DNA of 64,000 nt from an uncultured Chloroflexia bacterium (GTDB lineage: Bacteria; Chloroflexota; Limnocylindria; Limnocylindrales; CSP1-4). The stretch spans positions 2,592,001 through 2,656,000 of the forward strand of contig OY970218.1 of NCBI GenBank assembly GCA_963713975.1, in the 5' to 3' direction. This document shows positions 1 to 64,000 of this stretch, piece after piece. The stretch's first letter is position 1. Each line of letters opens with the position of its first letter. The notes below the pieces were generated by a model. That model ran no database searches and was not told the DNA's origin. It saw only the letters and a list, made by a program, of their open reading frames with translations. A program made the position numbers and the translations under genes.

Positions 1-3000
1 GAGGTCACCACGCAGGACGGGTATCCGGCACTGCTCCTGCGCGGCGACGCCAACCCGGTCGCCGACCGTGCGGTCATTCCGCTCGACAGCCTCGTCGGTC
101 GCGTCTCGGCGGTTGTGCCGGCTGCGGGATACCTCCTGTGGGCGCTCAGCCGGCCCGAGGGCATCGCCACCTGGGCAGCGGTTGCGTGCCTCCTGCTGCT
201 CGGACTTGCGGCTGCTGGTGGGACTGGCGGTCGGAAGCCCCACCGGGGTGCACGCCTCTGGCGGGCGATGCGGGGGGGTCGCCTCAGAGCCCCGGCGATG
301 GCGCTCCGGCGTGCGATGTGGCTTGGCCTCGACCAGCCTGCCATGGCCGCCGTGATCTTCGTCGTGCTGGTCGCGGGCGGGAGCTCGACCCTGGCATCCG
401 CCGCCATCTTCACCACGTCGGCCACGGTCGGCGACAACACCTTCAGCACCGGGACCTGGTCCGCGAGTGCCTATCGCTCGGTGGCCAGCGGTGCCTGGGC
501 CGACCCGGCGACGTGGCAGCGGCATAACGGGGTTGGCTGGGTGTCTGCCACCAGGCCGCCCGAATCCATGGACGGCGTGGTGACCGTGGGCAGTGGCCAT
601 GTCGTGACCGTCGAACGGCCGGTGGCCGTCGATGAGGTCGTTGTGGCCTCTGGAGGCCAGCTTGCCGTGGCGGATGGCGTGATCCTTACCGTCGAGGACG
701 GCTCGGGCGCGGACCTTGGCATCGCGGGCACGTTCGACACGATCGGGACGACGACGCTCGATTCCGGGGCGGATGTCGCGATCGAGAGCGGCGGGCTCCT
801 CGTCGTGTCGGGGACCCTCGATGGCGCGGGATCCCTCACCGGGCGGTCGGGCACGCTCCAGGCGAGCGGAGGCGCACGATCCATCCCGGTTCCGGTGATG
901 CTCGAGACGTCCCTGACCGTTGCCGGAACCGAAGGCATGTCGCTCGGGGACGAGGTGGGCGGTACCGGCGCGCTCATCAAGAACGGCACCGGCACCCTGA
1001 CCCTGGGTGGCGCCAGCACCTACACCGGGGCCACCACCGTCAACGCCGGCACCCTCCGGCTGGGGACCGCCAACGCGATCGGCCCGTCGAGCGCGACCAC
1101 GGTCGCCGCGGGCGCGGTGCTCGATCTCGCGGGCCACGACGAGACCCTGGGCTCGCTCGCCGGGGCGGGCACGGTGACCAGCGGGGTGCCCGGCGCAGTG
1201 ACCCTGACCGTGGGCGGCAACGGCGTCGGCACCGGCACCTTCTCCGGGCTGCTCGAGGACGGGGGCGGCCAGCTGGCCCTGGTCAAGACCGGCACCGGCA
1301 CCCTGACCCTGTCGGGCACCCTCAGCACGTACACGGGGACCACCACGATCAGCGCCGGCATCCTCTCGGTCAGCAACGACCGGGCGCTCGGTGCCGTGCC
1401 ACTCGTTCCGTCCCCGGGCCGGCTCGTGATCGGCACCGCCACCCTGGCCACCACCGCGACGTTCACCCTCGACGCCGACCGGGGCATCGCGACCAGCGGC
1501 ACCAGCACCGTCTCGGCGGGCACCGGCACCACGCTCACCTACGGCGGGACCATCGCGGGCACGGGAGCGCTGGCCAAGACCGGCACCGGCACCCTCGTCC
1601 TGTCGGGTGCCAGCACGTACACGGGGACCACCACGATCAGCGCCGGCATCCTCTCGATCGCGGACGACACCGCCCTGGGCGCCGTCCCGGACTCGCCCAC
1701 GCCGGGCCGGCTCGTGATCGGCACCGCCACCCTGGCCACCACCGCGACGTTCACCCTCGACGCCGACCGGGGCATCGCGACCAGCGGCACCAGCACCGTC
1801 TCGGCGGGCACCGGCACCACGCTCACCTACGGCGGGACCATCGCGGGCACGGGAGCGCTGGCCAAGACCGGCACCGGCACCCTCGTCCTGTCGGGTGCCA
1901 GCACGTACACGGGGACCACCACGATCAGCGCCGGCATCCTCTCGATCGCGGACGACACCGCCCTGGGCGCCGTCCCGGACTCGCCCACGCCGGGCCGGCT
2001 CGTGATCGGCACCGCCACCCTGGCCACCACCGCGACGTTCACCCTCGACGCCGACCGGGGCATCGCGACCAGCGGCACCAGCACCGTCTCGGCGGGCACC
2101 GGCACCACGCTCACCTACGGCGGGACCATCGCGGGCACGGGAGCGCTGGCCAAGACCGGCACCGGCACCCTCGTCCTGTCGGGTGCCAGCACGTACACCG
2201 GGATCACCACCATCAGCGCGGGGGTCATCCGGGTGCAGCACGAGAGCGCCCTGGGCTCCACGGCCGGCGGCACCACCGTCACCTCGGGCGCGGCGATCGA
2301 GATCGACGGCAGCGGCCTCGCCCTCGCCCTCGCCGACGCGATCACCAGCCTCAACGGCACCGGCGTGGGCGGCACGGGCGCGATCCGCAACCTGGCCGGC
2401 GCCAACAGCTGGTCGGGGGCGATCACGATGGCCGCGAACTCCACGGTCAGCACCGACGCCGGCACGCTCACCCTCGGAGCGATCGCCGGCAACACCCGCA
2501 CCCTGACCATCATCGGGGCCGGGAACACGACCATCGGCGGCGTGATCGCCACGACCACCGGCGCGCTCATCAAGAACGGCACCGGCACCCTGACCCTGGG
2601 TGGCGCCAGCACCTACACCGGGGCCACCACCGTCAACGCCGGCACCCTCCGGCTGGGGACCGCCAACGCGATCGGCCCGTCGAGCGCGACCACGGTCGCC
2701 GCGGGCGCGGTGCTCGATCTCGCGGGCCACGACGAGACCCTGGGCTCGCTCGCCGGGGCGGGCACGGTGACCAGCGGGGTGCCCGGCGCAGTGACCCTGA
2801 CCGTGGGCGGCAACGGCGTCGGCACCGGCACCTTCTCCGGGCTGCTCGAGGACGGGGGCGGCCAGCTGGCCCTGGTCAAGACCGGCACCGGCACCCTGAC
2901 CCTGTCGGGCACCCTCAGCACGTACACGGGGACCACCACGATCAGCGCCGGCATCCTCTCGGTCAGCAACGACCGGGCGCTCGGTGCCGTGCCACTCGTT

Positions 3001-6000
3001 CCGTCCCCGGGCCGGCTCGTGATCGGCACCGCCACCCTGGCCACCACCGCGACGTTCACCCTCGACGCCGACCGGGGCATCGCGACCAGCGGCACCAGCA
3101 CCGTCTCGGCGGGCACCGGCACCACGCTCACCTACGGCGGGACCATCGCGGGCACGGGAGCGCTGGCCAAGACCGGCACCGGCACCCTCGTCCTGTCGGG
3201 TGCCAGCACGTACACGGGGACCACCACGATCAGCGCCGGCATCCTCTCGATCGCGGACGACACCGCCCTGGGCGCCGTCCCGGACTCGCCCACGCCGGGC
3301 CGGCTCGTGATCGGCACCGCCACCCTGGCCACCACCGCGACGTTCACCCTCGACGCCGACCGGGGCATCGCGACCAGCGGCACCAGCACCGTCTCGGCGG
3401 GCACCGGCACCACGCTCACCTACGGCGGGACCATCGCGGGCACGGGAGCGCTGGCCAAGACCGGCACCGGCACCCTCGTCCTGTCGGGTGCCAGCACGTA
3501 CACCGGGATCACCACCATCAGCGCGGGGGTCATCCGGGTGCAGCACGAGAGCGCCCTGGGCTCCACGGCCGGCGGCACCACCGTCACCTCGGGCGCGGCG
3601 ATCGAGATCGACGGCAGCGGCCTCGCCCTCGCCCTCGCCGACGCGATCACCAGCCTCAACGGCACCGGCGTGGGCGGCACGGGCGCGATCCGCAACCTGG
3701 CCGGCGCCAACAGCTGGTCGGGGGCGATCACGATGGCCGCGAACTCCACGGTCAGCACCGACGCCGGCACGCTCACCCTCGGAGCGATCGCCGGCAACAC
3801 CCGCACCCTGACCATCATCGGGGCCGGGAACACGACCATCGGCGGCGTGATCGCCACGACCACCGGCGCGCTCATCAAGAACGGCACCGGCACCCTGACC
3901 CTGGGTGGCGCCAGCACCTACACCGGGGCCACCACCGTCAACGCCGGCACCCTCCGGCTGGGGACCGCCAACGCGATCGGCCCGTCGAGCGCGACCACGG
4001 TCGCCGCGGGCGCGGTGCTCGATCTCGCGGGCCACGACGAGACCCTGGGCTCGCTCGCCGGGGCGGGCACGGTGACCAGCGGGGTGCCCGGCGCAGTGAC
4101 CCTGACCGTGGGCGGCAACGGCGTCGGCACCGGCACCTTCTCCGGGCTGCTCGAGGACGGGGGCGGCCAGCTGGCCCTGGTCAAGACCGGCACCGGCACC
4201 CTGACCCTGTCGGGCACCCTCAGCACGTACACGGGGACCACCACGATCAGCGCCGGCATCCTCTCGGTCAGCAACGACCGGGCGCTCGGTGCCGTGCCAC
4301 TCGTTCCGTCCCCGGGCCGGCTCGTGATCGGCACCGCCACCCTGGCCACCACCGCGACGTTCACCCTCGACGCCGACCGGGGCATCGCGACCAGCGGCAC
4401 CAGCACCGTCTCGGCGGGCACCGGCACCACGCTCACCTACGGCGGGACCATCGCGGGCACGGGAGCGCTGGCCAAGACCGGCACCGGCACCCTCGTCCTG
4501 TCGGGTGCCAGCACGTACACGGGGACCACCACGATCAGCGCCGGCATCCTCTCGATCGCGACGACACCGCCCTGGGCGCCGTGCCCGGACTCGCCCGTCG
4601 CCGGGCCGGCTCGTGATCGGCACCGCCACCCTGGCCACCACCGCGACGTTCACCCTCGACGCCGACCGGGGCATCGCGACCAGCGGCACCAGCACCGTCT
4701 CGGCGGGCACCGGCACCACGCTCACCTACGGCGGGACCATCGCGGGCACGGGAGCGCTGGCCAAGACCGGCACCGGCACCCTCGTCCTGTCGGGTGCCAG
4801 CACGTACACGGGGACCACCACGATCAGCGCCGGCATCCTCTCGATCGCGGACGACACCGCCCTGGGCGCCGTCCCGGACTCGCCCACGCCGGGCCGGCTC
4901 GTGATCGGCACCGCCACCCTGGCCACCACCGCGACGTTCACCCTCGACGCCGACCGGGGCATCGCGACCAGCGGCACCAGCACCGTCTCGGCGGGCACCG
5001 GCACCACGCTCACCTACGGCGGGACCATCGCGGGCACGGGAGCGCTGGCCAAGACCGGCACCGGCACCCTCGTCCTGTCGGGTGCCAGCACGTACACCGG
5101 GATCACCACCATCAGCGCGGGGGTCATCCGGGTGCAGCACGAGAGCGCCCTGGGCTCCACGGCCGGCGGCACCACCGTCACCTCGGGCGCGGCGATCGAG
5201 ATCGACGGCAGCGGCCTCGCCCTCGCCCTCGCCGACGCGATCACCAGCCTCAACGGCACCGGCGTGGGCGGCACGGGCGCGATCCGCAACCTGGCCGGCG
5301 CCAACAGCTGGTCGGGGGCGATCACGATGGCCGCGAACTCCACGGTCAGCACCGACGCCGGCACGCTCACCCTCGGAGCGATCGCCGGCAACACCCGCAC
5401 CCTGACCATCATCGGGGCCGGGAACACGACCATCGGCGGCGTGATCGCCACGACCACCGGCGCGCTCATCAAGAACGGCACCGGCACCCTGACCCTGGGT
5501 GGCGCCAGCACCTACACCGGGGCCACCACCGTCAACGCCGGCACCCTCGACGTCAACGGGAGCACCGCCGGCGGCGGGTTCACCGTGGCGGCTGGTGCCA
5601 CGCTGGGAGGCTCCGGAACCGTCGGTGGAACGGTCAGCGTCTCGGGCACGCTGAGCCCTGGCTCATCCGCCGGGCGGCTGACGAACGGTGCGCTGACGCT
5701 GGTCGCAGCGTCCACGTTCGCCGTCGAGATCGGTGGCACGACGCCCGCCAGCCAGCACGACCAGGACCGCGTTGCCAGCGGCGCGATCACGATCGGCGCT
5801 GGCGTCCAGCTCTCGCTGGTCACGATCGGAGGCTTCACTCCGACCATCGGCCAGACGTTCCTGATCCTCGACAAGGCGTCCGCCGGCGCGATCAGCGGCA
5901 CCTTCACCGGCCTCCCCCAGGGCTCGACGATCGCGACGTTCCTGGGCAGCGCGCTGAGCGCGCAGATCAGCTACACCGCCGGCGATGGCAACGACGTGGT

Positions 6001-6019
6001 GCTCACGGTCCTGCCCTGA
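1..6019 (+). CDS. Giant surface protein, 5'-truncated by the window: SipW-type signal peptidase C-terminal half + TM + SipW-cognate signal peptide + autotransporter-associated beta-strand (PATR-like) repeats; apparent frameshift at ~4560-4600
   Basis: Frame +1 is open from base 1 (EVTTQDGYPALLLRGDANPVADRAVIPLDSLVGRVSAVVPAAGY) and runs into ORF 115. It carries many LxKxGxGTLxLxGxSTYTGxTTxxAG repeats. After a net +1 indel the repeat protein continues in ORF 4505..6019, ending ISYTAGDGNDVVLTVLP-stop. Confidence 0.85.
964..5549 (+). repeat. Nested intragenic tandem repeats: three large units (1593, 1305, 1594 bp) containing 3, 2 and 3 copies of a 288-bp module
   Basis: ACCGGCGCGCTCATCAAGAAC recurs at 964, 2557, ~3862 and ~5456. 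Antisense ORF boundaries repeat every 288 bp (1539, 1827, 2115). Copies look nucleotide-identical by eye except at 4560-4600. Confidence 0.95.
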
Positions 6020-6268
6020 CCGTCCGCGGATCCCGTCCTCGGTGCGTTGACGCACCGGGCGCGCGGCCTTCGACCGGCCGGCGGGGCACGTCGGCGAACG
6101 AAGGTACTCCCGCCGATGGCCCCTCCGGCTGGTGCGCACGGTCACGCCGATCCTGTCCACTACGGCGAACCGCGAGCAGCGTCGGGACGATGACCTTCGG
6201 GCAGCCGGTAGCGCGGCCGAACGACGGCCCCGACGGGCGCGGCAGCTCATATGGGAGCATGAAGCAAA

Positions 6269-6853
6269 TTGACCCAGCACCAGCCATTCCCGCCCCTTGC
6301 GGGCCGCTCTTGGTGGCGCCACGGCCAGGTCGCCCTCATCGCAGGCTCGCTGGTCGCCATGATCGGCGCCGGTGCGATGTCACTTGCAACGTTCACCGAC
6401 AGTGAGGCGTCCACCGGCTCATGGACGGCGGGCACGATCGTGCTCGGCGTAAGCCCGACGACCACATTCACGGCAAACAACATCATGCCCGGCGACACCG
6501 GCAGCCAGGACCTCACCGTCTCGAACAACGGGACCGGCGCCCTGCGCTATGCGATGTCGGGCGCCTCCACCAACCTTGACGGACTCGGGCTCGCGGCCCA
6601 GGTGGCCCTGACCATCCAGGCGGGCACCTGCGCCTCCCCGACGTCCACGTTGTTCGTCGGCACCCTCGCGACGGCTGCCCTCGGCAGCAACGCCACCGGG
6701 CAGGACACGGGCGACCGCCCGGTCGCGGCTCAGGCCTCCGACAGCCTGTGCTTCACGTGGGACTTCCCGCTCGCTTCCGGCAACGCCTTCCAGGGCGCGG
6801 CCACGGGCACCACGTTCACGTTCGACGCCGAGCAGACCGCCAACAACCCGTAG
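6269..6853 (+). CDS. tasA: TasA/CalY-family secreted fibre subunit with SipW-cognate signal peptide
   Basis: Hydrophobic leader, then GAMSLATFTDSEASTGSWTAGTI, NIMPGDTGSQDLTVSNNGTGALRY and a C-terminal NAFQG...FTFDAEQ. Adjacent to sipW. The TTG start is uncertain. Confidence 0.8.
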   Translation: MTQHQPFPPLAGRSWWRHGQVALIAGSLVAMIGAGAMSLATFTDSEASTGSWTAGTIVLGVSPTTTFTANNIMPGDTGSQDLTVSNNGTGALRYAMSGASTNLDGLGLAAQVALTIQAGTCASPTSTLFVGTLATAALGSNATGQDTGDRPVAAQASDSLCFTWDFPLASGNAFQGAATGTTFTFDAEQTANNP

Positions 6854-6870
6854 CCTGATCGTTCCAGCCC

Positions 6871-6908
6871 GATCGCGCCCGCTCCCCATCGCCGGGGCGG
6901 GCGCGGTC
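6871..6908 (+). terminator. GC-rich stem-loop between the tasA-like gene and sipW (attenuator or mRNA stabiliser)
   Basis: GATCGCGCCCGCTCCCC pairs with GGGGCGGGCGCGGTC, with one bulge. No U-tract. Confidence 0.5.
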
Positions 6909-6929
6909 CCGTCGGTGGAGCCCTGCGTC

Positions 6930-7574
6930 ATGTCCATCGCCACGATCACGATCCGGATCCTGCGGCGCACGATCGATGTGGCCCTGCTGCTTCTGATCGT
7001 GCTCGTGCTCGGAACCCTCGCCATCTCGAAGGTCGTGCCCTCCGTCACCGGCGGCACGACCTTCGTCGTCCAGGGCGGATCGATGCAGCCCGCGATCCCA
7101 TACGGATCCGCCGTGATCGTGACCCCGGTGGGCCCGGGCGAGCTCCGGTCGGGCGACGTCGTCAGCCTCCGGGTGGGCGAGCGGCGGCTGGTGTTCACGC
7201 ACCGCATCATCCGGCTCGTTCCCCGCGACGACGGCCTGTGGCTCGAGACCCGGGGGGACGCCAACACCGACCCCGACCCGGCGCTCGTGCCGGCATCCGC
7301 GGTGATCGGCAGGCTCGCTGCCACGATCCCCGTTGCCGGCTACGCCGTTGCCCTGCTCGGATCCGTTTCAGGGATTGCTTTCGTCGTGGCGCTCGCATGC
7401 GCCCTGCTGATGGGCGGTGGCCTCCTCGGCGGGCTTGACGCGGAGCGGCGCGCGGAACGCCTCCGCCCGGTTCCCAGCCCGGTCCCCGGCCGGCAGGCGG
7501 GAGTCCACCGGCTTCCCCGGGATCGTCGGAGCCGGCGACCCGTTGTCCCTCCGCCCGTCGTCCGGGAGGTCTGA
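6930..7574 (+). CDS. sipW: Signal peptidase I, SipW/ER-type (Ser-His)
   Basis: N-terminal TM, VQGGSMQPAIPYGS, FTHRI, TRGDANTDPD and a C-terminal TM. GGAG precedes ATG 6930. Confidence 0.9.
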   Translation: MSIATITIRILRRTIDVALLLLIVLVLGTLAISKVVPSVTGGTTFVVQGGSMQPAIPYGSAVIVTPVGPGELRSGDVVSLRVGERRLVFTHRIIRLVPRDDGLWLETRGDANTDPDPALVPASAVIGRLAATIPVAGYAVALLGSVSGIAFVVALACALLMGGGLLGGLDAERRAERLRPVPSPVPGRQAGVHRLPRDRRSRRPVVPPPVVREV

Positions 7575-7693
7575 CCACACGGGGGTGGCGCTGCGCCGGC
7601 CGGCCGCACGCACGTAACGACCGCCCGCCGCGCATGCGAGGTGCGATCATCCCGGCTGCGGAGCCAGCGAGTCGACTCGACGAGGTGCTGAAG

Positions 7694-9007
7694 GTGGGCG
7701 ACGGCCGGACGATCGTGTTCTTTCCCGAGGGCGCCTACGGACCGACCAACAACTGCGCCGGCATCGGCAGCGTGCTGCGGGAGCGCGGCCACCGGGTCGT
7801 GTTCATCGTGGAGGAGTCCTTCGCGGGCAGCCTGGAGGCGAAGGGCTTCGAGGAGCGCCTGATGCGCCTGGGTCCGCCACCCGCGGAACCCGAGGTCCCG
7901 GGCCAGTTCTGGATCGACTTCATCCGGGACACGGCGCCTGTCTTCCGCAAGCCCACGATCGAGCAGCTGGGCGAGTTCATCGCCCCCACCTTCCAGGCCC
8001 TCATCGACGGCGCGAAGCACGTCCACCCGCGCCTCCTGGAGATCATCGACGAGCTCCGGCCGGACGCGATCGTGGAGGACAACGTCGTCAGCTTCCCCGC
8101 GATCATGGCGAGCGGCCGTCCGTGGATCCGGCTCCTGTCGTGCAACCCCGCCGAGATCAAGGACCCGCTGGTGGCCCCGTTCTCGTCCGGCTATCCAGTC
8201 GCGGACAGGGCTGGCTGGCCGGCCTTCCTCGAGGAGGTCGGGCGGACGCATCGCGAGCTCTGGGCCGACTTCGACGCCTTCTGCCGGGACACTGGTGCCG
8301 GCGGCCTGGCGTGGGGCGCGAATGGCCCCGACTTCATGCACGAGTCGCCGTACCTCAACCTGTACTCGTACCCGGAGGAGGTCGACTACGCGCGAGCGGC
8401 GGCGCTGGGGCTCACCTGGCATCAACTGGACTCCACGGTTCGTGCGGCGGACGCGGGGTGGGAGCTGCCGGAGGCCCTGGCGAACCGGAAGGGAGCCCTG
8501 ACCTACCTCTCCCTGGGCAGCCTGGGATCCGCCGACGTGGGCCTGATGCAGCGGCTGGTGGACGTCCTCGGCCGGACGGAGCATCGCGTGATCGTGTCCA
8601 AGGGCCCGCTCGCGGACGAGATCACGCTCCGCGACAACATGGCCGGCGAGGGCTTCCTGCCGCAGCCCGCGATCCTGCCCCTGGTGGACCTGGTGATCAC
8701 GCACGGCGGCAACAACACCGTGGTCGAGTCCTTCCACCATGGGAAGCCGATGGTGGTGCTGCCCCTGTTCTGGGACCAGGTCGATAACGCCCAGCGCGTG
8801 GACGAGACGGGATACGGCCGACGCCTGGCCACCTATGACTTCGCCGACGAGGAGCTGACCGGGGCGATCGATGCGCTGCTGGCCGACACCGGGCTGCGCG
8901 GGCGCATGGCTGCCATCTCGGCGCGCATGAAGGCTGCCGACGGGACCAGGAAGGCGGCCGACCTCATCGAGCGTGTCGCGATCACGGGAGCGCCCGTCAC
9001 GCGGTAG
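7694..9007 (+). CDS. GT1-family UDP-glycosyltransferase (MGT-like)
   Basis: YLSLGSLG and PQPAILPLVDLVITHGGNNTVVESFHHGKPMVVLPLFWDQ signature. The start may lie further upstream (ORF from 7634). Confidence 0.85.
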   Translation: MGDGRTIVFFPEGAYGPTNNCAGIGSVLRERGHRVVFIVEESFAGSLEAKGFEERLMRLGPPPAEPEVPGQFWIDFIRDTAPVFRKPTIEQLGEFIAPTFQALIDGAKHVHPRLLEIIDELRPDAIVEDNVVSFPAIMASGRPWIRLLSCNPAEIKDPLVAPFSSGYPVADRAGWPAFLEEVGRTHRELWADFDAFCRDTGAGGLAWGANGPDFMHESPYLNLYSYPEEVDYARAAALGLTWHQLDSTVRAADAGWELPEALANRKGALTYLSLGSLGSADVGLMQRLVDVLGRTEHRVIVSKGPLADEITLRDNMAGEGFLPQPAILPLVDLVITHGGNNTVVESFHHGKPMVVLPLFWDQVDNAQRVDETGYGRRLATYDFADEELTGAIDALLADTGLRGRMAAISARMKAADGTRKAADLIERVAITGAPVTR

Positions 9008-9146
9008 CGGGCCGTCGCACGGGACGGTCCTCGCTGGAACACGCGCGGAGACTGGAGCACAATCGGCGCACGCACCCTCGTCCGCGGCCAGAGCGCCGGC
9101 CAGAGCGCCGGCCCGAAACGCCAGCTTGCGCCCCTTGGAGGCCCTC

Positions 9147-10601
9147 GTGACCGAGACCCTGAACTCCGTCAAGTCCTACCAGCAGCTCATCGGCGGCCAG
9201 TGGGTGGACGCCGCTTCCGGCGAGACGCTGGCCGTCGAGAACCCGGCGTCGGGGGTCCAGGTCGCCACCGTGCCCGCCTCCGGCCAGGAGGACGTGGATC
9301 GTGCCGTGGATGCGGCGGCGGACGCCTTCGAGACCTGGTCGCTGACCACACCCCAGACCCGCAGCCTCGCGCTGCTCAAGATCGCGGACATCCTCGATGC
9401 CAACGCCGACGAGCTCGGCCGCCTCGAGTCCCGCCAGACCGGCAAGCCCACCGTGGCTGCCATCGACGAGATGGCCGTTTCGAGCGACCTGTTCCGGTTC
9501 TTCGCCGGCGCCTGCCGGGTCATGGATGGCCTCGCGGTCACCGAGTACCTCGAGGGCCACACCTCGATGGTTCGTCGGGACCCGGTCGGCGTGGTGGCGA
9601 GCATCGCGCCCTGGAACTACCCGCTCTACATGGCGGCCTGGAAGCTCGGCCCGGCCCTGGCGACCGGCAACACCGTCGTCCTCAAGCCCGCGGCGCGCAC
9701 GCCGCTGTCCGCCTTGCGGTTCGCCGAGCTGGTCGCGGATGCGCTGCCGGCCGGCGTGCTCAACGTGCTGACGGGCTCGGGTGGTGAGATGGGCGACCTG
9801 CTCGTCGGGCACCCCAAGGTCCGGATGGTGTCCATCACGGGCGACACCTCGACCGGCAAGCACATCGCGACCGTCGCGGCGGGCACCGTCAAGCGGCTCC
9901 ACCTGGAGCTGGGCGGCAAGGCGCCGGTCATCGTGTTCGACGACGCCGACGTGGACCTCGCGGCCGAGATCCTCAAGTCCGCGGGCTACTGGAATGCCGG
10001 TCAGGACTGCACCGCCGCGTGCCGCGTGATCGCCGGTCCGGCGGTATACGACAAGCTCCTGGCCGCCCTCTCGGACCAGGTCCGGACGATCAAGTGGGGC
10101 AACCCTGCCGATGCCGACGACCTGGACATGGGCTCCCTGATCGCGCAGGCCCAGGCCGACAAGGTGGAGGGCATGGTCAACCGGGCGCTCGAGGCCAAGG
10201 CGGAGCTGGTGCTCGGCGGTCACCGGCCCGACCGTCCCGGCGCCTACTTCGAGCCGACCATCCTCGCCAACCCCGACCAGCACAGCGAGATCGTCCAGGA
10301 CGAGGTCTTCGGCCCGGTCGTCACGGTCCAGCGCTTCGCAGACGAGGAGCAGGCCGTGCAGTGGGCGAACGACGTCAAGTTCGGCCTCTCGTCCTCGCTG
10401 TTCACGGGCTCCATCGGCAAGGCGATGCGCGTCGCCCGGCGGCTCCAGTTCGGGACAGTCTGGATCAACGAGCATTTCACCCTCGCCAGCGAGACCCCGC
10501 ACGGCGGCGTCAAGGAGTCGGGCTACGGCAAGGACGGGAGCAAGTACGCGCTCGAGGACTACACGACGGTGAAGCACATCACGATCAACACGGGCGTCTG
10601 A
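9147..10601 (+). CDS. NAD-dependent aldehyde dehydrogenase, gamma-aminobutyraldehyde dehydrogenase-like
   Basis: IAPWNYPL, LELGGKAP, NAGQDCTA and EVFGPV motifs. GGAGG precedes GTG 9147. Confidence 0.88.
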   Translation: MTETLNSVKSYQQLIGGQWVDAASGETLAVENPASGVQVATVPASGQEDVDRAVDAAADAFETWSLTTPQTRSLALLKIADILDANADELGRLESRQTGKPTVAAIDEMAVSSDLFRFFAGACRVMDGLAVTEYLEGHTSMVRRDPVGVVASIAPWNYPLYMAAWKLGPALATGNTVVLKPAARTPLSALRFAELVADALPAGVLNVLTGSGGEMGDLLVGHPKVRMVSITGDTSTGKHIATVAAGTVKRLHLELGGKAPVIVFDDADVDLAAEILKSAGYWNAGQDCTAACRVIAGPAVYDKLLAALSDQVRTIKWGNPADADDLDMGSLIAQAQADKVEGMVNRALEAKAELVLGGHRPDRPGAYFEPTILANPDQHSEIVQDEVFGPVVTVQRFADEEQAVQWANDVKFGLSSSLFTGSIGKAMRVARRLQFGTVWINEHFTLASETPHGGVKESGYGKDGSKYALEDYTTVKHITINTGV

Positions 10602-12112
10602 AGCTGATCGATCGCGCGTCTGTCTCGGCGGCGGTCGGCGCCCTCGACCTCGAGGATCTTGCCGCCCGGCGGTGGTACGCCGCCAAGGGCACGGTGCCCA
10701 TCTCGGCGCGCCTGGCGCACGCGTTCCTGCTCGCCCCCGACGCGGCCCTGGCCCTCGTGGACCTGGCGGTGGGGGAGGCGGGCGATGGGAACGCCCGGCG
10801 CGACCGGTACGCGATCCCATTCGTGGTCCGCCGCGGCTCCGTGCGCGAGGCGGTCGAAGGCGACGGTGCCTGGCGAGCCCTCGCCGTCGCCATCGCCGAG
10901 GGTCACACCATCGGGGCCCTCGAGCGTGTTGGCGAGACGGGAGCGCCCGATGCCGCCCTGGTCTGCCGTCCGGCTCCGGGATTCGGGCCGGCCTGGGCTG
11001 CGGACGCGGCAGGGGGCGAGTACGCGGCAGGGGGCGAGGAGGGGACGTTCGGGCCCCTTGCCGAGGCGGAGGAGACGGCCCTCGGTCGCGACCAGTCGAA
11101 CACGTCGGCAGTCATCGGCGGCCGCCTGCTGGTGAAGGCCTATCGACGGCTCCAGCCCGGGCTCAACCCGGACCTTGAGCTGACCGCCTACCTGTCGGAG
11201 GAGGTGGGCTTTCCCGGCGTACCGCGGCTCGCCGGTTGGGCCGAGGCGGTGACGCGCGACGGAGGCGTGGCCACCGTGGCCATGCTCCAGGCCTTCGTCC
11301 GGGATGCCGACGACCTCTACGAGCAGACCGCCGAGCAGCTGGCGGAGCTCGTGGCGGCTCCGGGCGCCGTGTCCCTGGAATGGGCGACCGAGGTTGCGGC
11401 TGATCTCGGGATCCTCGTTGCCGGGCTGCACGCCGCCCTGGCCACGCCACCCGCGGAGGCGCCGGACCTCGCTCCCCGGGACGCCACCCACGACGAGCTC
11501 AAGGCCTGGCGGCACGACGCCCACCGCCAGCTCAACCTTGCGATCTCGGCCGTGACGGCCGTGGATCCGGTCGCCGGTGCAGAGCTCCGGGACGAGGCCG
11601 CCGCGATCGCCTCCCGCTTCTCCCGGTTCGAGGCCGTGGCGACCACCCCACGGCTGATGAGGATCCACGCGGACCTGCACCTGGGCCAGATCCTGGTGGC
11701 GGACGATGGCTATCGCGTCATCGACTTCGAGGGCGAGCCGCTGCGCCCGATCGATGAGCGCCGGCGCCCGGACTCCCCGCTGCGGGACGTGGCGTCCCTG
11801 CTGCGCTCGCTGGACCACGTGGCGCGCAGCGCACGACGGAGGGCCGAACGGCGCGCGGGCGGTCCGATCGAGGAGCCCGGGCTGGACGTCGAGGCATGGA
11901 TCGAGCGGGCCCGGGCCCGCTTCCTCGAGGCGTACGCGGATGGCCTGCGGCGCGCCGGTGCACCGATCGCGCTGGACCTGGACCTGCTCGACGCGTTCGA
12001 GGTGGCCAAGGAGGCCTACGAGTTCGTGTACGCGGCCACGGTGCTCCCGTCATGGCTCTGGGCCGCGAGGGAGGGGATGCGCTGGCTGCTGGCGCACGGC
12101 GAGCCAGGCTGA
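10598..12112 (+). CDS. Maltokinase (Mak/Pep2)-like phosphotransferase
   Basis: RRWYAAKG, DQSNTS, RIHADLHLGQIL, IDFEGEP, DVASLLRS and KEAYE motifs. The start is non-canonical and uncertain. Confidence 0.8.
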   Translation: MKLIDRASVSAAVGALDLEDLAARRWYAAKGTVPISARLAHAFLLAPDAALALVDLAVGEAGDGNARRDRYAIPFVVRRGSVREAVEGDGAWRALAVAIAEGHTIGALERVGETGAPDAALVCRPAPGFGPAWAADAAGGEYAAGGEEGTFGPLAEAEETALGRDQSNTSAVIGGRLLVKAYRRLQPGLNPDLELTAYLSEEVGFPGVPRLAGWAEAVTRDGGVATVAMLQAFVRDADDLYEQTAEQLAELVAAPGAVSLEWATEVAADLGILVAGLHAALATPPAEAPDLAPRDATHDELKAWRHDAHRQLNLAISAVTAVDPVAGAELRDEAAAIASRFSRFEAVATTPRLMRIHADLHLGQILVADDGYRVIDFEGEPLRPIDERRRPDSPLRDVASLLRSLDHVARSARRRAERRAGGPIEEPGLDVEAWIERARARFLEAYADGLRRAGAPIALDLDLLDAFEVAKEAYEFVYAATVLPSWLWAAREGMRWLLAHGEPG

Positions 12113-12154
12113 CGCCGGGCGGGGCCGCCGCGTCCGGCAGGGGCCCGCGTCGGG

Positions 12155-14140
12155 CTACGCGATACCGAGCAGCCTCGCCAGGACCACGCCCACGCCCAGA
12201 GCCAGGACCAGGGACCCGATCGCGATCCCGGCGGCAGCCCGGGTTCCGAGCTCGCCACGGAGCGCCGCCAGTGTGGCAAGGCAGGGGATGGAGATGCTGG
12301 AGACGACCGCAAACACGAACAGCTGCTGCGGCGTCATCAGGTCGCCCAGCGCAGCCTGGTGGCCGAGCTGGACCGCGGCGAACACGAGCAGCAGCTGGAG
12401 CGCGAGCTCCTTGCGCAGGAACGCGAACATGAGCGCGACGCCGGCGATGGCCGGCAGGCCGAGGGATGCCTCGAAGGCAGGACCGATCATGACGGCCACG
12501 TCCTGCCACAGCCCGGTCTCGTAGATGACGCCCAGGACGAGCGACCCGACGAGCATGATCGGGGTTGCGGTCAGCACGAACGCCCGAAAGCGCCACCAGG
12601 CCTTGCGCCCGACGTGCGAGAGGATGGGTGCCCGCAGCGGGGCCAGCTCCAGCACGAGCGACGGCTGGCGCCCCGGGATCATGGCATTCGCGCCGAGGCC
12701 GGCGGCGACGGTGGCGACGCCGATCAGGACGAAGGCCCCGATGGCAGCCGGGATCCCCGCGAACGGCGCGAGGGCCGCGATCACGACCGCGGACCTCGCC
12801 GAGCAGGGGGTCAAGGTGACCAGGAAGGATGCGAGGACGCGTTCCCGGCGCGTGCGCAGGACGCGAGTGCCATAGATGGCCGGGACGTTGCATCCGGCCG
12901 CCGCCAGCAGCGGGATCGCCGTTCGGCCGGGGAGGCCCAGCGCGCCGAACACCCGGTCCATGAGCACGGCGGCGCTGGTCAGGTAGCCGGAATCCTCGAG
13001 TGCCGCCAGCAGCAGGTAGAACGTGAGCACGTACGGGATGCCCACGGCCAGCATCCCGAGGATGCCTCCGTCGAGTGCCCAGAGCGCGGAGTTCGCCACG
13101 ACGGGAACCGGGATGATCGCCGGAACCGCAGTGGCCAGGAAGGGCGACACCACGCCCGCCCACATGGTGCCCAGGGCCGCCGCCAGCCAACCCCCCACGA
13201 GGATGACGGTGGCGAACATGGCGAGGCTGATCGCGATGAACGCCGGGATCCCGGGCCACGGGGTCGTCGCCCACCGGGCGAGCCGGTCGACCACGGGCTC
13301 CGTGACGTCGTGTCGCCGTTCCACCCGCCCTGCCCAGCGCGTCGAGACGGCCCAGCGGACGGGCTCGAGGGTGGATGCCAGCCGGATGGACGCTCCGCCC
13401 CGGGGCGAGACGAGCCCGGCGAGCACCCCGACGTGGAGGGGATCGAGGGCTGCGGCTGCGCCCAGCGAGCGGGGCTCCGCGGCGAGGAGGGCGGCCTCCC
13501 GCGCCAGCCGTTGCTCCAGGGAGAAGTCATACAGGGGTGCGGGAATGGTCGCCCTGGACGATGCTCCGCCGGTCCGGAACTCGCGACGGACGGCCGCCAG
13601 GCGGACGGCATCGGCGAGGGCGGCGTCCACGCCTTCACCGGTTCGCCCACACGTCGCGTGCGCCGGGGCATTCAACAGCTGGCCCAGGCGTCCGGCGTCC
13701 ACGGTGATGCCGCGGCGTGCAGCCTCGTCGGTGAGGTTTGCCGCCAGCACCACCGGCAGGCCGAGGTCCCGGCAGGCCAGCGCGAGCGGCAGGTGTCGAG
13801 GGAGGTTCCCCGCATCGGCCACGATCAGGATCGCGTCGGGGGCGGCCTCGAACAGGAGGGTCCAGAACGGCTCGTCGCCAGCCGGCGCATCATCCATGGC
13901 GCGAGTCCCGGGCAGGTCCACCAGCCACGCCTTCCGGTTGCCGGCCGTGACCAGGCGGCGTTCAAGGGTGACAGTGGTCCCGGGCGCGTTCGCAGTCTCG
14001 ACGAAGCGGCGGCTCGCACGGGCGAGGAACGTGGACTTGCCGACGTTGGGCCGGCCGACCAGGGCCACGACGGGCAGCCGGCCCGCATCGGCATCAGGCT
14101 GGACGCCAAGGGTCACCGGATGGACTGCCACAGTGGCCAT
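12155..14140 (-). CDS. feoB: Ferrous iron transporter FeoB
   Basis: GRPNVGKS, NAPGTTV and DLPG GTPase motifs, plus LEDSGY, GCNVPA, PCSAR and FLRKE in the membrane domain. Confidence 0.93.
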   Translation of the reverse strand: MATVAVHPVTLGVQPDADAGRLPVVALVGRPNVGKSTFLARASRRFVETANAPGTTVTLERRLVTAGNRKAWLVDLPGTRAMDDAPAGDEPFWTLLFEAAPDAILIVADAGNLPRHLPLALACRDLGLPVVLAANLTDEAARRGITVDAGRLGQLLNAPAHATCGRTGEGVDAALADAVRLAAVRREFRTGGASSRATIPAPLYDFSLEQRLAREAALLAAEPRSLGAAAALDPLHVGVLAGLVSPRGGASIRLASTLEPVRWAVSTRWAGRVERRHDVTEPVVDRLARWATTPWPGIPAFIAISLAMFATVILVGGWLAAALGTMWAGVVSPFLATAVPAIIPVPVVANSALWALDGGILGMLAVGIPYVLTFYLLLAALEDSGYLTSAAVLMDRVFGALGLPGRTAIPLLAAAGCNVPAIYGTRVLRTRRERVLASFLVTLTPCSARSAVVIAALAPFAGIPAAIGAFVLIGVATVAAGLGANAMIPGRQPSLVLELAPLRAPILSHVGRKAWWRFRAFVLTATPIMLVGSLVLGVIYETGLWQDVAVMIGPAFEASLGLPAIAGVALMFAFLRKELALQLLLVFAAVQLGHQAALGDLMTPQQLFVFAVVSSISIPCLATLAALRGELGTRAAAGIAIGSLVLALGVGVVLARLLGIA

Positions 14141-14412
14141 CACGCCGTCTCCGTCCCGCCGGGGAAGGGGAGGGTCCCGACCTGGGCGGCCGTAGCGGCC
14201 GACAAGGCGAGGCGCACACGTCCGAGCTCCACGACGACCGGGCCGCCGAAGGGAGTCCGCGCCGTCACGACCACGACGCTGCCGGGGAGGATTCCCTCCC
14301 GCCCGAGATTCTCGCGATCCGGTCCCTCGACGGATGCGACCACGCGGCGCCAGCCCACGGCGACTAGGGAGAGCGGGATGGACGTGGTGGCAGGGCGGGA
14401 CGACTGGCTCAT
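14140..14412 (-). CDS. feoA: FeoA family protein
   Basis: LGREGILPGS...TPFGGPVVVELG SH3-like pattern. Its stop overlaps the feoB start (TGATG). Confidence 0.88.
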   Translation of the reverse strand: MSQSSRPATTSIPLSLVAVGWRRVVASVEGPDRENLGREGILPGSVVVVTARTPFGGPVVVELGRVRLALSAATAAQVGTLPFPGGTETA

Positions 14413-14672
14413 GGGTGAGAGTCAGTCACATCAGGTAGGGTTGATGACAGGGACCAAGGGCACCTGAATCTGAGGACCCCATGGCCCGGTCGGCCCTCTT
14501 GGGCCGTGCGGCTCGTCCCATATTGGGGTGATCGGCGGGCGAAATACCAAGGTTCGGGCCCTCATGGCGGCGCCACGTCACAGCCCCAAACGGGCCGGAT
14601 GGAACACAACCGGGGCCGGACGGCCCTCCCGGGCCCTCACCGATCCACCCGTAGCATGGGGTCATATTCGAA

Positions 14673-14699
14673 GGGTTTGGGAGATTTGGGAGGTTTCGC
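14673..14699 (+). promoter_or_regulatory. Three 9-bp direct repeats upstream of the HTH regulator; candidate operator
   Basis: GGGTTTGGG AGATTTGGG AGGTTTCGC, unusually T-rich for this DNA. A TAGCAT -10-like hexamer lies at 14652. Confidence 0.4.
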
Positions 14700-14705
14700 G
14701 TCCCG

Positions 14706-15422
14706 ATGGCCATGCGGGCTGGCACCAAGGACCCGGATTGGGTCTCGCTGACCGAGGCTTGTCGCCTGCTCGGCGTCTCCCCGTCCTCCATCCGCCGTTG
14801 GGCCGACAGCGGCATGGTCCGGACCTTCGTCACCCCCGGCGGGCACCGCCGCTTCTCCCGCGCGGGCCTCGCGTCTCTCCTGCCCGATCGCCCCACCGGC
14901 CACCCGTCCCTCGCGGATCTTGGTGAGACGCCGGACCGGATGGCGCGCGGCTACCGTCGCGCTTCCGACGATGGGGCGGGCCGGATCCCCTGGGTCGCGG
15001 AGCTGGACGATACCCACCGCGCGCGCTTCCGGACCTATGGCCGCGCCATCGTGACCTCGCTCGTGGCCGCCCTGGACGCCGCGGACCCGCGGTTGAGGGC
15101 CGACCGCCTCCGCGAGGCGGACGATGCCTGCGCCGAGTACGGCCGCGTCGCCGGTCGCGAAGGCCTGGGCGTCTCGATGACGGCCGACCTGTTCCTGCGC
15201 TTCCGCCGCCCGTTCCTTGCGGAGCTTGGCTCGCTCGCCAGGCGCCGCGAGCTTGACGCGGCCGCTACAGCCTCGCTCATGGACGACGCCAACGGCGCTC
15301 TCGACGGCCTGCTGCTCGCCACCCTGCGAGGGTGGGAATCGGCGGGCCACGGCGTCGGCCGAGCCGCCCCGGCGCCAGAGTCCCCAGCGTCCCCAGCGTC
15401 CCATGCGTCCCCAGCGTCCTGA
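14706..15422 (+). CDS. Excisionase/MerR-like HTH regulator with an all-helical C-terminal sensor-like domain
   Basis: WVSLTEACRLLGVSPSSIRRWADSG...TPGGHRRF. Confidence 0.85.
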   Translation: MAMRAGTKDPDWVSLTEACRLLGVSPSSIRRWADSGMVRTFVTPGGHRRFSRAGLASLLPDRPTGHPSLADLGETPDRMARGYRRASDDGAGRIPWVAELDDTHRARFRTYGRAIVTSLVAALDAADPRLRADRLREADDACAEYGRVAGREGLGVSMTADLFLRFRRPFLAELGSLARRRELDAAATASLMDDANGALDGLLLATLRGWESAGHGVGRAAPAPESPASPASHASPAS

Positions 15423-15441
15423 CCGCCACCCGGAGCCCATC

Positions 15442-16659
15442 GTGACCGACCACCGTGCCAACCTCGGGCTGATCGCGCTCGTCACCCACGCCCGGTCCGT
15501 CCCCAGCGAGGATCGCGAGGCGTTCGGCGACGCCGCAGCAGCCATCGCCGGCGACCCGCGCACCATCCTGCTGCGAACGTGTCACAGGGTGGAGCTGTAT
15601 GGCGCCGACGACCCCACCGCGGGCCATCCACCGCTCGACCTGCCGGCGCTGCCGGCCGGCGGACGACGTCTCGAGGGGCTGGGCGTTGCCCGCCATGTCT
15701 TCTCGGTCGCTGCCGGCATGGACAGCGTGGTCGTGGGCGAGGACCAGATCCTCCACCAGCTCCGCGAGTGCCTCTCGGACCGTCACGTCCCAGGCGCCGC
15801 GCGATGCCCGGTGGATATCGGCTCCCGGGATCCGCGGGCGACCCGCCTGGACCCGGTCCTGGAACGGCTGTTCCAGGTCGCGCTGCACCTCGGTCGCGAG
15901 ACTCGATCCTGGCGCGAGGGACCCCCGCGCTCGCTGGCAGATGTCGCGCTTGACCGGGTTGTGCCGGTGACCGGTCCGCTCCTGGGCAAGCGCGTGCTCG
16001 TGGTAGGGGCCGGGCGCATGGCGCGTCTCAACGCCCTCGCGGCGGCCCGCCAGGGTGCCCGTGTCCTCGTGGCCAACCGCAGCAGCGACCGCGCGGCCGC
16101 CCTCGCCTACGACGCGAACGGCGAGCCCGCCGCCTTCGGACTTGAGGCTCCGCTCCCGGACGTCGATGCGGTGATCCTGGCGATCTCCGGACGCTGGCCC
16201 CTCTCCGACACGGCCCGTGCCGACCTGTTGAAGGGCGAGCAGCCCGTGGTGGACCTGAGCTCGCCCCCGGCGATCGATACGGACCTCCGGGCGGCCCTCG
16301 GGCCGCGCTTCACCTCTGTGGACGACCTTGCCCGCAGCCCCCAGGACGCACTCCGCAAGCGCCTGCGCACCCGGTTCGAACGCACGCTGGATGATGCCGA
16401 GCAGAGCCTGGTTGCCTGGATCCGCACCCGCGACAGCGTCCCGGCCATCCAGGCCCTCAGCGATCACGCGGAAGCCCGCCGCGCAGAGGAGCTGGACCGC
16501 CTTTTCCGGCGCCTGCAGCTCGAGGAGCATGAGCGGGAGCTTGTGGAGCAGATGAGTCACCGCCTGGTCGCGGGCCTCCTGCACGCCCCTCTGGTCACGC
16601 TCCGCGAGGACGGCACGGGCGACGCCGAGCGCGCCGCGCGCACCCTCTTCTCCCTCTAG
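15442..16659 (+). CDS. hemA: Glutamyl-tRNA reductase
   Basis: RTCHRVELY, GMDSVVVGEDQI, VVGAGRMA, VANRS and LLHAP motifs. First enzyme gene of the haem cluster. Confidence 0.9.
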   Translation: MTDHRANLGLIALVTHARSVPSEDREAFGDAAAAIAGDPRTILLRTCHRVELYGADDPTAGHPPLDLPALPAGGRRLEGLGVARHVFSVAAGMDSVVVGEDQILHQLRECLSDRHVPGAARCPVDIGSRDPRATRLDPVLERLFQVALHLGRETRSWREGPPRSLADVALDRVVPVTGPLLGKRVLVVGAGRMARLNALAAARQGARVLVANRSSDRAAALAYDANGEPAAFGLEAPLPDVDAVILAISGRWPLSDTARADLLKGEQPVVDLSSPPAIDTDLRAALGPRFTSVDDLARSPQDALRKRLRTRFERTLDDAEQSLVAWIRTRDSVPAIQALSDHAEARRAEELDRLFRRLQLEEHERELVEQMSHRLVAGLLHAPLVTLREDGTGDAERAARTLFSL

Positions 16660-16671
16660 GCGGTGACCACG

Positions 16672-18396
16672 ATGACGCGAACGCTCCGCATCGGGACGCG
16701 CGGCAGCGCCCTGGCCCTCGTCCAGGCCAACTGGGTCGCCGCCCGCCTCGCCGAGCTCGACATCCCGACGGACATCGTCATCATCCGGACCGAGGGCGAT
16801 GATCGCCCGGTCGACACGGCCTGGGGCGAGGGCGCCTTCGTCGGCCGGATCGTGGCTGCGCTGCTCGACGGCTCCGTGGACCTGGCCGTTCACTCCGCGA
16901 AGGACGTGCCCACGGACGAACACCCGCTCCTGACGATCGCCGCCTACCCGCCCCGCGAGGACCCGCGTGACGCGCTCGTGTGCCGGGAGCGGGGGACGAC
17001 CCTCGCCACGCTCCCGATCGGCGCCAGGGTCGGCACGGACAGCCCGCGCCGGGTCGCGTTCCTGCGGACCGCACGCCCGGATCTCGAGATGCACCCGCTC
17101 CACGGGAACGTGGACACGCGGCTGGCGAAGCTGGATCGCGGGGACTCCGACGCGCTGGTCCTGGCCGTCGCCGGCCTCACGCGCCTGGGCCGAGCGGACC
17201 GCATCGACGACATCCTCCCGCTCGAGCTCGTGCCGTCCGCGCCCGGGCAGGGCTCCCTCGCGCTCCAGGTGCGGGTCGATGACGCCGAGGCGATCGGGGC
17301 CGTTGGCCGGCTCGACGATCGGCCGACCCGGGTCGCCGTGGAGGCCGAGCGGGCCCTGCTGAACGGGACCGGCGGGGGATGCCGCTCACCGATCGGTGCC
17401 GTGGGCCGAGTGACCGGCAGCACCCTGGACCTCGTGGCCGCCGCCGAACGGGCGTGGCAGCCCGAGCACGAGGCGACGATCGCGTGCGCCCCCGTCGTCC
17501 GGGTTCGCGGCACCGCTGACAGCGAGGACCGGCGCGAGCTCGCGCTCCGTCTCGCCGCGCGCGTCGTCACGCTGCGCGCGCGGCCGCGGGCGCTGGTGGC
17601 ACGCCCGGCCGGTCAGGCCGGGCCGCTGCTCGCCGCGCTCGCCGCTAGCGGCGTGGATGTCGTCCACGTCCCGGCGATCGAGATCCGTCCCACCCCCGCC
17701 GGCGGGGAGCTGGACGAGGCGATCCTCGCGACCGGCCCAGGCGCCGTCGTCGTCGCCACGAGCGTCAACGCGGCGACGGCGATCCTGGGGGCACTGGGGC
17801 GGACCGGCTCGGAGCCCGCGTCTTATCGTTGGGCGGCCGTGGGCGATGCCACCGCCGCCGTCCTCCGCGAGGCAGGGGTCGCGGACGTCTTCGTCCCGAC
17901 GGTGGCCGATGGCGCCACGCTCGCCGCGGAGATGCCGCTCTCCCCTGGCGACCGCGTGCTCCTGCCCCGCGCCGACATCGCGGACCATACCCTGCCGGCG
18001 GCCCTGCGCGGCCGCGGCGCCGGCGTCGGCGAGGTCGTCGCCTATGTGACCGCCGAAGCGCCCGAGGCGTCCCGGCCCATGCTCGCCGCGGCCCTGGACG
18101 ACGGGCATCCCGACGTGCTCGTCCTGACCAGCGGCTCCACCGTGCGCGGGCTCCTGGCCCTCGCCTCGGGCGGCGCGCACGCCTGTCTCCTGGCCACGCC
18201 CGTCGTGGCCGTCGGGGCCCAGACCGCCGCCGCCGCGCGGGAAGCGGGGTTCCGCCAGGTCCTCGTCGCCCCCGCGCCCGACGCCGACTCCCTCGCAGCC
18301 TTCACCGCCGCCGCCCTGGGCGTGCCCGCCGAGTCGTCAGACCCCGAAATCCAACGCGACCTGGATCCCTCACCCGCCCCCGGAGGAGCCCGATGA
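16672..18396 (+). CDS. hemC: Hydroxymethylbilane synthase fused to uroporphyrinogen-III synthase (HemC-HemD)
   Basis: IGTRGSALA, VHSAKDVP, GNVDTRL and GGCRSPIG, followed by HemD-like ATSVNA, AAVGDAT, TSGSTV and VGAQTA. Alternative start at 16663. Confidence 0.92.
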   Translation: MTRTLRIGTRGSALALVQANWVAARLAELDIPTDIVIIRTEGDDRPVDTAWGEGAFVGRIVAALLDGSVDLAVHSAKDVPTDEHPLLTIAAYPPREDPRDALVCRERGTTLATLPIGARVGTDSPRRVAFLRTARPDLEMHPLHGNVDTRLAKLDRGDSDALVLAVAGLTRLGRADRIDDILPLELVPSAPGQGSLALQVRVDDAEAIGAVGRLDDRPTRVAVEAERALLNGTGGGCRSPIGAVGRVTGSTLDLVAAAERAWQPEHEATIACAPVVRVRGTADSEDRRELALRLAARVVTLRARPRALVARPAGQAGPLLAALAASGVDVVHVPAIEIRPTPAGGELDEAILATGPGAVVVATSVNAATAILGALGRTGSEPASYRWAAVGDATAAVLREAGVADVFVPTVADGATLAAEMPLSPGDRVLLPRADIADHTLPAALRGRGAGVGEVVAYVTAEAPEASRPMLAAALDDGHPDVLVLTSGSTVRGLLALASGGAHACLLATPVVAVGAQTAAAAREAGFRQVLVAPAPDADSLAAFTAAALGVPAESSDPEIQRDLDPSPAPGGAR

Positions 18397-19439
18397 GCCT
18401 CGCCCTCGACCGCCCGTCATCCGTGACCGAGCCGGGGGGCCCGGGCGCGGTGTCCGTCCCCGACCCCGCGCACCGTCTGCGACGGACCCGCCGGACCGCT
18501 GCCCTGCGCGAGCTGGTGCGCGAGACCCGGATCCACCCACGCCAGCTCGTCGCCCCGATGTTCGTGACCCCGGGGCGCGAGGGCCGCGAGCCCGTCGGCT
18601 CGATGCCGGGCGTGATGCGCGTGACACCGGACGAGGCGGAGAAGGACGCGCGAGCGCTCCAGGCACTGGGCGTGGGTGGCGTGATCCTGTTCGGCCTGCC
18701 GGCCGACAAGGACGCCATCGGCACCGGCGGCTGGGTGGCGGACGGGATCGTCCAGGAGACGCTGCGCCGGTTCCGGGACGCGGACCTGGACCTCGTGCTG
18801 ATCGCCGACACCTGCCTGTGCGAGTACACGGACCACGGGCACTGCGGCCCCGTGCTCGAGGACGGGCGGGTGGACAACGACGCCAGCATCGAGCTGTTTG
18901 CCACGACGGCGGCCTCGCAGGCAGAGGCCGGCGCCGACATCGTGGCGCCCAGCGGCATGATGGACGGTCAGGTCGCCGCGATCCGCCGGGGCCTCGACGC
19001 CACCGGCCACCATGACACCGCGATCCTCGCCTACGCCGCCAAGACCGCATCAGCCTTCTACGGGCCGTTCCGCGACGCGGCGGGCTCTGCCCCGTCCTTC
19101 GGCGACCGCCGGGGCTACCAGATGGACCCGGCCAACGCCCGGGAGGCCATGCGCGAGATCGCCGTGGACATCGCCGAGGGCGCGGACATGCTGCTGGTCA
19201 AGCCGGCGCTGCCGTCGCTGGACATCCTCGCCGCCGCCCGCGCGCGGTACGACGTACCCATCGGTGCCTACCAGGTGAGCGGCGAGTACGCGTCCATCGA
19301 GGCCGCCGCGCAGCGCGGATGGCTGGACCGCCGCCGGGCGCTGACCGAGAGCACGGTCTCCATCCTGCGCGCCGGGGCCGGGTTCGTGATCACCTACGCC
19401 GCCGTGGACCTCGCGGCCTGGGCACGGGAGGGCCGCTGA
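18393..19439 (+). CDS. hemB: Porphobilinogen synthase (Zn-type)
   Basis: DTCLCEYTDHGHCG, APSGMMDG, FYGPFRDA, VKPA and YQVSGEY motifs. Confidence 0.96.
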   Translation: MSLALDRPSSVTEPGGPGAVSVPDPAHRLRRTRRTAALRELVRETRIHPRQLVAPMFVTPGREGREPVGSMPGVMRVTPDEAEKDARALQALGVGGVILFGLPADKDAIGTGGWVADGIVQETLRRFRDADLDLVLIADTCLCEYTDHGHCGPVLEDGRVDNDASIELFATTAASQAEAGADIVAPSGMMDGQVAAIRRGLDATGHHDTAILAYAAKTASAFYGPFRDAAGSAPSFGDRRGYQMDPANAREAMREIAVDIAEGADMLLVKPALPSLDILAAARARYDVPIGAYQVSGEYASIEAAAQRGWLDRRRALTESTVSILRAGAGFVITYAAVDLAAWAREGR

Positions 19440-20740
19440 TGACCACCGACATCCAGTCCACGCCCGAGGCCGGCCGCCAGGACGACCTGCGAGCGCGAGC
19501 GCTCGGCCTGTTCCCAGGTGGCGTCAACAGTCCCGTGCGCGCCTTCCGGTCCGTGGGCCGACCGCCGCTGGTGCTGGACCGCGGCGAGGGCGCCCGCGTG
19601 CGCGATGCCGATGGCCGCTGGTATCTCGACTACATCGGATCATGGGGTCCGGCGATCCTGGGCCACGCCGCACCGGCCGTCGTCGAGGCGGTCCGAGAGG
19701 CGGCGCTCGACGGCTTCGCCTTGGGCGCGACCGGCCCGCGCGAGGTGGAGCTGGGCGAGCGGGTCCGTGCAGCGATGCCCTCGATGGAGCGGCTGCGCTT
19801 CGTGTCCTCGGGCACCGAGGCGGTGATGAGCGCGATCCGCCTCGCGCGTGGCGCCACCGGCAGGGACCTGATCGTCAAGTTCGCCGGCGGCTACCACGGC
19901 CACGGCGACAGCCTGCTGGTGGACGCCGGATCCGGCCTCGCGACGCTTGCGATGCCCGGTTCCGCCGGCGTGACCGCCGGTGCCGCGTCGGACACGGTGG
20001 TCCTCCCGTACAACGACCCGGAGGCCGTGGCGACGGCATTCCTGACCCATCCCAACCGGATCGCGGCGGTGATCGTCGAGCCGGTGGGAGCCAACGTCGG
20101 TGTGATCGCGCCCGAGCCCGGGTTCCTCGAGGCGTTGCGCGAGCTGACCGAGGCAAACGGCGCGCTGCTGATCTTCGACGAGGTCATCACGGGGTTCCGT
20201 GTCGCACGCGGCGGGGCGCAGGAGCGGTACGGGATCGTGCCGGACCTCACGACGCTGGGCAAGATCGTGGGTGGCGGGATGCCCGTCGGCGCCTACGGCG
20301 GCCGGGCCGACCTGATGGCGAACATCGCTCCCGACGGCCCGGTCTACCAGGCCGGCACGCTGTCGGGGCACCCCCTCGCGATGGCGGCCGGGATCGCCAC
20401 CCTGGACCTGCTCACACCCGCTGTCTACGAGGTGCTGGAGGACACCGGTGCCGCGCTCGAGGCAGGCCTGCGCGAGGCGGCCACGGCGGCTGGACGCGAG
20501 GTCGCCATCGCGCGCGTGGGATCGCTCCTGACGGTGTTCTTCCGGGCCGGCGTGCCGCACAGCGGTGAGGAGGCCATGGCATCCGACCGGGAGGCGTACA
20601 CGCGCTTCTTCGGGACGATGCTCGACGAGGGCGTGCTGCTGGCACCGTCACCGTTCGAGGCCTGGTTCATCTCGGCCGCGCACGGCGCGCCCGAGGTCGA
20701 GGCGACGCTCGAGGCGGCCAGCAAGGCGTTCGCGGCATGA
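19439..20740 (+). CDS. hemL: Glutamate-1-semialdehyde 2,1-aminomutase
   Basis: PGGVNSPVRAF, FDEVITGFR, GKIVGGGMP and YQAGTLSG motifs. Confidence 0.96.
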   Translation: MTTDIQSTPEAGRQDDLRARALGLFPGGVNSPVRAFRSVGRPPLVLDRGEGARVRDADGRWYLDYIGSWGPAILGHAAPAVVEAVREAALDGFALGATGPREVELGERVRAAMPSMERLRFVSSGTEAVMSAIRLARGATGRDLIVKFAGGYHGHGDSLLVDAGSGLATLAMPGSAGVTAGAASDTVVLPYNDPEAVATAFLTHPNRIAAVIVEPVGANVGVIAPEPGFLEALRELTEANGALLIFDEVITGFRVARGGAQERYGIVPDLTTLGKIVGGGMPVGAYGGRADLMANIAPDGPVYQAGTLSGHPLAMAAGIATLDLLTPAVYEVLEDTGAALEAGLREAATAAGREVAIARVGSLLTVFFRAGVPHSGEEAMASDREAYTRFFGTMLDEGVLLAPSPFEAWFISAAHGAPEVEATLEAASKAFAA

Positions 20741-21807
20741 GCAGCGCCATGCAGGACGGGATCGCCGATCCTCACGCCACCCGCTCCGACGCGCGGTACC
20801 TGCGCGCGACCCGCGGCCTGCCCGTGGACGTCACCCCGGTCTGGTTCATGCGCCAGGCGGGCCGGGCGCTCCCGGAGTACCGCAAGGTCCGCGAGCGGGC
20901 GACGCTGCTCGAGATCACCCGGGACCCTGCGCTGTGCGCGGAGGTGACGCTCCAGCCCGTCCGGCGCCTGGGCGTGGACGCCGCCATCCTGTTCGCGGAC
21001 ATCACGACCCCGTTCGCCGGCCTCGGCGTCGCCTTCGACATCAAGGAGGGCGTCGGTCCCGTCATCGAGCATCCGGTCCGGACCATGGCCGACGTGCAGG
21101 CCCTGCGCCCCTTCGATCCCGAGGCTGCCGTGGCGCCCCTGCTCGAGGCCATCCGGCTGATCCGGGCGGAGTCCCCCGTGCCGCTCATCGGCTTCGCTGG
21201 TGCCCCGTTCACGCTCGCCTGCTATCTCGTCGAGGGCGGCCCGTCGCGTGACTTCCAGAACACGAAGCGGCTGATGCACGCGGAGCCCGAGACGTGGGCT
21301 GCGCTGCTGGACCGCCTGGTCGATGCGACGATCGCCTACCTGGCGGCCCAGGTGGCCGCGGGCGTGGAGGCCGTCCAGGTGTTCGACTCCTGGGTCGGCG
21401 GGCTCAGCCCGCTGGACTACGAGCGCCGCCTGTGGCCCTGGATGCGACGCCTGTTCGAGGGCATCGCGCCCCTGGGCGTCCCGGCGACGCACTTCGGGGT
21501 CGGTACCGGTGGGATCCTGGGCCTCCAGGCCTCGGCCGGCGGTGACGTGATCGGCCTGGACTGGCGGATCGCGCTGTCCGAGGGCAGGCGCCTGGTCGGT
21601 GACCGGGCCGTCCAGGGCAACCTCGACCCCGTGCTCCTCCGGGGCCCCTGGGAGGGCGTCGAGGAGGCGGCCCGCTGGGTCCTGGACGAGAACGGCGGTC
21701 GGCCCGGCCACGTCTTCAACCTCGGCCACGGGGTCCTCCCCGGCACCGACCCCGACCACCTTGCCCGCCTCGTCGACCTCGTCCATACCTACGGAGCGTC
21801 CCGATGA
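20737..21807 (+). CDS. hemE: Uroporphyrinogen decarboxylase
   Basis: PVWFMRQAGR, GFAGAPFT, QGNLDP and FNLGHG motifs. Confidence 0.96.
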   Translation: MSSAMQDGIADPHATRSDARYLRATRGLPVDVTPVWFMRQAGRALPEYRKVRERATLLEITRDPALCAEVTLQPVRRLGVDAAILFADITTPFAGLGVAFDIKEGVGPVIEHPVRTMADVQALRPFDPEAAVAPLLEAIRLIRAESPVPLIGFAGAPFTLACYLVEGGPSRDFQNTKRLMHAEPETWAALLDRLVDATIAYLAAQVAAGVEAVQVFDSWVGGLSPLDYERRLWPWMRRLFEGIAPLGVPATHFGVGTGGILGLQASAGGDVIGLDWRIALSEGRRLVGDRAVQGNLDPVLLRGPWEGVEEAARWVLDENGGRPGHVFNLGHGVLPGTDPDHLARLVDLVHTYGASR

Positions 21808-22727
21808 CCAGCGCCGTCCTCCTCATGGCCTATGGCTCCCCCGACTCGCTCGACCAGGTGGAGGCCTACTACACGGACATCCGCCGCGGGTCGCCGGCCC
21901 CGCCGCACCTGCTCGAGGAGCTCCTGGACCGGTACCGGGCCATCGGCGGTGGGTCGCCGCTGTCGGGGATCGTTGAGGAGCAGCGGGCCGCCGTGGAAGC
22001 GGAGCTCGCGAACCGCGGGCTGCCGGTCCGCGTGTACGCGGGCATGCGCCACATCGCTCCGCGCATCGGCGACATCGTCAAGTGCATGGCCGCGGACGGC
22101 GTCGACGAGCTCGTGGCCATCGCGCTGGCCCCGCAGGCGTCGTCGAATGCCGCGGGCTACCGGCGCGCCGTGGACACCGCGCTCGCGGAGCTGGGCGACG
22201 GGGCGCCGACCGTGGAGTACGTGGCGTCGTGGCATGACCAGCCCCGGTTCATCGAGGCGCTGGCGCAGACCACGCAGGAGGCGCTCGCCCGCTTCGAGAA
22301 TCCGAGCGGCGTCCGCGTCATGTTTACCGCCCACAGCCTGCCCGCCCGGGTGCTCGCGGCCGGCGACCCGTACCCCGAGGAGCTGGCGGCCACGGCGCGG
22401 CTCGTGGCGGAGGCGCTGGACATCGGCGCCTACGAGTTCGCCTTCCAGAGCGCCGGCCGCACCGGGGAACCGTGGCTTGGCCCGGACATCCTCGACGAGA
22501 TCCGCCGGCTGGCCGCCGATGGTGTCCTCGGCCTGGTCATCCGGCCAGTGGGGTTCGTGGCAGACCACCTTGAGGTGCTCTACGACATCGATATCGAGGC
22601 GCAGGGCGTGGCCCGGGAGGTGGGCATCCGCCTGGAGCGCGCACGGTCGATGAACACCGATCCCACCTTCATCGCGGGCCTGGCCGACATCGCGGCCGCC
22701 GCGCTCCGTCCCTCTGCGACCGCCTAG
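21804..22727 (+). CDS. hemH: Ferrochelatase (coproporphyrin ferrochelatase type)
   Basis: LLMAYGSP, FTAHSLP, QSAG...WLGPD and GFVADHLEVLYDID motifs. Confidence 0.94.
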   Translation: MTSAVLLMAYGSPDSLDQVEAYYTDIRRGSPAPPHLLEELLDRYRAIGGGSPLSGIVEEQRAAVEAELANRGLPVRVYAGMRHIAPRIGDIVKCMAADGVDELVAIALAPQASSNAAGYRRAVDTALAELGDGAPTVEYVASWHDQPRFIEALAQTTQEALARFENPSGVRVMFTAHSLPARVLAAGDPYPEELAATARLVAEALDIGAYEFAFQSAGRTGEPWLGPDILDEIRRLAADGVLGLVIRPVGFVADHLEVLYDIDIEAQGVAREVGIRLERARSMNTDPTFIAGLADIAAAALRPSATA

Positions 22728-22746
22728 ACACCTGGAGAGCCGTCCC

Positions 22747-23937
22747 ATGACCACGCAGATCGATCCCGTCCCGGCCGGCCGTCCGTCCGGGCATCCCGGA
22801 GGCCATCCGGGCGGCCACCCCGGCGGCATCACCGGCGTCGGCGCCGTGCGCGCCCAGGGCTATATCTATGACCGGGCCCCGATGCTCGTGTACTGGGAGA
22901 CGACGCTCGCGTGCGGGCTGGCCTGTCGTCACTGTCGCGCGACGGCCCAGGCGGAGCGCAGCCCGCTCGAGCTGACCACCGAGGAGGGCTACCGGCTGCT
23001 GGACGAGGTCATCAGGTTCGGCCGGCCGTACCCGCACGTCGTGTTCACGGGGGGCGATCCGCTCAACCGCCCGGACCTTCACGAGCTGGTCCGCGCGGCC
23101 ACGGAGCGGGGCATCGGGGCCTCGCTGGCGCCGGCCGCCACGCCGCTGCTCACCCAGGAGGTGATGGAGAGCCTGCGCGACGCGGGCATCCAGAACATCT
23201 CGCTCTCGCTCGACGGCTCGGATGCCGCGCGCCACGACGGGTTCCGGATGGTCGAGGGCACGTTCGAGAAGACGCTCCAGGCGGCTCGCTGGGCCCGGGC
23301 CGCCGGCTTGCCGATCCAGGTCAACACGCTGGTCACGAACGAGACGCTCGCTGACCTGCCGGCCGTCTACGAGCTCCTCCTGGGCATGGACATCATGCGC
23401 TGGAGCCTGTTCATGCTGATCACGACCGGGCGCGGCAGCGATCTCAAGGAGATCACGCCGGGCGAGTCCGAGAAGCTCCACGCGTGGCTGTTCGAGCTCG
23501 GCAAGACCGCGCCGTTCCAGGTCAAGACGACCGAGGCCACGCACTACCGGCGCCACGCGATCCGGGAGATGGAAGCGGCCGGCATGGACCTGGAGGCGAT
23601 CCTCAGGACCTCGGTCGGCCGCGGCTTCGGCATCCGGGATGGCAACGGCATCGTGTTCATCAACCACGACGGGACCGTGAACCCGTCGGGCTTCCTGCCG
23701 ATCCCGCTGGGCAATGTGCGCGAGGCGTCCATCGTGGACCTGTACCGGGATCACGAGGTCATGCGCGGGCTCCGCAACCCGGAGGGATTCAAGGGCCGCT
23801 GCGGCATCTGCGAGTTCTCGCGTGTCTGCGGTGGGTCGCGGGCCCGGGCGTACGCCTGGACGGGCGACCCGCTCGAGTCCGATCCGCTCTGCCCGTACGT
23901 CCCGTCGGGCGACGTCCCGCAGTACGGCATGGCGTAG
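22747..23937 (+). CDS. Radical SAM/SPASM protein, AhbD/NirJ-like; candidate coproheme decarboxylase
   Basis: WETTLACGLACRHCRA, FTGGDP and SPASM cysteines CGICEFSRVCGGSRARA...DPLC. Located between hemH and hemY. Confidence 0.8.
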   Translation: MTTQIDPVPAGRPSGHPGGHPGGHPGGITGVGAVRAQGYIYDRAPMLVYWETTLACGLACRHCRATAQAERSPLELTTEEGYRLLDEVIRFGRPYPHVVFTGGDPLNRPDLHELVRAATERGIGASLAPAATPLLTQEVMESLRDAGIQNISLSLDGSDAARHDGFRMVEGTFEKTLQAARWARAAGLPIQVNTLVTNETLADLPAVYELLLGMDIMRWSLFMLITTGRGSDLKEITPGESEKLHAWLFELGKTAPFQVKTTEATHYRRHAIREMEAAGMDLEAILRTSVGRGFGIRDGNGIVFINHDGTVNPSGFLPIPLGNVREASIVDLYRDHEVMRGLRNPEGFKGRCGICEFSRVCGGSRARAYAWTGDPLESDPLCPYVPSGDVPQYGMA

Positions 23938-23947
23938 GCGTCTTCCA

Positions 23948-25375
23948 GTGAGCGTCCTGGTCGTCGGCGGCGGCATCACGGGTCTCGCAGCCGCACGTGC
24001 CCTCGTGCTCGATGGCGTCCCGGTCACCCTCGTGGATGCGGGTCCTCGCCTGGGCGGGAAGATCGCCACGGAACGCGTGGACGGGCTGCTGCTGGAGCAG
24101 GGCCCGGACTCGTTCCTGGCCACCCGTCCGGCGGCGATCACGCTGGCACGGGACCTTGGCCTGGGCGACGACCTGGTCGGGACGAAGGATCCGCGGGCGG
24201 TCTATATCCGCCACCACGGCGAGCTGGTCCGGATGCCGGAGGGTCTCGGACTCGTCCTGCCCACAAAGGCGATGCCGTTCGCGAGGACCCGACTGTTCAC
24301 GTGGCCGGAGAAGATCCGGATGGCGAGGGACGTCGCGTGGCCACGCACGCTCGGGAGCGACGACATCGCCGTGGGCACGTTCCTGCGACGGCGCCTCGGG
24401 TCCCCGTTGGTGGACCGCCTCGCCGGGCCCCTGGTGGGCGGTGTCTACGGGACCCCGATCGACGAGCTGTCGCTCGATGCCGTCGTGCCCCAGCTACGGG
24501 TCGCGGAGCGCGAGCACCGGAGCCTGCTGTTCGCCGGTCTGGCGGAAGGACGCGCGATGCGGGCCGCCGTGGCCAAGCGGCCCCCCGGATCGAAGAGCCT
24601 CGGCGTCTTCGTGTCGCTGCGGAGCGGGATGGACACGCTCACCGATGCCCTTGCCGCATCGCTGGCCGATGCCGGCGCGGACCTCAGGACCGGTTGCTCC
24701 GTGCGCTCGTTGAGCCGCGCCGGGACGGGCGTGGCGGCGCGGTTCGCAGACGGCTCACTGGCCCGGTTCGACGGCGTCATCCTGGCCACGCCCGCGCCCG
24801 TGTCGGCACACCTGCTGGAGGGGGAGGTGCCCGGCGCGGCGAGCGCCCTGGGCGGGATCCCGCACGGGACCAGCATCCTCGTCACGCTGGCGTATGACCG
24901 GCAGTACGTGGACCGCGAGCTCGTGGGTCACGGCTATCTCGTCCCGACGTCGCACGGGGGCGCCATCTCTGCCTGCACCTGGTCGTCCGAGAAGTGGCCG
25001 GATCGCGCGCCGGACGATCGCCTCCTGCTCCGGATGTTCGTCCGCGACGAGGGCGCCTGGACCTCGATGCCGGAGCCGGAGCTCGTGGCGGCCGCGCGTG
25101 CGGAGGCCGAGGCCACGCTGCGTATCGCGGGCGAGCCGCTCCTGGCCCGTGTCTCGCGCTGGGACGGTGCCATGCCCCGCTACACGGTGGGTCACCTGGG
25201 ACGGGTAGCGGCGATCGAGGAAGCGGTCTCGGCCTGGCCTGCGGTCACGGTTGCCGGTGCCTCGTACCGGGGCGTGGGCCTGCCGGACTGCGTGACGCAG
25301 GGGCTGGCCGCCGCGGCCCGGATGGGGGAGTGGCTGGGCACTCACAGCGTCGAGGACGAGGCGCTGGCAAGCTAG
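23948..25375 (+). CDS. hemY: HemY-type copro/protoporphyrinogen oxidase
   Basis: VVGGGITGL, EQGPDSF, SSEKWP, MPRYTVGH and GVGLPDC motifs. Confidence 0.93.
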   Translation: MSVLVVGGGITGLAAARALVLDGVPVTLVDAGPRLGGKIATERVDGLLLEQGPDSFLATRPAAITLARDLGLGDDLVGTKDPRAVYIRHHGELVRMPEGLGLVLPTKAMPFARTRLFTWPEKIRMARDVAWPRTLGSDDIAVGTFLRRRLGSPLVDRLAGPLVGGVYGTPIDELSLDAVVPQLRVAEREHRSLLFAGLAEGRAMRAAVAKRPPGSKSLGVFVSLRSGMDTLTDALAASLADAGADLRTGCSVRSLSRAGTGVAARFADGSLARFDGVILATPAPVSAHLLEGEVPGAASALGGIPHGTSILVTLAYDRQYVDRELVGHGYLVPTSHGGAISACTWSSEKWPDRAPDDRLLLRMFVRDEGAWTSMPEPELVAAARAEAEATLRIAGEPLLARVSRWDGAMPRYTVGHLGRVAAIEEAVSAWPAVTVAGASYRGVGLPDCVTQGLAAAARMGEWLGTHSVEDEALAS

Positions 25376-25420
25376 CCCTCAGTTGGCTCGCTCGGGGCAT
25401 TGGACCCGATCCGTCAGACC

Positions 25421-26128
25421 TCAGGATGGGCCCTTCGGCGACAGGTAGTCCGGCCCCGGGGCGTGGATATCGCGGTCGTCCAGTGTCCAGTCGATATCGG
25501 TCTCCGCACTCACGATGCCGGGCAGCATCTCGACCATGCGTCCGACCATCGCTGCGGTCGATCGCCGTTCGACCTTGCCGCTGATCCTGGCCATGCCGTT
25601 CGTGACCTCCACCGAGAATGCGTTCGGATCCAGCCACAGGGACCGCCGCAGGACCTCGTCGCGAATAGCCTCGGCCAGCGCCTCGTCCGTCTGGACGAAG
25701 GAGCGGATCACGTCGGCCCGGGTGATGATCCCGACCAGCTTGCCCTGCTCCGCGACGGGCAGCCGGTTGACCGTGCGCTCGATCATCTGAGCTGCCGCAG
25801 CTCCGACCAGGGCGTCTGGCTCGATCGTGATCGGCGGCGAGGTCATCGCGTCACCGGCGATGCTGGCCTCGGCCTTGGCGATCAGTCGCCGGGTCGCGGC
25901 CGACTCCCCGAACAGGCGGGCCAGCGGCCGATGGCGGATGGCACCGGGCTCCTGCTCCTTGACCAGCAGGTCGCCCTCGGAGATGACGCCCACCACCTTC
26001 CCCGCGGCGTCGACGACCGGCAGCCCACTGATCCGGTGCTCGATGAGCAGTTGCGCAACCTCCTTGAGCGGCGTGTCCGGGCGGACCGAGAGCACGGACC
26101 TGGTCATCACGTCGCGCACGGTCGTCAT
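25421..26128 (-). CDS. CBS-pair plus BON domain protein
   Basis: VRDVMT, ISGLPVVD, GVISEGDL, VNRLPV and GIITRAD, followed by a BON-like VEVTNGMARISGKV. Confidence 0.88.
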   Translation of the reverse strand: MTTVRDVMTRSVLSVRPDTPLKEVAQLLIEHRISGLPVVDAAGKVVGVISEGDLLVKEQEPGAIRHRPLARLFGESAATRRLIAKAEASIAGDAMTSPPITIEPDALVGAAAAQMIERTVNRLPVAEQGKLVGIITRADVIRSFVQTDEALAEAIRDEVLRRSLWLDPNAFSVEVTNGMARISGKVERRSTAAMVGRMVEMLPGIVSAETDIDWTLDDRDIHAPGPDYLSPKGPS

Positions 26129-26469
26129 CGAAGGTCATCCTCCTGGACACGTCTCGCGGGTTGGCGCGAGGACGGCATCTGCAGATCGTAGCGCCAGCAT
26201 TCGGGGCAAGGAAGTGATCTCGGGCACCGACTACCCTGCCCTTCCGAGCCGTCGTGCCACGGGTGCCGACACCCTTCGACTCGACCGTCGGCGGGCCTGG
26301 CCGAGCCCGACGTCATGGGTGACCCGGCGGCTGTCGCGCGCTGAGTTCCGGCGGCCGTGCCGCGCTCACCCGGCGGCTGTGCCCTCGCCTGAACCCTCCC
26401 GCGATCACCCAGGGTGATCATCACCGCCGTGATCGGCCAATTCGTGCGCTGCACCACCACTTGTCGCAC
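26125..26469 (-). CDS. Small hypothetical protein with a Cys/His cluster
   Basis: GGAGGTGA Shine-Dalgarno just before the GTG. The stop overlaps the CBS gene start (ATGA). Contains CRHPWH...CPRSLPCPECW. Confidence 0.5.
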   Translation of the reverse strand: MRQVVVQRTNWPITAVMITLGDRGRVQARAQPPGERGTAAGTQRATAAGSPMTSGSARPADGRVEGCRHPWHDGSEGQGSRCPRSLPCPECWRYDLQMPSSRQPARRVQEDDLR

Positions 26470-26603
26470 CGAATATCACCTCCGGTAGTGAACGCCTCCA
26501 CAAGCGGCGGTTCGCGGCGGTTTCTGGCAGCGCATAGCACTCCTGGTGATCAGGAGATGAGGAGTCCGACGTGAGCCTCGATGAGTCCTGCACCGGGCTC
26601 GGA

Positions 26604-27533
26604 TTACTGGTCAAGCGCCGCGCGCAGGTCCGGGAGGCGGTCCATGGTCTCGGCGTCGAAGGGCGACCGGAAGATGATCACGATGTGCCGGAAGCCAACC
26701 CGAGCGTAGCCGGCGAGCACCTCCGCCACCTCGTCCACCGATCCGGCTGCGTCCAGGTGCTCCTCGCCGGGCTGCGGGACGTGCCGCGCCACCACGTTCT
26801 CCCAGTCCCGCGTCGCGGTCTCGCGGTCCTGCCGGATGACCACGTTGAGGTTGACCGTGCGCTCGATCTGGTCAGCGCTACGCCCCACCGCACCGCAGGC
26901 CGCGCGGAGGATCGCGTCGGACCGGGCGAGCGCTTCGGGCGTGCCGTAGGCGTTCCACATATCCCCGTAGCGGGCGATGAGCGGCAGCGTCTTCTTCGGG
27001 CCCGAGCCGCCGATGAGGATGGGCACCCGCGGCTGGACAGGCCGTGGTGCGCACACGGCCTCGTCGAACCGGTAGAAGCGGCCCTCGTGCGTAACCATCT
27101 CGCCGTCCAGGAGCCGGCGGATCAGCGGCACGGCCTCGCCGAGGCGGTCCAGGCGCTCACCGATCCCGGACCCGAAGTCGAACCCGAAGGCAGCGTGCTC
27201 GCGTTCGAACCAGCCCGCACCGATGCCGAGGATCGCGCGACCCCCGGACAGGTGATCGACCGTGGCGGTCATCTTCGCCGTGAGGCCGGGGTTGCGGAGG
27301 GTGTTGGCCACGACCATGTGACCGATCCTTGCCCGCTCCGTGACGGCGGCGATGGCCGCGAGCGTGGTCCAGCCCTCCAGCTTGGCGTCGTGCCAGTCGC
27401 CCTCGTCGGACAGGAGGTGGTCGTCGACCCAGAGGTCGTCGAAACCGGCCGCCTCCGCGCGCACGATCGCTTCGCGCAGCTCCGGCCAACCGGTCCGCTG
27501 CACCCAGAACGCCGCGCCAAACTGCATCGCCAT
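26604..27533 (-). CDS. LLM-class (luciferase-like, probably F420-dependent) oxidoreductase
   Basis: GFDDLWVDDH, RNPGLTAKM, DHLSGGRAILGIGAGW and PILIGGSG motifs. GAGGAGG RBS. Confidence 0.9.
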   Translation of the reverse strand: MAMQFGAAFWVQRTGWPELREAIVRAEAAGFDDLWVDDHLLSDEGDWHDAKLEGWTTLAAIAAVTERARIGHMVVANTLRNPGLTAKMTATVDHLSGGRAILGIGAGWFEREHAAFGFDFGSGIGERLDRLGEAVPLIRRLLDGEMVTHEGRFYRFDEAVCAPRPVQPRVPILIGGSGPKKTLPLIARYGDMWNAYGTPEALARSDAILRAACGAVGRSADQIERTVNLNVVIRQDRETATRDWENVVARHVPQPGEEHLDAAGSVDEVAEVLAGYARVGFRHIVIIFRSPFDAETMDRLPDLRAALDQ

Positions 27534-27610
27534 CGGATCGCCTCCTCGACCGTATCGTAGGGCGGAGCCGCCCGGCAGGCGGTCGCGCTCCGGAGCCGCA
27601 TCGGGCCCGA

Positions 27611-28240
27611 TCAGGGTGCTGCCGGCCCCCCGAAGCGAAGCGTCCGGAAGACCCAAAGCTCCGTGCCGGTCTCGCTCCACGCACCGGGACGCAGGCCCGC
27701 CTTCTTGCAGCAGGCCTCGAGCATCTGGGTCGGTCCGTGACCCACGGTATCGGCGACCTCGGGCAGCAGGAGCCCGCGCCGCCCACCCCTCGCCACCACG
27801 ATGCCGTCCGTGCCCGGCCGGAAGGCCTGCGCGTCCTCGAGCGGCACGAGCGGGCCCAGGACGGAGACGTCGATCTCGATCGCCGCAAGCTCGCCCGGCT
27901 CCACGCCCGGGAAGCGGGGATCGCCCCGGGCAGCCCACCGGGCCGCGTCCACGACGTTTGCCGAAGCGAGCTCGTCCGCGTCCAGGTTGCCCATGCAGCC
28001 ACGAAGCCGTCCGAGCTCGGTCAGGGTGACGAAGGCCGCGGCGCGGCGCTCCGGCACGGGACCGGCGTCGAGCGCCACCTGCAGCGCCGGACCGGGTTCC
28101 GCGCCCGTTGCCACGGCGACTGCGACCCGGGCAAGGTCGAGCAGGCGCGCCTGCTCCTCGGCCGGGATGTCTACGGGCGGGGGAGGACCCGGGCGGTCGG
28201 CATCGGTGTCACGGGTGGTGCTGAAGGTTGGACGAGCCAT
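27611..28240 (-). CDS. amrA: AmmeMemoRadiSam system protein A (AMMECR1 domain)
   Basis: AFVTL...LRGCMG, DPRF, IDVSVL, GLLLPEV and CKKAGL motifs. Confidence 0.92.
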   Translation of the reverse strand: MARPTFSTTRDTDADRPGPPPPVDIPAEEQARLLDLARVAVAVATGAEPGPALQVALDAGPVPERRAAAFVTLTELGRLRGCMGNLDADELASANVVDAARWAARGDPRFPGVEPGELAAIEIDVSVLGPLVPLEDAQAFRPGTDGIVVARGGRRGLLLPEVADTVGHGPTQMLEACCKKAGLRPGAWSETGTELWVFRTLRFGGPAAP

Positions 28241-28373
28241 GACGGGAGCCTCCGATGATGGCCGGATCGTGCCCCGTCGAAGCCCGGGGCCACAGGGCGC
28301 AACTGCCCCCAATCCGATGCCCCCGGCACTGGAGTCCCGAACGGTCCCGGGCGAGACTTGGCGGCGAACTGCC

Positions 28374-29450
28374 ATGCCGATGCCCGCACGTCCCACCACC
28401 GACGCCGTTCCCTCGGTCCTGGCCGAGACGCTGCCCGACGGAAGCGTCCGGTGTGGTGTCTGTGCCCACCGCTGCCTCGTCCGGCCCGGTCGCACGGGGA
28501 TCTGCGGCGTGCGCGAGAACCGCGACGGGACGCTGTGGTGCCTGGCCTACGGTGCGGTCGCCGCGATGGGCGTGGACCCGATCGAGAAGAAGCCCCTGTT
28601 CCACGTGGAGCCCGGATCGACCGCCTACTCCATCTCCACGACGGGCTGCCCGTTCCACTGCGTGTTCTGCCAGAACTGGGAGATCGCCCAGGGGCCACGG
28701 CTGGGCATCAAGGTCCCCCAGCGCCGGATGTCGCCCGCGCGCATTGTCGAGGAGGCGCTGCGGACGGGCGCGCGGTCCATCGCCTACACCTACGTCGAGC
28801 CCACGGTGTTCCTGGAGTACGCCCTCGATACCGCCCGCCTTGCCCGAGATGCGGGTCTGCGCAACGTGTTCATCACCGACGGTTACGCCACGCCTGAGGC
28901 CGTGACCCTGCTGTCGGGCGTGCTCGATGCCGCCAATGTCGATCTCAAGAGCTTCGACGACGCCTTCTATCGACGCCAGTGCGGTGCGAGGCTGGCACCC
29001 GTCCTCGAGGCGATCGTGGCGATGCGCCAGGCCGGCGTCTGGCTCGAGATCACCACGCTGGTCATCCCGGGCCACAACGACGGCGATGAGGAGCTGGGAG
29101 CGCTCACCGGCTGGATCAACGACACGCTCGGTCCGGAAACGCCCTGGCACGTGAGCCGGTTCCACCCGGCGTTCCGGATGCAGGACGTCCCATCGACACC
29201 GGCCGCGACGCTGCTGCGCGCCGCCGGCATCGGGCGGGATGCCGGCTTGCGTCACGTGTACGTGGGGAACGCGCCGGAGCTTGCCCTGGAGGACACCCGG
29301 TGCTCGGGATGTGGCCGGGTGCTCATCGAGCGGACCGGCTATCGGACCCGCTCCGTTCTCGCTCGGGACGGGGCCTGCCCCGACTGCGGCGAACGGCTCG
29401 CGGGACGCTGGGCGTCTACGCCGCCATCCAGCGTCGCGGGATCGCGATGA
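28374..29450 (+). CDS. amrS: AmmeMemoRadiSam system radical SAM enzyme
   Basis: CGVCAHRC, DPIEKKPLFH, GCPFHCVFCQNWEI, YTYVEP and HVSRFHP motifs. Confidence 0.94.
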   Translation: MPMPARPTTDAVPSVLAETLPDGSVRCGVCAHRCLVRPGRTGICGVRENRDGTLWCLAYGAVAAMGVDPIEKKPLFHVEPGSTAYSISTTGCPFHCVFCQNWEIAQGPRLGIKVPQRRMSPARIVEEALRTGARSIAYTYVEPTVFLEYALDTARLARDAGLRNVFITDGYATPEAVTLLSGVLDAANVDLKSFDDAFYRRQCGARLAPVLEAIVAMRQAGVWLEITTLVIPGHNDGDEELGALTGWINDTLGPETPWHVSRFHPAFRMQDVPSTPAATLLRAAGIGRDAGLRHVYVGNAPELALEDTRCSGCGRVLIERTGYRTRSVLARDGACPDCGERLAGRWASTPPSSVAGSR

Positions 29451-30394
29451 CGGGGCCGGTTCGCGCCACGTCGGTCGCGGAGTCGTTCTATCCGCGCGAT
29501 CCGGGCGAGCTTGGGCGCCTGGTCGCTGGGCTGTTCAGCGCCGCCGAGCGCCTGCCTGGGCGGCCGGGGGTCCGGGTCGCCCAGGCAGGCGCCACGGCGC
29601 TGCCGACAGGGATCCTGGTGCCGCATGCGGGTCTCGTCTACTCGGGCGTCGTGGCGGCTGCGGCCTGGGCCTGTATGGGATCGGGTCCGGGAGCCGACCC
29701 GGGCAGGAGCGATGGCCACCAGTCGCCGCCCGTGGTCGTGCTCCTCGGGACCAACCACCGTGCCGGTTGGCTCGATGGAGTCGGCGCCTGGGATGCCGGC
29801 GCGTGGCAGACGCCGTCCGGCGCCGTGGCCGTGGACCAGGCACTCGCCACCGAGGTCCTCGCGCTTGGCCCGCCATTCGTCGTGGACCGGGACGCCCACC
29901 GGGGCGAGCACTCGCTCGAGGTCCAGCTGCCACTGCTCCGTGGGGTCGATCCAGGGGCGAGGATCGTGCCGCTCGCGGTCTCGGCCGGGGTCGGGGACCG
30001 GGCAATCACGGCGGGGGAGCGCCTTGGCCGGCTCCTCGCTGCGCGCCGTGATGCCGGCGAGCGGATCGTCCTCGCGATCAGTACGGACATGGCCCACTAC
30101 CCACCGGCCGATGAGTGTGCACGGGTGACCGAGCTGCTCCTGCCGGCCATCCTCGATCTCGATGCGGCCGGGCTCGCGGTGCTCGAGAGCGATGTTCGAC
30201 GGGCCGGGATCCGCGGCCTTGCCTGCGGGATGTGCGGGATCCAGCCGGCCGTGATGGGCCTCGCGGCACTGCGGGCGATGGGCGTTGAGTCCGGCACGTT
30301 CCTTGCTGCCGCGACGTCTGGGGACGCCGGAGGGCCCCGGGACGAGACCGTGGGCTATCTCGCCGTCCGGTTCGACCCTCGGCCCGTGTCGTAG
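29447..30394 (+). CDS. amrB: AmmeMemoRadiSam system protein B (Memo-like)
   Basis: FYP, VPHAGLVYSG, EHSLEVQLP, STDMAHY, MCG and VGY motifs. Confidence 0.92.
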   Translation: MTGPVRATSVAESFYPRDPGELGRLVAGLFSAAERLPGRPGVRVAQAGATALPTGILVPHAGLVYSGVVAAAAWACMGSGPGADPGRSDGHQSPPVVVLLGTNHRAGWLDGVGAWDAGAWQTPSGAVAVDQALATEVLALGPPFVVDRDAHRGEHSLEVQLPLLRGVDPGARIVPLAVSAGVGDRAITAGERLGRLLAARRDAGERIVLAISTDMAHYPPADECARVTELLLPAILDLDAAGLAVLESDVRRAGIRGLACGMCGIQPAVMGLAALRAMGVESGTFLAAATSGDAGGPRDETVGYLAVRFDPRPVS

Positions 30395-30494
30395 GGGCGT
30401 GGCAGCGCGCTCGACTGCCACACGGCCTGGGGAACCGAACGCAGACAGGCGCTCCTTGTCAGGCCGGTCGGACATCCAGGGCGGCGCCGTGGGT

Positions 30495-30959
30495 TCAGGG
30501 GCAGTTCATCGGACCGTCGCGCTGGAAGTAGCCGACCGGGACGACGCCGATGTGGATGGTCCGGGCATCGACCATCGCGCCGTTGGCGATCATGCCCTCC
30601 TCGGGCGGGGTCTCGCTGAGCCTGGGCCCACCGGGGAAGTGATCCATCTGCCACTCGACCGTGTAGCCGCGGTCGCGCAGCCATTGTTCCGCTTCGGGAG
30701 GCGTCATGAGCTCGACACCGCTGCAATAGAGCGGTTGCCCCTTGTTGAAGGCACCCTCGGCCGTGTGGACGTCGGTTCTGACGACGACCTGCGCGGCGGT
30801 CGTGAAGCCGGCACCGACTCCGAGCACGAGGCCGACCGCAAGCGACACAACAGCCACCGGGACAACACTCCCGCGTGCGCGGCGACGGCGGTCGGGAGTC
30901 CACTCGCCTTTCTCCATCGCACGCAGCCGCGCGTCAAGGTCTTCGTCCGAGGTGATCAT
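30495..30959 (-). CDS. Single-pass membrane protein, putative anti-sigma factor
   Basis: Short cytoplasmic N-terminus and one TM. The start overlaps the ECF sigma stop. Confidence 0.6.
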   Translation of the reverse strand: MITSDEDLDARLRAMEKGEWTPDRRRRARGSVVPVAVVSLAVGLVLGVGAGFTTAAQVVVRTDVHTAEGAFNKGQPLYCSGVELMTPPEAEQWLRDRGYTVEWQMDHFPGGPRLSETPPEEGMIANGAMVDARTIHIGVVPVGYFQRDGPMNCP

Positions 30960-31450
30960 CGCCGTTCCTCCCCGAGCTCGACCCGCAACCGGGCCTTCGC
31001 CCGTGATATCCAGCTCGCGACGGTGCCCTCCGGCACGTGGAGCGCATCGCCGATCTCCGCGTAGCCGACGCCGTCAAGGACGTGGAGCATGAGCGCCGCC
31101 CGCTGGTTGCGCGGCAGCCGGCGCAGGGCATCCCACAGCTCGAGGTCGGCGGGCACCAGAGGTGCCGGCGTCGCACGCAGAGCCGTGGCCAGCGCACGGC
31201 GCCGCCGGCGGAGCTCGTTGAGCGCAAGGCGGACGCCGATGACCTGGAGCCACGGCCAAAGCCCGTCACCATGGAAGTCCGCCTCGTGCCGGATGGCGCG
31301 GAGGCACGTCTCTTGAGCCAGGTCCTCCGCCTCGTCGTGGTCCCCGACCACGATGGCCAGGCGATGGACGAGCCGTGGCCGCAGCGCGAGGACGTCGTCC
31401 TCGAACGCCCGCGTCGCGGGTGCTGCGGCCTCGACCACCAGTTCGCTCAT
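30956..31450 (-). CDS. ECF RNA polymerase sigma factor
   Basis: AEDLAQETCLRA, LPRNQRAAL and YAEIGDALHVPEGTVASWISRA motifs. Confidence 0.9.
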   Translation of the reverse strand: MSELVVEAAAPATRAFEDDVLALRPRLVHRLAIVVGDHDEAEDLAQETCLRAIRHEADFHGDGLWPWLQVIGVRLALNELRRRRRALATALRATPAPLVPADLELWDALRRLPRNQRAALMLHVLDGVGYAEIGDALHVPEGTVASWISRAKARLRVELGEERR

Positions 31451-31637
31451 GGCTGTCGTCGTCCTTGCGCATCTGGTCCCACCACACGAACACCGACGAC
31501 CCGGGATTCCTTGCAGCTCGCGCTCCCGCGGCTGGAACCTGCCGCCAGAACTGTGGCGGGGTCGTGGGGCAACGCAAGGGCCATCGGAGCGAGGTTTCGC
31601 ACGCTGGGTGGCGCGGTTGGACCGCGGATACCCTTGG

Positions 31638-32546
31638 ATGGTGACAACTCTCGCCCAGCCTGACGACCGCGTTCCGTCCGCCGCATGCGAGGCGATCCTC
31701 GGGTGGTACGACGCCGAGGGCCGGGATCTCGCCTTCCGCACCACCGCAGACCCGTACGCCGTGCTGGTGTCGGAGTTGATGGCCCAGCAGACGCAGGCGG
31801 CCCGTGCGGCGGAGGCATGGACGGCCTGGATGGCCCGCTGGCCCACCGTCGAGGACCTGGCCGCCGCACCGGTAGCCGAGGTGCTGCGCGCCTGGGCGGG
31901 TCTTGGCTACAACCGGCGCGCCGTGGCGCTCCACCGGGCGGCACGGGTCATCGTCGAGCGGCACGACGGTCGCGTCCCGTCCACCGTGGACGGACTCGAG
32001 GCGCTGCCGGGCGTTGGGCCGTACACGGCTCGAGCCGTGGCGGCGATCGCGTTCCGCGTGCCCGTCGGCGCCGTGGACACGAACGTCCGGCGGGTGCTCG
32101 GGCGCATAGCCGCGGGAGGGGCGGAGGCCATCACGGCGCCGGCCATGCAGGGGCTGGCGGATGCGGCGGTCCCACACGACCGACCCGACGCATGGACGCA
32201 CGCGCTGATGGACCTTGGCGCGACGGTGTGCAGGCCGTCGCGGCCACGCTGTACCGGCTGTCCGGCGGTCGCCTGGTGCCGGTACGCGGCGGGGGAGCGA
32301 GCCGTTGTTCCGGTGGCGGGTCGGCGGCGACCGGATCCCGCCTTCCCATCGACGCGCCGCTGGCTCCGCGGCCGCGTCCTGGAGCGTGCCCGCGCCGCGG
32401 AGGACGGGGCATGGGTTGCGTACCCCGAGGCGATGGGGTCGCATCCGGCCGCCGCGGTGCGCGAGGCGGTGCTTGCCCTTGCAGGAGAGGGGCTGCTCGA
32501 GGCCCGCGACACGCCCGATGGCCCGGAGGGCAGGCTCCCGGGCTGA
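31638..32546 (+). CDS. mutY: A/G-specific adenine glycosylase, short form
   Basis: VSELMAQQT, WAGLGYNRR, LPGVGPYTA, VDTNV and CRPSRPRCTGCP...C motifs. The start may be GTG 31641. Confidence 0.93.
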   Translation: MVTTLAQPDDRVPSAACEAILGWYDAEGRDLAFRTTADPYAVLVSELMAQQTQAARAAEAWTAWMARWPTVEDLAAAPVAEVLRAWAGLGYNRRAVALHRAARVIVERHDGRVPSTVDGLEALPGVGPYTARAVAAIAFRVPVGAVDTNVRRVLGRIAAGGAEAITAPAMQGLADAAVPHDRPDAWTHALMDLGATVCRPSRPRCTGCPAVAWCRYAAGERAVVPVAGRRRPDPAFPSTRRWLRGRVLERARAAEDGAWVAYPEAMGSHPAAAVREAVLALAGEGLLEARDTPDGPEGRLPG

Positions 32547-32569
32547 GCCCGCCGGCGCACAATGCGTCC

Positions 32570-33001
32570 ATGGGCTACGACCTCGAGCGCTTCGTGACCG
32601 CACAGGAGCACGCTTATGACGACGCGGTCCGCGAGCTCCGCGCCGGCCGCAAGACGGGGCACTGGATCTGGTACGTGTTCCCGCAGCTCACCGGCCTGGG
32701 CCGAAGCGAGATGTCGCGCTACTACTCGGTCGCCTCACTGGACGAGGCCCGCGCGTACCTGGCACACCCCGTCCTCGGCCCGAGGCTGCGCGAGTGTTCA
32801 GGTGCGGTCCTGGCGATCGAGGGCAGCACGGCGGAGCGCATCTTCGGGCCGGTGGATGCCCTGAAGGTATGCTCGTGCATGACCCTGTTCAGCCGGGCCG
32901 CCCCGGGCGAGTCGCCGTTCGAGGAGGTCCTTGAGCGCTTCTACGACGGCAGAACCGACCCGAACACGGACCGACTGCTCGGCATCGCCGCGGCCGGCTG
33001 A
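32570..33001 (+). CDS. DUF1810 family protein
   Basis: DLERFVTAQ, GRKTGHWIWYVFPQ and YLAHPVLGPRL motifs. Confidence 0.9.
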   Translation: MGYDLERFVTAQEHAYDDAVRELRAGRKTGHWIWYVFPQLTGLGRSEMSRYYSVASLDEARAYLAHPVLGPRLRECSGAVLAIEGSTAERIFGPVDALKVCSCMTLFSRAAPGESPFEEVLERFYDGRTDPNTDRLLGIAAAG

Positions 33002-33045
33002 CGCGCGCCGGGCCGCGGACGGCCCCGGGCGGTACCCTTCAGGCG

Positions 33046-33828
33046 ATGCCCCCTCGAACCATGCCCCTGCCTGCGGACGACCCCGCCCTGGCGACGATGA
33101 GCCTCGACGAGCTCGAGTTGCGCTGGGCGGCTGCGGCGGCACGCACAGCGATCACCGCGGAGGCGATGACCGGCGCAGACCTGAAGGCACAGGCCCTCGG
33201 CATCGCCGGCGAGCGGCTCATGGAGCAGGCGGGTACCGCGGTCGCCGCCGCCGCACGGGCGCTCGTGGAGTTCAACGGGCGCGAGGGCAAGCCCGTCCTG
33301 GTCCTGGCCGGTCCCGGCAACAACGGCGGAGACGGCTTCGTGGCGGCGCGCCGTCTCGCCGAGTGGGGCGTGCCGGTCATCGCCGTGCTGGTGGCGGCCA
33401 ACGAGCGCCCCGGCACCCCGGACGCCCTGCGCAACTGGAAGCGCCTCGACGATCATGCCGGGGTCACCAGGATCCACGCACCCGTGGCCCGCGACCTCGC
33501 CATCCTCGGCCAGGGCATCGACAAGGCATCGATCGTGGTCGACGCGCTCTTGGGAACCGGTGTCCGGGGCCAGCTTCGGGAGCCCGTCCGCACCGCGGTA
33601 GAGCTGATCCGCAAGGCCCGTGAGGCCGGGATCCCGGTGCTCGCGGTGGACACCCCGACGGCCGTCGACCTGACTTCGGGCGACCCCTCCGAGCCGGTCG
33701 TCCGCGCTGATCTCACTGTCACGTTCCACCGGCCGAAGACCGGCCTGCGCACGAGGATGGGTCGTGCCCTGGCGGGCCGCGTCCTCGTCGCGCCGATCGG
33801 GATCCCGTCGGAAGCGGACCGGACCTAG
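33046..33828 (+). CDS. nnrE: NAD(P)H-hydrate epimerase (stand-alone YjeF_N)
   Basis: LMEQAG, GPGNNGGDG, VDALLGTG, AVDTPT and TVTF motifs. Confidence 0.9.
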   Translation: MPPRTMPLPADDPALATMSLDELELRWAAAAARTAITAEAMTGADLKAQALGIAGERLMEQAGTAVAAAARALVEFNGREGKPVLVLAGPGNNGGDGFVAARRLAEWGVPVIAVLVAANERPGTPDALRNWKRLDDHAGVTRIHAPVARDLAILGQGIDKASIVVDALLGTGVRGQLREPVRTAVELIRKAREAGIPVLAVDTPTAVDLTSGDPSEPVVRADLTVTFHRPKTGLRTRMGRALAGRVLVAPIGIPSEADRT

Positions 33829-33838
33829 GCGCCGAAGG

Positions 33839-34045
33839 ATGACCGAGGCACGCCAGCCCGGCCTGCGCGCGGTCCTTCTCCTGGCGGCCGCCGTCGTGCT
33901 GGTGGTGATGGTGGCCGCCGGCGCCACCGCCCTGCTGCCGGCCGACGCCCAGGGGGTCGTCTTCCACACGCCGCTCCTGATCGTGGTCCTGATCGGCGGG
34001 ACGGGTCTCGTCCTGTGGCGCATCCTCCGCCGGCCGGGTGCCTGA
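33839..34045 (+). CDS. Small two-TM membrane protein
   Basis: Two hydrophobic helices. Fills the gap between nnrE and glpD. Confidence 0.65.
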   Translation: MTEARQPGLRAVLLLAAAVVLVVMVAAGATALLPADAQGVVFHTPLLIVVLIGGTGLVLWRILRRPGA

Positions 34046-34054
34046 GACGATCGG

Positions 34055-35689
34055 ATGACCGGTCCGATCGAACGCCGCGCCGCCGACCTCGCCCGCCTGG
34101 CCGACGAGCGGTGGGATCTGCTCATCGTGGGCGGAGGGATCGTGGGGGCGGGCGCCCTGCTCGATGCGGCCTCGCGCGGCCTGAAGGTCGTGCTCATCGA
34201 GCAGGACGACATCGCCGCCGGGACCAGCTCCCGGTCCAGCCGCCTGATCCACGGCGGGCTCCGGTACCTCCAGCAGGGCCAGGTAGGCCTCGTCCGCGAG
34301 GCGCTGGCGGAGCGGGCGCGACTCATCCGCCTGGCGCCGCACCTGGTGCGCATGGAGGCATTCCTGTTCCCGATCTATGGGCCGCGCGTGGTCAAGCGGG
34401 CGTTCTACGAGATCGGGTTGACGGCCTACGACCTCCTGGGCTCGACCGCATCGGCCGGTCGCCACCGGCATCTTGGCCTCGCCGACACCCTGGACTACGC
34501 CCCGGACCTCGTCCGCAAGGATCTCCGAGGGGCGTTGCTCTACCACGATGCGATGGAGGACGACGCGCGGTTCACCCTGGCGGTCGCGCGTACCGCGGTC
34601 GCCCATGGCCAGGGGTCCGCCGTCGTGGTGACCCGCGTCCGGGCGACTGCCCCGCTATGGGAGCGCGATCGGATCGCCGGCGCGAATGCTCGGGACCTTG
34701 TCTCGGGTGCCGGTCTCGATATCCGCGCGACAGCCGTCCTCGACGCGACAGGCGCCTGGGGCTCGATGCCGGCCCGGCACTTCGGTTCGGGCTCCTTCAG
34801 CGTCCTGCCGGCCCGCGGCAGCCACCTGGTCATCGAGCGCGAGCGCATCCCCGCGCGTGGAGGCATGACGCTGCGCATCCCGGGACGCGTCGCGTTCATG
34901 GTCCCCTGGCCGCGCCACTGGATCGTCGGCACCACGGACAAGCCGTATCGGGGGCCGCTGGACCACGTCGCCGCGAGCGCCGAGGAGGTGGACGAGATCC
35001 TCGGCACGCTCAACGGGGCCCTTGAGCTGAGCGTCACGCGCGATGACATCGTCGGCACCTACGCCGGCCTACGCCCGCTCATCGCCCCGTCGGATGCCAC
35101 GACGTCCGTCAGGGTCTCGCGCGAGCACAGGGTGGCCGTGGAGGCACCGGGCCTGGTCCGCGTCAGCGGCGGCAAGTACACGACCTACCGCTTGATGGCC
35201 CGCGATGCCGTGGATACGGTCCTGGGTCCCGCGGCGAGGACGCGGCCCACCGCCACCGGGGAGCTGCCAATCCTGGGCGCTGCCCCGCGCGCGGAGCTCG
35301 ATGCCCTGGCCGCCCGCCTGGCTCGCGAGCACGAGCTGGGAGCGGAGGCCACCGCCTCCCTCGTGGACCGCCACGGCACGGAGGCCGCAGGCCTCGTGGC
35401 GATGGGCCGGGAGCGGGACCTGCTGCGACCACTCCTGGATGGTCACCCGTTCCTCGAAGCGGAGATCGTCTGGGCGGTCGAGCAGGAGCTGGCCGTCACC
35501 ATGGACGACCTGCTCGCCCGGCGGATCAGGCTGGCCCCGGTGCTGTGCGACCGGGGCGAGAGCGTTGCGGACCGCGTGGCCGACATCGCAGGCGGGATCC
35601 TGGGCTGGGATTGGCAGCGCCGCAGACAGGAGATCGAGACCTACCTGGAGGGTGCCCGGCGGGAGTTCGGGGTTCCGCCTCCAGCGTGA
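34055..35689 (+). CDS. glpD: FAD-dependent glycerol-3-phosphate dehydrogenase/oxidase
   Basis: GGGIVG, GTSSRSSRLIHGGLRYL, GTTD, AGLRPL and GGKYTTYR motifs. Confidence 0.92.
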   Translation: MTGPIERRAADLARLADERWDLLIVGGGIVGAGALLDAASRGLKVVLIEQDDIAAGTSSRSSRLIHGGLRYLQQGQVGLVREALAERARLIRLAPHLVRMEAFLFPIYGPRVVKRAFYEIGLTAYDLLGSTASAGRHRHLGLADTLDYAPDLVRKDLRGALLYHDAMEDDARFTLAVARTAVAHGQGSAVVVTRVRATAPLWERDRIAGANARDLVSGAGLDIRATAVLDATGAWGSMPARHFGSGSFSVLPARGSHLVIERERIPARGGMTLRIPGRVAFMVPWPRHWIVGTTDKPYRGPLDHVAASAEEVDEILGTLNGALELSVTRDDIVGTYAGLRPLIAPSDATTSVRVSREHRVAVEAPGLVRVSGGKYTTYRLMARDAVDTVLGPAARTRPTATGELPILGAAPRAELDALAARLAREHELGAEATASLVDRHGTEAAGLVAMGRERDLLRPLLDGHPFLEAEIVWAVEQELAVTMDDLLARRIRLAPVLCDRGESVADRVADIAGGILGWDWQRRRQEIETYLEGARREFGVPPPA

Positions 35690-35817
35690 GGGGCACGTCG
35701 TGGAGCCTCTCCGGCGCCCGGCTTGCGAAAATTGGGTATCGCCACGGTTGCGATTAGCCCGTAGACTCACGCTGCGCGGACGCCGCGCGTGCTCATTTGG
35801 ATCGCACGTTCGACACT

Positions 35818-35880
35818 TGGTCTCCTCCGGCACAACACTCGAGGACCCGGGCAAGAGGCGGCGAAAACTGGAGGAGATCG
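35818..35880 (+). promoter_or_regulatory. 5' leader helix sequestering the Shine-Dalgarno of the zinc-ribbon gene
   Basis: TGGTCTCCTCCGG (35818-30) pairs over 13 bp, including 3 G-U pairs, with CTGGAGGAGATCG (35868-80). Confidence 0.6.
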
Positions 35881-35884
35881 GCAC

Positions 35885-36286
35885 GTGGCCGACAAGACAC
35901 TTTCCTGTTCGGACTGCAACATGGAGTTCGCTTTCACGGAGCGCGAACAGGCCTTCTACGCCGAGAAGGGGTTCACGGAGCCCCGCCGGTGCCCCTCGTG
36001 CCGCGCCAGCCGCAAGGCAGCGCGCTCGGGTGGTGACAGCGGGTATGGCGGCGGCTCGTATTCGAGCGGCGGCTATGACTCCGGCGGGTATGGCGGTGGT
36101 GGCGGCTATTCCGCCGGCGGTTACGGTGGCGGCGGCGGCGGGGGCGGCGGCTACAGCAGCGCGCCGCGCGAGATGTTCGCGGCAACCTGTTCCAGCTGCG
36201 GCCGCGAGGCCAAGGTTCCGTTCCGCCCAACCAATGGCAAGCCGGTCTACTGCTCGGACTGCTTCCGCGCCCAGCGCGGCGGCTGA
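35885..36286 (+). CDS. Zinc-ribbon / CxxC-x17-CxxC protein with a Gly/Tyr/Ser-rich linker
   Basis: CSDC...FYAEKGF...RCPSC, a GGY linker, then ATCSSCG...VPFRP...VYCSDCF. Confidence 0.92.
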   Translation: MADKTLSCSDCNMEFAFTEREQAFYAEKGFTEPRRCPSCRASRKAARSGGDSGYGGGSYSSGGYDSGGYGGGGGYSAGGYGGGGGGGGGYSSAPREMFAATCSSCGREAKVPFRPTNGKPVYCSDCFRAQRGG

Positions 36287-36318
36287 GCTCCAGCGCCTCA
36301 CAGCCGGGTCGCGGTCTC

Positions 36319-36347
36319 CGCGGCCCGGTTCTTGATTCCGGGGCCGT
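36319..36347 (+). terminator. Stem-loop after the zinc-ribbon gene
   Basis: CGGCCCGG-loop-CCGGGCCG inverted repeat. Confidence 0.5.
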
Positions 36348-36469
36348 GCGCCATTACCTACCTACCGGCCGGCCGGTGTAGCATCGAGCCAATGCTCGAT
36401 CCCTTCACTCGGCCATGCGGTCCCAGGCCCGCTCGTCCGAACGTGACCACAGCGGAGGATTCCTGACCG

Positions 36470-37912
36470 ATGGCCGTCGGCTCTTCCAACGACTTCGACC
36501 TCATCGTCCTCGGTGCGGGGACCGGCGGGTACGCCGCAGCGTTCCGGGGTGCCCAGCTGGGCCTTCGCGTCGCCCTCGTCGACGAGGACCGGATCGGCGG
36601 CACCTGCCTCCATCGCGGCTGCATCCCCACCAAGGCCATGCTCGAGAGTGCCTCGCTGGCCGAGCGCATCCGCCATGCATCCGACTTCGGTCTGCGCCTC
36701 CCCGGCGCCGCCGAGGTGGACTTCGCCCAGATCGCCAAGCGGCGCGACCAGGTCGTGACGCGGATGTGGAAGGGCGTGCAATCCCTGGTCAAGAAGAACG
36801 ACGTGACCTGGATCGCGGGCCGCGGTCGCCTCGATGGACCGACCAGAGTCCGCGTGGTCATGGCCGGAGAGGACGGCACGCCGGGGACCGGGGGCGAGCG
36901 GGTCCTCAACGGCACCGACGTGGTCCTCGCTACGGGTTCCCGGGTGAAGTCGCTGCCCGGGATCGTCCCCGACGGGAAGCGGATCCTGACCTCGGACGAC
37001 GTGCTGCGCTCGGATTCGATGCCCGCCAGCGTGATCGTCATCGGTGCGGGGGCGGTCGGCGTCGAGTTCGCCTCCATGTACCACGACCTCGGTGCCACGG
37101 TGACGCTCCTCGAGTACCTGCCGGCGATCGTCCCGCTCGAGGACCGCGAGGTCAGCAAGGAGCTGGAGCGGACCTTCAACAGGCGTGGGATCAAGGTCGT
37201 GACCAATGCCCGTTTCGATGCCGTGAGCGTCATCGCGAGCGACGCCGACGTGCGCATCACGGTCGGCCCCGAGGGCAAGGAGCCGACGGAGATCTCGGCG
37301 GAGATGCTCCTCGTCGCCGCGGGCCGGGCCACCAACGTGGAGGACGTGGGCCTCGAGACCACGACCGCCGAGGTCGACCGGGGCATCGTGAAGGTCGACG
37401 GTCACATGCGGACGAAGGAGCCCCACCTGTACGCGATCGGCGACATCGTAGGCGGGCTCATGCTCGCGCACACGGCCGCCCACGAGGGGATCACGGCAGT
37501 CCATACCATCGCCGGTGACCCGGACGTGCATGCCATGGACTACGTCAAGCAGCCCAGGGCCACGTACTGCCGCCCGGAGATCGCGTCGGTCGGCCTGACC
37601 GAGCAGGAGTGCGAGACACGCGGCCTGCCCGTCAAGATCGCCAAGGTCCCGTTCCAGGCCGTGGCCAAGGCCATCATCGGCGGGGAGTACGAGGGCTTCA
37701 CCAAGATCATCGGCCACGCAGAGACCGATGAGACGCTCGGCATCCATATCATCGGGCCGCATGCCACGGACCTCATCGCCGAGGCCTCGCTGGCGCTGGC
37801 CCTCGAGGCGACGCCGTGGGAGATCGGCGCCGCGACGCACGCGCACCCGACCTTCTCGGAGATCCTGGGCGAGACGGCGATGGCGGTGGACGGACGCTCG
37901 ATCAACTTCTAG
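36470..37912 (+). CDS. lpdA: Dihydrolipoyl dehydrogenase (E3)
   Basis: GGTCLHRGCIPTK, GAGAVGVE and HAHPTFSE motifs. Confidence 0.95.
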   Translation: MAVGSSNDFDLIVLGAGTGGYAAAFRGAQLGLRVALVDEDRIGGTCLHRGCIPTKAMLESASLAERIRHASDFGLRLPGAAEVDFAQIAKRRDQVVTRMWKGVQSLVKKNDVTWIAGRGRLDGPTRVRVVMAGEDGTPGTGGERVLNGTDVVLATGSRVKSLPGIVPDGKRILTSDDVLRSDSMPASVIVIGAGAVGVEFASMYHDLGATVTLLEYLPAIVPLEDREVSKELERTFNRRGIKVVTNARFDAVSVIASDADVRITVGPEGKEPTEISAEMLLVAAGRATNVEDVGLETTTAEVDRGIVKVDGHMRTKEPHLYAIGDIVGGLMLAHTAAHEGITAVHTIAGDPDVHAMDYVKQPRATYCRPEIASVGLTEQECETRGLPVKIAKVPFQAVAKAIIGGEYEGFTKIIGHAETDETLGIHIIGPHATDLIAEASLALALEATPWEIGAATHAHPTFSEILGETAMAVDGRSINF

Positions 37913-37967
37913 GCCGTCGCGCGGAGCCGGCAACTGCCGGTCCGGCCGCCGGCCCACGGAGGACGCC

Positions 37968-39068
37968 ATGACGGTCACGGGCGACGGCGGCAGCACAGCC
38001 GGCCCCCTCGCGGCCTCCGTGGGGCTGGCCGATGCCGACCTCGTGGCCATGTACCGGACCGTGGCCCTCGCGCGCGCGTTGGACGAGCGGATGTGGATCC
38101 TCAACCGCGCCGGCCGGATCCCGTTTGTCATCAGCGGGCAGGGTCACGAGGGCGCCCAGGTGGGGCTCGCGTGGCCGCTTCGCCGGGGCCATGACTGGAT
38201 CGCGCCGTTCTACCGGTCGATCGCCACCTGCCTCGCGTTCGGGATGACGCCGCGGGACCTGATGCTGGCCCAGTATGCCAAGGCCTCCGACCCGGGCTCG
38301 GCAGGACGCCAGATGCCCGGTCACTACGGGAGCCCCGAGCACAACCTGGTCAGCGTCTCGTCACCCGTGGCCACCCAGATCCTCCATGCCGTGGGGATCG
38401 CGCTTGCGGCCAGGATCCGGGGCACCGACCAGGTCGCCGTCGCGATCATGGGGGAGGGGAGCTCCAACCAGGGTGACGTCCACGAGGCGCTCAACTTCGC
38501 GGCCATCCATCGCCTCCCGTTCGTGCTCCTGATCGAGAACAACGGCTACGCGATCAGCGTGCCCGCCGAGAAGGAGCTCTCCGTTCGGGACGTGGCATCG
38601 CGCGCGTCCGGATACGGGATGCCGGGCGTGGTGGTGGATGGCACGGACGTGCTGGCCTGCTTCGCGGCCGGTCGGACGGCGGTGGATCGCGCCCGGTCCG
38701 GCGGTGGGCCAACCCTGGTCGAGGCGAAAGTGACCCGGCTGACCGCCCACAGCTCGGACGACCAGCAGACCAAGTACCGCTCCGAGGACGACTTGGCGGA
38801 GGGCCGGGCCCAGGACCCGTTGCCGATCTTCCGTGCGCAGCTCCGTGCCGCCGGCGTGCTCGACAACACGCTGGAGGCGGCGCTCGCGGCGGAGATCGCC
38901 GCGCTGGTCGAGGACGCGACCGACTTCGCCGAATCCGAGCCGGACCCGGATCCCGCGACCGCCCTCGACCACGTGTATGGCGATCCCGGTGCCGGGGAAC
39001 CGCCGCCGCCGTGGCACCCGGCACCCGATACCGGCCCGGAGCTTCCTCGCCCGGAGCCCGCGCCATGA
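37968..39068 (+). CDS. 2-oxoacid dehydrogenase E1 alpha, branched-chain type likely
   Basis: IPFVISGQGHEGAQVG, GEGSSNQG...ENNGYAIS and HSSDD motifs. Confidence 0.92.
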   Translation: MTVTGDGGSTAGPLAASVGLADADLVAMYRTVALARALDERMWILNRAGRIPFVISGQGHEGAQVGLAWPLRRGHDWIAPFYRSIATCLAFGMTPRDLMLAQYAKASDPGSAGRQMPGHYGSPEHNLVSVSSPVATQILHAVGIALAARIRGTDQVAVAIMGEGSSNQGDVHEALNFAAIHRLPFVLLIENNGYAISVPAEKELSVRDVASRASGYGMPGVVVDGTDVLACFAAGRTAVDRARSGGGPTLVEAKVTRLTAHSSDDQQTKYRSEDDLAEGRAQDPLPIFRAQLRAAGVLDNTLEAALAAEIAALVEDATDFAESEPDPDPATALDHVYGDPGAGEPPPPWHPAPDTGPELPRPEPAP

Positions 39069-40048
39069 CCGTGCGGACCTTCATCGAGGCCATCCGGGAC
39101 GCTATGGCCGAGGAGATGCGCCGGGACGAGTCCGTGGTGGTCCTGGGTGAGGATGTCGGCAGGAAGGGCGGCGTGTTCCTCGCGACGGACGGCCTGTGGG
39201 CGGAGTTCGGCGATGACCGCGTCATCGACACGCCGCTCACGGAGTCCATGATCGTCGGGGCTTCCATCGGGGCTGCGCTCAACGGCATCCGCCCCATCGC
39301 CGAGATCCAGTTCGCGGACTTCATCCACCCGGCGTTCAACCAGATCGTGTCCGAGGCGGCGCGGATGCGGTACCGCTCCATCGGCGGGTACGCGGTGCCC
39401 ATGGTGATCCGCGCCCCGTACGGCGGCGGGGTCCACGGGGCGCTGTACCACTCGCAGTCCGTGGAGGCGTTCTTCACCCACGTCCCGGGCCTCAAGGTGG
39501 TCATCCCCTCGACACCCTACGACGCAAAGGGGCTCCTTAGGTCGGCGATCCGCGACGACGACCCGGTCCTGTTCTTCGAGCACAAGAAGATGTACCGGTC
39601 CGTGCGCGGGAACGTGCCGGACGGGGAGTACACCGTGCCCCTGGGGAGGGCGTCCATCCGTCGACCCGGCCGTCAGGTCACGGTCGTCGCCTACGGGCTG
39701 ATGGTGGTGTATGCGCTCGAGGCCGCCGAGCGAGTGGCCGGCGAGGGGATCGACGTGGAGGTCATCGACCTGCGCACGCTGCGCCCGCTGGACCGGGACA
39801 CGCTGCTCTCGTCGGTGCGCAAGACCGGCAAGTGCCTGATCGCGTACGAGGACAACCGGTTCGGCGGATACGGGGCGGAGATCGCCGCCATCGTCGCCGA
39901 GGAGGCGTTCGACTACCTGGACGGGCCGGTTGCCCGGATCGCGGGGCCGGATGTGCCAGGGGTCCCGTACAACCACCTCCTGGAGGACTGGTTCATGCTC
40001 AGCCCGGCCAAGATCGCGGATGCCATCCGCCGCCTGGCGGCCTACTGA
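39065..40048 (+). CDS. 2-oxoacid dehydrogenase E1 beta
   Basis: GEDVGRKGGVF, EIQFADF, HSQS and DLRTLRPLD motifs. Confidence 0.94.
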   Translation: MTVRTFIEAIRDAMAEEMRRDESVVVLGEDVGRKGGVFLATDGLWAEFGDDRVIDTPLTESMIVGASIGAALNGIRPIAEIQFADFIHPAFNQIVSEAARMRYRSIGGYAVPMVIRAPYGGGVHGALYHSQSVEAFFTHVPGLKVVIPSTPYDAKGLLRSAIRDDDPVLFFEHKKMYRSVRGNVPDGEYTVPLGRASIRRPGRQVTVVAYGLMVVYALEAAERVAGEGIDVEVIDLRTLRPLDRDTLLSSVRKTGKCLIAYEDNRFGGYGAEIAAIVAEEAFDYLDGPVARIAGPDVPGVPYNHLLEDWFMLSPAKIADAIRRLAAY

Positions 40049-40401
40049 TGGCGGCATCGGGCTCGGACCTCACGGCAGTCGAAGCCAGGCTGCGGGCCAT
40101 GCTCGTTCCGTACGAGGACCGGCTCGAGACGGCCACGATCTACGGCATCCCAACGCTCCGACGCGCCGGCGCCAGGGCCCATGACTGGTTCGCGTTCGTG
40201 AAGCCCGCGTCGAAGCACGTGGGCTTCTACCTCCTCCCCGTCCACACCTGGCCGGACCTCGTGGCCCCGATCTCGCCTGCGCTGCGCAAGCGGCACACCG
40301 GCAAGTCCACGTTCACGTTCGCAGTGCCCGACGAGGCGCTGTTCGCGGAGCTCGAGGCGCTCGTGGCGCGGGCGTACCAGCGGTATGTGGGCGGCGCGTA
40401 G
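40048..40401 (+). CDS. Hypothetical protein, DUF1801-like
   Basis: TGATG-coupled to E1 beta. Contains HVGFYLLPV...LRKRHTGKSTFTF. Confidence 0.7.
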   Translation: MAASGSDLTAVEARLRAMLVPYEDRLETATIYGIPTLRRAGARAHDWFAFVKPASKHVGFYLLPVHTWPDLVAPISPALRKRHTGKSTFTFAVPDEALFAELEALVARAYQRYVGGA

Positions 40402-40737
40402 GGGGCACCCGCCATCAGACCCGCGCCGGGACCGGGCGGGCGTCAATCGAACGGCGCGCTGCCTCCGCCCGCGCCGCGAGCAACCAATGGCCCACAATCG
40501 CTATCCCGCTCGCTATAGCGAGCAGAGGGCCCGAATTCGGCGATCAGGCCCGCCCGGTGCACGCCATGGCGAGCAAGACATAGACCGCGAACGATCCACG
40601 GGCCGGCCAGGGGCCGGGAGGCAGCCCGCCCGGCGGCCCGAAGGCAGCCCGGAAGGCGCGCCGTCGCGGGATGCGCGACACTAGGGGCCAAGTATCCTCG
40701 TGTCCCCGCGATCCGCTCCATCGGAGGAACAGACCCA

Positions 40738-42147
40738 GTGGCCAAGGTGACGATGCCCCAGCTCGGCGAGAGTGTCGCGGAGGGGACGATCGGACGCTGG
40801 CTCAAGCAGCCCGGTGACAAGGTCGCCAAGTACGAGCCCCTGCTCGAGGTCATCACCGACAAGGTGAACGCCGAGGTGCCGTCGCCGTATGCCGGTGTCC
40901 TGAGGGAGATCCTCGCGGAGGAAGGGGCCGTCGTCCCCAACAACGCCGAGATCTGTGAGATCGAGACCGAAGACGAGGCATCGGCCGGCGCGGCACCCGC
41001 CGAGTCGACGGCACCCGCGGTCGCGGCATCGGCCGGCGAGGCAACCCCGGCACCCGCGGCCCCGGCCGGCGAGGCCGGCGAGGCAACCCCGGCCCCGGCG
41101 AGCGCATCCGCCGAGCCGGCGGCGACCGGGGTGGCACCCTCCGCCGCACCCGCGGCCCACGACCCGAACGCCCGCATGACCCCGGCGGTCCGCCGGCTGC
41201 TCCGGGAGCATGGCCTGGAGGCGGCCCAGGTCGCCGGCACCGGCGGCGGTGGCCGGATCACCCGCGAGGACGTCATCGCCCACGTGGAAGCCGTTCGCAC
41301 CGGAGCCGTCCCGGCGGCGCCCACCCCGCCGACCGCGCCAGCCGCGCCTGCAACGAGCACGCCCGGCGGCTCCCCGGCACCCGCTGCTGCCGTGGCCTCA
41401 GCCGGCACCGCCGGTGGCCCCATCGAGTTCCCGTCCGGCGCGGACGAGGTGCTCCTCCCGACGACCCAGATGCGCAAGGGCATCGCCGCGCAGATGACGC
41501 GTGCCCTTGCCGCCCCCCACGCCTACGTGCAGATGGAGATCGACGCGAGCCGACTCGTGCGTCTTCGGGACAGCATGAAGAAGGCCTACCAGGCCAAGGA
41601 GGGGGTCGGGCTGTCGTTCGTCCCATTCGTGGTCAAGGCGGCTGCCGAGGCCCTCAAGCGAAATCCCACGTTCAACGCGGTCTGGACGGACCAGGGGCTG
41701 CTGGCCAAGCGCCGGGTCAACATTGGCGTCGCAGTCGCGGTCGACGAGGGCCTGATCGTGCCCGTGATCCGGGACGCGGACACGCTCTCCGTCCACGGCC
41801 TCAACCTCGCGATTGCCGACGTGGCCAACCGGGCCCGGGCGAACAAGCTGCGCCTCGACGACTTCGGTGGCGGCACCTTCACGGTGGACAACACCGGGTA
41901 CCTCGGCACCAACCTCGTGATGCCCATCATCAACGTGCCGGAGGTGGGCATCGTCACGATGGAGGCGATCACGAAGCGCGCGGTCGTGGTCAGCGGCGAG
42001 GACGGCGACGTGATCGCGATCCGCCCGATCATGAACATGGTCCTGGGCCTCGACCACCGCGCCAACGATGGGGCCGGCGGCGCCGCGCTCCTGCGTGACA
42101 TCAAGGCTTGGCTCGAGGCCGTCGGGCCCGAGACCTCGGTCTATTAG
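40738..42147 (+). CDS. Dihydrolipoamide acyltransferase (E2)
   Basis: MPQLGESV, lipoyl motif TDKV, an Ala/Pro linker, the E3-binding GTGGGGRIT and DHRANDG. Confidence 0.94.
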   Translation: MAKVTMPQLGESVAEGTIGRWLKQPGDKVAKYEPLLEVITDKVNAEVPSPYAGVLREILAEEGAVVPNNAEICEIETEDEASAGAAPAESTAPAVAASAGEATPAPAAPAGEAGEATPAPASASAEPAATGVAPSAAPAAHDPNARMTPAVRRLLREHGLEAAQVAGTGGGGRITREDVIAHVEAVRTGAVPAAPTPPTAPAAPATSTPGGSPAPAAAVASAGTAGGPIEFPSGADEVLLPTTQMRKGIAAQMTRALAAPHAYVQMEIDASRLVRLRDSMKKAYQAKEGVGLSFVPFVVKAAAEALKRNPTFNAVWTDQGLLAKRRVNIGVAVAVDEGLIVPVIRDADTLSVHGLNLAIADVANRARANKLRLDDFGGGTFTVDNTGYLGTNLVMPIINVPEVGIVTMEAITKRAVVVSGEDGDVIAIRPIMNMVLGLDHRANDGAGGAALLRDIKAWLEAVGPETSVY

Positions 42148-42169
42148 GGTCCGGCGGCACCACCCGGCC

Positions 42170-43237
42170 ATGGCTCGCGAGCTCCCGGTCTTCGATCCAA
42201 ACCCAGGGCATGCCCACGCGCCGGCGTCGGGGTTGTCCATCGCCATCGGTGGCGGGCAGTCCCTGGAGGTCGAGTCGCCTGCGCCGACGGGGCTCCGTCC
42301 GCTGCGCCGGCACCCGGAGTGGATCAAGTCCCGGATGCCCTCGGGCGACAACTACGCAGATCTCAAGGGACTGCTGCGCGGCCTGAACCTCAACACGGTC
42401 TGCGAGGAGGCCGTGTGCCCCAACGTCGGCGAGTGCTGGGACCAGCGAACGGCCACGGTCATGATCCTGGGCGACGTCTGCACCAGGGCCTGCGGCTTCT
42501 GCGCCATCAAGACGGGCAAGCCCACCTGGTTCGACGATGACGAGCCGCGCCGCGTCGCCGAGGCGGTGACCGCGATGCGCTTGGACCACGTCGTGGTCAC
42601 CAGCGTCGCCCGGGACGACCTCCCGGACGGCGGCGCCGGGGCATTTGCGGCCACCATTCGGGAGATCCGCTCCCGCAGCCCGTTGATGGGCGTCGAGGTC
42701 CTGATCCCGGACTTCAACGGTGAGGAGGCGCCACTGCGGACGGTGATGGAGGCCGGCCCGGACATCCTCAACCACAATCTGGAGACCGTGCGCAGGCTCC
42801 AGGGCCCGGTGCGCAAGCGCGCCCGCTGGGATCGCACCCTCGGCGTGCTGGAGCGGTCCAAGGCCTACGCCGCCGAGTACGGGCGTGAGGCCCACACCAA
42901 GAGCAGCCTGATGGTGGGCCTGGGCGAGACCCGCGAGGAGCTGGCCGAGTCGTTCGAGGCGTTGCGCGCCGTGGACTGCGACATCCTCACGATCGGGCAG
43001 TACCTGCGACCCACGCTCAACCACCTGCCGCTCGAGCGCTACTACCATCCCGACGAGTTCGCGGAGATGCGGGACGAGGCCCTCGCGCTGGGCTTCAAGC
43101 ACGTCGAATCGGGACCGCTCGTCCGATCCAGCTACCACGCACGGGACCAGGTTCCCGGTGCCGCCGAGAGGGCGCTCCGGCGGCGCGCCACCATCGACGC
43201 CGATGGCCGGGTGGTCCCAGGGGTGGCTGCCGACTGA
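42170..43237 (+). CDS. lipA: Lipoyl synthase
   Basis: CEEAVCPNVGEC, CTRACGFC and RSSY motifs. Confidence 0.96.
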   Translation: MARELPVFDPNPGHAHAPASGLSIAIGGGQSLEVESPAPTGLRPLRRHPEWIKSRMPSGDNYADLKGLLRGLNLNTVCEEAVCPNVGECWDQRTATVMILGDVCTRACGFCAIKTGKPTWFDDDEPRRVAEAVTAMRLDHVVVTSVARDDLPDGGAGAFAATIREIRSRSPLMGVEVLIPDFNGEEAPLRTVMEAGPDILNHNLETVRRLQGPVRKRARWDRTLGVLERSKAYAAEYGREAHTKSSLMVGLGETREELAESFEALRAVDCDILTIGQYLRPTLNHLPLERYYHPDEFAEMRDEALALGFKHVESGPLVRSSYHARDQVPGAAERALRRRATIDADGRVVPGVAAD

Positions 43238-43265
43238 TCGCGGCCGGGCCGCGTATTCTTCGCCC

Positions 43266-44321
43266 ATGCCCGCCAACCTGAGCCGCAAGATCCCTCTCGC
43301 CGAGCTCCACTGCCACCTCGGCGCGGCCGTGACCCCGGCCATCATGTGGTCGATCGCCCACGCCCAGGGGATCAAGCTCCCGACCCGCGACTACTGGGAC
43401 TTCCGGGACCTCATCACGGTCCATCCTCGGCGACCCAAGAGCTTCGACGGCTACCTGCAGCTGTTCCACTGGACCGAGCTGATCCAGTCCAGCCCGATCG
43501 CCGTGGAGCGCGCCGTCTACGAGGTCATCGGCGGCGCCTACCGCAAGAACAACGTCACCACCACGGAGCTGCGCTTCAACCCCATGAAGCGGAACCGGGG
43601 TGGCGAGCAGGACCTGGACCACATCATCGCGGCGGCGGTCCGCGGCATGGACAAGGCGACGCTGGAGTACCCGGTCAAGCCCGGCCTCATCTTCTGCCTC
43701 GATCGGGCGTTCCCGTACGAGCTCAACGAGATCATCGTGGAGAAGGCGATCGCCTGGCGTGACCGGGGCGTGGTCGGCGTCGACATCGCCGGGCCCGAGT
43801 CGGCCACCTTCCGCGTCGCGGACTACCGGCGGATCTTCCGCCGCGCCCGCCAGCACGGCCTGGGCATCACCGTCCATACGGGCGAGTCCGGCCCGGTGGA
43901 GGAGATCGGTCGCGTCATCGAGCAGCTGGAGCCGGACCGCATCGGCCACGGCGTGAAGGCCGCCTACGACCCGCGAACGATGGCGATGCTCCGCGAGCGC
44001 GGCATCGTGCTGGAGATCTGCCCGACGTCGAACCTCAACACGGGAGTCGTCTCGAGCTGGGAGGAGTTCCGCTGGATCTTCGACCAGTTCCATCGCAACG
44101 GCGTGCGCTACACCATCAGCACGGACGGTCCGGAGATGCTCAAGACCTACATCAGGGACGAGCTGGCCACGCTCGGGCGGCTCGGCATCCTGTCGATCGA
44201 GGAGCAGCAGCAGATCGCCGCCACGTCGCTGGCCGCCTCGTTCGTGCCCAACGTCTCGGATGTGTCGCCCGCCCGCCGTGAGCCGGCGACCCGAGTGGTC
44301 GTGGAGCGCGAGGAGGGCTGA
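43266..44321 (+). CDS. add: Adenosine deaminase family protein
   Basis: ELHCHLG, HTGE, RIGHG, CPTSN and STDGP motifs. Confidence 0.8.
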   Translation: MPANLSRKIPLAELHCHLGAAVTPAIMWSIAHAQGIKLPTRDYWDFRDLITVHPRRPKSFDGYLQLFHWTELIQSSPIAVERAVYEVIGGAYRKNNVTTTELRFNPMKRNRGGEQDLDHIIAAAVRGMDKATLEYPVKPGLIFCLDRAFPYELNEIIVEKAIAWRDRGVVGVDIAGPESATFRVADYRRIFRRARQHGLGITVHTGESGPVEEIGRVIEQLEPDRIGHGVKAAYDPRTMAMLRERGIVLEICPTSNLNTGVVSSWEEFRWIFDQFHRNGVRYTISTDGPEMLKTYIRDELATLGRLGILSIEEQQQIAATSLAASFVPNVSDVSPARREPATRVVVEREEG

Positions 44322-45080
44322 TCAGCCCTCCCTGGCGATCGCCGGTCTGCCCGAATCCGCGGCGGGGCCCGTCACGCGGTACGTGCAGCAGCGATCACCG
44401 GTGGCGATGTGCCGCTCGCGCACCACGTCGGCGTCGAGCACGGTGCGGAACAGGTCCAGCTCGGCCTGGCATGCGGCCGGTATCCCCCGGGCCACGTCCA
44501 GGACGGCGCAGTTGTGCTCCACGAGCCGGATCGTCCCATCATCCACGACGGCCTCGGAGATGTAGCCGAGCTCGTCCTGCAGCCCTGCCAGCACCCTCAC
44601 GCGGTCGGCCAGCGGTGCGTCGGGTGGCAGCGAGGCGCCCATCCGCTCCCGGAGCCGCGCCTCGGCCTGGCGGCGGCGGGCCGCGAACACGTCCTCCACG
44701 AGGCCCTCGCCGCCGACCTCGAGGATCGCGGCCAGGAGCCCCGTCGCCAGCCCGTCGTAGTTGGACGGGAACAGGTCCTGGGCATCGGGCGTGGTGTCGT
44801 AGAGGTGTCTCGGCCGCCCCACACCGTGGCGCTCGCTCGTTCGCGAGACCAGCCCCGCCGTGTCCAGGGCTCGCAGCTGCTGGGCGACCCCGCTCCGGCT
44901 GGCCCCGATCGCCTTGGCGATGGCGTCGGGTGCGGAGGGTCCTGCGCGGCGCAGGTGGACGAGGATCGCGCGACGGAGCACGGAGGCACTTGCCCCGTTG
45001 CCGTTACCGTGGCCGTTGAGTGGGCCGTGGTCGGCGGCGGGCGCGCCTGGAGCGGGAGCGGGGACAGTGCGCTCGGACAT
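44322..45080 (-). CDS. SufR-like HTH transcriptional regulator with C-terminal cysteines
   Basis: HTH, GVGRPRHLY, FPSNY, HNC, ACQAE and CCTY motifs. Confidence 0.85.
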   Translation of the reverse strand: MSERTVPAPAPGAPAADHGPLNGHGNGNGASASVLRRAILVHLRRAGPSAPDAIAKAIGASRSGVAQQLRALDTAGLVSRTSERHGVGRPRHLYDTTPDAQDLFPSNYDGLATGLLAAILEVGGEGLVEDVFAARRRQAEARLRERMGASLPPDAPLADRVRVLAGLQDELGYISEAVVDDGTIRLVEHNCAVLDVARGIPAACQAELDLFRTVLDADVVRERHIATGDRCCTYRVTGPAADSGRPAIAREG

Positions 45081-45157
45081 GCGCGGCAGAGGCTAGCAAG
45101 AACGGCGCGGCAGCGCTTGCGGGACGCCGGCCACGGCGGAGCCGCGCCACGCCTGCC

Positions 45158-45976
45158 CTAGCCGTCGACGATCGCGAGCCGGACCATGAGGCGGTATTCG
45201 CCGTTCTTGCCGACGCAGGTCTGGAGCGTCATCGACGGGTTCGATTGCGCCGCCCACGCCCAGGAGGCGGCGGTTGTCGGACGGGTGACCTTCCACCACC
45301 TGACGGCGTACGTGCGGACCCTGCCCGAGCCATCGGCGTAGTACGCCTTCATGCCGGTCCTCAGCCGCCCGCGGACGTAGGCATCGTGGAGGGGCTTCAT
45401 CACGCTGTAGGCGTGGCCCATCAGGTAGACGTTGTTCGCGCCCGAGCAGCCCCAGCGGTACATGAAGTTGTCCGGCGGGCGGCTGCGATCACACGGGAAC
45501 TGGCGGATCGACCTGCTGATGCCGAGCGACGGGATCCAGACATGGTTGGTGCCGGAGTACGACCGCGCGGCCGGCTTCTCGGAGGAGCGCCCGACGGCCG
45601 CCTCGTGCTTCTTCGAGGGGCGCGCCGCCTTGTCGGCCTTGGTCGCCTTGTCGGCCTTGGTCGCCTTGTCGGCCTTGGTCGCCTTGTCGGACTCCTGTTC
45701 GACGGCGGCGGCCGGGGCCTCGACCTGCTCGATGACCCTGGGCGCGCTCGCGGGCGCCGATGACGGCCTGGTGACGACGGGGACTGCGGGCGGTACCTGT
45801 TGCTCGACGGTGGTCTCGACCGCGAGGACCTGACCAGCGGGAGGACCTGGCGGGAGCTGGTAGGTGACCGTCCGCGTCGTGACCGCGGCCGCGGCGACTG
45901 CGGAGACGGACTCGACGGCGAGGAAGACCGCCAGGATCGTGGACAGGGCACGCCGCGAGCGGGGGTGGTGTTCCAT
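45158..45976 (-). CDS. Sortase-domain protein with an N-terminal anchor and a low-complexity linker
   Basis: VWIPSLGI, LMGHAY and TLQTC...YRLMVR give the His-Cys-Arg triad. Confidence 0.8.
   Translation of the reverse strand: MEHHPRSRRALSTILAVFLAVESVSAVAAAAVTTRTVTYQLPPGPPAGQVLAVETTVEQQVPPAVPVVTRPSSAPASAPRVIEQVEAPAAAVEQESDKATKADKATKADKATKADKAARPSKKHEAAVGRSSEKPAARSYSGTNHVWIPSLGISRSIRQFPCDRSRPPDNFMYRWGCSGANNVYLMGHAYSVMKPLHDAYVRGRLRTGMKAYYADGSGRVRTYAVRWWKVTRPTTAASWAWAAQSNPSMTLQTCVGKNGEYRLMVRLAIVDG
45627..45690 (-). repeat. 18-bp tandem repeat, about 3.5 copies (DKATKA)
   Basis: GCCTTGTCGGCCTTGGTC repeated on the + strand. Confidence 0.9.
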
Positions 45977-46151
45977 GCCCGGAGCATCGATGCCCGCGCG
46001 CACCACATCGACGGCCCGGTGGTCAGGGGGTGTCCAGGCGGCTCCACCCGGTACCGGTGTGGTCTGGTGCGGTGGTGCCCGGTCCGTGGCAGTACCTGCC
46101 GGGACCCGCTGCCGCAGCGGGTCCTGTCGGCGACCCTGCAGCCCTGCTGCT

Positions 46152-46634
46152 TCAGCCGCCGGTGCCGGCAGCCTCCGCCAGGGTGGCCCGCAGCGCCGCC
46201 TCGAACTCCGGGGCCCACGGGCCCTGGCTCGTGAGCACGTAGGGCGACTGCTCGATCTGCTCGAACGTCTCGGCATCCGTCACGTACGAGGCAGCACAGG
46301 GTGCGATCCGCTCGCGGTTCCTCTCGAACGCGTCGCGGTTCCGGAACACGTACAGGTAGAGCGTGACCGGCGTCTCCTGGTCGAGGCCTCTAGCGTCGAA
46401 CCGGATCGCGGTCTTCATGAGGTCCGGATCGTCGCATCCGGCCTCGCCGGAGACCCAGTCCGCCGCCTTGATGTGGGCACCATTGAGACGGCCGGCAAGG
46501 CCCGGGAAGTCGGTCGGCGTGGCGGGCGGTGGCGAGCTCGAGATCGTCCCGCAGGCGGCGACCAGGGCCGGAACCGCGGCGACGATCACGGCGAGCCTGC
46601 GGAAGCCGGACGGGCCGGCGGGGAGCGATGCCAT
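46152..46634 (-). CDS. Putative lipoprotein
   Basis: Signal peptide with lipobox LVAAC, plus two further cysteines. Confidence 0.75.
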   Translation of the reverse strand: MASLPAGPSGFRRLAVIVAAVPALVAACGTISSSPPPATPTDFPGLAGRLNGAHIKAADWVSGEAGCDDPDLMKTAIRFDARGLDQETPVTLYLYVFRNRDAFERNRERIAPCAASYVTDAETFEQIEQSPYVLTSQGPWAPEFEAALRATLAEAAGTGG

Positions 46635-46716
46635 TGCCGGAGGCTAGCACCCGTCCCCGCTACCCGCCGATCCCCCGCCCGGTGTCGAGCCCGGCGGGGG
46701 CTGTGCGCTGCGTCCG

Positions 46717-49707
46717 CTACCCGCGGTTGCGCCGCTTTGCCTCGCGCAGCCGCGCCAGCGTGTCGGTGGTGTCTCCGACGCCCGACGGTGGTGGTGGCGG
46801 TGGCGGTGGCGCCGGTGCGGGCGGCGGCGGGAGCGGGTTCGGCGGGGTCGGCGCCTCGCCGTCCGGCAACGTGCCCACTGCCGGTCCCGGTTTCGCTTCG
46901 GGCGTCGCGGCCATACCGCCCTCGACCACGGCAACGGCGGCCCCATCGGCGGCGGCAATACGGTCGGCCGTCTCGCGCCGCAGCGCCGATCGTGCCCCCG
47001 AGGCGCCGGCACGTTCGCGGGCGGCCAGCATGCTCTCGGAGGTCACGGTGCGGGCCGCGACCCGCCTTCCGCGCACCCGGTCCGTGATCCACCGCCGGCC
47101 GTCCACGAGCTCCCGCCGCCCCAGCGCAACACGTCGAAGCGCGATGTCCAGCGGCCACAGGAGGAGGGCGAGCACCAGCAGCCACGGCCAGAGATCCGTG
47201 TAGCGGCTCGTGGATTGCAGGTCGTGGATCCAGACGCCCGCCGGCAGGTCCACCTCGGAGCCGCCGGTGGCCGCGCGGATCGCCCCCAGCAGCGGCTCGT
47301 TCGCACCCAGGAGTCGGTACTCCGCCGCGGTGGGCGCGACCAGGCCCAGCGTGCGACCCAGGGCGGCGGCGCCGGGCTTGGTCTGGGTCACGCGGACCGC
47401 GTAGGCGCCGCTCTCGAGCGAGGCTACCGGCGACTCGTACACGCCGGGTGCGACCTGGCTGAGGTCGACCGCGACCGGCTCGAGGTCGGGCCCCACCAGG
47501 GCAACCCTCGTCGCGTAGAAGTCGCGGGGTGAGCCGTCGGTGTCGACGCTCTCGACGCGCAGGTAGGTCCGGCCGCCGCGATCCACGAACGCGGCCTCGA
47601 TGCCGCCGCTCTCCTCGCCCGGGAACGTCCATCCGACCATCTGGCTGAAGAACCGGCTGAACCCCTGCCACCCGACCCAGCTCTTCGCCCAGCGTCCCGT
47701 GGAGTCCGATGTCCAGGCCACCGACCTGCCCAGGCCGTACTGCCACTGGGCCAGCAGCGGGTCGTCGCGCGCGGTCACCAGCACCGTCTGCGCCGCCGGC
47801 TTCGCCGTCGTCCCGTTGTAGCCAAGCAGCTGGGGCATCCCGTCGTCGATGCCGCGCAGGATCGGCGAGCTGGAGGCGAGGATCGGGAAGAACGCCTCCT
47901 CCACGATCTGCTGGCCGGAGACCTGCTGCGTCTCCTTGAGGAAGATGTCCGGGATCGATGCCGGGTTGGCTGCCGAGTAGAACCGCCCGCCGCCCGCCTT
48001 CGCCAGCTGCTCCAGGAACGGGTTGGCACCACCGCCCGCCCCCACCGTGGACAGCGTGATGCCGGCAGCCTGCATCCGCTTGATGATCTCGTCGTACTGG
48101 CCGCTGCTCGACCAGCCGTCCGTGAGCAGGATGATGTGGCGACGCGTCGCCGTCGCGGTCTCGAGCGACTGCACCGCCTGGTCGAGGCCGGCGTAGATGT
48201 TGGTCTGGCCCAGCGGCGTGATCGCGCCGATGGCTCCCTGGAGGTCCGCCAGGCCCCCCAGCGGCGCGGTCTTGACCACCCAGTGGGCGGCCTCGTTGAA
48301 GGCCACCACGCCCAGCTCGTCCTGGGCGGTCAGGGCCGAGGCTGCGCGCAGGATGGCCTCCTTGCCGATGTCGGTCTTCTTGACGCCGGCGATCCCTGAG
48401 CCACCGCCCATGCCGCCGTCGAAGCTGTTGCAGTGGCAGGCGTCCATCGACCCGGACTCGTCGATGACGACCACGAGGGCGACGTCGGGCTGCTTCTGGC
48501 GGTCGCGCACGCCCATGTCGACCGGGAGCGCCTCCTCCAGTGGGGTGTCCGTGTAGCCGCCGGCGCCGTAGGCGCGCGGTCCGCCGATGGTGACCAGGCC
48601 GCGGCCGAGGTCGCGGACGTACACCTGGAGCGCCGCCAGCGCGGCGTCCGTGAGGCGCAGTCGGGGCACGTCCACGAGCACGATGGAGTCGTAGTCCGCG
48701 AGCCCGGCGAGGTCGGACGGCAGGGCCTCCGGGATCACCGTGTCCACCGTCTGGCGCTCCGTCTCGAGGGCCGCCACCAGCTGGAGCGCGACCTCCTCGT
48801 CGCCCTTGACGACCAGAACCCTGGGCTCGCCCTTGACGATGGTGTTCGCGTCGGCGCGATCGTTCTGGTTGAACGCGTCGCGGGCCGCCTCGATGACGAT
48901 CCGGAAGCGCAGGAACCCCGCGTCCCTGGCCGTGAACAGGAAGTCGACGCGGTTCGCGCCGGCGGCGAGCTCGAGCGGCCTGGTCGCGGCCAGGTCCCCG
49001 TTGACGAACAGGCGCGCGGTTGCCGGCTGGGCGATGGTGGACGTGACGTCGCCGGTCACCTGGACCTGTTCGCCGAGCCGCGCCGTGGACGGAGCGGTCA
49101 GCCGCTCTACCACGACCTCCTCGGCGCCGGCGAGGCCGGTGAGGTGCGTCTCCACCTGGATGCCCCGGGCGGCGGCAAGGGCCGCCTCCGTCTGGCCGGA
49201 TCCGGTCGTGTCGTTGCCATCGGAGAGCAGGACGATCCGCTTCTGGGCGTCGTCCGGGAACAGGGCGCCCGCCAGCCGGAGGGCTGCCCCGATGTCGGTC
49301 GCGCCGCGGACGGGCGTGGAGGCGATGCGATCGATCTCCGCGAGGTCGGACGGCAGCCGCTCGACGAGCGCGTCCCCACCGAACGCGACGATCCCCGCCA
49401 CGTCCTCGTCCTCCTTGGCGGTGAGGCTCTCCCGGAGGAACGCGAGCGATTCCTCGCGGCCGGCCGTCCCGACCGAGTCCGAGAGGTCCACGACGTAGAC
49501 CACGGCCAGGCGGTCCACCGGCAGCACGAGCTGGAACCCGGCGAGGGCGAAGACCAGCGCCGACAGCAGCAGCACGCGGATTCCGAGGGCTGTGCGCCGT
49601 CGCCCCACGCCGAGCCGGCGGCGCGAGGCCATGTGCAGGGCGATGACGACTGCCACCAGGGGCGGCAGGAGCAGCAGGGCCAGCGGCGCATCGAAGTGGA
49701 TGCCCAT
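46717..49707 (-). CDS. Membrane protein with two VWA domains and glutamine-amidotransferase-like segments
   Basis: MIDAS motifs DLSDS and DESGS, LLSDG and LLTDG, QWQYGLGRSVAWTSD, and terminal TMs. Confidence 0.88.
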   Translation of the reverse strand: MGIHFDAPLALLLLPPLVAVVIALHMASRRRLGVGRRRTALGIRVLLLSALVFALAGFQLVLPVDRLAVVYVVDLSDSVGTAGREESLAFLRESLTAKEDEDVAGIVAFGGDALVERLPSDLAEIDRIASTPVRGATDIGAALRLAGALFPDDAQKRIVLLSDGNDTTGSGQTEAALAAARGIQVETHLTGLAGAEEVVVERLTAPSTARLGEQVQVTGDVTSTIAQPATARLFVNGDLAATRPLELAAGANRVDFLFTARDAGFLRFRIVIEAARDAFNQNDRADANTIVKGEPRVLVVKGDEEVALQLVAALETERQTVDTVIPEALPSDLAGLADYDSIVLVDVPRLRLTDAALAALQVYVRDLGRGLVTIGGPRAYGAGGYTDTPLEEALPVDMGVRDRQKQPDVALVVVIDESGSMDACHCNSFDGGMGGGSGIAGVKKTDIGKEAILRAASALTAQDELGVVAFNEAAHWVVKTAPLGGLADLQGAIGAITPLGQTNIYAGLDQAVQSLETATATRRHIILLTDGWSSSGQYDEIIKRMQAAGITLSTVGAGGGANPFLEQLAKAGGGRFYSAANPASIPDIFLKETQQVSGQQIVEEAFFPILASSSPILRGIDDGMPQLLGYNGTTAKPAAQTVLVTARDDPLLAQWQYGLGRSVAWTSDSTGRWAKSWVGWQGFSRFFSQMVGWTFPGEESGGIEAAFVDRGGRTYLRVESVDTDGSPRDFYATRVALVGPDLEPVAVDLSQVAPGVYESPVASLESGAYAVRVTQTKPGAAALGRTLGLVAPTAAEYRLLGANEPLLGAIRAATGGSEVDLPAGVWIHDLQSTSRYTDLWPWLLVLALLLWPLDIALRRVALGRRELVDGRRWITDRVRGRRVAARTVTSESMLAARERAGASGARSALRRETADRIAAADGAAVAVVEGGMAATPEAKPGPAVGTLPDGEAPTPPNPLPPPPAPAPPPPPPPPSGVGDTTDTLARLREAKRRNRG

Positions 49708-51812
49708 CACGCGCCCCTGCCCGTGGCCCGGCTTCCACGCAGGCGCATCATGATCCCGCGACGGAGCCGGGCCAGCGTGTCGCGCTCGTAGACGAGCCAC
49801 TCGACGGTGAGGACGAGCAGGGCAATCAGCACGACCGGGATCCACAGCTCGTCCCGCGCGCTGGGCCGCACCGTCCCGGCACCGTCGGCCGCGCCCGTGC
49901 CGCCGTCGGGGCTCGCCGCCGGCCCGCCCATGGCCTGGAGCCGTGCGGCGTCGCCCGGTGCGATCCGGGACTCGTCGACGTCGAGCAGGGCGACAGCGAA
50001 GCGGACGGGGGCGTCCGGGTCTGCGGGACGGAAGGTGGGTGACGCCCCCGGCGAGGCGCCTGCGCCGGTCGAGGCCGAGGCGGATGGCGCCGGGGATGAC
50101 GAGCCTGCCGACGGTGACGTGCTCGCGTCGGGGTCGGCGATCGGCGTCACCGTGTACACGCCCAGCAGGTCGGTGCGCGCGAAGGTCACGGCGCCCGCGC
50201 CATCGACCGGCGCCAGGAGCTCGTCGATGGTGCCATCCGGGCGCTCCACACGCACGCCCGCCGCCCCGGCCGGGATGTCGAGCGTGACGGGGGCGCCGGG
50301 CGCGATGGCATCGACGGGCGTCTCGGAACCTCCGAGCAGCTCGCCCGCCAGGTTGGCGAGCAGGACCGGGAAGGCCACCTGGAGCGGCAGGTCGGAGCGA
50401 CGCGGCTCGAAGGCCATGACCGCGGCCGGCTGTCCCGCGAGCGTGCCCGCAAACAGCAGCGGCGACGTGCCGGGGCCCGGGATGACCGGGCGCGCCCAGG
50501 ATGGCAGCTCCAGCTTCCGGGCCTCGCCGACGTGGACCGTCGACAGGTCCACGTAGCGCAGGATGGGGTCGGAGGCATCGATCGCACCGATCCCCGGGTT
50601 CGTCAGGGTTCCGGTGACGGTGGCCAGCGGCGACGAGGCCGGAGGCGCGATCGCGAGGATCGGCTTGGCCGGCAGGTCCGCGGGCAGGTAGCCCTCGAAG
50701 ATGATCAGGTCGAACAGCTCGGGCCTGGTCCCGGGGCCGTACTCGGCGGGCGTCACGCCATACAGCTCAGTGTCCGGGAGGTAGGTCAGCGCGGTCTCCA
50801 GGTACGGGTCGCCATCGCCGACCAGGAGGATCGTCCGCAGGCGTGCCGGCGGCACGATGGCCCATGCCCGGTCGTCCACGGCCAGGGGATCGGCGACCGC
50901 GCTCGTCGTCTCGTCCCTGGCCACCAGGCGGACCTCGACCACCGACGCCGGGTGGTCGGGATCGTCGATGTCGTCGATGGAGATGTCGGTCTTGCGCTGG
51001 GGGTCCAGGGTCAGGACCCGCGAGTCGCGCAGCACCCCGTCCGCGTAGAGCTGGACCCTCCGCTCCGCCATGCCCAGGCCCAGGTTCGCGATGGAGATGA
51101 ACGCGGAGTGGGACAGGCCGCTGGGTGCCGTCCGCACCGCCAGCGCGACGATCGCCTCGTTCTTCGCCTCCCGGCCGACCTGGAGGACGCGGACGGGCGC
51201 CTGGAGGGTGCCGGTCGGTGGCGTCGCGAGGGCCGCGTCCGTCGCCACGAGGATCTCGGCGTCCCCCGAACGGGCAGCCAGCGCGGATGCGAGGCGCAGC
51301 GCATCGCCCAGGTCACCGACGTCGGAGGTCGGGGTGATGGCCTCGATGGCCTGCTTGACGTTGCTCATGTCGTCGGTGCCGTTGGCTACCACCCGGGCCG
51401 TCCGGCCCGCCGCGATCACGCTGACCTTGCCGCTCGCCGGGAGATCCTTGAGAGCGTCGATCGCGGCGGCCTTCGCGGCGTCGAGGCGGGTCGGGCTCGC
51501 GTCGGTCGCCTGCATTGACGCGGACGTGTCGATCACCAGCACCAGATCCCCGGCGAGACCCGCGGGCCGTTCCACGAATGGGCGCGCGGCGAGCAGGACC
51601 AGGATCACGACCAGCAGCAGCTGGAGGAGCAGCAGAAGGCTCCGGCGCAGTCGCTGCCACGGAGCGTTGGCCTCCACGTCCGCCACCAGCCGCTGCCACA
51701 GGAGCGTCGACGGCACAATTGCCTCGTCCCGCCGCAGCTTGAGCAGGTACATCGCCACCACGACCGGCAGGAACGCCAGGCCGGCGAGCGCGAGCGGTGC
51801 GAGGAGCCCCAC
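49707..51812 (-). CDS. BatA-type N-terminal plus VWA domain membrane protein
   Basis: YLLKLRR...PSTLLW, LAARP, DTSASM and a C-terminal LLVLTVEW. Confidence 0.88.
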   Translation of the reverse strand: MGLLAPLALAGLAFLPVVVAMYLLKLRRDEAIVPSTLLWQRLVADVEANAPWQRLRRSLLLLLQLLLVVILVLLAARPFVERPAGLAGDLVLVIDTSASMQATDASPTRLDAAKAAAIDALKDLPASGKVSVIAAGRTARVVANGTDDMSNVKQAIEAITPTSDVGDLGDALRLASALAARSGDAEILVATDAALATPPTGTLQAPVRVLQVGREAKNEAIVALAVRTAPSGLSHSAFISIANLGLGMAERRVQLYADGVLRDSRVLTLDPQRKTDISIDDIDDPDHPASVVEVRLVARDETTSAVADPLAVDDRAWAIVPPARLRTILLVGDGDPYLETALTYLPDTELYGVTPAEYGPGTRPELFDLIIFEGYLPADLPAKPILAIAPPASSPLATVTGTLTNPGIGAIDASDPILRYVDLSTVHVGEARKLELPSWARPVIPGPGTSPLLFAGTLAGQPAAVMAFEPRRSDLPLQVAFPVLLANLAGELLGGSETPVDAIAPGAPVTLDIPAGAAGVRVERPDGTIDELLAPVDGAGAVTFARTDLLGVYTVTPIADPDASTSPSAGSSSPAPSASASTGAGASPGASPTFRPADPDAPVRFAVALLDVDESRIAPGDAARLQAMGGPAASPDGGTGAADGAGTVRPSARDELWIPVVLIALLVLTVEWLVYERDTLARLRRGIMMRLRGSRATGRGA

Positions 51813-51813
51813 G

Positions 51814-52833
51814 TCAGCCGACCACGCGCCGTCGCCGCAGCTCCGCGAACACGAGATCCGCGAGCGGGGTGTCCGTGGCGATCGGCACGTACGATGCCCG
51901 CCGCTTGCGGGCCAGGTCCGAGAGGCCCTCCTGCCAGGCCACGAGACGCGCCTTGTAGTCGTCGAGCGCGGCCAGGTCCACGGTCACGTCGAGGCGCTCG
52001 CCGTTCTCGCTGTCCACCAGCCTGAGGTCTCCCTCGAGCGGCGGGTCCAGCTCCTCGGGCGAGAGCGTGTGGAGGACGATGAGCTCGGAGCCCGTCGCCG
52101 CGAGCTCGCGGATCACGCGATCCGCCGATGGGTCCAGCAGGTCCGACAGGAGGACCACCACGCCACGGCCGGTCAGCATCGCCGCGGCGTGCCGGGCCGC
52201 GAGCAGCAGGTCGGTCGGGCCGTCGGCCGGCCGGATGCCCGACAGGTTGCCGAGCAGGCGGAAGACCCTCCCGGATCCGCGCAGGCCGCTGTGGCGTCGC
52301 GCCGTGCGGCCCGAGAGCGCGGTCGTCACCACGCGGTCCTCGCCGGCGAGGGCGACGTAGCCCAGGGCGGCCGCGGCCCGCTTGGCAAAGAGCAGCTTCT
52401 CGGGCCGCCCGAACGCCATGGACGGGCTGGCATCGAGCAGGAACGTGATCGTCACGTCCTCCTCCTCGACGAACAGCTTGACGAACAGTTTCTCGAGCCG
52501 GGCGTAGACGTTCCAGTCCAACTGGCGGAGGTCGTCGCCCAGCGAGTAGTCGCGGTAGTCCGCGAACTCGACGGACTGGCCGCGCTTCACGCTCCGCCGT
52601 CCGCCCTTGAGCCCGCCGCGGACCGGTTGCTTCATGAGCACGCCGAGCCGCTCGAGCTGCCGCAGGAAGCCCTCGTCGAAGACCGTCGGGTCGAGGTCGT
52701 TGGCCAGGAACGCCCGGACCCCATCTGGCTTCCCAGGGGCGCGTGCCGCTGCCGGGGCACGCGCCGACTCGGGCGCGGCCTCGGACACGTGCTCCGGGCC
52801 CGTGTCCTCGGGCGGAGTGGGGGACAGGGTCAT
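51814..52833 (-). CDS. DUF58 domain protein
   Basis: GQSVEFADYRDYSLGDDLRQLDWN, DASPSM and LSD motifs. Confidence 0.93.
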   Translation of the reverse strand: MTLSPTPPEDTGPEHVSEAAPESARAPAAARAPGKPDGVRAFLANDLDPTVFDEGFLRQLERLGVLMKQPVRGGLKGGRRSVKRGQSVEFADYRDYSLGDDLRQLDWNVYARLEKLFVKLFVEEEDVTITFLLDASPSMAFGRPEKLLFAKRAAAALGYVALAGEDRVVTTALSGRTARRHSGLRGSGRVFRLLGNLSGIRPADGPTDLLLAARHAAAMLTGRGVVVLLSDLLDPSADRVIRELAATGSELIVLHTLSPEELDPPLEGDLRLVDSENGERLDVTVDLAALDDYKARLVAWQEGLSDLARKRRASYVPIATDTPLADLVFAELRRRRVVG

Positions 52834-52846
52834 GATCGCGAGCCGC

Positions 52847-53878
52847 CTACTCCACGGAGGGCGGCACGACCTCGTCCAGGATCGACCGGATGACGGCCTC
52901 GGACGTGATGCCCTCGGCCTCGCCCTCGAAGTTGAGGATCACCCGGTGGCGGAGCGCGGGCATAGCGGCGGCACGAACGTCGTCCAGGGACACGTTGTAG
53001 CGGCCGTCCATGAGGGCCAGGATCTTGCCCGCGGTCACGAGCGCCTGCGCCCCGCGCGGCGAGCCGCCGTAGCGCACGTACTGGCGCACCAGTGACGGCG
53101 CCCGCTGGCTGTCCGGGTGGGTGGCGGCCAGGATCGACACTGCGAAGGCCGTGATGTGGGGCGCGATGGGCACCGCGCGGGCCAAGCGCTGCATCTCCAC
53201 GATCTCGGCCGCCGTGGCGGCGGGGCTGGCCTGCGGCGCGTCCGCGCCCGTCGTCCGGTCGATGATCGCGATCAGGTCCTCCTCGGACGGGAACGGGACC
53301 ATGACCTTGAGCAAGAACCTGTCCAGCTGGGCCTCGGGAAGGGGATACGTGCCCTCCATCTCGAGCGGGTTCTGGGTGGCGAGGACGAAGAACGGCGGAT
53401 CGAGTGGATAGCGGTTGCGCGCCACCGTGACCTGGTGCTCCTGCATCGCCTCCAGCAGGGACGACTGGGTCTTGGGCGTCGCCCGGTTGATCTCGTCGGC
53501 GAGGACGAGGTTGGCGAAGATCGGGCCCGGCTGGAAGCGAAAGACGCGGCTGCCGCCCTCCTCGATCAGGATGTTGGTGCCGGTGATATCGGCCGGCATC
53601 AGGTCGGGCGTGAACTGGACCCGGCTGAACGAGCAGTCGATCACGTCCGCGATCGTCCGGACGAGCATGGTCTTGCCTAGACCGGGCACACCCTCCAGGA
53701 GGACGTGGCTGTTCGCGAGCAGGCCGACGAGCGTGTGGCGGACCAGCTCGCGCTGGCCGACGATCACCTTGCCGATCTCGCTCTCGATGGCCCGGGCCCG
53801 TTCGGCGAAGGCCTCCGGGGCGATGCGGTGCGGCTCGGCCGTCGCGGGGGCCCCGGTCGGGGCGGTGGGAGCGTCCAT
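52847..53878 (-). CDS. moxR: MoxR-family AAA+ ATPase
   Basis: EGVPGLGKT, QFTPDLMPADI, DEINR and ATQNPLEMEGTYPLPEAQLDRF motifs. Confidence 0.95.
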   Translation of the reverse strand: MDAPTAPTGAPATAEPHRIAPEAFAERARAIESEIGKVIVGQRELVRHTLVGLLANSHVLLEGVPGLGKTMLVRTIADVIDCSFSRVQFTPDLMPADITGTNILIEEGGSRVFRFQPGPIFANLVLADEINRATPKTQSSLLEAMQEHQVTVARNRYPLDPPFFVLATQNPLEMEGTYPLPEAQLDRFLLKVMVPFPSEEDLIAIIDRTTGADAPQASPAATAAEIVEMQRLARAVPIAPHITAFAVSILAATHPDSQRAPSLVRQYVRYGGSPRGAQALVTAGKILALMDGRYNVSLDDVRAAAMPALRHRVILNFEGEAEGITSEAVIRSILDEVVPPSVE

Positions 53879-53918
53879 GGGTCCTCCGGGGGTCTGGTGG
53901 CCGCGTCGGCCGGTCGCG

Positions 53919-55865
53919 CTAGTTACCGGGATCGAGCGAGCTGAAGTAGTCGCGAACGTAGTCCTTGACCGAGATCGGGACGTACGAGCGGTCGAGCGTG
54001 GTCAGCGCGTAGTCGTGGAAGTCGCCGTACACGGAGTCGTAGGGGACGTACGCGCCGTTGTTGCTGCCCTGGCCCTGCTGGCTGCCCTGCTGCGTCTGGC
54101 CGTCGCCGCCGGTGCCCGCGACATAGGACGGGTCGCCCGGCTTGCCCAGGCGGTCGAAGGGGGCGAACACCGAGGACTGGTCGGCGCCGAGCTGGCTGGG
54201 ACGGTTGGGGTTGATCGGCCCGCCCGGCCTGCCGTTTGACATCCCGGTGCCGAGGTGGGCGGCGTTCGAGCCGCCGCCCCCGAGCGAGCCACCACCCTGA
54301 CCCTGCCCCTGGCCCTGACCCTGCCCCTGGCCCTGGCCCTGCCCCTGCCCCTGCCCCTGCCCCTGCCCCTGCCCCTGCCCCTGCCCCTGCCCCTGCCCCT
54401 GCCCTTGCCCACCACTGGACGATGCGCCCGGGGACTGGCTCGCGCCGCCACCCTGGGCGGAACCCGGCGAGGCACTCGGGTTGGGGCTGCCCTGCTGTCC
54501 CGTGCCCTGCTGTCCCGTGCCCGGCTGTCCCGTGCCCTGCTGACCCGTGCCCTGCTGGCTTCCCGCGTTGGCCAGCTCGCGTCGTGCATCCTGCAGACCC
54601 GAAGCGGCCGTCGCCAGGTCGCGGTTCACCTGCACGCGGTCTGCGGCAGAGGTGAGCGCCTCACCCAGGCGGTCCATCGCGGCCCGGGCACCGGCGCTGT
54701 CCTCCTGCGAGAGGCTGGCAACGGCATCGCGGAGCGCCTGACCGGCCGCGCCGTCTGCCTGGCTCGCCTGACCCTGGAGCTCGGCCAGGCGTCGGGCGAG
54801 AGCGTCGCGTTCGGCCGGCGTCATCGCGTCCGTCTTGTCGCCCGCGTCCTCGAGGTCGCGCCTGGTCTCGTCCGGGTCACCGCCGGGATTCGCCTTCGGG
54901 TCGGCCGTGGCCGTCCGGGACAGCGCCCGGGAGAGGGCGGCGATCGATGCGGCGCGCTGTTCTGCCGCGGGGTCCAGCTGGGCACGGACGTCGTCCTCCA
55001 CCGAGCCCAGCTGGGCGAGGTTGCGCTCGAGATCGCCGGGGTTGGCGCGCAGCCGTTCGGCCAGCTGCCTCAGCTCCTCGGACAACCGCGTCCGCGGATC
55101 GTTCGCGCTGGCGCCCTTGCCGTCGAGCCGTCTCGCGATCTCGTCGATCCGCTCGGCCTGGCGCTCGGCCTCCTGGCGCAGCTCGCGGTTCTGCTGGATC
55201 ACGAGATCCATCGGGTTGGGGACCAGGACGGCCGGGACGATGAGCATGAGAGCGAACAGGGCCGTCATCGCCGGCCGGCGCGCGATCCTCGGCCGGAACA
55301 GCGACGGGTCCACTGCGCCCAGGCGGGCCAGCGCATCGCGGCGCTGGCGGCGGACGAAGCGTGCCTCCGCCGCGGCCAGGTCAAACGCTCCATCGACGGC
55401 GATCGTCTCGTCCTCGCTCGACGGGGCAGGGCCCGCGGTCCCGGGGCTGGCATCCGCGAAGGCCAGGGCGGAGGCGACGGCGTCGCCATCACCGCTCTCG
55501 GCGTCCAGCGCGAGGGCCGTCTCGCCGAGCGTCGGCCGCACCCGGGCCACCGCGACCAGCAGGGCCACCAGCCCAAGGACCGGGAGCGCGACCGCGACGA
55601 GCGGGGCCTGTTCCAGCGGGAGGATGCGCTGGGCGATGACGAGGCAAAGCTCCGCGACCGCCACCACGGCGGCCACGTACCAGGCCCTCCGGACCGAGCG
55701 GCGAAGCCACAGGCGACGTCGATGGGGCGCCAACCCGTACCTGATCCCGCTCAGCGCCGGGTCCAGCGCGACGCCGAGCGTCGCCGGGTCGGCAGGGACG
55801 AAGGCCGGCGCTGCGGCGGATCGGCGTCGGTGCAGCGCCCACCGAGGCGGCAGGATCCGCGGCAT
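53919..55865 (-). CDS. Membrane-anchored coiled-coil protein with a Gly-Gln tract
   Basis: Three TMs, a long helical region, a GQ repeat and a C-terminal VPISVKDYVRDYFSSL. Confidence 0.85.
   Translation of the reverse strand: MPRILPPRWALHRRRSAAAPAFVPADPATLGVALDPALSGIRYGLAPHRRRLWLRRSVRRAWYVAAVVAVAELCLVIAQRILPLEQAPLVAVALPVLGLVALLVAVARVRPTLGETALALDAESGDGDAVASALAFADASPGTAGPAPSSEDETIAVDGAFDLAAAEARFVRRQRRDALARLGAVDPSLFRPRIARRPAMTALFALMLIVPAVLVPNPMDLVIQQNRELRQEAERQAERIDEIARRLDGKGASANDPRTRLSEELRQLAERLRANPGDLERNLAQLGSVEDDVRAQLDPAAEQRAASIAALSRALSRTATADPKANPGGDPDETRRDLEDAGDKTDAMTPAERDALARRLAELQGQASQADGAAGQALRDAVASLSQEDSAGARAAMDRLGEALTSAADRVQVNRDLATAASGLQDARRELANAGSQQGTGQQGTGQPGTGQQGTGQQGSPNPSASPGSAQGGGASQSPGASSSGGQGQGQGQGQGQGQGQGQGQGQGQGQGQGQGQGQGQGQGGGSLGGGGSNAAHLGTGMSNGRPGGPINPNRPSQLGADQSSVFAPFDRLGKPGDPSYVAGTGGDGQTQQGSQQGQGSNNGAYVPYDSVYGDFHDYALTTLDRSYVPISVKDYVRDYFSSLDPGN
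54295..54555 (-). repeat. Hexamer microsatellite (about 19 GQ units, 11 perfect CCCTGC copies) plus 15-bp QQGTG repeats
   Basis: Perfect CCCTGC run at 54337-54402. CCCTGCTGTCCCGTG-type units at ~54490-54555. Confidence 0.92.
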
Positions 55866-56908
55866 CAGGCCTCACCCCCGGACGGCCGAGGCGGCCGGCG
55901 CCGCAGGCGTACATGCCAGCGCCGGGTCGGCGACACGAGCTGGACCGACGCCACGATCAGCACGAGCGCGGTCACGAGCATCGCGACCAGGCTGCGCGGC
56001 CAGTAGCTGTCGCGCACGCCGCCGAGGTTCGCCCCGGCGTCGGCGAAACCGGCGCCGTCGCTGTTCGTGACGCCGGCCACGACCTGGCAGGATGACCCGA
56101 AGCCGGTCTCCGTGCCGCACATCACGTCAATCTGGGCGACGAACGGGTTGAGCCACATCAGTGCCTCGGGTGGCCTGCGGGTCAGGTTCTCGATCAGTCC
56201 AGCGTCACGGTTCGCCCGGTCCGGCAGGAACCCGCTGGATCCCGTCATGGCGGTCCAGAAGATGAACACGAAGGCGGTGCCGGCCGTGAGCGCGATCACG
56301 ACGACGAGGTTGATCACGGTCGCGGCCTGCGTTCGTCGAACCAGGGCAGACACGAACAGGCCCATCGCGCCGTAGGTCAGCGCCGTGGCCAGCAGGACCA
56401 CGTATGCCCGGACCACGTCCTCCGGCGCCACCCCGCCGTACGTGAACACGAGGGCCACGATGGGGATGGAGGCGAGCAGCAGCAGCAGGATCCAGGACAG
56501 CGCCGAGAGCAGCTTGCCGAGCACGATCGCGAGCGAGGAGATCGGCGTCGTGACCAGCAGGTCGAGCGTCTGCTTCTCGCGCTCGAGGCTGATCGCGCCG
56601 GCGGTGGAGGCCGGGGCGAGGATCAGGGTCACCAGGGTGAGCAGCATGACGATCGCCAGGAACAGCAGGCGCCCGATCTCCGACGACGCCGAGAAGGCCG
56701 AGTTGAAGCCACCGGAGAAGCTCCGCTCGGTGAGCGACTCGATCATCCACGCGAAGCCCGCGACCACCAGCAGGTAGACCGTAAGGATCACGAATGCCCG
56801 CTTGCCACGCATGCGGCCACGCAGCTCCTTGACGCCCACGGCGGCCATGCCCGTGCCGATATCGCGGACCCCGGCGAACCTGGACCGCCCTCCGGCGACG
56901 CCGCTCAC
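55865..56908 (-). CDS. ABC-2 type permease
   Basis: KELRGRMR, AISLEREKQTLDLL, GKL and multiple TMs. The GTG overlaps the ATPase stop. Confidence 0.9.
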   Translation of the reverse strand: MSGVAGGRSRFAGVRDIGTGMAAVGVKELRGRMRGKRAFVILTVYLLVVAGFAWMIESLTERSFSGGFNSAFSASSEIGRLLFLAIVMLLTLVTLILAPASTAGAISLEREKQTLDLLVTTPISSLAIVLGKLLSALSWILLLLLASIPIVALVFTYGGVAPEDVVRAYVVLLATALTYGAMGLFVSALVRRTQAATVINLVVVIALTAGTAFVFIFWTAMTGSSGFLPDRANRDAGLIENLTRRPPEALMWLNPFVAQIDVMCGTETGFGSSCQVVAGVTNSDGAGFADAGANLGGVRDSYWPRSLVAMLVTALVLIVASVQLVSPTRRWHVRLRRRPPRPSGGEA

Positions 56909-57876
56909 GTTGCGCCCCACACCGGGGCGGGATCCGGGTCGGGTGCCGTCACCTGGAGGAAGAGCTCTTCGAGGTCGCTCGCGGCGCGGGCGAACGAGGC
57001 GATGCGCAACCCGGCGCCAACGGCGTGGGCAAGGAGCATGGCCGTGCCTTCCTCATCGCCGTGGAAGCCGATCTCGATGGTCCCGTCCGCCAGGAGCTCC
57101 GAGGTCACGACGTCCGGCCGGCCGGCGAACCAGGCCCGGGCGGCCTCCTCATCGTCCCGGTCGCCGAGGACGCGGGCCCGGAGCACGGCACCGACGCGCA
57201 GGCGCTTCTCGATCTCGGCGACCCGGCCGTGGACCAGGACCTGGCCGCGGTCGATGATGGCGACGGAGGTGCACAGCTCCTCGAGCTCGGGCAAGATGTG
57301 CGATGAGACGAGGATGGTCTTGCCCAGCTTGCGCAGTTCCCGGAGCAGCTCCCGGAGCTCCACGCGAGCCCTGGGGTCGAGTCCCGAGGCGGGCTCGTCC
57401 AGGAGCAGGACGAGCGGATCGTGGACGAGCGTGTGGGCGAGGCACAGGCGCTGCTGCATGCCCCGAGAGAGGCCCTGCACGTAGACGTCGCGCTTGGAGC
57501 CCAGGTCGACGAGCTCCAGGAGGTCGCCGATCATGCGCCGCCGGCGGTCGGCGGGGATGCCGTAGCAGCGGGCGAAGAAGTCCAGGTACTCCCAGACCTT
57601 CATGTCGTCATAGACACCGAATGAGTCCGGCATGAACCCGAGGACGCGTCGCACGTCGTTGGGGTTCCGGCGGACGGATGCACCCGCGATCTCGGCATCG
57701 CCACTGTCCGGGACGAGGAGCGTGGCCAGGATTCGCAGGGTCGTCGTCTTGCCGGCGCCGTTGGGGCCCACGAGGCCGAAGATCTCGCCCTCTCCGACGT
57801 CCAGGTCCAGGCCACCCACCGCGACCGTCCGGTCGTACCGCTTCACGAGGCCCGTCGCCCGCACGATGCTCGTCAT
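56905..57876 (-). CDS. ABC transporter ATP-binding protein
   Basis: GPNGAGKT, LSRGM, LLDEP and SSH motifs. Confidence 0.95.
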   Translation of the reverse strand: MTSIVRATGLVKRYDRTVAVGGLDLDVGEGEIFGLVGPNGAGKTTTLRILATLLVPDSGDAEIAGASVRRNPNDVRRVLGFMPDSFGVYDDMKVWEYLDFFARCYGIPADRRRRMIGDLLELVDLGSKRDVYVQGLSRGMQQRLCLAHTLVHDPLVLLLDEPASGLDPRARVELRELLRELRKLGKTILVSSHILPELEELCTSVAIIDRGQVLVHGRVAEIEKRLRVGAVLRARVLGDRDDEEAARAWFAGRPDVVTSELLADGTIEIGFHGDEEGTAMLLAHAVGAGLRIASFARAASDLEELFLQVTAPDPDPAPVWGAT

Positions 57877-60323
57877 CGGACGGTCCCTTCGATGCTGATC
57901 GGGAGCTGGAAGCTGATCTGGTCCTGGCGCTCGTTCACGAACCGCACCTGGACCTCGCCGCTGGCCGGGTCCACCCAGCGGCCGGCGTCGGGCAGCTCGT
58001 AGGCCGTTCCCTGCACGAGGTGCGCGAATTGGACCCACTCGCCCGTGCGCAGGTCCAGGACCTCGATGTCGGGCAGGCCGTCCTGGGGCACGACACACCC
58101 CTCCGTGCCGGGATCGCAGCGGACCGCCTCCGTGAGGGTCTTCGATGCACCACCCGGCATGGCCAGGTCCCCGCCGAAGGTGAGCCCGACGAGGACCCTC
58201 GACGGCACGAAGGTCCCCTCGAACTGGATCGGCCGGTACGAGACCCGGGCCGTGCCGGGGCCGAGGTTGATCGACCACGGGTCCTTGGAGAAGAAGTTGG
58301 CGCCCACCTCGAGGATGGAGGTCCGGACGAGGTCATAGTTGAAGGTCGTCTTGCCGCTGATCGAGTACGGAAGCTGGACCTGGTACAGGATGTTCGCCAT
58401 GCGCCTGGTCGTCTGGCCCTCGATCTCGAAGGGCACGACCGGCTGCGTGCCCCATGCCAGCAGCGTGGCGGTGTCGGCCGGGATGGCGTTCGGGAAGCCG
58501 GTCATCGGATCCATCGAGATCTGGTCGACGACAGACCTGCGCACCAGCGTCCGCTGGCCCTCCTCGTCGAGCGTCGAGCCGTCCCAGTTCATCTGCCCGA
58601 AGATGCGCTCCGACAGCGGGATGCCGTTGAACGGGTTGTTGGCGATCGCGAGATTGACCTCCGCGGTGGCACCGGCGGCGATGTCCCGGAGCGGCATCGC
58701 CGAGGAGCCGACGACGATCGCGGCGGCGTGCAGGGGCTGGTCCGAGCGGTTGGTCACGGTTCCAGTCAGGCGACCGTCCGCGAGGTGCAGGTCCGCGACG
58801 ACCTCCGGTCCGGTCGCGGATCCCTCCGCGCGGACCATGCGGATGGAGCCGACGCCCACGGCCAGGTCCCGGATCCGCGATGGGTCACCCTCGACGATAT
58901 CGAGATCGGCCACGAACCCGGTGCCGAAGATGTCGCCGTTCATCGGCGCCGACAGGAGCGCGTCGCCGGCGACCGTGACCTGGTACGTGGCCCGCGACGG
59001 GCTGAACACGCCGAGGTAGGACTGGACGGTCGCGGCCTCCGTTGCCGGTGCACCGCGGACGATCCCCACCTCGTGGACGATCACGTCCGATCCGCGGAGG
59101 GCACCCCCGATGAGAAACGAGCCGGCGGTGAACACGATGATCAGCGCCGGGACCGTCACCCACGCCCATTCGCGCCGGTCGAGTCGTCGGAGCACCAGGT
59201 AGTTCACGGGGCCGACGAGCAGGATGTACCCGAGCAGCAGCACCACCAGCCCGCCGGTCGGCGGCAGGGCGAGGCTTGGGAGGTTGGTCACCGCCGACAC
59301 GATCGAGGAATTGTCCGCGAGCCCGACCGAGCCGACGGCACGCTGGGGCAGCAGCTTGCGCCACAGCGGTGTGTCCCAGGTCTCACCCTCCGCCACCCAG
59401 GTCGTCGTGGGGTCGAAGCCGAGCAGCGTCACGGATCCATTGCCGACCTCGAGGTCCGCCGCGATCACGCGGTCGCCCGATGTCGCGAGCACCCGACCGG
59501 CGCCGGGCTCGCCGGCGTACGCGGTGAGGGTCGCGGCACCCTGCGGCACCCCGCCGAGGATCGGACGCAGGGCGGCGGGATCGATGTCGACGGTCGAGGT
59601 CGGGCGGTACGGGAGCAGGTCGTCCGGGAACCCCGACAGCGAGTCGGCGCCCGCCGTCCCGCCGACGATCACGAGCCGGCCACCGCCTGCGAGCCAGACC
59701 CGCAGCGCGGCGACCTGGGCCGGCGTGAGCGTGGCGGCGTCGACGTCCTGCCACACGATGCTGTCGAGGGCCGACCAGGCCTGGATCCGCTCCGGCAGGT
59801 CTGCCGGCGTGAGCGTGGCGATGCTGGGGGCGGCACCGGACTGGTTGGGCAGGAGCCGGAGCTCGCTGACGATCCTCGCCGGGTTCTCCGAGACGACGCC
59901 GACGACGAGCTGGGACTGGTCGTGGACTGCCGTGGCCACCAGTGCCTCGGAGACCACGCGGTCCCCGCTGACCAGCTGGACCTTCATGTTGCCCCCGAAC
60001 GGCGGGGGCTGGGCATAGAGCAGGTACTGCTTGCGCGACCCGGTGGCCAGCTCGACCGGAGTCCCGAAGCGAGTCTTGGAGTCAGCGCCACCCTTCACCT
60101 GGAGCTCACCCGTCACATCGGGCCCCGCGTTCTCGAGATCCACGGCGATCGCGAACCAGGAGCCCTGGCGGACGTGTCCCTGCAGGAGGGCGTGGGCCGT
60201 CATGACCGGGCCGTCGTCGGCAGCCGCCGCGAGACCCGGGCCGAGGGCGCCGAGGAGGAGCACGCCCGCCGCCGCCAGCGCGAACACGGCGCGCGCCGTG
60301 CGGGGGATGCGGGGCAGCGGCAC
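57873..60323 (-). CDS. Large exported/membrane protein with a GATase-like domain and an internal TM pair
   Basis: Signal peptide, WLAGGGRLVIVGG and YILLVGPVNYLVLRRLDRREWAWVTVP. GAGGAG precedes GTG 60323. Confidence 0.82.
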   Translation of the reverse strand: MPLPRIPRTARAVFALAAAGVLLLGALGPGLAAAADDGPVMTAHALLQGHVRQGSWFAIAVDLENAGPDVTGELQVKGGADSKTRFGTPVELATGSRKQYLLYAQPPPFGGNMKVQLVSGDRVVSEALVATAVHDQSQLVVGVVSENPARIVSELRLLPNQSGAAPSIATLTPADLPERIQAWSALDSIVWQDVDAATLTPAQVAALRVWLAGGGRLVIVGGTAGADSLSGFPDDLLPYRPTSTVDIDPAALRPILGGVPQGAATLTAYAGEPGAGRVLATSGDRVIAADLEVGNGSVTLLGFDPTTTWVAEGETWDTPLWRKLLPQRAVGSVGLADNSSIVSAVTNLPSLALPPTGGLVVLLLGYILLVGPVNYLVLRRLDRREWAWVTVPALIIVFTAGSFLIGGALRGSDVIVHEVGIVRGAPATEAATVQSYLGVFSPSRATYQVTVAGDALLSAPMNGDIFGTGFVADLDIVEGDPSRIRDLAVGVGSIRMVRAEGSATGPEVVADLHLADGRLTGTVTNRSDQPLHAAAIVVGSSAMPLRDIAAGATAEVNLAIANNPFNGIPLSERIFGQMNWDGSTLDEEGQRTLVRRSVVDQISMDPMTGFPNAIPADTATLLAWGTQPVVPFEIEGQTTRRMANILYQVQLPYSISGKTTFNYDLVRTSILEVGANFFSKDPWSINLGPGTARVSYRPIQFEGTFVPSRVLVGLTFGGDLAMPGGASKTLTEAVRCDPGTEGCVVPQDGLPDIEVLDLRTGEWVQFAHLVQGTAYELPDAGRWVDPASGEVQVRFVNERQDQISFQLPISIEGTVR

Positions 60324-60531
60324 TCGGGCTCCTCGGGTGCGGGCGGCTGGACGGTTTGAGCCATGACGCCCGTGGTCCACGAAAAGTTGCACGAGACCCC
60401 CGCGTGGCAGCCGCCACGGCCTTCCGGTGGCCGTTCGGGCCCGCCTATCGTACGATGCACGGACCCCAGGTCCGCCGGTGAGCGTCCGTGCGCCGCACCC
60501 GACCGCACCGTCACCGCGTACAGAGGATCCC

Positions 60532-61842
60532 GTGCCCGACGTCAGACCCTTCCGCGCCCTCCGCTTCGACCTCGAGACGGTCGGGGACGTGGGCAAGGTG
60601 GTGGCTCCGCCGTACGACGTGATCGGGCCAGCGCTCCACCGGGAGCTGCTCGCACGCCATCCGCGCAACGCAGTGCGCCTGGACCTGCCGCAGGCGGAGC
60701 CCCGCGAGGAGCCCGACGAGCGCTACCGGCGGGCTGCGAAGACGCTGACCGCATGGCGCTCGGACGGGACGCTGCGCAGGGACCCGCGCCCGTCCGTGTA
60801 TGTCTGCGAGCAGACCTACCGGGTGCCCGGCACGGGTATCGAGCGGACGCAGCGTGGCTTCTTCGCCCGTCTCCGCCTCGAGCCGTTCGGGCCGGGGAGC
60901 TCCGTGCTGCCGCACGAGCGGACGCTGTCCGGCCCCAAGGAGGACCGATACCGCCTGCTGCGGGCGATGGGGATGAACACCTCGCCGGTGGTGGCGTTGT
61001 TCGAGGACGCCCAGCGCGTGTCTGCCGGGGCGCTCGCGACCATCGCCGCCGGGATGCCGGCCGCCGACGTCACGGACGACGATGGCGTGCGTCATCGCCT
61101 GTGGGTGGTCGCGGACGAGGGCGAGGACTCCCCGGCTGGCGTGCTGCTCGCTGCGGCTGCGGCCGGGCCGGTGTACATCGCGGACGGACACCACCGGTAC
61201 GAGACCGCCGTCCGCTACCGCGACGAGCGACGGACCGCGTCGACCGAGCAGGACCCGGCCTTCGACTTCGTGCTGATGCTGTTCCTCGATGCGGCGGACC
61301 AGCTGACCGTGCTGCCCACGCACCGTGTCGTGCGTGGTCTGGGTGAGGCGGGCACTGCCGGCCTCGTCGCCCGGCTTCCGGAGCTGTTCGTGGCCACCCC
61401 CTCCACGACCGAGGCACTCGTCGCACGGTTCGAGGCAGCCGGGGAGCTGGCGGGCGGGGATGGCCGGTTCGCGCTGCTGACCCGCGAGGGAGCATGGTCG
61501 CTCGAGGCGCGCCGCGAGGCGTTCGACGCGCGAGGGGGTAGCGGCGCGGCCGTCCGGGCCCTGGACGTGTCGCTCCTCGGCACAACCCTCGAGACCCTGG
61601 CCGGGATCGATGCCGCCGCCGTGGCAGGGGGCGAGCGCATCACGTACACCAAGTCCGCGGCGGAAGCCGCTGCCATGGTTGCCGACGGGAGCGATGCCGC
61701 GGATGCCGCGTTTCTCCTGGAGCCGACACCCGTTGCGTCCATCCTCGCGGTGGCGCGCGACGGCGACGTGATGCCCCAGAAGTCGACCTACTTCTACCCC
61801 AAGGCCCTGACCGGGCTCGTCCTGAACCCGCACGAGTGGTAG
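60532..61842 (+). CDS. DUF1015 family protein
   Basis: PFRALR, APPYDVI, PHERT, IADGHHRYETA, PTHR and MPQKSTYFYPK motifs. Confidence 0.93.
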   Translation: MPDVRPFRALRFDLETVGDVGKVVAPPYDVIGPALHRELLARHPRNAVRLDLPQAEPREEPDERYRRAAKTLTAWRSDGTLRRDPRPSVYVCEQTYRVPGTGIERTQRGFFARLRLEPFGPGSSVLPHERTLSGPKEDRYRLLRAMGMNTSPVVALFEDAQRVSAGALATIAAGMPAADVTDDDGVRHRLWVVADEGEDSPAGVLLAAAAAGPVYIADGHHRYETAVRYRDERRTASTEQDPAFDFVLMLFLDAADQLTVLPTHRVVRGLGEAGTAGLVARLPELFVATPSTTEALVARFEAAGELAGGDGRFALLTREGAWSLEARREAFDARGGSGAAVRALDVSLLGTTLETLAGIDAAAVAGGERITYTKSAAEAAAMVADGSDAADAAFLLEPTPVASILAVARDGDVMPQKSTYFYPKALTGLVLNPHEW

Positions 61843-61852
61843 GGGACCGACG

Positions 61853-62731
61853 ATGACCGAGCCCTCCTCCACGTCCGCCGACCGCCAGGTCCCCAGGACC
61901 GCCACGGGCGGCCGCCCCGTGCGCAAGGATGAGATCGAGCTCGCGGAGCGCGGCCTGTACATCGAGTCCTGGCTCCCGGAGCGTCGTTCACGGCGGCGGC
62001 CCATCCTGTTCGTCCACGGCGAGCTGGGCGGATCGTGGGTCTGGGAGCGGTTCCTGAACCACTTCGCGGGTCGCGGCTGGGAGGGCCACGCCCTCAACCT
62101 GCGGAACCACTACTGGTCGCAGACGGCGGATCCGGCCACCCTCGACATCGAGTCCTACACCGAGGACGTGATCGCGGCCATGGATCGCCTGGGACCCCAG
62201 GTCGTGGCGGTCGGGCACGGCATGGGCGGCCTGCTCGTGCTCAAGGCGATCGAGCGGGCTCCCGTGTCGTCGTACGTGCTGATCGCGCCGGAGGCGCCCA
62301 AGGAGCTTCGCCCTGCGGCCAGGGCCCACGTCGTGCGGGACATCCCGGATGCCTACGGGCGCTCGGAGCTCGGCTGGGAGACGCTGCCCGAGAAGCTTAT
62401 GCGGGAGCATCGCGACCTGACCCTCAACGACGTCCTCAGGATCCAGCACCTCCTCGGCCAGAAGGCGTTCGAGTCCGGGCGTGCCAGGCGCCAGGTCCTC
62501 TCGGGCGTGCCCGTGGACCACTCGGCGCTGCCGGAGGTGCCCCGGCTCGTCATCGGCGGCGGTCTCGATCTCTACGTGTCGGAGCCCGACGTCGAACGCC
62601 TGGGGGAGTGGCTCGGGGCACCCTACGAGCCGTTCGGTGCCCACTCGCACTACGGCCTGGTGCTGGGCGAGCAGAGCTACCTCCAGGTGGCGGAGACGCT
62701 GCGCGCATTCCTCGAGGCCAACCGGCTGTAG
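61853..62731 (+). CDS. Alpha/beta hydrolase fold protein lacking the nucleophile serine
   Basis: ILFVHG, GHGMGG at the nucleophile elbow, and a C-terminal HSHY. Confidence 0.82.
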   Translation: MTEPSSTSADRQVPRTATGGRPVRKDEIELAERGLYIESWLPERRSRRRPILFVHGELGGSWVWERFLNHFAGRGWEGHALNLRNHYWSQTADPATLDIESYTEDVIAAMDRLGPQVVAVGHGMGGLLVLKAIERAPVSSYVLIAPEAPKELRPAARAHVVRDIPDAYGRSELGWETLPEKLMREHRDLTLNDVLRIQHLLGQKAFESGRARRQVLSGVPVDHSALPEVPRLVIGGGLDLYVSEPDVERLGEWLGAPYEPFGAHSHYGLVLGEQSYLQVAETLRAFLEANRL

Positions 62732-62756
62732 CCGCCCGCCGCGCAGCGTGCCCCGG

Positions 62757-62786
62757 TTGCGAGCCCCGCGACGGTCCTGCTATCCT
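62757..62786 (+). promoter_or_regulatory. Sigma70-type promoter of the tRNA
   Basis: TTGCGA, an 18-bp spacer, then extended -10 TGcTATCCT. Confidence 0.55.
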
Positions 62787-62819
62787 CCGTGGCCGGTTGG
62801 ACGCTCGCGTCCGCCCTAT

Positions 62820-62896
62820 GCCGCATTCGTCTAGAGGCCTAGGACACCGCCCTCTCAAGGCGGAGACCACCGGTTCGAATCCGGTATGCGGTACCA
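62820..62896 (+). tRNA. tRNA-Glu (anticodon CTC)
   Basis: Acceptor stem GCCGCAT/ATGCGGT, anticodon arm CCGCC-ctCTCaa-GGCGG, T-loop GGTTCGAATCC and an encoded CCA. Confidence 0.96.
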
Positions 62897-62909
62897 GCAA
62901 CGATCCACC

Positions 62910-62937
62910 CAACGCCTCCGGTCCACCGGGGGCGTTG
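62910..62937 (+). terminator. Hairpin downstream of the tRNA
   Basis: CAACGCCTCCGG-tcca-CCGGGGGCGTTG. Confidence 0.65.
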
Positions 62938-63076
62938 CTCATTCTCCGGGGTCTCGTGGCCTCTCCCGCCGCCGTTCACGTGCGCTCCAGGGCTCCTCGG
63001 CGCGCAGCGCGGCCCATGCCCGCGGGCGCGATGGCCTAGACTCGGGCCGTCCCCTTGCCGTAGCTCTGGATGGTTG

Positions 63077-64000
63077 ATGTCCACCGCGCCCGACCGTCGA
63101 CTCGCGATCCTCGCCGAGGGCAACTTCGGTTTCCACCACGGCAAGACTGCCATGGGGGTGATCCGGTTCGGCACCGACAAGGTCGTGGCCGTGGTCGACT
63201 CCACGCAGGCGGGCCACAACGTGCGCGAGTGGCTGGGCGACTCGGGCCGGTTCGACATCCCGATCGTCGGCTCGCTCAACGAGGCACTGGGCTTCGTGCC
63301 CCGGGCCGACGCGCTGCTGATCGGGATCGCGCCGACCGGAGGCAGGCTGCCGGACGAATGGCGGGTGCTGATCCTGGCGGCGATCCGGTCGGGCCTGGAC
63401 ATCCTGTCCGGTCTGCACACCCTGCTGGGGGACGACCCGGAGCTGGTCGAGGCCGCACGCAGCTCCGGCGTGCGCCTCGTGGACTACCGGCGGCCGCCGG
63501 AGCGGATGGAGACGTCGGTCGGGCGTCGCCACCTGCCGGGGAAGCGCGTCATCCTCACCGTGGGCACGGATTGCGCCGTGGGCAAGATGTCCGTGGCGCT
63601 CGAGCTGCGGCGGGCCGCGGTCGCCGCGGGCCGCTCGGCATCGTTCGTGGCGACGGGCCAGACCGGGATGATGGTCGAGGGCTGGGGCGTCGCGATCGAC
63701 CGCGTCGTGGCCGACTTCGTCCAGGGGACGGGGGAGTGGCTGGCGGAGGAAGGCGAGCGGCGAGGCGACTGGGTCATCGTGGAGGGCCAGGGGTCGCTGG
63801 ATCACCCCGCCTACAGCAGCGTCACGCTCGGCCTCATCCACGGGACGACGCCGCACGCCATGATCCTGGTGCACGAGCCGGGCACAGCGGACCACGACTT
63901 CGAGCACCTGCCGGACCGCCGGTTCCCGATCGCGGCCCTGCCCGGGTTCATCCGGATCCACGAGGACGTCGCCGGCCTGGTCGCTCCCAGCAAGGTCGTC
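63077..64000 (+). CDS. DUF1611 family P-loop protein, 3'-truncated
   Basis: Translated by hand because it is missing from the ORF track: GKTAMGVIR, SGLH, VGTDCAVGKM, ATGQTG and VEGQGSLDHP. Confidence 0.9.
   Translation, partial: MSTAPDRRLAILAEGNFGFHHGKTAMGVIRFGTDKVVAVVDSTQAGHNVREWLGDSGRFDIPIVGSLNEALGFVPRADALLIGIAPTGGRLPDEWRVLILAAIRSGLDILSGLHTLLGDDPELVEAARSSGVRLVDYRRPPERMETSVGRRHLPGKRVILTVGTDCAVGKMSVALELRRAAVAAGRSASFVATGQTGMMVEGWGVAIDRVVADFVQGTGEWLAEEGERRGDWVIVEGQGSLDHPAYSSVTLGLIHGTTPHAMILVHEPGTADHDFEHLPDRRFPIAALPGFIRIHEDVAGLVAPSKVV

What the first reader, a model, noticed from the sequence alone, without database searches (positions are those of the whole stretch)
1..459. SipW peptidase fused in cis to its own cognate signal peptide and a giant adhesin
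Seen: frame +1 has no stop from base 1. It encodes RGDANPVAD...LVGRVSAVVPAAGY plus a TM, which aligns by eye with the C-terminal half of the SipW at 6930 (RGDANTDPD...IGRLAATIPVAGY plus TM). After an Arg-rich linker, bases 343-459 encode a second hydrophobic stretch and TLASAAIFTTSATVGDNTFSTGTW. The ORF track hides the fusion because it starts at 115. Known: this motif matches the A-x-F-T...N-T-F-x-x-G pattern of SipW-cleaved substrates such as TasA and CalY. Inference: the polyprotein may cleave off its own roughly 1,900-aa passenger, leaving a TasA-like N-terminal strand. I recall SipW-plus-substrate fusions among actinobacterial annotations, but I know of none characterised.
Basis: partly seen in the sequence, partly recalled or inferred. 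Interest (0 to 1): 0.9.

Follow-up and report, generated by a model that had tools for sequence, protein, structure and literature searches.

The report
Signal peptidase fused to own substrate
One very long gene encodes a SipW-type signal peptidase, then a signal peptide of the kind that enzyme cuts, then a giant repeat adhesin; the same fusion is conserved in related genomes, so the secreted protein seems to be made in one chain with the enzyme that should release it.

Summary
Frame +1 is open from 711 bases upstream of the window to base 6405. The upstream part supplies the missing half of a SipW-type (S26B) peptidase: TM1, Ser47 (SGSM), His86 (THR) and Asp105 (GDAN). No stop separates it from TM2, an Arg-rich loop, a signal-peptide core, the motif S-A-A|I-F…NTFSTGTW and a roughly 1,860-aa PATR-repeat passenger.

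It is not an assembly artefact. Seven other genomes of the same family, in four other genera, carry the same stop-free fusion, and so do several database proteins. The linker is conserved at amino-acid level and the catalytic and cleavage-site residues are invariant.

Fused SipW domains group together in a tree, apart from stand-alone SipWs. Passengers differ: PATR adhesin, collagen-like, or small actinobacterial domains. Of 67 long SipW homologues, at least 35 show the same architecture, and databases name them only "signal peptidase I".

Cleavage, cis versus trans action and a TasA-like donor-strand role are inferred, not shown. Structure predictions gave no docking signal. In this genome the passenger frame is broken near 4560-4598. 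Seven searches of the held paper library found no description of such natural fusions.

The parts
1..153 (+). C-terminal part of the SipW (S26B) catalytic domain, residues about 90-140 of the fused protein. Asp105 of GDAN is at 46-48. The start (GTG at window -266), TM1, Ser47 (window -128..-126) and His86 (window -11..-9) lie upstream of the window at G000:C1:2591734-2592000.
   Evidence: TIGR02228 78.7 bits; invariant G46 S47 M48, T85 H86 R87, G104 D105 A106; SEC11C E 5e-13.
154..219 (+). TM2, the C-terminal membrane anchor of SipW (GIATWAAVACLLLLGLAAAGG).
   Evidence: Hydrophobic stretch. AF2 helix 141-162 with block pLDDT about 78-80. Aligned with TM2 of the orthologues.
220..342 (+). Arg-rich loop, predicted cytoplasmic. 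It doubles as the positively charged n-region of the signal peptide (TGGRKPHRGARLWRAMRGGRLRAPAMALRRAMWLGLDQPA). In-frame ATGs at 268 and 298.
   Evidence: Conserved with P0004 and G139 at amino-acid level and equal in length. No Shine-Dalgarno-like motif and no conserved start codon. The GC3 of frame +1 dips at 190-240.
343..405 (+). Signal-peptide h-region (MAAVIFVVLVAGG) and c-region (SSTLASAA). Predicted cleavage after Ala224, between bases 405 and 406.
   Evidence: invariant S222 at -3, A224 at -1. Same S-x-A|x-F-T pattern in both TasA-like genes of the locus.
406..459 (+). Predicted mature N-terminus IFTTSATVGDNTFSTGTW, a TasA-donor-strand-like motif with Phe at P2' and a second Phe 11 residues on.
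   Evidence: invariant F226, N235, G240, W242. Passages of PMC9674648: the TasA donor strand is residues 28-38, with F29, I32, F39. Abstract of PMC10269814: Phe at P2' of TasA.
406..4559 (+). Passenger, frame +1: a non-repeat N-terminal domain, then nested PATR repeat arrays (288-base units within a longer repeat of roughly 1.3 kb whose period was not measured).
   Evidence: Pfam PF12951, 11 stretches, E 5.8e-81. TRF..
4560..4598 (+). Frame breaks in the passenger relative to the other repeat copies: one G missing near 4560, one G extra at 4583, one G extra at 4597 plus A>T at 4598. The net effect is +1.
   Evidence: The orthologues in G139 (open frame 2182 aa) and G236 (1555 aa) are unbroken.
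4599..6019 (+). Rest of the passenger, read in frame +2 (the frame of ORF 4505-6019), ending ...GDGNDVVLTVLP and a stop. No barrel, sortase or membrane-anchor domain was found.
   Evidence: Pfam gives PATR only, 3 stretches. The same C-terminal ending occurs in G139, G236, P0018 and, less exactly, P0010.
6269..6853 (+). TasA/camelysin-like protein 2, with signal peptide ...GAGAMSLA|TFTDSE.
   Evidence: Pfam PF12389 E 4.2e-13, above cut-off..
6915..7574 (+). SipW2, a stand-alone SipW with its own stop; 38% identical to the fused SipW domain.
   Evidence: (TIGR02228 78 bits). It sits in the stand-alone clade of the tree (L015).

Best explanation
This is a real, conserved gene fusion. One polypeptide of about 2,080 aa holds five parts in order. 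(1) A complete SipW-type (S26B, Ser-His) signal peptidase: TM1 with N-terminus inside, the catalytic domain outside, and TM2. (2) An Arg-rich cytoplasmic loop. (3) A signal-peptide h/c-region that re-starts translocation. (4) A SipW-type cleavage site, S-A-A|I-F-T. (5) A PATR-repeat passenger of about 1,860 aa.

Shown: the continuity of the frame, its conservation, the invariance of the catalytic and cleavage-site residues, and the operon context (TasA-like 1, SipW::adhesin, TasA-like 2, SipW2).

Inferred: the chain inserts as a three-span membrane protein. A SipW active site, either its own in cis or a neighbour's in trans, cuts after Ala224. The passenger is released outside the cell with the new N-terminus IFTTSATVGDNTFSTGTW. 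The signal peptide stays covalently attached to the peptidase as its third helix.
For: Frame open from window -711 to 6405, with SGSM, THR and GDAN in the same frame. TIGR02228 above cut-off. Profile match to SEC11C/A at E 5e-13, and these are also the best Foldseek hits.

In a search of 401 genomes of the order, 7 besides G000 gave stop-free matches spanning SipW, linker, signal peptide and passenger start. They are G139, G316, G273, G234, G236, G184 and G197, in 4 other genera, at 37-52% identity. Their translations were checked.

P0004 is 59% identical over 536 aa with only a 2-aa gap in the linker. The linker is the same length as in G139. In the alignment, 9 of 9 sequences keep Ser47, His86, Asp105, S222, A224, F226, N235, G240 and W242.

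No Shine-Dalgarno-like motif and no conserved start codon precede the signal peptide. In G184 no in-frame start codon precedes the h-region, in G197 the only one ahead of the basic loop lies inside TM2, and in G139 the only one lies after most of the basic loop.

Fifteen fused SipW domains group together (UFboot 84 / SH-aLRT 74), apart from 22 stand-alone SipWs. Five of the 150 listed library representatives span the whole fusion. A pattern for a later hydrophobic peak followed by a small-x-small/aromatic motif hit 41 of 66 long SipW homologues scored, against 6 of 66 mirror controls.

All three substrates of the locus share S-x-A|x-F-T. Phe at P2' is the feature that makes TasA a SipW substrate rather than a LepB one (abstract of PMC10269814).
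Against: No raw reads could be examined. The GC3 of frame +1 dips to 0.55-0.65 at 190-240 while frame +2 reaches 0.9, and TRF reports a weak 19-base double at 193-230 (score 55); the equal linker length argues that this is not a frame-changing duplication.

AF2 gives low confidence (pLDDT under 60) for the signal-peptide part and does not dock it. No NCBIfam signal-peptide model matched the passenger N-terminus at E up to 10.

G181 has an orthologous passenger as a separate ORF, in another frame, behind a stand-alone-type SipW. So the fusion is not obligatory and trans cleavage is plausible.

The passenger frame is broken in this genome, so here the full passenger may not be made if the breaks are real.
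Confidence: 0.8

Rival explanations
1. Assembly or sequencing artefact: SipW and the adhesin are separate genes, and a lost stop or an indel in this assembly joins them.
For: The assembly has clustered indels elsewhere in the same gene. There is a G7 run at 271-277, and frame +2 would stop at TGA 353-355. GC3 dips at 190-240. Distant relatives G010, G002 and G016 have SipW, a TAG stop and then the substrate's start codon in the same frame, so a single base change could fuse them.
Against: The same stop-free fusion is in 7 other genomes and at least 5 database representatives at 37-59% identity. The linker is conserved in frame +1 and equal in length to G139's. Fused SipW domains form their own group in the tree.
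Confidence: 0.03
2. The fused frame is read, but the adhesin is mainly made from an internal start (ATG 268 or 298) as an ordinary secreted precursor. The read-through fusion would be a minor or incidental product.
For: G000 has in-frame ATGs at 268, 298 and 343. A start at 268 or 298 would give a normal basic n-region. G181 makes the orthologous passenger from its own start.
Against: No Shine-Dalgarno-like motif lies upstream of any candidate. The Met positions are not conserved. In G139, G184 and G197 no in-frame start codon would yield a normal n-region. SipW has no stop, so every ribosome that starts at SipW runs into the passenger.
Confidence: 0.1
3. The fusion is not cleaved. The third hydrophobic segment is a permanent anchor, and the adhesin stays tethered to the membrane through a possibly non-proteolytic SipW module.
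For: AF2 models residues 200-231 as one long helix. The passenger has no other anchor domain. Streptococcus pyogenes SipA, described in its PDB title as a signal peptidase homologue essential for pilus polymerisation, is among the fold hits.
Against: Catalytic Ser, His and Asp are invariant in 9 of 9. So are -3 Ser, -1 Ala and P2' Phe of the site. The h-region is only about 13 residues long, which is signal-peptide-like.
Confidence: 0.07

Closest known systems
Bacillus subtilis tapA-sipW-tasA system
   Same: A dedicated S26B signal peptidase is encoded beside substrates whose signal peptides end small-x-Ala with Phe at P2'. The mature N-terminus of the substrates is a donor strand. A TasA/camelysin-family gene lies in the same operon.
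   Different: Here peptidase and substrate are one polypeptide. The passenger is a PATR adhesin of about 1,860 aa, not a TasA-fold protein (no PF12389 hit). The Bacillus SipW equivalog cut-off is not reached (56 bits against 190). The relatives are labelled Chloroflexota, not Bacillota.
SEC11A/SEC11C, catalytic subunits of the eukaryotic signal peptidase complex (PDB 7p2p, 7p2q)
   Same: They are the best sequence-profile match (E 5e-13 and 2e-12) and the best fold match.
   Different: SEC11 acts in a four-subunit complex on separate substrates. It has no fused substrate and no C-terminal TM2-loop-TM3 extension.
LexA, lambda CI and UmuD (S24, same clan as S26): self-cleaving proteins
   Same: A peptidase of this fold class sits in one chain with its own cleavage site. 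Their C-terminal domains are among the fold hits (ranks 3-17).
   Different: They are cytoplasmic and use a Ser-Lys dyad. Cleavage is triggered by RecA and inactivates a repressor (recalled). Here the enzyme is a membrane peptidase of the Ser-His type (dyad type recalled, not tested here), and the cut would release an exported passenger.
TapA, the accessory protein that primes TasA fibres with an N-terminal donor strand
   Same: It is a non-TasA protein that is SipW-cleaved and has a TasA-like N-terminal strand (passages of PMC9674648; title and search listing of PMC10151520).
   Different: TapA is small and not fused to SipW. A donor-strand role for the PATR passenger is untested.
PATR-repeat passengers of type V autotransporters
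   Same: The same PF12951/TIGR02601 repeats.
   Different: No beta-barrel translocator domain was found. Export would be by Sec plus SipW in a phylum that is, from recall, monoderm.

Membership tests
S26B / SipW-type (archaeal-eukaryal type) signal peptidase I | Match to the family HMM above the curated cut-off | tested here: met
   TIGR02228 78.7 bits against a cut-off of 51.85, residues 29-156; 81.3 bits in the genome scan.
S26B / SipW-type (archaeal-eukaryal type) signal peptidase I | Catalytic Ser and His (not Lys), plus the conserved Asp | tested here: met
   S47 in SGSM, H86 in THR and D105 in GDAN are invariant in 9 of 9 fused sequences. That these positions correspond to the B. subtilis SipW catalytic residues is recalled, not tested.
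S26B / SipW-type (archaeal-eukaryal type) signal peptidase I | Fold and sequence similarity to solved S26B enzymes | tested here: met
   SEC11C E 5.1e-13 and SEC11A E 2e-12 by profile. 7p2q_A and 7p2p_A are Foldseek ranks 1-2. AF2 block pLDDT is 73-87 over residues 1-160.
S26B / SipW-type (archaeal-eukaryal type) signal peptidase I | Peptidase activity on a signal peptide | not testable with these tools
   Needs an experiment.
Bacillus SipW equivalog (NF046067) | Score above the equivalog cut-off | tested here: not met
   56.3 bits against a cut-off of 190. It is a SipW-type enzyme, not the Bacillus orthologue.
SipW-cognate class signal peptide | Match to a curated signal-peptide model (TIGR04088, name recalled) | tested here: inconclusive
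   No such family was listed for window 268-600 at E up to 10. I cannot tell whether the short model is in the library or passes HMMER's filters.
SipW-cognate class signal peptide | Basic n-region, hydrophobic core, small residues at -3 and -1, aromatic at P2', N-T-F-x-x-G about 10 residues later, gene next to sipW | tested here: met
   (S222, A224, F226, N235, G240 invariant). The same S-x-A|x-F-T occurs in the two TasA-like genes.
TasA/camelysin family (Pfam Peptidase_M73), for the passenger | Match to PF12389 | tested here: not met
   Only PATR was found in window 268-4500 and 406-1300. The neighbouring ORF 6269-6853 does match (E 4.2e-13).
PATR / autotransporter-associated beta-strand repeat proteins | PF12951 / TIGR02601 repeats | tested here: met
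   11 stretches at E 5.8e-81, and 3 more in the C-terminal part.
Type V autotransporter | C-terminal beta-barrel translocator domain | tested here: not met
   No barrel family was found in window 4607-6016 at E up to 1.

The most novel reading that the evidence does not exclude
The fusion is a stoichiometric, self-priming secretion module. Each passenger is delivered with its own SipW, which cuts in cis once and then keeps the signal peptide tethered in or near its groove, so it is effectively single-turnover. The freed N-terminus (IFTTSATVGDNTF...) is a TasA-type donor strand that plugs the giant PATR (or collagen-like) passenger onto fibres of the neighbouring TasA-like proteins, in the way TapA primes TasA. 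That would give adhesin-tipped or adhesin-anchored TasA-type filaments in Chloroflexota and Actinomycetota.
Probability: 0.2. Interest if true: 0.8.

Novelty: new variant of a known kind. Interest (0 to 1): 0.62.

Why it matters
Type I signal peptidases are treated as free-standing enzymes that meet their substrates at the translocon. A conserved natural fusion of a SipW-type peptidase to a cognate pre-protein would be a membrane-embedded self-processing precursor.

It offers a compact system for studying S26B substrate recognition. Enzyme, signal peptide and cleavage site are in one chain, and the covalently retained signal peptide could act as a built-in product.

It also bears on annotation. 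Dozens of proteins are named only "signal peptidase I", which hides exported adhesins or matrix proteins behind the peptidase name.

Finally, it links TasA-type matrix operons outside Bacillota to very large adhesins.

Tried and rejected
Raw-read check: the look-up of sequencing runs on L001:5000-6900 listed no run.

Complex prediction (SipW domain alignment A2 against signal-peptide alignment A3) returned 'no answer', score 0.00. It is neither support nor evidence against.

AF2 of residues 1-254 modelled the SipW domain well, but the signal-peptide part had pLDDT under 60. It therefore says nothing on cis docking.

The search of protein representatives was run with A1. The long tail of P0004 stayed in the profile (539 positions), so the 150 listed hits are dominated by PATR proteins. 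Only 5 full-span fusions and one partial could be read from it. It does not measure how common the fusion is.

A frame-shifting 19-base duplication at 193-230 and a frame +2 ending at TGA 353-355 were considered. I rejected them because the linker equals G139's in length and is conserved in frame +1.

G339 (L024) has a 752-aa stop-free frame across TasA-like, SipW and the next gene. It lacks an in-frame hydrophobic core and looks out of frame in places, so it was not counted as a fusion. G164 has a long tail but no substrate.

Seven searches of the held paper library found no paper on natural SipW-substrate fusions. The library misses most subscription journals, and supplements were not consulted.

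Rows dropped from the tree: L003, L005, L036, L041 and L042 (my Ser-motif pattern did not match), L014, and L039 (from G225, an unpublished genome).
Full report
**The observation**

The window is G000:C1:2592001-2656000 of a single-contig genome of 3.62 Mb with 70.8% G+C. Frame +1 runs without a stop from base 1 to 6405. The default ORF list begins it at GTG 115, which hides the 5' part.

Bases 1-200 encode ...RGDANPVAD...LVGRVSAVVPAAGY plus a hydrophobic helix. This is collinear with the stand-alone SipW at 6915-7574. Bases 343-459 encode MAAVIFVVLVAGGSSTLASAAIFTTSATVGDNTFSTGTW.

Reading the genome upstream, the frame stays open for another 711 bases. It encodes a basic N-terminus, TM1, LTSGSMAPT and LLTHRVIEV. 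The likeliest start is GTG at window -266. It overlaps by four bases (GTGA) the stop of an upstream ORF whose product has a SipW-type signal peptide (...AVSLA|LFTRE) and a weak camelysin match. Residue numbers below count from that GTG.

**The peptidase part**

The N-terminal part scores 78.7 bits on TIGR02228 (cut-off 51.85), but only 56 bits on the Bacillus SipW equivalog (cut-off 190). A profile of eight fused SipW domains finds human SEC11C and SEC11A (E 5e-13 and 2e-12). These are also the top Foldseek hits of the AF2 model.

The genome has two TIGR02228 matches above cut-off: this one and SipW2.

**Real or artefact?**

No sequencing run was listed, so I tested the fusion by comparison.

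A first draw of 41 relatives gave only SipWs at about 32% identity. In G010, G002 and G016 the SipW ends with TAG and the very next codon starts a substrate with a SipW-type signal peptide, in the same frame. That shows how easily such genes could fuse.

A search of 401 genomes of the order gave 152 with a match at E up to 1e-8. Seven besides G000 match the query across SipW, linker, signal peptide and passenger start without a stop:
- G139: 52% identity, open frame 2182 aa.
- G316, G273, G234: 43-45% identity, open frames cut short by contig ends.
- G236: 44% identity, open frame 1555 aa.
- G184 and G197: 37-38% identity, open frames 827 and 790 aa.

An NCBI protein named 'MAG: signal peptidase I [Candidatus Limnocylindrales bacterium]' (P0004) is 59% identical over 536 aa, with a single 2-aa gap in the linker.

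In the nine-sequence alignment the following are invariant: G46 S47 M48, T85 H86 R87, G104 D105 A106, and in the signal-peptide part S222, A224, F226, N235, G240, W242.

The linker is conserved in frame +1 (RLWR..LRAPA..WLGLD.P). It has the same length in G000 and G139.

Two oddities remain. Frame +1 GC3 dips at 190-240, and TRF reports a weak 19-base double at 193-230. Given the conserved linker length and sequence, I do not take these as signs of a frame change.

No Shine-Dalgarno-like motif precedes any in-frame start in the linker, and the Met positions of G000 are not conserved. G139, G184 and G197 have no in-frame start codon that would give a normal n-region. I conclude that the fusion is real and is the main product.

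**Cleavage site and topology**

The basic N-terminus, TM1, an external catalytic domain, TM2 (AF2 helix 141-162), a loop with many Arg and Lys residues and a single Asp, then a 13-residue hydrophobic core fit a topology in which the loop is cytoplasmic and the passenger is exported.

The invariant Ser at -3, Ala at -1 and Phe at P2' place the cut at SAA|IF (window 405|406). The alternative, ASA|AIF, would put Val (G139) or Arg (G197) at -1.

Both TasA-like genes of the locus have the same S-x-A|x-F-T. TasA itself has Phe at P2' and depends on SipW (abstract of PMC10269814).

In TasA the mature N-terminus, residues 28-38 with F29, I32 and F39, is the donor strand of the fibre. TapA has a similar N-terminus (passages of PMC9674648). 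The passenger's IF...NTF has the same spacing to within one residue. A donor-strand role is therefore a reasonable inference, but it is untested.

Neither the complex prediction (no answer) nor AF2 (low confidence beyond residue 160) bears on cis docking.

**The passenger**

The passenger has a non-repeat N-terminal domain, then nested PATR repeat arrays: PF12951 with 11 and then 3 stretches, in 288-base units. It ends ...GDGNDVVLTVLP. No barrel or anchor domain was found.

In G000 the frame is broken at 4560-4598 by three single-base differences from the otherwise identical repeat copies. After them the true frame is that of ORF 4505-6019. The orthologues in G139 and G236 are intact. So the breaks are either assembly errors in the repeat or a recent disruption.

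**How widespread**

SipW domains of 15 fused proteins group together (UFboot 84 / SH-aLRT 74), apart from 22 stand-alone SipWs of the same family. SipW2 of G000 lies with the stand-alone ones. The rows were chosen as best hits to a fused query, which biases the sample. Even so, no stand-alone SipW fell inside the fused group.

Passengers differ. G000, G139, G316, G273, G234 and G236 have PATR. G184 and G197 have collagen repeats (PF01391). P0006 has Big-type domains.

A profile of the fused SipW domains, searched against longer proteins (299-2000 aa), gave 67 hits at E up to 1e-5. A pattern for a later hydrophobic peak followed by a small-x-small/aromatic site hit 41 of the 66 that could be scored, against 6 of 66 mirror controls. 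By eye, 32 of the 41 are convincing. Three more (P0190, P0166, P0006) were missed by the pattern.

The hits include proteins of named isolates called 'signal peptidase I' or hypothetical: Nocardioides psychrotolerans, Gordonia sinesedis, Psychromicrobium silvestre, Rathayibacter festucae and Nocardioides sp. LS1.

G181 has the orthologous PATR passenger as a separate ORF, in another frame, behind a stand-alone-type SipW. The fusion is therefore dispensable, and trans cleavage is plausible.

**Novelty**

Seven searches of the held paper library found no description of natural SipW-substrate fusions. That library is incomplete.

The components (SipW, cognate signal peptide, TasA-like operon, PATR adhesin) are all known kinds. 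The covalent peptidase-substrate arrangement is an undescribed but widespread variant. Its closest logical precedent is the self-cleaving S24 proteins of the same clan, such as LexA and lambda CI, which appear among the fold hits.

**Verdict**

The mechanism (cleavage at A224|I225, cis or trans) is inferred, with confidence about 0.8 that the fusion is real and processed. Interest is 0.62.

Noticed in passing
window 4560-4598: Three single-base differences (one G missing, two G extra, plus one substitution) from the otherwise identical repeat copies break the adhesin frame. Frame +1 then reads Arg/His-rich nonsense to 6405, and the true frame continues to the stop at 6019.
   Followed up: partly
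window 190-240: GC3 of the coding frame dips to 0.55-0.65 while frame +2 reaches 0.9. TRF reports a weak 19-base double (193-230, score 55). The cause is unexplained. The linker length equals the orthologue's.
   Followed up: partly
L048:4947-7430 (G184) and L049:7064-9433, minus strand (G197): These are fused SipW proteins whose passenger is a collagen-triple-helix protein (PF01391), not a PATR adhesin. It is preceded by a Trp/Tyr-rich segment that looks by eye like a carbohydrate-binding module; that was not tested.
   Followed up: partly
L050:1900-3300 (G181): The orthologous PATR passenger is a separate ORF in another frame, overlapping the 3' end of a stand-alone-type SipW. Its N-terminus keeps a short hydrophobic stretch and a basic loop ahead of the signal-peptide core, possibly a remnant of a former fusion.
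   Followed up: partly
L024 (G339:C8:526663-530124): A 752-aa stop-free frame runs through a TasA-like gene, a SipW and the next gene, with segments that look out of frame. This is probably frameshift errors, or chance openness in high-GC DNA. It warns against calling fusions from open frames alone.
   Followed up: partly
P0008 (964 aa): A SipW-type domain is fused to several membrane helices and to GGDEF and EAL domains (PF00990, PF00563). This is a different kind of SipW fusion, and it falls outside the substrate-fused group in the tree.
   Followed up: no
window 7634-9007: A UDP-glycosyltransferase-like gene (PF00201, EryCIII-like C domain) lies directly after SipW2. It could glycosylate the matrix proteins or the adhesin. 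This was not examined further.
   Followed up: no
L003, L006, L007 (G010, G002, G016): SipW ends with TAG and the next codon is the start of a substrate with signal peptide ...LARF(S/T)..., in the same frame. This is a zero-spacer arrangement one base change away from a fusion.
   Followed up: partly

Follow-up and report, generated by a model that had tools for sequence, protein, structure and literature searches.

Fibres of the TasA family are model scaffolds of Gram-positive biofilms, and there is debate over what starts, anchors and decorates them. A locus of an uncultured Chloroflexota bacterium bears on this debate, with a SipW-type signal peptidase and a giant beta-helix protein encoded as one polypeptide beside genes for TasA-like subunits. 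What, then, could the beta-helix be to the fibre? The answer that we regard, on balance, as probable is a TasA/SipW-type extracellular fibre system of Limnocylindria-like Chloroflexota, in which a giant PATR beta-helix would serve as a TapA-like starter or cap. If so, a peptidase would be translated with its own substrate, and cleavage and fibre initiation would be physically coupled. For the window alone (the whole 64,000-nt stretch of DNA analysed), the analysis corrects the gene model and assigns the likely partner anew.

Gene layout and a corrected gene model

The open reading frame list gives three co-oriented genes in the window, all on the + strand as a sequence-only reading had proposed (Table 1). 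The large frame starts within a SipW-type signal peptidase and continues into a PATR beta-helix, with no stop between the two. The earlier proposal took it for a single gene of 1-6405 that overlaps the gene at 6269. The fusion stands but the limits do not: sipW1 is truncated by the window edge, with a GTG start 266 nt upstream of the window, and the adhesin ends at 6019 in frame 2, leaving a gap of 249 nt and no overlap before tasA2. An open reading frame kept in frame 1 as far as 6405 was rejected, since past the indel patch frame 1 encodes Arg/His/Pro-rich nonsense. The GTG start of sipW1 overlaps the stop of a further TasA-like gene, tasA1 (GTGA overlap), which sits outside the window, directly upstream of sipW1. 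Scans for promoters and terminators over 5900-7800 returned 0 and 0 sites. The high GC content had at first pointed to an actinobacterial origin; this was rejected, since homologues bear the names Limnocylindrales/Chloroflexota.

Table 1. Features of the locus, in window coordinates
Feature	Position	Strand	Remarks
sipW1 3' part, fusion residues 90-224	1..405	+	GDAN motif, TM2, Arg-rich loop, third helix
Predicted SipW cleavage site S222-A-A224 / I225-F226	400..411	+	predicted cut between bases 405 and 406
Mature adhesin N-terminal extension, residues 225-244 (IFTTSATVGDNTFSTGTWSA)	406..465	+	TasA-type donor-strand-like
PATR beta-helix passenger, frame 1, 1384 residues	406..4559	+	PF12951
Near-identical long DNA repeats	964..5459	+	offsets 288, 1305, 1593, 2898/2899 nt
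Indel patch, frame 1 to frame 2	4560..4598	+	three 1-nt indels and one substitution
Adhesin C-terminal 472 residues, frame 2, three further PATR units	4599..6019	+	
tasA2, 194 aa, TTG start, predicted cleavage after A40	6269..6853	+	PF12389
sipW2, stand-alone archaeal/ER-type signal peptidase I, 219 aa	6915..7574	+	TIGR02228

A signal peptidase fused to its putative substrate

In the NCBIfam scan, SipW1 and SipW2 reach 79.2 and 78.0 bits against TIGR02228 (cut-off 51.85), and the second score upholds the assignment of the gene at 6915 as a stand-alone SipW. Both proteins have the SGSM, THR and GDAN motifs, which, from Bacillus SipW, we take to hold the catalytic Ser, His and Asp. Against the Bacillus SipW equivalog NF046067 the scores are 56.7 and 71.1 bits for a cut-off of 190; judged by sequence, the two are the same kind of enzyme as Bacillus SipW, but not its orthologues. 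In the AF2 model, SipW1 has helices at 2-36, 141-163 and 202-220, and its best fold match is the catalytic subunit of the human signal peptidase complex (7p2q_A, E 3.2e-3, prob 1.00). A Foldseek search with the model that runs from SipW1 to the N-terminal domain gave no match at E <= 0.001.

The order along the fusion is TM1, peptidase domain, TM2, an Arg-rich cytoplasmic loop, the third helix, an S-A-A/I-F site, a strand of ∼20 residues and a beta-helix of ∼1850 residues. The third helix would act as an internal signal peptide, with a putative cut at A224/I225. The site has small residues at -3 and -1 and Phe at P2', the role of which in SipW-type leaders is the subject of excerpts from PMC10269814; S222 and A224 are invariant in 6/6 aligned orthologues. 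The same S-x-A/x-F pattern occurs in TasA1 (S-L-A/L-F) and TasA2 (S-L-A/T-F), so that adhesin and tasA2 product both carry SipW-type leaders, as expected from the first reading. TIGR04088 matches neither TasA1, TasA2 nor the adhesin leader at E <= 0.1 (NCBIfam). The linker between SipW1 and beta-helix is conserved and, in both homologues aligned there (P0006 and P0007), Met-free, which makes a separate start of the adhesin unlikely. The fusion of SipW and adhesin is genuine.

A conserved fusion could also mean that the polypeptide stays whole, with the three helices of SipW1 tethering the beta-helix, and perhaps the base of the fibre too, to the membrane as a substitute for sortase anchoring. 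The module holds no other anchor gene and no LPXTG, SLH or other cell anchor was identified in the adhesin, as this explanation would have it. We nevertheless consider it very unlikely: the S-x-A/x-F site is invariant, the peptidase motifs are intact, and in one orthologous locus (G181) the adhesin has a gene of its own and a leader of the usual N-terminal kind, so that tethering to SipW is not required.

The beta-helix passenger and its interrupted frame

Downstream of the predicted cut, PF12951 (PATR) matches the adhesin at E 5.1e-11 and 1.1e-27, and from residue ∼250 on the AF2 model has a pLDDT of ∼90 and a regular pattern of short strands. The name ‘adhesin’ is inferred from these repeats and is to be read as a putative label. 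Scanned against Pfam and NCBIfam, the parts of the adhesin give PATR-type matches only, with no homology to the TapA core domain; matches to EprS and ShdA are confined to passenger regions and lie far below the NCBIfam cut-off. The C-terminal part contains no LPXTG motif, TM segment or beta-barrel. A type V autotransporter was rejected for want of a C-terminal beta-barrel, the last 469 residues matching PATR only in Pfam.

The stretch 1702-3255 repeats exactly at +1305. Compared with the otherwise identical repeat copy, the patch at the frame change lacks one nucleotide at 4560, has an extra one at each of 4583 and 4597, and carries a substitution at 4598; the copies of ∼1.6 kb are 100% identical except for this patch. 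The beta-helix resumes in frame 2 up to the TGA at 6017-6019, ending ...GDGNDVVLTVLP before the stop, and this C-terminus is the same as in the intact 793-aa homologue P0006. The patch stems either from an error of assembly or from a genuine break in the gene; in the latter case this strain would make a defective adhesin.

The second possibility is a tentative but credible one. The adhesin would be a pseudogene in this strain, a decaying copy beside which only tasA2-sipW2 still works, and the mechanism in relatives would be unaffected. Three indels within 38 nt fit such decay, the tail of P0008 is likewise out of frame, and in the genus survey the adhesin occurs in 0/24 other genomes compared with tasA2 in 20/60. 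Against this, the identity of the repeat copies outside the patch and the two frames open to a proper C-terminus together fit a local consensus error in a repeat, and the orthologue in G139 is intact (2128 aa).

TasA-like subunits and a predicted donor strand

The product of the gene at 6269 had been proposed to be TasA-like, and this is borne out: TasA2 scores 50.0 bits against PF12389 (gathering cut-off 22.5), and its AF2 model (pLDDT 85.6), a jelly-roll beta-sandwich like TasA, has as Foldseek top match the TasA fibre structure 8aur_A (E 6.3e-5, prob 1.00, TMq 0.50), with 5of1, 5of2 and 7ueg also among the matches. The family profile of TasA2 finds 8aur_A at E 9e-11, and among its 552 relatives some are named ‘TasA family protein’. 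TasA1 has no precomputed Pfam match and is detected by the TasA2-family profile at E 7.3e-56.

The same profile matches the adhesin leader and strand at 340-462 (E 3.4e-4), one of only three matches genome-wide, whereas a search with the TasA1-family profile misses the leader of the adhesin at E <= 0.05. Conservation reaches ∼20 residues past the predicted cut, with N235, F237, G240 and W242 invariant among aligned orthologues. In the AF2 model, residues 225-244 have a pLDDT below 50 and thus are not packed on the beta-helix. Residues 225-264 of the adhesin were co-folded with residues 30-186 of TasA1, alongside three controls. The ipSAE is 0.75 (runs 0.72-0.80), compared with 0.01 for the best of the three controls; the co-fold mark is reached by 116 of 157 solved pairs and 2 of 215 mismatched pairs. 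Runs have at least 93% of contacts in common, and the pLDDT of the partner is at least 62. The interface predicted with TasA1 covers exactly residues 225-244 of the adhesin, and the contact pairs 171:237, 173:235 and 177:230 correspond to antiparallel pairing with the C-terminal strand of TasA1. The same antiparallel geometry is reported for TasA, and published excerpts describe a TapA N-terminus that complements TasA and a TasA donor segment of ∼20 residues.

Profile match and co-fold thus speak for the proposed TasA-type donor strand at the mature adhesin N-terminus and, at the level of a model, give it what defines TapA here, namely a SipW-exposed donor-like N-terminus that complements a TasA groove. 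Donation to a TasA-like subunit likewise finds backing in the groove of TasA1, but the pairing with the 6269 protein as first written does not, since the co-folded partner was TasA1 and the conserved partner gene is tasA1. A co-fold of this kind is passed by near relatives of a true partner as well and therefore cannot separate TasA1 from TasA2 as partner, and the pass may stem from resemblance to the solved TasA fibre.

The motif after the cut could instead be a SipW recognition element. The beta-helix would then be one more substrate of SipW, co-secreted with the TasA-like subunits as a matrix or surface protein and never joining their fibre, and its likeness to the TasA N-terminus would be what SipW recognises. 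SipW-linked leaders are found on many unrelated passengers, NCBIfam classes the leader as a signal-peptide class (TIGR04088/04089), and the profile of the neighbour TasA1 fails to match the adhesin leader. Such separate secretion is unlikely, given that the conserved stretch past the cut has the length of the TasA donor segment, that exactly these residues lie in the groove in the co-fold, and that linkage to tasA is tight, with tasA directly upstream of sipW1-adhesin in 5/5 orthologous loci.

Conservation of the module

The SipW-adhesin fusion occurs in 4/5 orthologous loci (G139, G236, G234 and G273), and three metagenomic proteins (P0006, P0007 and P0008; 50-55% identity) have the same fused architecture. 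The triplet of fusion, 6269 and 6915 genes, for which conserved linkage in relatives had been set as a check at the outset, is contiguous in 1/6 adhesin-bearing genomes, this one only; the conserved linkage is tasA1-sipW1-adhesin. Comparison of the flanks with L106-L113 shows no other flanking gene in common. Swapped passengers, which had also been named as something to look for, are seen in relatives. Protein X, which follows sipW in G010, has no match in this genome in a search that included no positive control.

Fused SipW-substrate proteins are present in 17 of 80 surveyed loci. This count comes from reading the tails of 27 long ORFs by eye, because an automatic rule flagged only 6 of the 27 and missed clear cases. 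Dropped from it were an out-of-frame run-on (L018), tandem peptidases (L015), four coiled-coil tails (L027, L028, L039 and L071) and two loci in which a stop-to-stop frame overruns a partial domain match (L041 and L084); two ambiguous loci, L046 and L067, also lie outside it. On a quick tree of SipW, the label ‘fused’ needs 7 changes, of which strongly supported branches alone force only 1.

A proposed assembly pathway

The conserved core is tasA1, sipW1 and the giant PATR beta-helix protein, the last two as one polypeptide, with the commoner tasA2-sipW2 pair placed directly downstream. From this layout we infer a system of cleavage, strand insertion, fibre formation and adhesion. The cut at A224/I225 would be made by SipW1 in cis or by SipW2, leaving the signal helix on the peptidase and freeing the strand outside the cell. 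There the strand would fill the groove that a TasA-like subunit offers as acceptor, much as the N-terminus of TapA does in Bacillus, so that the beta-helix would cap the groove end of the fibre and probably nucleate it there. The beta-helix had been placed at the fibre ‘tip’; this position is not retained, as a protein able to donate a strand but not to accept one is located at the groove end, like TapA, and that end may be the base.

It is tempting to go further, to a fibre of three tiers started by a self-releasing peptidase-substrate polyprotein, although its steps, taken jointly, make up a quite improbable chain. Cleavage of SipW1::adhesin in cis would free the strand at the membrane; the strand would load into a rare adaptor, TasA1, whose own strand would prime TasA2, the common subunit of the shaft; incoming subunits would stay tethered by their uncut leaders until released by SipW, and with growth at the base the beta-helix would end up at the tip. 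If this is true, signal-peptide cleavage would be the gating step of polymerisation, which would explain why peptidases are dedicated, and sometimes fused, in Chloroflexota, Actinomycetota and CPR bacteria.

Comparison with known systems

The closest counterpart is tapA-sipW-tasA of Bacillus subtilis, which likewise combines a subunit of the TasA family and an accessory protein with a dedicated signal peptidase of archaeal/ER type. In the published excerpts, TapA resembles the adhesin in that SipW exposes an N-terminus similar to the donor strand of TasA, which in models lies in the TasA groove. The order here is tasA-sipW-accessory, however, and an internal signal peptide joins the accessory protein to the peptidase; where TapA has an Ig-like domain, the body of the accessory protein is a PATR beta-helix of ∼1850 residues; TasA and SipW each have two paralogues; and the score against the Bacillus equivalog NF046066 is 15.5 bits for a cut-off of 450. 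On the model, the adhesin would thus work like TapA while not being a member of the TapA family.

Strand-donating accessory proteins that start a fibre and carry distal domains as adhesin are an idea already published for AbpA/AbpB of Pyrobaculum, AbpX and Tafi loci. The excerpts of these reports also describe loci that encode SPase I and predicted tip proteins that co-assemble by donor-strand complementation in AF3, and PF12389 is noted in Chloroflexota. The claim of a new surface appendage accordingly goes too far, since loci of the TasA superfamily that encode a signal peptidase together with predicted tip proteins are in print; the locus represents a variation on the Bacillus biofilm-fibre system already known rather than an appendage of a new kind. 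In contrast to this locus, the excerpts on archaeal and bacterial TasA-superfamily fibres show SPase I fused only to an accessory module, DUF5305, not to a substrate, and a PATR beta-helix passenger in none of the fibres. SPase I-DUF5305 is also the nearest case to a SipW-substrate fusion, of which full-text literature searches yielded no description.

Chaperone-usher pili share donor-strand exchange and one end specialised for adhesion, and FimG is among the weak fold matches of TasA2. Their polarity is opposite, since FimH is a strand acceptor that donates none and the protein described here can only donate; there is no usher, periplasmic chaperone or outer membrane here, and the families are unrelated. 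Autotransporter-type passengers have PF12951/TIGR02601 repeats in common with the adhesin, with local similarity to the passenger regions of EprS and ShdA, but here a beta-barrel translocator is absent, export would use the internal SipW-type leader and the phylum is probably monoderm. A sortase pilus was rejected: LPXTG is absent, the C-termini read ...LTVLP, ...ANNP and ...AGNP, and the genome's three sortase genes are all at least 45 kb away.

The SipW-substrate fusions of Actinomycetota (Rhodococcus, Glutamicibacter, Gordonia, Williamsia, Arthrobacter and others) are likewise single ORFs, with SipW, a linker, a second hydrophobic helix, an A-A-F-type site and a passenger, in tasA-sipW-tasA-sipW::X loci. 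Their passengers are short (∼200-350 aa), partly Thr/Pro-rich and in 3/4 scanned cases without a Pfam match, the fourth (L093) having a weak fn3. The fused peptidase is the last gene of these loci and, on the quick tree, falls in clades apart from those of Limnocylindria. As the layout recurs in culturable Actinomycetota such as Rhodococcus, Glutamicibacter and Arthrobacter, it can be tested at the bench.

Gene layout and protein families

The source genome is a single contig of 3.62 Mb, with a GC content of 70-75% in the window. The truncated large frame at the window's 5' end was completed from 12 kb of fetched upstream sequence. The resulting gene order is tasA1, sipW1 fused to a beta-helix protein (the adhesin), tasA2 and sipW2, with ABC-transporter genes on the 5' side and a glycosyltransferase on the 3' side. 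The GTG start of sipW1 overlaps the stop of tasA1 (GTGA). A sequence-only reading had proposed three genes over positions 1..7574; these are present and co-oriented, but the large gene starts outside the window and ends at 6019, not 6405, and a fourth gene, tasA1, lies just outside the stretch that was read.

Features of the tasA/sipW module (window positions unless stated; L002, fetched upstream locus; G000:C1, contig of the source genome)
Feature	Position	Strand	Source
Open frame without 5' end in the window	1..6405	+	ORF listing
sipW1::adhesin start	GTG 266 nt 5' of the window	+	upstream sequence
tasA1, 186 aa	L002:11177-11737 = G000:C1:2591177-2591737, just 5' of the window	+	upstream sequence
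tasA2, 194 aa	6269..6853	+	ORF listing; PF12389
sipW2, 219 aa	6915..7574	+	ORF listing; TIGR02228

Both peptidases match NCBIfam TIGR02228 (SipW1 79.2 bits, SipW2 78.0; cut-off 51.85) and score far below the cut-off of the NCBIfam Bacillus SipW equivalog. PATR/TIGR02601 repeats occur in the large protein (Pfam, NCBIfam). Homologues, named 'TasA family protein' and 'signal peptidase I', are from Candidatus Limnocylindrales or Chloroflexota; the source is therefore probably a Limnocylindria-like member of the Chloroflexota, and the actinobacterial origin that the GC content would suggest is rejected. TasA1 represents a rare subfamily: it has 22 relatives versus 552 for TasA2 (E <= 0.001). The genome's gene call starts tasA2 at Met31 (protein P0011, 164 aa), which would cost the leader its charged n-region; the TTG at 6269 is preferable as start codon, because homologues align to the query from about residue 1-10. 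Downstream (7634-12112), a glycosyltransferase of GT1/GT28 type is accompanied by an aldehyde dehydrogenase and a maltokinase-cap-like ORF; relatives keep none of these beside the module.

End of the adhesin gene

Frame 1 encodes beta-helix repeats and then Arg/His/Pro-rich nonsense, and in frame 2 (4505..6019) the repeats resume, up to the C-terminus ...GDGNDVVLTVLP. Repeat copies 964-2560 and 3862-5459, once aligned, differ at exactly four places over ~1.6 kb: one nucleotide is lost at 4560, one is gained at each of 4583 and 4597, and 4598 is substituted. The copy comparison and the frame 2 repeats therefore place the gene end at 6019. A protein reading of the frame-1 tail to 6405 is rejected, since the beta-helix carries on in frame 2 after the indel patch, as is an adhesin/tasA2 overlap, since the adhesin gene stops at 6019. 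Because the indels are tightly clustered inside otherwise identical copies, the patch looks like a local consensus error; it may also be a real gene break. The orthologue in the related genome G139 is intact (2128 aa), and the tail of the metagenomic homologue P0008 is out of frame too.

The repeats differ very little from one another: segment 1702-3255 recurs exactly at +1305, and TRF finds 288-nt arrays in the gene. Read as two parts (1384 + 472 residues), the mature adhesin shows strict PATR-like motifs at 12 sites (9 + 3); Thr makes up 21% and Gly 18.5%, and Cys is absent.

A signal peptidase fused to its passenger

A search among longer proteins (8000 scored candidates) gave five matches at E <= 0.001. 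Three (P0006, P0007 and P0008) share the entire architecture at 50-55% identity; P0006, complete at 793 aa, also ends as the adhesin does. In P0009, SipW is joined to Ig-like domains in place of the beta-helix; the fifth match is unrelated. The peptidase-passenger linker is conserved (L-W-R...W-L-G-L-D-x-P) and contains no Met in P0006 and P0007, so a separate start of their passengers is unlikely. With this shared architecture and linker, and a fused peptidase in four of five loci of relatives, the SipW-adhesin fusion seen earlier is, judged from sequence, real.

AF2 modelling of fusion residues 1-422 (pLDDT 68.7) predicts three helices (2-36, 141-163 and 202-220), with a beta-rich domain separating the first from the second; segment 221-245 has low confidence, and a confident regular beta-helix follows. 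The known fold closest to this model is that of the human signal peptidase complex's catalytic subunit (E 3.2e-3, not significant by E-value; prob 1.00). Given an Arg-rich loop inside, the third helix is predicted to run outward through the membrane, as a signal peptide does.

Linkage in relatives

Within the family, the adhesin N-terminal query matches 10 of the 258 other genomes (0/24 in the same genus), and in the sister family it matches 0/42; five matches are strong (E <= 1e-52) and five cover the beta-helix cap only. In G139, G236 and G234 a tasA1-type gene lies directly upstream and the peptidase is fused to the adhesin; tasA2-sipW2 is elsewhere, 270 kb off in G139 and on another contig in the other two. 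The order in G273 is tasA - sipW - sipW::adhesin, and G181 has tasA, sipW and adhesin as separate overlapping genes, with one TasA. Thus, the proposed fusion/tasA2/sipW2 triplet is contiguous in the source genome only, and the recurrent linkage is an upstream tasA (5/5 strong loci; peptidase fused in 4/5). No flanking gene other than tasA is common to the orthologous loci.

Within the genus, 20 of the 60 other genomes carry tasA2. In one of the relatives (G010), tasA2-sipW2 is followed by a single in-frame TAG and a different leader-bearing protein of 304 aa. Locus L109 (G194:C2:238500-257000) reads tasA-sipW-tasA, then a subtilisin-like protease with an attached beta-helix whose N-terminal cap motif (Y/F-R-S...T-G-x-W...T-W) is in common with the adhesin.

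Wider survey of SipW loci

Among 80 sampled loci from named genomes encoding a SipW relative, two family models find a TasA-like match in 51, a TasA-like gene lies directly 5' of the peptidase in 40, and 31 have at least two peptidases. A single ORF with peptidase, second helix, A-A-F-type site and passenger, read by eye, occurs in 17, mostly from Actinomycetota with the layout tasA-sipW-tasA-sipW::X. Swapped passengers therefore exist, as anticipated (P0009 and these fused loci), but the adhesin triplet itself is contiguous in none of the adhesin-bearing relatives. In a quick tree, the fused peptidases of Limnocylindria fall into a single clade (SH-aLRT 97) that includes neither SipW2 nor the actinobacterial fused clade.

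Other architectures were also seen. Lectin or propeller domains follow the TasA domain in P0175 and P0179, relatives of TasA2; across P0175, P0179 and P0214 the TasA-like domain occurs with SdrD_B + Laminin_G_3, with RCC1/DUF5122 propellers, or with NHL/propeller repeats in front, and these fibre subunits would themselves bear binding heads. A Chloroflexota MAG locus (L015; JAJPGV010000035.1, ~2000-9100) has three TasA-like ORFs and four tandem SipW paralogues, a much larger peptidase array than the window's. SipW relatives in Oscillospiraceae-type MAGs (L027, L028, L039, L071) carry a long, presumably cytoplasmic Glu/Lys/Ala-rich coiled-coil after TM2 and no passenger. In Solirubrobacteraceae MAGs (L045, L070, L076, L081, L091), tasA-sipW precedes a 700-1030-aa frame whose C-terminal half contains a TasA-like domain, another recurrent accessory architecture.

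Leaders and the donor strand

The predicted cut sites are S-L-A|L-F in TasA1, S-L-A|T-F in TasA2 and S-A-A|I-F in the adhesin; the SipW-type leaders noticed earlier on TasA2 and the adhesin thus fit an S-x-A|x-F pattern. Phe at P2' is, according to PMC10269814, what makes TasA a substrate of SipW, not LepB. Invariant in 6/6 adhesin orthologues are S222 and A224 (fusion numbering) and, downstream, N235, F237, G240 and W242.

A profile of 90 TasA2-family proteins matches three places genome-wide: TasA2 (E 6.3e-66), TasA1 (E 7.3e-56) and the adhesin leader plus strand (window 340-462, E 3.4e-4). A TasA1-family profile finds the two TasA genes alone at E <= 0.05 and not the adhesin leader, so the adhesin strand is nearer the general TasA consensus than TasA1's own strand.

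TasA-like fold and predicted strand binding

The protein encoded at 6269 had been called TasA-like, and this is upheld by PF12389 (50 bits; cut-off 22.5) and by its fold. The TasA2 model (90-row alignment; pLDDT 85.6; residues 37-58 unstructured) has one Foldseek match at E <= 0.001, which is 8aur_A, the TasA fibre (E 6.3e-5, prob 1.00, TMq 0.50); further down come TasA monomers (5of1, 5of2) and the archaeal bundling pilus (7ueg). The TasA2-family profile matches 8aur_A at E 9e-11 across the donor-strand region, and the TasA1 profile only at E 0.032.

Co-folding of TasA1 30-186 with adhesin 225-264 gave an ipSAE of 0.75 (runs 0.75, 0.80 and 0.72; best of three controls 0.01), a result that cannot tell TasA1 from TasA2 as partner. 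Solved complexes pass the mark in 116 of 157 cases and mismatched pairs in 2 of 215, counts that are rough here since our own alignments were used. At least 93% of contacts agree between runs, with a partner pLDDT of at least 62. The predicted interface joins adhesin 225-244 to TasA1 44-64 and 163-181, and pairs 171:237, 173:235 and 177:230 would set the strand antiparallel to the last strand of TasA1. This supports binding of the adhesin strand in a TasA-like groove, although the pass may reflect likeness to the TasA fibre, whose structure is already solved.

Proposed role and comparison with known systems

We infer SipW-type cleavage of the fusion and all later steps. On balance, though with little to spare, the adhesin appears to be a TapA-like starter or cap freed from its own peptidase. 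A pure strand donor must occupy the groove end of the fibre, which is tip or base depending on where the fibre grows. No cell anchor was found on these proteins, nor LPXTG (the genome has three sortases). Gene linkage favours TasA1 as acceptor, and strand similarity would favour a TasA2 type; a single TasA suffices in G181 and in G273.

No description of a SipW-substrate fusion or a PATR passenger was found in the main texts searched. The general concept is already in print in the TapA, AbpB and AbpX/Tafi accounts, so the appendage is not new in the sense first claimed. TasA polymerizes via residues 28-38, and the strand-like N-terminus of TapA was set into TasA by AlphaFold-Multimer (PMC9674648). 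TapA donates its N-terminus, probably at initiation only (PMC10151520). AbpB has been proposed as giver of the first strand, with distal domains as adhesin, and Chloroflexota are among PF12389 carriers (PMC9245690). AbpX and Tafi loci encode minor subunits, predicted tip proteins and SPase I, the last sometimes fused to DUF5305 (bioRxiv 10.64898/2026.01.04.697558). The co-fold geometry equals that reported for the TasA fibre, where donor segment D31-S41 pairs with A230-N220 (PMC10151520).
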